A stretch of 15,193 nt of DNA from Abditibacteriaceae bacterium. Lineage in GTDB: Bacteria > Armatimonadota > Abditibacteriia > Abditibacteriales > Abditibacteriaceae. Shown here piece by piece: positions 1 to 15,193 of the stretch. The notes beneath the pieces were generated by a model. The model saw only the letters and a list, made by a program, of their open reading frames with translations. It was not told the DNA's origin and ran no database searches. Position numbers and translations under genes: made by a program. Each line of letters starts with the position of its first letter. Within the stretch, counting starts at the first letter, position 1. The stretch covers positions 1 to 15,193 of the forward strand of contig JANMKN010000091.1 of assembly GCA_031372065.1 (NCBI GenBank), written 5' to 3'.

Positions 1-2
1 AA

Positions 3-179
3 AACGGCGAATTTGGCGAGATATTTCGTCAACAATTCGGCAACGAACTACAACTATGGGACGAACACAGCAAAGTCATTGACAACACCGTTCAACCCAT
101 CCGCACCAAAAGGAGTGAGCAAACCGCTAAACAAACCGAGAGGCAAAGCACATCGCGAAGTGTGCGATTGGCAAGCTAA
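3..179 (+). CDS. 3' end of an upstream gene (partial, unknown product)
   Basis: Frame +3 is open from the window edge to TAA at 177-179 (NGEFGEIFRQQFGNELQLWDEHSKVIDNTVQPIRTKRSEQTAKQTERQSTSRSVRLAS*) and stops just before the first iteron. It is absent from the ORF track because its start is outside the window. Confidence 0.55.
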   Translation, partial: NGEFGEIFRQQFGNELQLWDEHSKVIDNTVQPIRTKRSEQTAKQTERQSTSRSVRLAS

Positions 180-182
180 AAA

Positions 183-418
183 TTTCCGTAACTATACGGG
201 AATAAGGAAATTTCTGTAGCTATACGATAAAGGCACCAAAAAGCGATCCCTTCAAGCCAAATTCAAGCATCAATGACACAAGAAACAACTAAAACCAGCT
301 TGAATTCACGTATAGCTACGGAAATCCAAATTTTCGGCGAATTCCCGTATAGCTACAGAAGAAAAAGGGGTTCCTATCCCGTATAGCTACGGAAGCAATC
401 CCGTATAGCTACGGAAAT
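183..418. repeat. Iteron array / plasmid-type replication origin (6 copies)
   Basis: The core CGTATAGCTAC(G/A)GAA occurs on + starting at 309, 346, 380 and 402, and in reverse orientation at about 183-203 (TTTCCGTAACTATACGGGAAT, one mismatch) and 211-226 (TTTCTGTAGCTATACG). The array lies directly upstream of a Rep gene and is followed by an A-rich tract. Confidence 0.9.
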
Positions 419-469
419 CAAACGGCATTTAAAAGCATAGAACCCTTATGGGAGAAGGAAAAAAAGCCC

Positions 470-1918
470 ATGAAAAAAACCAGAACAGAAACTGTAACTA
501 ACAACTTTAAAACAAAAACTAAAACGGGCCACGCAACAACGCGCCAGCAACCAAGCACAGTTACTGACGACGCGGCCAAGGCCGTGCGTCCACAACCCAC
601 CCGCCAAAAACTTGCACCCACCACTCAAGAAGCAGAGGGGATGCTTCTTGGCAAAGATGAAATGAATCTTGTCGAACATCCTTTTGCCGTTCTAAAGCAT
701 GGCAATCAGGATCGAAACATCATCCGTTTGAGCTTTGAAAAAGTTCACCCTCGAAGCGGTAAATTAGTGAAATCCCTTTGGGAAGTCAGTGGACATCCAG
801 AGCAAGGTCTTCCCGGCCCCACAGAAGAACGTCTCTATGTCGCACTGATGCAGATCACCAGAGAACAAAATCCCAAGGAGAAAACGATTTACTTTTCCCG
901 TGGCGATTTAATGAATCGTCTTGGGTGGCCTCACACCAAACAATATTATGAAGCGTTGGCTACCGCATTTACTCGCCTCGCCGCTGTAACGATTCGTGCC
1001 GATCGGGCCTTCTGGGACGCGGCGCGCGAAGATTACTACGCCACCGTGACCTTCCACGTTTTGGAGGAAGTTCACATTTCCAATGAACCGCCGGGCCGCC
1101 GCGCTCAAAACGCGCTGCCGCTCAGTTCATTTTCATGGGGCGATACCATTTTCCAGTCTCTGCAAGCGGGCTATCTACGAAGTTTGGATACCGACTTTGG
1201 ATTATCACTCAATCTGCCGCTCTCGCTCCGGCTATTTCGTTATCTGGATCGACACCGACGCGGCAAGGGCAGGGCAGAGAACCGCGCACCACGCAACTCT
1301 TTTAGCATCGGCCTCAAACGTCTCTGCGAAATCCATTTGGGCATGGCCGCCTCACCCTACAACTCCAAACACAAAGAACGCCTCAAACCAGCCCACGAGG
1401 AACTTATTGAACGCGGATTTTTAGCCTCTTATGAATTTTCCCAGATGAAAAACAAAGAAGGCGAAAAGGTAACTTATCACTTCGCCGCACCCAGCACGAT
1501 GCTATCGGCTACGCTATCGGCCACACCAGCCGGCGCTGTTCCGCCAACTGGTGGTAACAACAAGGATGAACACAACTTTAACCCACAAAGCACATTATTC
1601 GAAGATGTTTTCACACCAGCCGAAGACATCCAAAAGTTCCAACCTGCCCTTGAAATAGAATTGCAGCTTCGCGAGGCCGAACTCTGGGAAGACTCCGCCA
1701 ACGAAGTTTTTGAACTATTGCCGCAACAAATCCACGATGAGTTATGGAAGCACGCCCTTGAGCCACTGCCTATCATGTTCCGCGAAAATCCTAAGCTGCT
1801 CGGTGCCCAGCGCGCCATCCGCAAGCAAATTGCTGAACTAATGCGATTCGATCACGAAAACATCGTTATCGATCACATACGCCAAAAAATACATAACGAA
1901 AAAGAGAATAAATCATGA
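470..1918 (+). CDS. Plasmid replication initiator protein (replication initiator A / winged-helix Rep type)
   Basis: 482-aa ORF with an N-terminal GKDEMNLVEHPF motif, GLPGPTEERLYVALMQ, FSRGDLMNRLGW and LSLRLFRYLD segments typical of iteron-binding plasmid initiators, next to an iteron array. The start may be 470 or the downstream ATG at 641. Confidence 0.85.
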   Translation: MKKTRTETVTNNFKTKTKTGHATTRQQPSTVTDDAAKAVRPQPTRQKLAPTTQEAEGMLLGKDEMNLVEHPFAVLKHGNQDRNIIRLSFEKVHPRSGKLVKSLWEVSGHPEQGLPGPTEERLYVALMQITREQNPKEKTIYFSRGDLMNRLGWPHTKQYYEALATAFTRLAAVTIRADRAFWDAAREDYYATVTFHVLEEVHISNEPPGRRAQNALPLSSFSWGDTIFQSLQAGYLRSLDTDFGLSLNLPLSLRLFRYLDRHRRGKGRAENRAPRNSFSIGLKRLCEIHLGMAASPYNSKHKERLKPAHEELIERGFLASYEFSQMKNKEGEKVTYHFAAPSTMLSATLSATPAGAVPPTGGNNKDEHNFNPQSTLFEDVFTPAEDIQKFQPALEIELQLREAELWEDSANEVFELLPQQIHDELWKHALEPLPIMFRENPKLLGAQRAIRKQIAELMRFDHENIVIDHIRQKIHNEKENKS

Positions 1919-2925
1919 ATGAGAAAACCGCTGCGTTGCGTCTTCTACCATCGCTTTCTATCGAAATGCCTTTGGACAGGGCTTCAGATGACCTATTGGA
2001 GAATGCCCCACAGGACATCTACGAGGCCTTCGCCGAATTCCTGCAAATTGATGTCGCCAACGGCGATGCCACCGATGACACAATCCGCGCCTACCACAAG
2101 GAAATTGGCTTGTTCACGCGGTGGTGCCGCGAGCGAAACATAGCACCAGAAAGCGCCACGCGCCGCCACATCGAAGCCTACCGCGAATCTCTCAAGACCA
2201 ACGGCGCCGCTGCTTCGACGCGGCAACACAAAATGTCCATCGTGCGGCGTTTCTACGAGGCTGCGGTCAAGCACGGCGTCTTAACGATAAATCCCGCCGC
2301 CAACGTCAAAGGCGGCAAAGATTTAACGCCACCTGAAGAAAAAATGAAGGCGCTGACCAAAAGTGCATTGCATCATCTGGTCGGTGCCATTCCCTCCTCA
2401 ACGCTGCTCGGCCAACGAGATCGGGCCATCATTGCGCTGATGGCCGTGCATGGTTTAAGGCGTATTGAGGTTCACCGCCTGAATCACGAAAGCGTAGATA
2501 TTAGCGATGACACACCATCACTACGAGTCATCGGCAAAGGTAATCGCGTGCGTAAAATCTACCTGCGCGAAGATACCTACAACGCCATCCAAACTTATGT
2601 GCGCGCCAAAATGGAGCATCATTTCCCGTTAACTGGCGCCTTGCTGGTCTCCCACAGCAATCGCACACGAGGGGCACGCATCAGCCGCCGCTCACTAAAT
2701 GACATCGTTGATCATTATCTGAGCGAAGCGCACTTGAAAAAGGTCGGCGTTTCCTGCCATGCGCTGCGCCACACCCACGGCACGCTGGCCGTCGCCGGCG
2801 GCGCCAAAGTCGAACACCTGAAAGAAGAAATGGGCCACAACCATCTCGAAACCACATCAATCTACGTTAAAGCCGTCAGCCGCCGCGAAAACAACCCGGC
2901 AAACTTTATTGATGTGGAATTTTGA
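1915..2925 (+). CDS. Tyrosine recombinase (XerC/XerD-like integrase/resolvase)
   Basis: The full catalytic set is visible: HGLRRIE (R), GKG (K), HALRH (HxxR), MGH (H) and TSIY (Y), plus an N-terminal SAM-like core-binding region (DTIRAY). Its ATG overlaps the rep stop codon (ATGA, 1915-1918). Confidence 0.95.
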   Translation: MNEKTAALRLLPSLSIEMPLDRASDDLLENAPQDIYEAFAEFLQIDVANGDATDDTIRAYHKEIGLFTRWCRERNIAPESATRRHIEAYRESLKTNGAAASTRQHKMSIVRRFYEAAVKHGVLTINPAANVKGGKDLTPPEEKMKALTKSALHHLVGAIPSSTLLGQRDRAIIALMAVHGLRRIEVHRLNHESVDISDDTPSLRVIGKGNRVRKIYLREDTYNAIQTYVRAKMEHHFPLTGALLVSHSNRTRGARISRRSLNDIVDHYLSEAHLKKVGVSCHALRHTHGTLAVAGGAKVEHLKEEMGHNHLETTSIYVKAVSRRENNPANFIDVEF

Positions 2926-2938
2926 TTAGGAGCTACAA

Positions 2939-4603
2939 ATGCCATTCCCACAAAGAAGAATTACAAAACAACAGGAACAAGGTGAATCTGGACAACGAGA
3001 AACGGAAAAATGCTTTGCTGCGGTTGGATGGCAACCACGCCCTTTAACTCCTGATTTGGGTGAAGATTTTATTGTTGACATATACGACGATGGCATCTCT
3101 GCCGGCCTCGCATTTTACGTTCAAGTAAAGAGCATCGCAAATGCCAGTAGCATCACACGACGTAATGAGGAACTGAGCTATTCTCTTGAAATTAAAGATT
3201 TAGAACACTGGGAAGATTACAGGCCCACAGTCGTCTTACTAATTTGGGATATAGCCAATGCCTGCGGCTACTGGGAATTAATTGAAAATATTATCTCTAA
3301 ATTAAATGCAAACAAACCAACTTGGCGAACTCAAAAATCAATAGCAGTCCGAGTCCCATTTCGTAACACCACTGATAAAGAGAGTTTTAAGCGACTTCGC
3401 CGCTTAATTGCTTTAAAAGAATTACCAACATTCGGGGCTGGTAAGGAATTAACCACAACAGTTACATTTTCTTTTCCAGATACAGATCAAGGTAAATATG
3501 AAAATAAAGCGATACAGCAACTTGAGGAATATGGTGACGGTGCTGAGATTACCACCGATTTCATCACAAAAATAGAAGCGCCAGATTGGTATCAACGCAA
3601 GTTCGGCAAGATTGAAATCGCTTCTGGTGGAACGATTAAATTTGGCACTTGCTCCTCAGACAAGATAACTAAGTTTCGCCTTAAACTACTGTCTCCACAG
3701 CAACGCGTCGAACAAATTTTACAAATTGAAACCAAACCGATAAAAATTGGTAGCAAAAGAATCACGTTTTCCAACGCTCACAATCCCTTGCCATTTAATT
3801 GTCAACTTGTTTTTGAATTGGGCGGAAATGTCAAAATCAGTTTCTCGCTTAACCAAACAAAATTGAACGCTCATGAAGCATTCAAGGCTTTTGATTTTTT
3901 CAATAGAGTAAGGCCGAAAGGCACCTTATATATAGAACCGGTCATCAATACCAATGACGCAGATAATTGGGACCCATGGAAAGCAGTGCGTATTTCTATT
4001 CCCAATGCGACCTATTTTGAGATGGGGGCAGCCTTTCGTAAATTATTAGAAAGAATGAAATTCATCGAAGAAAAGACAAGCATCGAATTCGACCTCACTT
4101 CAGCCAACTTAGAAAATATGGATGGCGAAGAGTGGAAAGAGGTGCATCGACTGGCCCAAATTACAGAAATGGGGAGACTCAAATATAACTTTAAGCATCT
4201 GGAATGGGACCTTAGCCAACCAAAAACACCCGATGCAGGAAGACGCCTTATCGAACTCGCATGGAAACGTCATAGAGAAAACACACCCATTGTATTTCAT
4301 ACTGATACTGGTCAAGTTACAATTCACACTTGGAACTCAGATATTCCTGTTGGACCCCAAAAAACATATATTCAAGGCCTATTCGACGAAGAATCCCTTA
4401 AATATTTGGTTAAAACCATAGAATCTGGAGAATCACCACAGGAATTAAGCATTTCACTCGTCAATGGATTGTGTTTGGAGGAATACACAGACTGGATAAA
4501 AGATGACAGCCAATTGAAATCACTTAGGCAGGAAATGGAGCAACAGGACTCAGGATCTGAGTCCTTCGGATTCAACATCACATCCTTCAAACGCATTATT
4601 TGA
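2939..4603 (+). CDS. DUF4365-like (PD-(D/E)XK fold) N-terminal domain protein, putative nuclease
   Basis: 554 aa. The N-terminal GESGQ..E...PDLGEDFIVD...FYVQVKS...LEHW...VVLLIWD pattern matches DUF4365-type restriction-endonuclease-fold domains. RBS AGGAG lies upstream. The C-terminal ~390 aa are unrecognised. Confidence 0.75.
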   Translation: MPFPQRRITKQQEQGESGQRETEKCFAAVGWQPRPLTPDLGEDFIVDIYDDGISAGLAFYVQVKSIANASSITRRNEELSYSLEIKDLEHWEDYRPTVVLLIWDIANACGYWELIENIISKLNANKPTWRTQKSIAVRVPFRNTTDKESFKRLRRLIALKELPTFGAGKELTTTVTFSFPDTDQGKYENKAIQQLEEYGDGAEITTDFITKIEAPDWYQRKFGKIEIASGGTIKFGTCSSDKITKFRLKLLSPQQRVEQILQIETKPIKIGSKRITFSNAHNPLPFNCQLVFELGGNVKISFSLNQTKLNAHEAFKAFDFFNRVRPKGTLYIEPVINTNDADNWDPWKAVRISIPNATYFEMGAAFRKLLERMKFIEEKTSIEFDLTSANLENMDGEEWKEVHRLAQITEMGRLKYNFKHLEWDLSQPKTPDAGRRLIELAWKRHRENTPIVFHTDTGQVTIHTWNSDIPVGPQKTYIQGLFDEESLKYLVKTIESGESPQELSISLVNGLCLEEYTDWIKDDSQLKSLRQEMEQQDSGSESFGFNITSFKRII

Positions 4604-4696
4604 AGGCCCATAAAAAGTAAAATGCCAAATCATTTTAACCCGGTTTTTCTCCCGATTGAGGCTACTACCCCGTAAGGCGCCCCCTTTTTTACTCTC

Positions 4697-4725
4697 TTGC
4701 ATCAATTTTTTCTATTTTGTAGAAT
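4697..4725 (+). promoter_or_regulatory. sigma70-type promoter with overlapping palindromic operator (probable PadR site)
   Basis: TTGCAT (4697-4702), a 17-nt spacer and TAGAAT (4720-4725). The inverted repeat TTCTA-TTTTG-TAGAA (4710-4724) overlaps the -10 box. Confidence 0.7.
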
Positions 4726-4730
4726 TAATC

Positions 4731-4754
4731 ATGAATCTGATACGTCAGATTCAT
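4731..4754. repeat. Perfect 10-bp inverted repeat / hairpin
   Basis: ATGAATCTGA-TACG-TCAGATTCAT, beginning at about the predicted transcription start of the padR unit. Confidence 0.85.
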
Positions 4755-4775
4755 TTCGTCGGATTCCCTACAACC

Positions 4776-5102
4776 ATGAACAGCAAATCAAAAATCGGTG
4801 ACTTTGAGGAGATCGTCCTGATGGCGGTATTCAGATTAGGCAGTGATGCCTACGGCATGACAGTTCGGCAAACAGTGGCAGAGGCCAGCAAAAACTTTAC
4901 TTCGATTGGTGCAATTTACACTACTTTGGAGCGGCTTGAGGCAAAAGGCTTTATCTCGTCTTGGCAAGGTGAAGCAACAGCCGAGCGTGGTGGACGTGCC
5001 AAGCGCTACTTTAAAATTGAGGGCAGCGGGATTGATGCGTTGCGTGAAAAAGAGCAAGTGCGCCAGAATATCTTGGGTGGATTGTTAGGAGGTGTGGCAT
5101 GA
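4776..5102 (+). CDS. PadR-family transcriptional regulator
   Basis: IGDFEEIVLMAVFRL..DAYG...SIGAIYTTLERLEAKGFISS...ERGGRAKRYFKI is a classic short PadR winged helix. Start placed at ATG 4776 (108 aa); the in-frame ATG at 4731 is an alternative. The ORF-track start at 4656 lies upstream of the promoter. Confidence 0.93.
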   Translation: MNSKSKIGDFEEIVLMAVFRLGSDAYGMTVRQTVAEASKNFTSIGAIYTTLERLEAKGFISSWQGEATAERGGRAKRYFKIEGSGIDALREKEQVRQNILGGLLGGVA

Positions 5103-5650
5103 ACATTGAGGATCGCTGTCTCTTGGCAGATATTCTAAAGAAGAAGTTTGCTCACCTGCCATCACTATACATTGACTATATCGTTGACGATCTCCACAAA
5201 AGGTTGAGCGATGTTATCGATTATCCAATTGCCCTTACAAAGCAAAATTTAGAGGACATTTGTTGTATCGTGGAAATCGAAACAAAAGATTTCAACCTTG
5301 AAATTTTGCGCAGTATCAGCTTGGGAATACAAATCAGAAATGCCGTTGTTCATCCCGTTAAGTTTTTGTTTAAAAAAGCTGATATGCGTGCTGAGGCGAA
5401 GCCAAACGATTTTCTGCCTTCCGGAGCAGTGCTTATATTGCACTGCTTCTTACCTCAAAAAGATCGTATGGAAATCATCGGCGACTTGGAGGAGGAGTTC
5501 TTTCTAATCTTCAAGCGCGATGGTAGGCGCAAAGCGCGCTTTTTCATGTGGTTACAGGCGTTTCTCTCGCTTTGGCCCTATGTGAAGGGTGCGGCATGGG
5601 CCGCGACGATTGGGCGTGCCATCGGCTGGCTCCAACAATTGCGCGGATAA
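5099..5650 (+). CDS. PadR-associated protein with C-terminal permease-prefix-like domain
   Basis: ATGA overlap with padR. The C-terminal PSGAVLILHCFLPQKDRMEIIGDLEEEF...GRRKARFFMWLQAFLSLWP resembles the N-terminal prefix domain of PadR-linked ABC permeases, but no permease body follows. Confidence 0.65.
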   Translation: MNIEDRCLLADILKKKFAHLPSLYIDYIVDDLHKRLSDVIDYPIALTKQNLEDICCIVEIETKDFNLEILRSISLGIQIRNAVVHPVKFLFKKADMRAEAKPNDFLPSGAVLILHCFLPQKDRMEIIGDLEEEFFLIFKRDGRRKARFFMWLQAFLSLWPYVKGAAWAATIGRAIGWLQQLRG

Positions 5651-5671
5651 GTCCCGGTTGAAAGAAATCTA

Positions 5672-6865
5672 ATGGCAAAATCACCAACTTTCGTAAAAGA
5701 CAGGCAAGAATTATTTATCTTGCTTGATGCGGTCATGAACAAGACCTATTTTCAAGTTCGTGATTTTGCCCCTTTTGAACCAGATCATGCGCAGGTTAAG
5801 ACTTACCTTTTAGAGTTCGACTGGGAACGGCAGAAAAATGTTAAGGAAGAAATTGCGTTTTTAGCCACTTCTCTCACGATTCCACCATCGCGCACGGGTA
5901 AGTCATGTGTTCCCCGGATTACACAAACATCGGAAATAGGCTTTTATTGTGTTCAATGGGAATGGCGAAATGACACGCCCATAATTGTATTTCTGGATAG
6001 TGCTACAGACCAAAAACGGCGTTTTTGGATTGCCTATTCTCTTTCCGATGCCAAAACGCTTGACATCATATTTGATCGTCTTGCTATGAACCAGCCAGCT
6101 TTTGACCGAGTGTGGTTTTGGCCGAAGTTGCTTTCGGATACTCAAAGCAGAGGCGATTTTCGTGGAATCGGCATTGATTACGATTACCGACGATTTGAAC
6201 TCAATTCGCAGCGACCAGATTCGACAGATTACCTCAAAATGCAAATTCGCGGGGGGTCGCATACACAGCTAATTTACCAACAATTACAAGAATCCTCTGC
6301 ATTCAGTCAGCAAATCGTTCTTGCAAAAGTTGGTTTGAAGTATTGGGTTGACCGCGACGATCTCTCTAACTTTGCCGTTGAAGAAATCAAATACAATGGC
6401 AAATTCACCACAAAAGGGACATCCTTTGCCGACCATCAATCACTGGTCATTGATATGCGTGCCACCTACGCCAATAAAATTCGCTCGATTGAGGCGAACC
6501 ATACTATCATGACCAGCAATGCTTCAAATTATGGTGTTGACGGTGATCCTGTTATTTTTTCCTTCGAGAAAAGACCCATTGAGGATTTGGACCATTTTTG
6601 CAGCGTTGTATTTTCTGGCCGTATGCCGTTTCGGTTGTGGGGCCTAAGTCGACGAGCTGCAGGAACGGATGATGGGAGGCAAATTACAGCCGTTGACCTT
6701 CATACCGGTTCCAAATTGTTTTTTGAAGTCTTTCCAGACATGGTTTCCATGTATCTGTATCCCGGCGCCTGCGGCAATACAGTTGCCCGTTTCTTTACAA
6801 ACATTCAACAAACATTCAGCAGGCAAGTCACTTGCGAGGACACAAATGAACAAAGACTCTTTTAA
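5672..6865 (+). CDS. Hypothetical protein (397 aa), first gene of an overlapping pair
   Basis: Long ORF with globular composition, starting 21 nt after the previous stop. No family recognised with confidence. Confidence 0.85.
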   Translation: MAKSPTFVKDRQELFILLDAVMNKTYFQVRDFAPFEPDHAQVKTYLLEFDWERQKNVKEEIAFLATSLTIPPSRTGKSCVPRITQTSEIGFYCVQWEWRNDTPIIVFLDSATDQKRRFWIAYSLSDAKTLDIIFDRLAMNQPAFDRVWFWPKLLSDTQSRGDFRGIGIDYDYRRFELNSQRPDSTDYLKMQIRGGSHTQLIYQQLQESSAFSQQIVLAKVGLKYWVDRDDLSNFAVEEIKYNGKFTTKGTSFADHQSLVIDMRATYANKIRSIEANHTIMTSNASNYGVDGDPVIFSFEKRPIEDLDHFCSVVFSGRMPFRLWGLSRRAAGTDDGRQITAVDLHTGSKLFFEVFPDMVSMYLYPGACGNTVARFFTNIQQTFSRQVTCEDTNEQRLF

Positions 6866-7823
6866 TTTGATGTTGACTAATCTGGCTATTGGTTTAGTCA
6901 AAGGCCATCCCTATTTGCGCCCAACCTCAAAAAAAGTAAAGGCTTTGGGTTACCGTTTATTCTGTGTCGAACGCAGTTTGTTTTGCGCTGCAGCAAACAG
7001 TTCAAAAATGCCCGAATTAGTTTTTTATTCTCCCAAACAAGACCATGCGGTAATCTGCGAATGGACAAAAGTATCGTTAGAAACGGATGATAGCGATCCA
7101 AGGAAGGTCCAGCAGATTCAATCTTTCTTAAGTTACAGCAAAGAAGATTTGGTAGACAGGGCCGGTATGCCTATTCCCGGTGGCGCCCAAAATAGTGTTT
7201 GGTTGATTGTAACACCAGAAAACTTAGCAAGTTTTGAGGGCAGCATAACAGAGGCTTTGGAGCGCGCTATGCTATGCTCATTTCAAATCAGCGGAGATGG
7301 TGGTTGCGTTTCCTATCATCAAGGAACTTTTCAAGATGAGAAGTTAGCAGACATATTCAAGGATGGAATCAGCGCAAGTAGAATTCCGATGGGTTTTATA
7401 CCTATTTCTTTGGATCATTTTTCGCAGCATAAATTTGCAGAGCTTCTGATTCAGCAAATTGTCACTTATATTGTTAAGCATACCACTGAATTTTCAAATG
7501 AGAACATAGGGCAAGCGATTTTTGGTGAACAATGGCCCCTTTTAGGCAAAGAAAAGCAAAAAGGTGTAAGGCAACACGCCGCAAAAACATTAAAACAGCT
7601 TGCCCAAAAGCCTTACTTGCAGGAGTGGCTGACTCGAACCGAATCGCAAGATTTGACTTGGCGAGTTGCAATCCCCAAAGGCAAAGAATCGCCTGCTTCA
7701 TTGATCAAACTTCAAAGTCGTGCTCAGAAATATATGCATGAAAAATTTTCAGGCCCTAATTCTCCAACTTATCAATATGACCTTTTCGATCAACCAGAAC
7801 CAGTAGACGTGGAATCAGAATAA
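6846..7823 (+). CDS. Hypothetical protein (325 aa), possible degenerate PD-(D/E)XK fold
   Basis: Start reassigned from 6669 to ATG 6846 (RBS GAGGA just upstream, 20-nt overlap with the previous gene). MPELVFYSPKQDHAVICEWTK...QQIQSF is reminiscent of PD..ExK..Q nuclease-fold motifs. Confidence 0.7.
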   Translation: MNKDSFNLMLTNLAIGLVKGHPYLRPTSKKVKALGYRLFCVERSLFCAAANSSKMPELVFYSPKQDHAVICEWTKVSLETDDSDPRKVQQIQSFLSYSKEDLVDRAGMPIPGGAQNSVWLIVTPENLASFEGSITEALERAMLCSFQISGDGGCVSYHQGTFQDEKLADIFKDGISASRIPMGFIPISLDHFSQHKFAELLIQQIVTYIVKHTTEFSNENIGQAIFGEQWPLLGKEKQKGVRQHAAKTLKQLAQKPYLQEWLTRTESQDLTWRVAIPKGKESPASLIKLQSRAQKYMHEKFSGPNSPTYQYDLFDQPEPVDVESE

Positions 7824-7867
7824 CTTGATAGGGGTGACCTTTTTTGAGTATTTTGAGGGTGTTTTAA

Positions 7868-7895
7868 GTCGCAGATAATACAATTTATGTGCGAT
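7868..7895. other. dif-like tyrosine recombinase core site (11-6-11)
   Basis: GTCGCAGATAA-TACAAT-TTATGTGCGAT. The inverted arms (9 of the inner 10 bp complementary) flank a 6-bp spacer and show the ATAA-N6-TTATGT signature of dif sites. The site is intergenic. Confidence 0.8.
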
Positions 7896-7976
7896 AGAAC
7901 CCGTTTTCTGATTTAATTATTTTTGAATTGTTTTTGTTCTGTTCGTCCGTTTCGTTCGTCTTCGCCCTACTTCTCC

Positions 7977-8327
7977 ATGTCCGACTCCTCGAACATCCTT
8001 AACCCTATCCACAATTTTGCCGTGCGGATGTTCCCTGACGATTCAGGACAATGGACTGTTGCAGAGATGGTGGCCGCCACGCAAAAGCAATATGAAGCAC
8101 CTGATGACTTGCAAATCACCGAACCCCAATTTCGCAATGCGATTCGCAGTCTGCGGGAACGCACAACCAAATTCCCCTTGGCTGACAGCATTGACGAAAT
8201 CCCTTGCAGCGATGCCACACGCTATCCACCAGCTTCGGCTCGCCTCATTTTGCGCACCGTGATTCGCGGGCGCTTGCCAAAAAACTTAGCGCAAAACCCA
8301 CCTTCACTCAATGTAGAACAAGCCTAA
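7977..8327 (+). CDS. Small hypothetical protein, possible MerR/excisionase-like helix-turn-helix
   Basis: 116 aa from ATG 7977. WTVAEMVAA...ITEPQFRNAIRSLRER...TRYPPASARLILR loosely fits a MerR-like winged HTH. The function call is tentative. Confidence 0.55.
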   Translation: MSDSSNILNPIHNFAVRMFPDDSGQWTVAEMVAATQKQYEAPDDLQITEPQFRNAIRSLRERTTKFPLADSIDEIPCSDATRYPPASARLILRTVIRGRLPKNLAQNPPSLNVEQA

Positions 8328-8455
8328 AATGAATCTCTATACTGGTAACGACACACAAGTAACGTTCTGGCATGAAAAATTAAGAGTAGACCCATAAAGC
8401 ATTCGCTTTAAAAGCACCCTTTGGCTTGGGCACTATAGGAAAGGCTCAAGTTATC

Positions 8456-8797
8456 ATGAGCACAATTTCTCAATCAGCCGTGCCTGTGCGTGGCCCTGAT
8501 GGTTTGCTGTTACCTCCTAAACAAGATTTAGTGGCTTTTGGCTTGCTCGGCGCCGACGGACGTTTGCGCGAAAAACCACAGCCAATTACTTGCCAAGATT
8601 GTGCGGAGCGCATCGGTAGTGACGGCGGCTTACTATGCGTGCGCATCGGCCAATTTCTTTGCTATTATCACTCCAAAGGCAAATTTAAAGACGGTAGCCC
8701 GCGCGGACGTTGGTTGCTTGTTCAATTTCAGTGCGCCAATCAAGGCAAAGCCGTTGTGATTTGTGATTTCGGCCACCGCTGCGAAATTCCGCTGTAA
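8456..8797 (+). CDS. Cys-rich zinc-finger protein (Com-like), candidate RNA-binding late regulator
   Basis: 113 aa from ATG 8456 (purine-rich AGGAAAGG upstream). ITCQDC...LLC and terminal VICDFGHRC provide CxxC plus CxxxH/C metal ligands. It ends 21 nt before a late promoter. Confidence 0.6.
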   Translation: MSTISQSAVPVRGPDGLLLPPKQDLVAFGLLGADGRLREKPQPITCQDCAERIGSDGGLLCVRIGQFLCYYHSKGKFKDGSPRGRWLLVQFQCANQGKAVVICDFGHRCEIPL

Positions 8798-8818
8798 ATC
8801 CTCGTTGTAAACCGGCTC

Positions 8819-8827
8819 TGCTATAAT
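8819..8827 (+). promoter_or_regulatory. Extended -10 promoter for the terminase unit
   Basis: TG-C-TATAAT is a perfect TGnTATAAT, directly upstream of the leader box and hairpin. Confidence 0.75.
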
Positions 8828-8849
8828 CTTTTTTGACATTCAAATTATC

Positions 8850-8918
8850 AGGCCCAGAGCCGCGTTTTTCGTATTCTTGTGTTCCCACAGAATTAGGAAA
8901 GCGCGGTTTTTTGTTTTT
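8850..8918 (+). terminator. Leader attenuator 1: AGGCCCAGAGCCGC box overlapping an intrinsic terminator
   Basis: Box at 8850-8863. Stem 8856-8870 pairs with 8896-8910 (four G-U pairs) and encloses an inner ATTCT-GTG/CACAGAAT stem. The U-tract TTTTTTGTTTTT spans 8907-8918. It lies between the promoter and the first gene. Confidence 0.8.
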
Positions 8919-8952
8919 GCGGGCACTTGAATTGGCAATAGCACAATCGGCA

Positions 8953-9315
8953 ATGGCACAAAACGAAAAAGAAATTCAACAAATTACCTTCCTTGCTTCG
9001 TTTCCTCCCATTGCCTCGGCGATTTTGCGTTCTGGTGCTGGCGATGGAATGCAAATCAAACTCAGCATCCCTGAATCGGAAATGGGCAATGCGATTCGCT
9101 GCCAATTGTGGCCGGGCAAGCATTTAGAAATTACGATGAGGGTTCTCAATGACGAAGAAATCCGCAACCTCCACCAAAAAAACAACCGTCAACAAGACAA
9201 CGGCGAAGGCCACCAAGACAGTGAAGAAACCAATGGCGGCGAAAGTGGAGAACGTCGAACTCTTAAGCGGGCAGCGCCACGACGGCGAGTCAAACGCGGC
9301 GATAATCGCGTGTAA
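8953..9315 (+). CDS. Phage hypothetical protein preceding the small terminase
   Basis: 120 aa from ATG 8953 with a folded-looking N-terminal half (ITFLASFPPIASAI...GDGMQIKLSIPESEMGNA). The track's TTG start at 8833 would run through the leader terminator and is unlikely. Confidence 0.7.
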   Translation: MAQNEKEIQQITFLASFPPIASAILRSGAGDGMQIKLSIPESEMGNAIRCQLWPGKHLEITMRVLNDEEIRNLHQKNNRQQDNGEGHQDSEETNGGESGERRTLKRAAPRRRVKRGDNRV

Positions 9316-9994
9316 CGATTGGCTGCGTCTGGGGCCGGGACGCTCCTTGCGCCGTTTGCTGGACATTTACTTTCAGGCCAAAAACCCACCAAAACCCACC
9401 AGCACCCACCAAAATTCGCCTTATCAACTGCCTTATGAGCCGCCGACTTGCTCACTGGACACAATCAAAGGCTGGTCTTTGCAGTTCGATTGGAAAAACC
9501 GCGCCGTGTTTTTCGATCAGGAAGGCGAGGAAGCAAAAAACGCGCGACGCAAGGAAGTTTTCGGCTCCGGTTTGGGGTTGGACTTTGAACGTGTTGAAGC
9601 CCTGAACAATATAGCCAACTTGCTCTATGGGCAGATTTTTGAAACCAGCGAATCGGGCGACTTCGACCATGAAATCAGCATTGAAGGCTCCAAAGCACGC
9701 GAGTATCACAATCTCTGGGTGCATGATGTGAAAGCCATTGGCAGTGGGGACTTTGCCGAGCGTGTTGACCTTGAGCGCTTCAACTCTTCTATTTTGTCGG
9801 AATTTCGCTCCCTGCTGACGGAGATCGCACAAGAAACCGGCGGGCGGCGCAAAGGCGCCCAGCTCGAAGCGTTTATCAAAAAGGTTCAAGAGAGGCTCGA
9901 CACCTCCAAGCTAAAAGCTGAACAGGTGGAGCGCATACGTGCCGGCGAACACTGGATCATCGTTCTTCTCGAACCCTATATGCTTGGCGAGTAA
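9149..9994 (+). CDS. Putative terminase small subunit
   Basis: GQRHDGESNAA...WLRLGPGRSLRRL...TIKGWSLQFDWKNRAVFFD is an HTH pattern typical of small terminases. RBS GAGGG at 9138-9142. It lies directly upstream of, and overlaps, the large terminase. Confidence 0.78.
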   Translation: MTKKSATSTKKTTVNKTTAKATKTVKKPMAAKVENVELLSGQRHDGESNAAIIACNDWLRLGPGRSLRRLLDIYFQAKNPPKPTSTHQNSPYQLPYEPPTCSLDTIKGWSLQFDWKNRAVFFDQEGEEAKNARRKEVFGSGLGLDFERVEALNNIANLLYGQIFETSESGDFDHEISIEGSKAREYHNLWVHDVKAIGSGDFAERVDLERFNSSILSEFRSLLTEIAQETGGRRKGAQLEAFIKKVQERLDTSKLKAEQVERIRAGEHWIIVLLEPYMLGE

Positions 9995-11855
9995 TCCGCT
10001 CGATGCCGATTCCCAATTCCTGCAAAAGCTGGAAGCGGAACACGTCCTGCGCGCTTCCTACGCCGCTGATGTGGAGGCTCTTCAGGAAAAGCAGGAACAA
10101 ACAGCACTCGCAACCGAATCTCTCGCTGAATTCGTCAAGCAAGCGTGGCATATCATGGAGCCAGACACGCCACTTTTGTGGAACTGGCACCTCGACTGCA
10201 TTTGCGCGCATCTGGAAGCTGTCACCTTCGGCCTGATTCGCCGCCTCATTATTAATGTGCCGCCGGGGCACATGAAATCGCTCATAACTTCGGTCTTCTG
10301 GCCTGCGTGGATGTGGCTGCGTCAACCGGGCACGCGCATCTTGTGCGCGTCTTATGGTTTGGATTTAGCGATACGCGATGCCACCAAAACCAAAGACCTT
10401 GTTTTAGATCCGTGGTATCAAGACACCTTCGCGCCGAACTGGCACATCCGCAACGATTCCAAAGCCAAACAAAATTACCAGAACACGGCGCGCGGTTCTC
10501 GTAAAAGTATGTCGGTCGGCAGTGGCACAACGGGTAATCGCGGCCACGGCGTTATTATTGATGACCCGCTGTCCATCATGGATGGCTTCTCTGAAGCCAA
10601 GCGCAGTGAAGCCAGCAAATGGTTATTTCAAGCCGCTCAAAACCGTCTATCCGACCCGCGCACCGGCTGGATAGTGATGATCATGCAGCGCGTGCATCAC
10701 GAAGACCCGACTGGCGCGGCGCTGGAAAAGAAGGTTGATAAATGGGAACTGGTCTGCCTGCCTTCGGAATTTGAGGAGGAGCGCGCCTTTCGAACCCTCT
10801 TAGCCGATTTGCCGCCAGATCACCCCCATTACGAGCGTTTTGCCAAGTGGGGCAAAGACCTCCGCAAATCGCCGGGCGAATTGCTCTTTCCGGCGTTTTT
10901 TACCGATCAAGTTATTGAGGGGCAAAAAGAAGCCCTGCAAGCGTTGGCCTATGCGGGTCAACATCAACAGCGTCCTACGCCGGCGGCGGGCAACATCTTC
11001 CAAGCCGAAATGTTCCTCGAAATTCTTTCGATGGATAAAGGCGAACCGCGTTTGGGGTTGTGGTCAACCTCGCGCCTTTTTGATGGTTCGCTCAAAGTGC
11101 GCGAAGCCTATTTCGCGTGGGATACGGCCATGAAGGACAAAACCACCAACGACTTTACTGCTGGTTGTTTATCCCTATTGTGTGACGATGGCTACGTTTA
11201 TCTGTATCCGGTTGAGTTTCGCCGTATGACGGTGCCGGAAGTCGAAAAACGTGTCGCGCTTTCTTGGGTAGAATGGCGCAATCGCTTGCAGCGCCGGTTA
11301 AAAGGCGCGCGCATCGAAGAGGGCGCGGGCACGGCGCTGATTCAATATATACGCCGTTTGATGCTGCAACGGCGTGAGATGGTAAATTCGCCAATTCCCG
11401 GCTGGTCACAAGATGACTGGGATATGATTCGTGCCACGGATCCCATCAACGTTTTTCCGTTTACAACATCGCAAAAGAAGATTGAAAAGGCTTACGAAGT
11501 GCTGCCTTTTTGCGCGGCGCGCAACGTGCGTTTGTTGGATACGCCACTCTCCTATGGATGGCTTTCCAATCTGCTGGCGTTTCCCCTTGGTGGCAAAGAT
11601 GACCCTGTGGATTCCACCGTCAATGCTATTGGCCCATTTGCCGGTGTGGTCAAGGGCCTTAGCGTTATGCCACCCGAAGAATTGGAAGCTGCGTTGGAAC
11701 CAGACCCTGAAAACGTAGATCTGTCGGTTTATGAAAAGATGATTCCTTTGGATGCAGGCATCGTGAATCAAGCAGAAGATGTAGCATCCCTGATAGATGC
11801 TGCCATGAAGCAAGCTGGATTGGATGATTTCATGGCGGCGCTGGAAGGTGGGTAA
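9939..11855 (+). CDS. Phage terminase large subunit
   Basis: WNWHLDCICAHLEAV, Walker A INVPPGHMKS, Walker B VIIDDP, coupling motif IMQRVH, QHQQRP, and nuclease acidic motifs AWDTA..DFTA and DDPVDS. The exact start is uncertain (GTG 9939 or TTG 9984). Confidence 0.95.
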   Translation: MPANTGSSFFSNPICLASNPLDADSQFLQKLEAEHVLRASYAADVEALQEKQEQTALATESLAEFVKQAWHIMEPDTPLLWNWHLDCICAHLEAVTFGLIRRLIINVPPGHMKSLITSVFWPAWMWLRQPGTRILCASYGLDLAIRDATKTKDLVLDPWYQDTFAPNWHIRNDSKAKQNYQNTARGSRKSMSVGSGTTGNRGHGVIIDDPLSIMDGFSEAKRSEASKWLFQAAQNRLSDPRTGWIVMIMQRVHHEDPTGAALEKKVDKWELVCLPSEFEEERAFRTLLADLPPDHPHYERFAKWGKDLRKSPGELLFPAFFTDQVIEGQKEALQALAYAGQHQQRPTPAAGNIFQAEMFLEILSMDKGEPRLGLWSTSRLFDGSLKVREAYFAWDTAMKDKTTNDFTAGCLSLLCDDGYVYLYPVEFRRMTVPEVEKRVALSWVEWRNRLQRRLKGARIEEGAGTALIQYIRRLMLQRREMVNSPIPGWSQDDWDMIRATDPINVFPFTTSQKKIEKAYEVLPFCAARNVRLLDTPLSYGWLSNLLAFPLGGKDDPVDSTVNAIGPFAGVVKGLSVMPPEELEAALEPDPENVDLSVYEKMIPLDAGIVNQAEDVASLIDAAMKQAGLDDFMAALEGG

Positions 11856-11907
11856 AAGGCAAAATGTTTAATGTATAAAGCATTGAACATTAAAAAGGAG
11901 ATAAATC

Positions 11908-12945
11908 ATGCGCGATGTCAATCTTGAAAGCTGGGCAGTAACGCCCCACCATACTTACTTTATGCACGTCCAGAACGCGCCGGACGCCTCGGCTGTGGGC
12001 CTTTCGCTGGTGCAGATCGGCGATGGAAGCGAGCCATGTATTGGAATTGACTCGCACGAGGGCGACAATTACGCCGGTCATGTGTTAATCGCAGCGGGTC
12101 GGCCCGTGCCGAATATTGAGGTGCAATATTTTAACGACAAGCAATTCATCGCCGAAACACTCACCGATAAATTGGGGCGCCATTCGGTGCGCGTGGCGCC
12201 GGGTTGTTATCAATATCGCTTCTTGTTCCCCGGCGAAAATCGCGAATTCGAAATTTTAGTCAAGCCCGGCCATCGTGTTAAATGGGAGGATATCGGCGCT
12301 TCCGGCGAAATCTTGGATGCCAAAGAGCGGCAAATCAAATTCATTACAGAAGAGGTCGTTTGTCACTGGGATAACTCGGACGGCACGCCATTTCAATGGA
12401 TAGATGTTGTCGAAGTGATTTGCAAAATCGCGGATCGCATTGCCAAAGCGAATGGCACCTTGCGGCAGATTTCCTTTGCACAGTTTTGCCGTCCCGATGT
12501 CATTGAACACTTGAAAATGCGTGGTTGCTGGGCCTTAGAAACGAACTGGCGAGAGTTGCAATTCGCCGGGGCCTACCGCAATTTGCGCTCTATCCTTGCC
12601 GCGAAATTGATTCGCTTGAAAAATCATGAGGAAGCCAATTATCAAATGCTACGCAATACGATATTAGATGAGGCTGGTAAGCGGTTGAATGCGCCGGAGG
12701 GCAGTTTGAATTATTTAGCTCTGGCGCGCATCGCTGTTGTCTACTATGCCTCTACGCTTTCTGGCGCCATCGGCAATGGTTTGGCGATTTATGACCCGAT
12801 GAGCGATGGGCAACTGGGAACAGCGGGCCGTATGCCTAAAAACAGCCGCGAATCCGCTTTTCAAACGTCGTCGGCGGTGGTGCCCAGCGGTTTCGGCGCT
12901 GCTGGTGCGAAAATCTTAGAGCAAGAATGGAATCCAAAGGCGTAG
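11908..12945 (+). CDS. Hypothetical protein: probable inactive terminase-nuclease-like (RNase H fold) domain with inserted carboxypeptidase-regulatory-like beta domain
   Basis: Strong RBS AAGGAG, 345 aa. YFMHVQ..AVGLSL, ISFAQF, AYRNLRSIL...IRL and GKRLNAPEGSLNYLALA follow the order of TerL C-terminal motifs but lack the acidic residues. The internal GHVLIAAGRPVPNIEV...TLTDKLG...VAPGCY resembles a prealbumin-fold repeat. Confidence 0.55.
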   Translation: MRDVNLESWAVTPHHTYFMHVQNAPDASAVGLSLVQIGDGSEPCIGIDSHEGDNYAGHVLIAAGRPVPNIEVQYFNDKQFIAETLTDKLGRHSVRVAPGCYQYRFLFPGENREFEILVKPGHRVKWEDIGASGEILDAKERQIKFITEEVVCHWDNSDGTPFQWIDVVEVICKIADRIAKANGTLRQISFAQFCRPDVIEHLKMRGCWALETNWRELQFAGAYRNLRSILAAKLIRLKNHEEANYQMLRNTILDEAGKRLNAPEGSLNYLALARIAVVYYASTLSGAIGNGLAIYDPMSDGQLGTAGRMPKNSRESAFQTSSAVVPSGFGAAGAKILEQEWNPKA

Positions 12946-12997
12946 CAGAATCGTCCAAGAAACAATTGAAAGCGCGTTTGTGAGTTAGGATAAAATC

Positions 12998-13684
12998 ATG
13001 GGAAAGTCCAACGAAGAGCTAAAAACTGAGTTAGTTGATTTTTTGCGGCGGCTGGAGGAAAAAGCACTACTAATAAATGGTAATCTGCAAACTCTTAAAA
13101 TAATTGACGAATGTCTGCGTGATGACCGCGTTGCTATGTTAAGGATGTTTGAAGGTTATTTTTCCTTAACAATTGATGCTCTGGTCTCCAACATTATTGT
13201 GCGCACGTTCAATATGTATGATGAAAGTCCCAGGGCACAACGGGGAATTCCGCAATTCTTGACCCGCGCTCGTAGCGACGCGCATACTTTAGTGCCACCA
13301 CAAATCGGAGGTCATATGTTGGCACCTGTCTTGGTTTCATCCAAGCAGGATTTGATTCACATGATTGACCATCAACTCCAAAACATCGAAACGGCAAAAC
13401 CAATCCTTGAAAAAATTGCTATTCATCGCTCAAAATATAGGGTTCACAGCGATAAGAAGTTTTTCGATGATCCAAACCTGCTTTTGGGCGAATATCACCT
13501 AAACATTCAGGACTTGGATGAGATTGACGCCTTAACGCGAGCAATTTTGGCAAAGCAACACATTATCATTATTGGGTCTGATTGGACACCGATTTTAGCA
13601 GAGGGCTATGATGTGGTGCGCCTTGTGGAGTTTTTGAAACGCGGGCATGAAGCTTTAAGAAACCAAAGTCGGCCTAAACTTTAA
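12998..13684 (+). CDS. HEPN (AbiU2-like) RNase-domain protein
   Basis: 228 aa, helical composition. ALVSNIIVRTFNMYD and RSKYRVHSDK (R-x5-H followed by xD, 13427-13447) resemble AbiU2-type HEPN domains. It is AT-richer than the flanking phage genes. Confidence 0.65.
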   Translation: MGKSNEELKTELVDFLRRLEEKALLINGNLQTLKIIDECLRDDRVAMLRMFEGYFSLTIDALVSNIIVRTFNMYDESPRAQRGIPQFLTRARSDAHTLVPPQIGGHMLAPVLVSSKQDLIHMIDHQLQNIETAKPILEKIAIHRSKYRVHSDKKFFDDPNLLLGEYHLNIQDLDEIDALTRAILAKQHIIIIGSDWTPILAEGYDVVRLVEFLKRGHEALRNQSRPKL

Positions 13685-13705
13685 ATGAGATTTTGTGAAC
13701 CGTGG

Positions 13706-13735
13706 TTCGCAAAAACCCGAAAAATCGCATAAAAT
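13706..13735 (+). promoter_or_regulatory. Putative promoter of the second late unit
   Basis: TAAAAT at 13730-13735 with a weak -35 (TTCGCA, 13706-13711). It is positioned 18 nt before the second leader box, paralleling the first unit. Confidence 0.55.
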
Positions 13736-13753
13736 AGTTTTTAATTCGACAAA

Positions 13754-13804
13754 AGGCCCAGAGCCGCAACGCCATGATATTTGGCGTTGCGGCTCTTTGT
13801 TTTT
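13754..13804 (+). terminator. Leader attenuator 2: AGGCCCAGAGCCGC box overlapping an intrinsic terminator
   Basis: Box at 13754-13767. Perfect 15-bp stem AGAGCCGCAACGCCA (13760-13774) / TGGCGTTGCGGCTCT (13782-13796) with a 7-nt loop, then TTGTTTTT. Confidence 0.88.
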
Positions 13805-13843
13805 GGCTCGCTGTTTTGGCTTTTTAGTTTTCAGGAGAATCAA

Positions 13844-14755
13844 ATGACGCAAAATCGCTCTTCGCTCACATTGTCCCGCTCTGAACTCGGTTCGTGCCTT
13901 GTCCATTTGGCGCTACGCTACAACGGCGTGCGTGAACAGCCACTCGGTTCCAACTCTGGCCCGCTGGTGCGCCACTTTCAGGCGGCCACCACGCTGGCGC
14001 GCACACAGCCAACAGGCTGGCCGTGGTGCGCCGCTTTCGACGCCTTCATAATGCAGGAATTGTGGCGCGAATTGGGCATTCAGTTGCCAAATCCGTGGCC
14101 CGCCACTGCGTCCTGTGACGAATTGCTGTATTGGGCGCGAAAGCAAGGCATCCTGTTTAACAGTCCAGAGGCCTTTGATTTCTTCCTCGCTATGAAAAGC
14201 GCTGGCGATGCCACACATACCGGCCTTGTCATGGATGTGCAAAGCGATAGCGACATTGAAACCATCGAGGGCAACACAAACAACGACGGCAGTCGTGAAG
14301 GCATTGGCGTCTTTACCTTTGTTGGTGGCAATGCCAAACATGAGGCAAATCGCACTTATGTGCGCTGGCTCAATTTACTGCCGGAAGAGATTCCTATCTT
14401 GCCTCCGTCGCCCACACCATTGCTGGTGGCAGAGCCGCCGTCTCTGACTTCGCCTTCCCGTCCTGAAACACCGCGTTTGATTCTGGCTTTGCCTCCCTAC
14501 TCGCCCGCCGATTACCATGTGATTCAAACGGCACAGTTTGCCGGAGGTGCATGGACGGTAGAAGGCAGCGAAATCCAAAGCATCTTAGGTGAATCGCTAA
14601 ACCTGCCAGCGCATCATCCCGCTTTGACCAAGCGTGATCGCATCCGGGCGTATTTGTTGGCATTGGGACAGAAAATTGACGAAAAGCGCACCATGCTGGG
14701 CAACCATTTGGGCGATGATGATCCCCGCCAATATGTCTTTGTGGCGTCGAATTAG
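13844..14755 (+). CDS. CHAP-domain peptidoglycan hydrolase (putative endolysin)
   Basis: GVRE..GSNSGP.V, PWCAAF (catalytic Cys), HTGLV (His) and TIEGNTN..GSREG, then a Pro-rich linker and an unknown C-terminal domain. Start reassigned to ATG 13844 (RBS CAGGAG). Confidence 0.9.
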   Translation: MTQNRSSLTLSRSELGSCLVHLALRYNGVREQPLGSNSGPLVRHFQAATTLARTQPTGWPWCAAFDAFIMQELWRELGIQLPNPWPATASCDELLYWARKQGILFNSPEAFDFFLAMKSAGDATHTGLVMDVQSDSDIETIEGNTNNDGSREGIGVFTFVGGNAKHEANRTYVRWLNLLPEEIPILPPSPTPLLVAEPPSLTSPSRPETPRLILALPPYSPADYHVIQTAQFAGGAWTVEGSEIQSILGESLNLPAHHPALTKRDRIRAYLLALGQKIDEKRTMLGNHLGDDDPRQYVFVASN

Positions 14756-14805
14756 GAATTAAAACTGAATTAAGCCGGTGAATTGATTCGCCGCAAGGAG
14801 TTTTC

Positions 14806-15193
14806 ATGAGTCAAAAACAAGCTCAAATGCAGCCGTATCGCTTGGCAACAGAAGCTGATCCGGCGGGCGTGCCCAGCGATGCCGAAGTCGCCAATAATGT
14901 GCTGCAAACCAAGCACTTTGACGGCGTCCGGTTGAATGTGCAATATGAAAGTGGCGGCGGCGCTGAAGGATTTCAGTTGGATGTCTTATTCTTTGACCGC
15001 GCCGCTTCTGTGCCACCCACCGATGACGACCCCGGCGTTCCCGTTTTCTATGAAGACAAAGCGCAACGCATTGATGAAAACGAAACGGGCAACTTCACCT
15101 ACGAAATCAACACAGCGGGGCGCGAAGTTTATGTTCGCATTGCCACACTTTTGGGCGATGAACCGCAGATCGTGATCCAGCAGGGCGCGTTCT
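14806..15193 (+). CDS. Partial ORF, unknown phage protein (possibly structural)
   Basis: RBS AAGGAG at 14795-14800 and ATG at 14806; the frame is open to the window end (MSQKQAQMQPYRLATEADPAGVPSDAEVANNVLQTKHFDGVRLNVQYESGGGAEGFQLDVLFFD...YEINTAGREVYVRIATL...). It is not in the ORF track. Confidence 0.8.
   Translation, partial: MSQKQAQMQPYRLATEADPAGVPSDAEVANNVLQTKHFDGVRLNVQYESGGGAEGFQLDVLFFDRAASVPPTDDDPGVPVFYEDKAQRIDENETGNFTYEINTAGREVYVRIATLLGDEPQIVIQQGAF

Follow-up and report, generated by a model that had tools for sequence, protein, structure and literature searches.

An orphan cysteine-rich protein as a candidate factor for repeated, boxed terminators in a temperate phage-plasmid of the Abditibacteriaceae

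Does a small cysteine-rich phage protein act on the RNA of the terminated leader that begins just behind its own gene, and on the other leaders of the same kind? The question is raised by a 15,193-nt stretch of DNA (the window), the entire contig C282 of a 6.1-Mb, 410-contig assembly (G000), in which the plus strand carries all large ORFs. It belongs to a temperate phage-plasmid of ~75 kb that comes from an Abditibacteriaceae MAG. This phage is spread over five contigs (C282, C284, C408, C38 and C370), which encode a major head protein, protease-like and tail genes, a DarB-like protein of 2142 aa and methyltransferases, and also an S24 repressor-like protein and ParA; a prophage at ~8-80 kb of contig C91 in another genome, G023, is collinear with them. 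A full-text search of the literature found no description of a phage or prophage of Abditibacteriota. A preliminary description of the window had proposed that the protein, here P0001, is a relative of phage Mu Com that acts in trans on termination. The features on which our analysis draws are collected in Table 1.

Table 1. Features of the window, in order of position
Feature	Position	Strand	Basis or remark
RepA-like gene	470-1918	+	
Tyrosine integrase	1915-2925	+	
DUF4365 nuclease-like gene, PadR-type regulator, several orphan genes	after the integrase, before P0001	+	
134-aa orphan ORF upstream of P0001 (gene caller's product 86 aa)	7923..8327	+	
P0001, 113-aa basic (pI 8.8) cysteine-rich orphan protein	8456..8797	+	translation, family alignment
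TGCTATAAT, predicted extended -10 promoter-like element, without -35 hexamer	8819..8827	+	read from sequence
Box copy 1, AGGCCCAGAGCCGC, whose 3' half makes the stem base of terminator 1	8850..8863	+	exact match
Leader terminator 1: hairpin 8856-8910, U tract T6GT5 at 8907-8918	8856..8918	+	
Small protein, first gene past the leader, FLASFPPI... core	8953..9315	+	4-homologue alignment, synteny
Terminase small subunit (terS)	9149..9994	+	phrog_6299, E 3e-8
Terminase large subunit (terL)	9939..11855	+	phrog_38, E 2.5e-70
345-aa gene and AbiU2/HEPN-like gene	between terL and endolysin	+	
Palindrome TGTGAACCGTGGTTCGCA (TGT-N12-ACA type)	13694..13711	.	ends 18 nt before the -10 of leader 2
-10-like hexamer TAAAAT of leader 2	13730..13735	+	read from sequence
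Box copy 2, identical 14-mer AGGCCCAGAGCCGC	13754..13767	+	exact match
Leader terminator 2: 15-bp stem 13760-13796, then T3GT5; precedes the CHAP endolysin gene	13760..13806	+	
CHAP endolysin gene	ATG 13844	+	phrog_9589

The layout behind P0001 is as it had been described. The stop codon ends at 8797 and the promoter-like element TGCTATAAT, which has the consensus of an extended -10, begins at 8819, which bears out the claimed spacing of 21 nt, and an identical TGCTATAAT stands behind a 74%-identical homologue in G001, just ahead of the contig end. TGNTATAAT occurs once in the window where 0.23 occurrences are expected, and since at least one was found in 41 of 200 shuffles, it is not significant alone. 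Box copy 1 begins 22 nt past the -10 hexamer of TGCTATAAT, the leader is ~80 nt long, and terminator 1 ends ~90 nt past the -10. The box had been placed within a terminator stem, and folding and the U tract agree: the box supplies the 5' flank of a strong terminator together with the base of its stem (-35.2 kcal/mol for positions 8826-8925, z -5.1, with 0 of 200 shuffles as good). Copy 2 lies 18 nt past its TAAAAT hexamer, and terminator 2 folds just as convincingly (-36.5 kcal/mol, z -5.7; no shuffle out of 200 was as good). A search of the window against Rfam gave no match at E <=1.

That such leaders are repeated, as had also been claimed, is not only real but extends past the window, to ~10 sites on the five phage contigs. 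Allowing up to one mismatch, the box has 13 matches in the whole genome against 4 for a reversed control. A hairpin and T tract follow 11 of the 13, every one of them on a phage contig; after the remaining two, on C159 and C265, there is no hairpin. Two of the sites (C284:20068 and C408:23) are probably a single one at overlapping contig ends, hence the figure of ~10 boxed terminators, all of them oriented like the flanking genes. Scanning the five contigs for hairpins with T runs, blind to the box, returned 13 sites at -23 kcal/mol or stronger, 8 of which carry it; the five boxless sites are one within the P0001 ORF, two on C370, and a bidirectional terminator that enters the count once per strand. 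On the plus strand of the G023 prophage contig, the box is found in 5 of 9 terminator sites at -20 or stronger.

Comparison with that prophage indicates which part of the element is kept. Six intergenic box positions match between the two genomes (ahead of the small gene and terS, the endolysin gene, C284_512, the protease-like gene, C408_4260 and C408_8229), with flanking proteins that are ~40-72% identical. At these positions G023 retains the box core AGGCC-N2-3-GAGCCG(C) alone, the upper stems and loops differing from those of G000, and the survival of the core at matching sites in so diverged a prophage argues for a selected signal rather than recent copying. We also aligned 28 elements from G000, G001, G023 and G022, which were chosen by the box pattern, so that their 5' letters are fixed by construction; the box-blind scans show the same 5' letters. 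In all 28, GAGCCG(C) makes up stem positions 1-7 and positions 4-5 are C-G; position 6 is a G-C pair in 26 and A-U in two, the G-C pair at position 7 is sometimes flipped, and from position 8 on the pairs are free to vary. Opposite the first G stands U in 18 elements and C in 10, so GAG is not required by pairing alone. Upstream of AGGCC, the 28 elements show no sequence conservation.

The positions of the boxed terminators relative to genes and promoters are also informative. Several gaps, among them that at C408:4183 with only ~25 nt from the U tract to the next start codon, leave no room for a promoter, which implies that the genes downstream of some terminators need read-through. By eye, at least four cassettes (window 8850 and 13754, C408:13828 and G023:9721) have a -10-like hexamer 13-22 nt ahead of the box, and four promoter-proximal copies share (A)ATTC 6-8 nt before it, with no clear -10-like pause element in the leaders. 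The box is found at promoterless terminators as well, for example past the protease-like gene at C284:20068. We think it probable that the boxed terminators form a read-through regulon. Searches beyond these genomes gave no further example: in IMG/VR, a terminator followed 0 of 120 exact box matches and 0 of 17 matches to a gapped pattern among the matches listed, and in metagenome contigs there were 0 true elements in 120 among the matches listed, four candidates proposed by script having been rejected on reading.

Such a regulon might work as follows. Transcripts from constitutive-looking promoters would end at the terminators as long as a phage factor is absent. The box would be read as RNA, and a bound protein would hold AGGCC and GAGCC while they emerge on the nascent transcript; this would keep the lowest 5-7 stem pairs, those beside the U tract, unformed, and the polymerase would read on. 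The factor itself could be P0001, translated from the transcript that precedes the first late promoter. The fixed register of the box with every hairpin favours action terminator by terminator. Among known systems, there is a likeness to the RAT-type leader antiterminators (BglG, SacY and LicT) and to RNA binders of the HutP and TRAP type. With both groups the boxed leaders have in common a conserved RNA site that reaches into the terminator's 5' arm, such that binding would exclude the hairpin, and that is built from short repeated words (here AGGCC and GAGCC). However, P0001 has no CAT/PRD, HutP or TRAP domain according to Pfam, no alternative antiterminator hairpin is visible in the leaders, and the regulon here is phage-wide rather than a single operon leader.

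What, then, is P0001? Its reading frame (ATG 8456 to TAA 8797) and the CQDC and CDFGHRC motifs attributed to it are exact on translation, giving C46-Q-D-C49 and C103-D-F-G-H107-R-C110. It belongs to an orphan family of ~10 sequences. Searches found three relatives among 5.8 billion clusters and four matches among 1.84 billion representatives, the latter including P0008 (1649 aa), which we set aside because its matches were short and repeated. Across 61 genomes, homologues were found in G001 (74% identical), G023 (49% in the search, 47% in the family alignment), and G021 and G022 (both ~40%). Weak matches were also seen in G036, G040 and G044 (E 2e-4 to 8e-3, the one in G044 with in-frame TGA stops), and a weak second match in G022 lies on contig C244 (E 0.0095, one in-frame TGA). 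A related-locus search found no relatives in IMG/VR or metagenome contigs, tblastn against phage GenBank gave no match, and a search for longer, fused forms found none, which is weak evidence.

The ten-sequence alignment splits the family into two subfamilies. One of them retains C46, C49, C61, C103, H107 and C110 together, whereas in the other (G021, G022, P0006 and P0007) the eight-residue CxxC loop is deleted and every other putative ligand is replaced. From these sequences, zinc binding by the first subfamily is likely; that P0001 should be called a zinc finger is something we infer from the co-conservation of its cysteines. Because one subfamily has no zinc ligands and yet G022 keeps box-like terminators, the putative finger is not the family's conserved working part. 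The alignment has 16 invariant columns, none of them His, Asp, Glu or Asn, which makes P0001 look like a binder rather than an enzyme, and the calculated pI was 8.3-9.8 in all seven members for which it was computed.

The AlphaFold2 model of P0001 is mostly beta (pLDDT 80), with a core that is predicted to be zinc-ribbon-like. BFVD gave as its best match, a weak one, an 'Elf1-like' zinc ribbon of 67 aa from a phage (E 0.21, prob 0.99); over 75 columns the rmsd was 2.8, and the TM score on the target was 0.70. Nothing matched P0001 in Pfam, PHROGs, NCBIfam, PADLOC or PDB sequences, and a loose Pfam scan gave nothing beyond Zn_ribbon_10 at E 0.05. Comparison of the fold with the PDB gave no match by Foldseek (best E 0.75), and a best Z of 2.8 among 48,161 chains in a wide VIA-align search; in the ESM Atlas the best score was 0.81, under the usable level. 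Across Pfam, PHROG, NCBIfam, the fold searches and the ESM Atlas, no RNA-binding family or fold was recognised.

The kinship with Mu Com is not supported by these sequences. None of the 10 family members matched the Com family (Pfam PF10122) at E <=10, nor did anything in the genome above its cut-off; aligning the family by hhalign with Mu Com, as taken from the annotated record of Mu, gave a probability of 7.5% over 11 columns and a single CxxC, and BLASTP of P0001 against Mu Com gave E 0.56. Size and cysteine spacing differ as well. Com, as described in PMC6483171, is a 62-aa protein whose C4 finger lies at the N-terminus and whose tail is disordered; it activates translation by binding an RNA hairpin beside a translation-inhibition structure. 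P0001, in contrast, has 113 aa, its CxxC at 46-49, and further co-conserved ligands at 61, 103, 107 and 110, and one of its subfamilies has no zinc ligands at all; the RNA here is a terminator repeated ~10 times, while Com acts on a single translation-inhibition hairpin. What the two share is the arrangement: in each, a small cysteine-rich phage protein has its gene immediately ahead of a structured RNA by which expression of the following genes is blocked. There is also a likeness in the box core, since CC-N2-3-GAG is the same as the motif selected in vitro (SELEX) by Com, CC(N)2-3GAG, variable spacer included (PMC6483171). This pattern is present in only 0.5% of the window's 14-mers, and we treat the likeness as a coincidence, a lead only and not evidence.

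A more direct question is whether P0001 travels with the box. We compared G000, G001, G021, G022 and G023, leaving out the contigs of P0002-P0005, and the order P0001-like gene, small gene, terS, terL was the same in all five. The preliminary description expected the homologues to be followed by a leader with box and terminator, and this is true of some. The promoter, box and terminator lie between P0001 and the small gene in G000; the leader is also present in G023, but past a 156-aa gene inserted after the homologue; in G001 the contig ends behind TGCTATAAT, ahead of any box position. In G021 and G022 the expectation fails: the gene for the homologue runs into the following one, leaving no promoter, box or terminator in between. 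In G021 the prophage is a remnant, after which come host transporter genes, and there is no boxed terminator in 60 kb. G022, with its non-zinc homologue, has three box-like terminators, one of which belongs to a TAAAAT-box-terminator cassette that matches G000 in position. ATTCTGTGCAGTAAA is common to the upstream regions of G022 and G023 and is absent from the window.

The family and the boxed terminators are thus found together in 4 of 4 non-remnant phages (G000, G001, G023 and G022). Among 27 family genomes, at least four exact boxes occur only in G000 (7), G001 (4) and G023 (4), all with zinc-type homologues, and none of the eight stray exact matches examined in the others runs into a terminator. 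The four box-bearing phages are kin, however, and any gene of the lineage would co-occur in the same way, so co-occurrence cannot single out P0001. In favour of P0001 as the factor, its locus resembles the gene-promoter-short leader-terminator units of late control, and it is the best-placed candidate: a basic, non-enzymatic protein found in all the box-bearing phages, with its gene immediately ahead of the first late promoter. The claim that it is a trans-acting termination factor survives as a possibility only: a conserved, oriented box at ~10 terminators and the co-occurrence in all four phages speak for it, but these phages are related, the homologues of G021 and G022 lack the leader, and the searches recognised no RNA-binding fold. 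From sequence, then, P0001 is a plausible but tentative candidate for a factor that would bind box RNA and suppress the ~10 boxed terminators gating late genes, an assignment more open to doubt than to belief, which comes entirely from synteny and co-occurrence among related phages.

Two neighbours argue against singling out P0001, as alternative orphan candidates adjoining it. The small protein encoded at 8953-9315 has a conserved Arg-rich tail (APRRRV), the coding sequence of which overlaps the beginning of terS in another frame, and its AlphaFold2 model (pLDDT 56) is too poor for fold use. For the 134-aa ORF, a search of 5.8 billion clusters gave four relatives, of which two share a contig with relatives of P0001, and G023 has a homologue; its only family match is a weak one to sigma-70 region 4, at E 0.11. 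A further gene, at C284:11638-12294, was considered as an antiterminator and rejected: its Q-like PHROG match (E 1.8e-4 over 36 residues) is a CXXCXGXG zinc motif, which also matches DnaJ and Anti-TRAP, both below cut-offs.

Another reading is that P0001 plays no part in controlling transcription and serves the packaging module as an accessory, or is a small binder of some other kind, with another phage or host factor reading the boxes; we regard this as a substantial minority possibility. It would account for the conserved order of P0001-like gene, small gene, terS and terL in 5/5 genomes, for the overlap of gene start and stop in G021 and G022, and for the survival of the module in the G021 remnant in the absence of any boxed terminator in 60 kb; it also sits well with the dispensability of the zinc ligands in one subfamily and with the lack of a match to any regulator family. 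P0001 matches no known packaging family either, though, and it is small, basic and devoid of invariant residues of catalytic type. Late regulators of other phages are also found directly ahead of terS.

A different function for a zinc protein is suggested by a second repeated signal of the phage, a palindrome found at promoters, which such a protein could equally serve. TGTGAACCATGGTTCACA (TGT-N12-ACA) has seven sites at up to three mismatches on the phage contigs, a count that leaves out rows C219, C273 and C316 and the overlapping C408:7419, and three of the palindromes (C282:13694, C408:3076 and C370:14347) end 16-18 nt ahead of TATAAT or TAAAAT. Late promoters of P2 carry TGT-N12-ACA and depend on the zinc-finger activator Ogr, as described in PMC3931495. 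P0001 might then be a DNA-binding late activator like Ogr, acting on a palindrome that replaces the -35 region of some late promoters, and the box would be a separate signal. The likeness to P2 Ogr, P4 Delta and 186 B, a small zinc-type protein in a phage with TGT-N12-ACA promoters (PMC3931495), is matched by the occurrence of palindrome variants in the zinc-type genomes G001 and G023, while the 33-kb contig of the non-zinc G022, which covers part of that phage only, has a sole match with four mismatches. None of this ties the palindrome to P0001, and the promoter directly behind P0001 has no palindrome. Ogr_Delta (PF04606) is matched by no member of the P0001 family and by nothing in the genome above its cut-off, the cysteine spacing of P0001 differs from CX2CX22CX4C, and the dyad, ending 16-18 nt ahead of the -10, is centred near -40, in contrast to the P2 type. 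We consider an Ogr-like role for P0001 unlikely.

The arrangement behind P0001 is also reminiscent of lambda, whose late control is laid out as Q gene, PR' and tR'. With the lambdoid systems it shares the order of its parts: directly behind a gene in the regulator position come a -10-type promoter and a short leader that is terminated, and the genes for lysis and packaging follow. On this model P0001 would load on RNA polymerase at promoter-proximal leaders, with the box as a loading or pause signal, and would render the polymerase resistant to all later terminators. The -10-only promoter 21 nt past P0001 and its terminated leader of ~80 nt fit this, as do the cassettes (at least four, by eye) with a -10-like hexamer ahead of the box; the Q-type placement of gene, promoter and terminator is seen at P0001 and TGCTATAAT, but not at the G021 and G022 homologues. 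Several observations make such a role rather improbable. P0001 matches no Q family in Pfam or PHROG, its model is mostly beta, and no solved Q structure is among the fold matches listed, although these matches are too weak to decide (best Z 2.8, Foldseek E 0.75). Reading by eye picked out no Q-binding DNA element and no clear sigma-dependent pause element in the leaders. Unlike in lambda, the signal is fused to every terminator, including ones with no promoter in front (C284:20068, for example), and several promoters and terminators are involved; a processive system would not need the constant register of box and hairpin. Finally, it is improbable that no phage factor is dedicated to the boxed hairpins, which would then be plain terminators, processing sites or stabilisers of RNA 3' ends, with P0001 beside one by accident: they are strong and canonical on their own and matched no Rfam family or known regulatory RNA at E <=1, but a plain terminator has no need of a fixed 14-nt word, half unpaired and half stem base, and this specific sequence, 7 letters of it unpaired, is kept at six matching sites while the rest of the hairpin drifts.

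To return to P0001 as a reader of the box, its most far-reaching form would be a new phage antiterminator, an orphan zinc-ribbon-like protein that reads CC-N2-3-GAG on the 5' arms of ~10 terminators, switches on the entire late regulon, and has come to the RNA word of Com by convergence. We regard that full version as doubtful. There are three orphan candidate factors for the box, namely P0001, the small protein and the 134-aa ORF. The contigs outline a grammar for a phage-plasmid of Abditibacteriota, made of constitutive-looking promoters, ~10 terminators with a 14-nt box, and, as a second signal, a palindrome at promoters. Should the box signal read-through, the phage would have a phage-wide switch that works terminator by terminator, unlike the promoter-loaded Q and N systems.

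The 18-bp palindrome TGTGAACCATGGTTCACA (TGT-N12-ACA) is repeated in G000, the assembly that holds the window, on phage contigs only (see the table). In three copies it ends 16–18 nt before a TATAAT or TAAAAT, and another copy lies inside an array of TGTGAAC-like repeats at C408:7380-7440. A dimeric regulator that controls late promoters probably binds the palindrome. At window positions 8813-8822, CCGGCTCTGC is an inverted copy, matching at 8 of 10 positions, of part (CAGAGCCG) of the box, the 14-nt word found at the 5′ flank and stem base of the terminators; it lies about 33 bp upstream of the box and overlaps the TG of the extended -10, and its likeness to the box may be due to chance.

Downstream, the small gene that follows the leader overlaps the start of terS by 167 nt in a different frame (74–167 nt across its four homologues), and its tail within the overlap, RTLKRAAPRRRV, is kept in all four. 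Either the stretch is dual-coding, or the conservation arises as a side effect of the DGES codons conserved in TerS. Elsewhere, the end of one phage contig (C284:20040-20146) overlaps the start of another (C408:1-110) with small differences, some of them inside a boxed terminator. The assembly either broke at a point of strain microdiversity or contains two closely related variants of the phage.

Features and their positions in the window and in other contigs
Feature	Position	Evidence
Palindrome TGTGAACCATGGTTCACA	window 13694-13711; C284:416, 18767; C370:3812, 14347; C408:3076, 7409	
Small gene	window 8953-9315	
terS	window 9149-9994	
DUF4365 protein	window 2939-4603	also matches PADLOC nuclease model, E 2e-13
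AbiU2/HEPN-like protein	window 12998-13684	Pfam E 1e-5, just under cut-off
DarB-like helicase/methyltransferase protein, 2142 aa	G000 C284:1764-8192	phrog_10089, E 0
terL homologue, 964 aa	L069:12734-15628 (G021:C11), prophage remnant	
RepA-like initiator + integrase	window 470-2925	
ParA + S24 repressor-like gene	G000 C370:1044-2655	

The DUF4365 gene and the AbiU2/HEPN-like gene, the latter with packaging genes on one side and lysis genes on the other, are likely defence morons within the phage. The DarB-like gene is preceded by a boxed terminator, and its protein is also kept in G023, the genome with a collinear prophage. In the prophage remnant of G021, the terL homologue contains an intein that has a LAGLIDADG domain. 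Given the RepA-like initiator and integrase in the window, together with ParA and the S24 repressor-like gene on C370, the gene content makes the element look like a temperate phage-plasmid.

Follow-up and report, generated by a model that had tools for sequence, protein, structure and literature searches.

The late genes of a P1-like phage-plasmid of soil bacteria, found in an Abditibacteriaceae genome, appear to be controlled by protein-dependent RNA antitermination that is non-processive and recurs at every late gate, a reading to which we assign a probability of about 70% on the basis of sequence comparison and folding. Each late-gene block would lie behind a predicted intrinsic terminator whose lowest pairs come from a short tag (hereafter the box) with the consensus A(G/A)GCC-N2-4-GAGCC, the last bases of which are the foot of that terminator. 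A phage-encoded RNA-binding protein would recognise the tag, folded in the nascent RNA into a small GGC/GCC hairpin, the terminator foot could then not close, and read-through would follow; binding would leave the upper stem intact, though detached from the U tract. Roughly a third of the gates are probably stops for short RNAs made from a sigma70 promoter of their own, and the remaining ones probably interrupt late operons. In the plasmid state the stops would silence the virion and lysis genes, and on induction a single protein would be made that opens each gate separately; because its action would be non-processive, the tag is repeated at each gate.

The window, i.e., the whole stretch of 15,193 nucleotides analysed, belongs to an element that is spread over six contigs of its source genome (G000). 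These contigs and G006:C4 (100,350 bp) carry the gene set found on G023:C91 (107,091 bp), namely RepA, ParA, ParB, terminase, portal, major head, tape measure and endolysin; the occurrence of virion genes alongside genes for plasmid replication and partition identifies the element as a phage-plasmid. On G023:C91 the RepA-like/tyrosine recombinase pair adjoins ParA/ParB and the gene order is a circular permutation of that of the window; no host core genes were recognised on it in our scans, and no terminal repeat was found at the five lengths tested. P1- and N15-like phage-plasmids likewise combine RepA, ParA/ParB, a DarB-like protein and virion genes, here within 100-107 kb. The palindrome GTGAACCGTGGTTCGC, dispersed in 7 copies on the element, resembles the N15 centromeres, and its copy in the window overlaps the -35 of leader 2. 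Late control is exerted by a promoter activator in P1 and by Q in N15; no homology to the late regulators of either was detected in family scans.

Two leaders of one design lie in the window (Table 1), and the coordinates that the earlier note gave for both sites all check. In leader 1 the -10 is followed after 22 nt by AGGCCCAGAGCCGC (8850-8863), a hairpin (8856-8910), TTTGTTTTTG (8910-8919) and the ATG at 8953; in leader 2 TAAAAT (13730-13735) is followed after 18 nt by the box (13754-13767), a hairpin (13760-13796), TTTGTTTTTG (13796-13805) and the ATG at 13844. The stems end 42 and 47 nt ahead of the ATG and lead into U tracts, and both hairpins beat their shuffled versions (z -5.9 and -6.3, with 0 of 200 shuffles as good). 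We infer that these hairpins terminate transcription. The genes they precede are those for terminase behind leader 1 and for the endolysin behind leader 2, the latter followed on contig C246 by the portal operon behind another box. The protein of the first gated gene shows 41-55% identity among the related elements, and no family was found for it. In a third relative, contig G001:C577 breaks off exactly at TGCTATAAT.

Table 1. Features of the window bearing on late-gene control (positions are those of the window).
Feature	Coordinates	Strand	Basis or remark
RepA-like initiator and tyrosine recombinase, plasmid replicon	470..2925	+	Pfam RPA, Phage_integrase
117-aa probable winged-helix DNA-binding protein, second candidate regulator	7974..8327	+	model pLDDT 78
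113-aa protein with CxxC and CxxGHxC motifs, positional antiterminator candidate	8456..8797	+	
Extended -10 TGn-TATAAT (TG-C-TATAAT) of predicted late leader 1	8819..8827	+	sequence; putative promoter activity
Box 1, AGGCC-CA-GAGCC, with Com-type CC-N2-GAG word	8850..8861	+	
Predicted intrinsic terminator 1, stem 8856-8910, tail TTGTTTTT	8856..8918	+	-29.6 kcal/mol, z -5.9
First gated gene, 120 aa	8953..9315	+	conserved in all six related elements, ahead of the gene for the small terminase subunit
Terminase small subunit, behind leader 1	9149-9994	+	PHROG 6299, E 3e-8
Terminase large subunit, behind leader 1	9939-11855	+	PHROG 38, E 2.5e-70
Palindrome GTGAACCGTGGTTCGC, probable parS (or operator)	13695..13710	.	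ParA/ParB on element
Predicted sigma70 promoter of leader 2 (TTCGCA-18-TAAAAT)	13706..13735	+	9/12 consensus, a match of a kind that occurs at chance level across the window
Box 2, AGGCC-CA-GAGCC	13754..13765	+	
Predicted intrinsic terminator 2, 15-bp stem 13760-13796, tail TTGTTTTT	13760..13804	+	-31.8 kcal/mol, z -6.3
CHAP-type endolysin, first gene behind leader 2	13844..14755	+	PHROG 9589, E 2.4e-13

By simple arithmetic, about 0.4 repeats of one 14-mer are expected in 15 kb, and a single repeat is not significant alone; that it is not due to chance follows from the exact 14-mer having 7 copies in the 6.1 Mb genome, every one of them on a phage contig with a hairpin and T tract behind it. 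A relaxed form of the box has 235 matches in the genome, of which 9 pass the hairpin and T-tract filter, again all (9/9) on phage contigs. The identical 14-mer of the two leaders is thus a real repeat, but the conserved unit is 12-14 nt long with a middle that varies over 2-4 nt. A scan of the whole element yielded 13 copies, the two of the window included, confined, as had been anticipated, to late-gene junctions and all on the late strand. The four related phage-plasmids hold 7-11 boxes each (11 in G001 and G023, 7 in G022 and G006; 13 in G000), largely at shared gene junctions and likewise on the late strand. Among the 31 genomes of the class, all 5 with this capsid protein have boxes; these five box-bearing elements are kin, and P values over their sites overstate the case. 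The form AGGCC-N2-4-GAGCC occurs 37 times on the late strand and 2 times on the opposite strand in 349 kb, and the tag core in just 1 of 1158 host terminators. A host repeat or uptake sequence was rejected as a reading, the box being confined to the element. Our curated set outside G006 comprises 42 copies, two doubtful rows of the 50 having been left out, and the invariance of the box in 42/42 is partly built into the pattern with which they were collected. Searches against Rfam returned a single match in the window (E 1.6), elsewhere than the two sites, and in the five phage loci (94 kb) two tRNA matches only, none at box sites.

By both sequence and folding, GGC and GCC of the box can form a 3-bp mini-hairpin that is mutually exclusive with the terminator foot. 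The AGGCCC half, earlier described as lying outside the stem, is indeed conserved, but it is not necessarily unpaired, as its GGC can pair with the GCC of the same box. Before the 3' arm exists the mini-hairpin is the lowest-energy fold (-3.4 kcal/mol, an energy no more favourable than that of shuffled sequences); to force it takes 5.9 and 12.5 kcal/mol at the two sites of the window and 3.4-15.8 kcal/mol over the curated sites, and consequently termination would be the default and a ligand would be needed. The mini-stem displays no compensatory change, and 5 of the 42 copies have A opposite C in place of its outer pair. Its loop is 5 nt in 40 of 50 rows (range 5-7 nt), with C as the first base outside G006, and the variation of the middle over 2-4 nt would suit a looped RNA, not a duplex-DNA site. 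The earlier note was right about the box but missed that it holds an RNA word of the Mu Com type: in the part of the source available, the Com target is 5'-CC(N)2-3GAG-3' in a hairpin loop closed by C-G (PMC6483171). This word fits 40 of the 42 curated copies (N2-3), with N4 in the other two, and Mu's own site, GCC-TGC-GAGC, folds like the box. In G006 the GGC...GCC and the register are kept, while the loop is ATTAC, ATTC or ACTCC at 7/7 sites, none fitting the Com word; this AUUAC-type variant is confined to the G006 phage contig, mostly at orthologous junctions.

A promoter is not part of the general design, contrary to what the two leaders had led the earlier note to propose: a -10-like hexamer lies 10-35 nt upstream in only 16 of 50 rows, and many boxes are placed 1-50 nt past a stop codon within late operons. 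Where a -10 is present, the box is 13-26 nt downstream of it. The TATAAT of site 1 is kept in two other genera, 22 nt (G023) and 20 nt (G006) ahead of the box, and the TAAAAT of leader 2 is kept 18 nt ahead of it in G001; G023 lacks the leader-2 promoter and has a tRNA-like element ahead of the box. With about two thirds of the copies having no sigma70 -10 nearby, the box might itself be a phage-specific late promoter element on DNA, at which an activator or sigma-like factor starts the RNA inside the 5' arm so that it escapes the terminator, the latter insulating against upstream transcription. The lytic promoters of phiC31, which lie near terminators, offer an analogy, and a shared TGATYT upstream of the box at 5 of the 7 G006 sites as well as the probable helix-turn-helix protein in the control locus (7974-8327) would speak for it. 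However, the 2-nt variation of the box middle, the lack of any upstream column above 0.52 conservation in 44 rows, and the redundancy that it would impose on the conserved sigma70 -10 boxes make this highly unlikely, as do the absence of a sigma factor among the 94 proteins of G023:C91 and the failure to find the 7974-8327 protein in G022 or G006. The latter protein, present in 3 of the 5 box-bearing genomes, has a model with weak matches to the ParA N-terminal and pSK1 Par helix-turn-helix domains (Z 4.1-4.7) and no Foldseek match; its score against an NCBIfam sigma-70 family (E 0.086) is far below the cut-off. A sigma54 promoter was discarded by eye, since the GG-GC spacing does not agree with the consensus.

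The claim of selection on a box overlapping the 5' arm of a predicted terminator gains support from a terminator survey. Its 34 tagged phage terminators (by a rule requiring a loose mini-stem only, with one ORF miscall corrected by hand) are followed by a co-oriented gene in 33 cases and by a contig end in one, and the 38 untagged ones are divided into 17 co-oriented and 21 convergent. Outside G006, all the positives of the loose rule (31/31) read GCC-N2-4-GAGCC. Pairs counted by script in 41 stems place T (28) or C (13) opposite G8 and C (32) or T (9) opposite G10, and the pairs above the box vary between GC, CG, AT and TA; judged from these stems, the constraint sits on the box side. A boxA-like reading of the 3' arm is ruled out because that arm varies, and pairing of a tail G with the box was also rejected (distance varying over 5-8 nt, and absent in some copies). 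Regulator-free tuning would be an alternative source of such a pattern: constitutive leaky terminators or RNA-stability elements could set late-protein ratios, with the box itself possibly a by-product of copying by gene conversion. The G006 stems are near-identical and built from a host-wide palindrome, a sign of copying, such that the shared box could partly have been copied along, and the window sites, 52 and 69 nt downstream of a stop codon, could simply end the upstream gene. We hold this to be even less likely, as the four other elements keep the box across genera (with terminase identities of 65-90%) while their upper stems differ in sequence and length, and the box is missing from early-strand terminators and from those where genes converge. 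Moreover, the copy at C284:18706 cannot end a co-oriented gene because the gene upstream of it is divergent.

An antitermination switch of the kind preferred here has relatives among known systems. The logic shared by RAT and ANTAR, a bound protein that prevents the terminator from forming, would apply here too, and box hairpin and terminator do overlap and exclude each other. In the sections of the sources available, the ANTAR proteins AmiR, NasR and EutV also use a 3-bp mini-hairpin overlapping the 5' arm of the terminator, with several gates per locus (PMC3369931, PMC12591593), on a target of two hairpins with six-base loops bearing A1 and G4 (PMC3369931). Here there is one hairpin, with a loop of 5-7 nt starting with C (AUUAC-type in G006), and no second, upstream hairpin or conserved column was found at the box sites. 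BglG, SacY and LicT similarly act non-processively via a protein-bound RNA element, the RAT, that partly overlaps the terminator; as the same portions describe it, this is a stem-loop of 29-30 nt (PMC3369931, PMC12591593), against 12-14 nt for the box. With Mu Com/mom, insofar as the available text covers it, the box shares the CC(N)2-3GAG loop word in a 3-4 bp hairpin closed by C-G, the overlap of this small hairpin with a larger inhibitory one, and the setting of late-phase phage control, but Com acts once, on translation, via a structure holding the start codon (PMC6483171). In contrast, the larger hairpin here leads into a U tract and leaves 42-47 nt to the start codon, each element holds 7-13 instances of the word, and the elements gave no PF10122 match. 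The targets also set our system apart from BglG, SacY and LicT, as they are phage structural genes, and none of the five genomes yielded a CAT domain.

Lambda N/nut and HK022 put are processive, with a single loading at a site well upstream of the terminators; that of N/nut is a boxA-boxB site outside the terminators, used together with the N protein. The phage-specific loop variants described above recall boxB specificity; no N-family match emerged from family scans of the element proteins, N-type proteins being short and fast-diverging. A difference from lambda Q and N is supported: the box is inside each terminator and not between -35 and -10. It is conceivable that a Q/AlpA-like or RfaH-like factor modifies RNA polymerase, with the box as a loading or pause signal in the transcription bubble and not as a competitor of the terminator; a single-stranded DNA hairpin, for which RfaH ops is the analogy, would also tolerate a variable loop. 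Lambda Q, 21Q and AlpA do act on late or lysis genes behind a promoter-proximal terminator, AlpA bypassing one just downstream, and one third of the box copies are promoter-proximal in the same manner; yet, in the text of the source available, Q and AlpA act processively after a single loading on DNA, between -35 and -10 (PMC9371919). The box is part of each terminator and, where there is a -10, lies downstream of it, a processive factor would not require one at each terminator, and no Q or NusG family match was found among the scanned proteins, which together leave this possibility more improbable again.

Which protein would open the gates under RNA antitermination is a matter for more guarded statements. 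The 8456-8797 protein was not sustained as the box binder in the form first proposed: it has no Pfam, PHROG or NCBIfam family, its structure model (pLDDT 62, best Z 3.4) has no usable fold match and no viral structure match at E<=0.001, and no viral relatives were found. Its homologs in two relatives are without the cysteine pairs, G022 being one, yet Com-type boxes are kept there. The comparison with Com (hhalign probability 6-7% over 10-11 columns) amounts to knuckle-level likeness only. If the mechanism is right, this protein is nevertheless our tentative best candidate for the antiterminator, at somewhat less than even odds, because, of the genes of the control locus, only its own occurs in every one of the five box-bearing elements, and that gene has no box in front of it. 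Of 401 genomes of the phylum, 6 have the family, and these are the 6 with this terminase; in G022 and G021 the gene abuts the terminase operon with no terminator between. It is doubtful, though worth stating, that it founds a new RNA-binding antiterminator family, a non-Com homolog reading the Com-type word and opening 11-13 gates for the whole virion programme, with the G006 protein and its AUUAC loop as a naturally orthogonal pair.

Other candidates were sought on the same elements. The phage contigs of the 5 genomes gave no match to the Com family PF10122 at E<=0.1, against 2.7e-9 for Mu Com itself; as four of the five elements are fragmented, a Com gene might have been missed there. The zinc ribbon of a VRR-NUC nuclease reached 48% against Com, but it matches generic ribbons and not PF10122, and it was rejected as box binder, being also present in G006 and itself behind a box. 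The CAT domain PF03123 was detected in 0/5 genomes (85-94% complete; control found in 4/14) and the ANTAR domain PF03861 in 0/5, with the control likewise at 0/14. The small conserved ORFs of six elements included no tiny Com-, XtrA- or DUF2292-like candidate, and a protein-family atlas had no family for either of two query proteins. The least likely of all the readings is an RNA-level switch worked by something other than a phage protein, with the terminators opened by an RNA-binding protein of the host or by an antisense RNA, or the box cleaved by a nuclease: no known RNA-binding family is seen on the elements and some host segments have weak Com-like scores (best phmmer E 0.015 among 353 pre-selected), but the near absence of sites from host terminators, the rarity of opposite-strand copies and the loop changed in one phage lineage all speak against it.

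Searches farther afield did not extend the distribution of the box. In IMG/VR a first pattern gave 94 loci, about chance level, none with a convincing stem and T tract, and a strict pattern gave 0; nine distant terminase loci (23-40% identity) had no shared box. A metagenome scan produced 4 loci, two of which (L170, L172) were tested and had no homology to the phage, and genome-collection matches outside the family, as well as L126, were rejected for want of a long stem. Other families of the phylum contributed twelve single matches, at control level. G021 has the candidate gene and no boxes, which says little, as all that is left of its terminase is a remnant in which the small subunit is split, and no capsid gene was found.

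Described phage late switches are promoter activators, phage sigma factors or processive antiterminators, and no precedent appeared in the open-access literature for a dozen separate RAT/ANTAR-like RNA switches that gate an entire late programme. If true, the Com RNA word would move from translation to termination control. The gate would be small, about 60 nt plus one protein, with two loop specificities; together with its testability in E. coli, this could give orthogonal transcription switches. For the Abditibacteriaceae, the analysis offers a first look at gene control in their phages.

Both cassettes that the earlier note had described in the window, one before the terminase unit (site 1) and one before the endolysin (site 2), were recovered at its coordinates, and both hairpins pair (folding z below -5.9); comparison with Rfam gave no match at either site. 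Across the 6.1-Mb genome (G000), in which the window is the whole of contig C282, all seven exact copies of the 14-mer lie on phage contigs, each with a stem and T tract downstream, and a relaxed search recovers 13 boxes on contigs C282, C246, C284, C408, C38 and C370. All six map to a single contig in a relative (G023:C91; 107,091 bp), which encodes RepA, a recombinase, ParA, ParB, terminase, portal, major head protein, tape measure, a DarB-like protein and an endolysin; the window itself encodes a RepA-like initiator and a tyrosine recombinase as well as cargo genes, terminase subunits, an AbiU2-like gene and a CHAP endolysin. Judged by gene content, the element is a probable P1-like phage-plasmid. 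Relatives bear other, defence-like cargo at the equivalent positions. The palindrome GTGAAC-YRYR-GTTCAC is dispersed, nearly restricted to these elements and in some copies intragenic; by analogy it probably serves as parS for the element-encoded ParB (N15 has scattered centromeres), and it also resembles the Gram-positive SOS box, a LexA-like repressor being encoded on the element.

Coordinates of features in the window, in its genome (G000) and in relatives
Feature	Location	Remark
TCCCGTATAGCTACGGAA, direct and inverted copies	window 182-422	upstream of repA; likely iterons of the replicon
Cargo	window 2939-7823, 12998-13684	DUF4365 protein; PadR-like regulator with partner; phrog_22469 gene with downstream partner; AbiU2-like HEPN gene
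117-aa candidate regulator	window 7974-8327	
113-aa candidate antiterminator	window 8456-8797	
Box, site 1	window 8850	before terminase unit
First gated protein	window 8953-9315	beta-rich N-terminal 85 residues conserved, which by eye may resemble AbrB-type folds; domain doubled in G006
Box, site 2	window 13754	before endolysin
GTGAAC-YRYR-GTTCAC	window 13695-13710; C284:417, 18768; C370:3813, 14348; C408:3077, 7410	G000 copies
GTGAAC-YRYR-GTTCAC	G023:C91; G006:C4	7-9 sites each
LexA-like repressor	C370:2050-2655	
Degenerate second hairpin starting GAGAGCCGC	G000:C408:8140-8197	immediately 5' of tagged terminator before tail-tube gene; putative tandem or decayed cassette copy
Second, more distant terminase	C191:2287-3039; C312:911-1774	pieces in G000, 41% identity; putative further prophage
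Terminase remnant, its small subunit divided between two frames	G021:C11:155900-160500	beside repeated short sequence; suggests an insertion scar
tRNA-like element (Rfam 31.6 bits)	G023:C91:14939-15044	just upstream of second late gate
tRNA-Leu(CAA)	G006:C4:71988-72064	just upstream of second late gate

Among the 31 genomes of the class, terminase occurs in six and capsid protein in five, and all five capsid-bearing genomes have cassettes (G000, 13; G001, 11; G023, 11; G022, 7; G006, 7); the sixth terminase-bearing genome, G021, holds a terminase remnant. The same cassettes occur in Abditibacteriaceae records. Two doubtful rows of 50 were dropped, and the curated set comprises 42 copies in G000, G001, G022 and G023. 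The most likely reading, to which we assign a probability of about 0.7, is non-processive antitermination at every gate, that is, at every tagged terminator, by a putative phage RNA-binding protein, which would act on each gate separately. We infer every functional step of this mechanism.

In those four genomes the tag reads (A/G)(G/A)GCC-N2-4-GAGCC. Since the collecting pattern itself fixed these letters, terminators were also surveyed with a loose rule requiring only [GA]GC-N4-7-GCC at the stem foot: all 31 positives on these four elements have the full core, and host terminators gave 40 loose positives out of 1158, mainly A-rich two-way terminators, with the core near one of the 1158. GAGCC forms the stem foot in every copy, in constant register. 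Across 41 stems the constraint lies on the box side (G8 pairs with T in 28 and C in 13; G10 with C in 32 and T in 9), and the pairs above the box vary freely yet remain paired. The middle of the tag is 2 nt in 35 curated copies, 3 nt in five and 4 nt in two, a variation with which a site on duplex DNA would be poorly compatible. A phage-specific promoter within the stems fits less well than antitermination, and we regard it as unlikely.

A co-oriented gene follows 33 of the 34 tagged intergenic terminators (the count includes that at window 8860, where the automatic call wrongly took an antisense ORF), and the remaining one is at a contig end; untagged terminators, such as those at late-unit ends, on the early strand and, in G023, behind the major head gene, are co-oriented in 17 of 38 cases and convergent in 21. 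Gate junctions are largely orthologous among elements, falling before the terminase unit, lysin, portal, large helicase-like virion gene, DarB unit, head protease, tail genes, tape measure and holin. The earlier note had expected copies only in late-operon leaders, and had inferred constitutive promoters for the two that it described. The tag word is largely confined to the late strand (37 occurrences against two on the other strand in 349 kb), and at site 1 the spacing from TATAAT to the box is held in three genera (22, 22 and 20 nt); at site 2 the 18 nt from TAAAAT is kept in G001, the hexamer being absent in G023. However, only 15 of the 50 rows have a -10-like hexamer at 10-30 nt upstream; among host terminators the figure is 34 of 1157 (a lenient control, these being mostly gene ends). 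Numerous other copies sit 1-50 nt downstream of a stop codon; some gates would therefore be leaders, and the majority would interrupt operons.

As long as the 3' arm has not been transcribed, the box on its own is predicted to fold most stably as GGC/GCC around a 5-nt loop (-3.4 kcal/mol, not below shuffles), which competes with the terminator foot for the same GCC. At the two window sites the energetic price of maintaining this mini-hairpin is 5.9 and 12.5 kcal/mol, which makes termination the predicted default. The 42 copies show no compensatory change in support of the mini-stem, the outer pair of which is broken in five. The most distant element, that of G006 (capsid 42% identical), has GGC-ATTAC-GCC or near variants at seven sites, all of them late-strand positions on its phage contig, with no further occurrence in the G006 genome: compared with the others the loop is swapped, whereas stem letters and register are unchanged, with the caveat that its stems are near-copies based on a palindrome that is abundant in its host. 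This perfect 16-bp palindrome, CTGCAAGTACTTGCAG (879 copies in 4.3 Mb, none in four relatives), often makes terminator stems and may be like a DNA-uptake or REP-type repeat, or an assembly artefact. That the gates are simply copied, unregulated terminators accounts for the data less well than antitermination and appears less probable than a promoter within the stems.

The RNA target of phage Mu Com is the word CC(N)2-3GAG, presented in a hairpin loop that a C-G pair closes (PMC6483171). The Mu site bound by Com, GCC-TGC-GAGC, matches the GCC-N2-3-GAGC of 40 of the 42 boxes; the G006 loop falls outside this RNA word. Gates outside G006 share the word but lack other defining features of the Com system. 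Profile searches found no PF10122 domain on the phage contigs and no CAT domain in the five box-bearing genomes. They found no ANTAR domain either, the control for that search being likewise negative. Of the phylum's 401 genomes, six encode the 113-aa protein favoured by the earlier note; they are the same six that hold this terminase, and in each the gene closely precedes the terminase unit. The protein has few relatives beyond them. It gave no family match and no usable predicted structure, and its likeness to Com is limited to an IRCxxC knuckle; the homologs from G021 and G022 are without the cysteine pairs yet retain the core G-L-SKG-GRW residues, and that of G006 is the most divergent. 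The neighbouring 117-aa protein, which in its model looks like a winged-helix protein, is present in three of the five box-bearing genomes, and a homolog is annotated from Abditibacteriaceae. A screen of small ORFs and zinc ribbons yielded no better candidate binder than the 113-aa protein. N15, phiC31, N/nut, put and RfaH supplied further background for comparison. A loading site like those of Q, AlpA or RfaH fits less well than antitermination and ranks behind unregulated terminators in probability; the gates lack what defines Q/AlpA, a binding element between -35 and -10 (PMC9371919). A host protein or RNA as the key also fits less well, and is the least likely of these alternatives.

Antitermination at each gate would operate in the manner of RAT and ANTAR switches, in agreement with the logic proposed by the earlier note, but the gates lack defining features of both families (PMC12591593, PMC3369931). 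A search of the open-access literature found no phage late regulon gated in this way. The design seen by the earlier note, a shared box at the foot of predicted terminators before late genes, is real.
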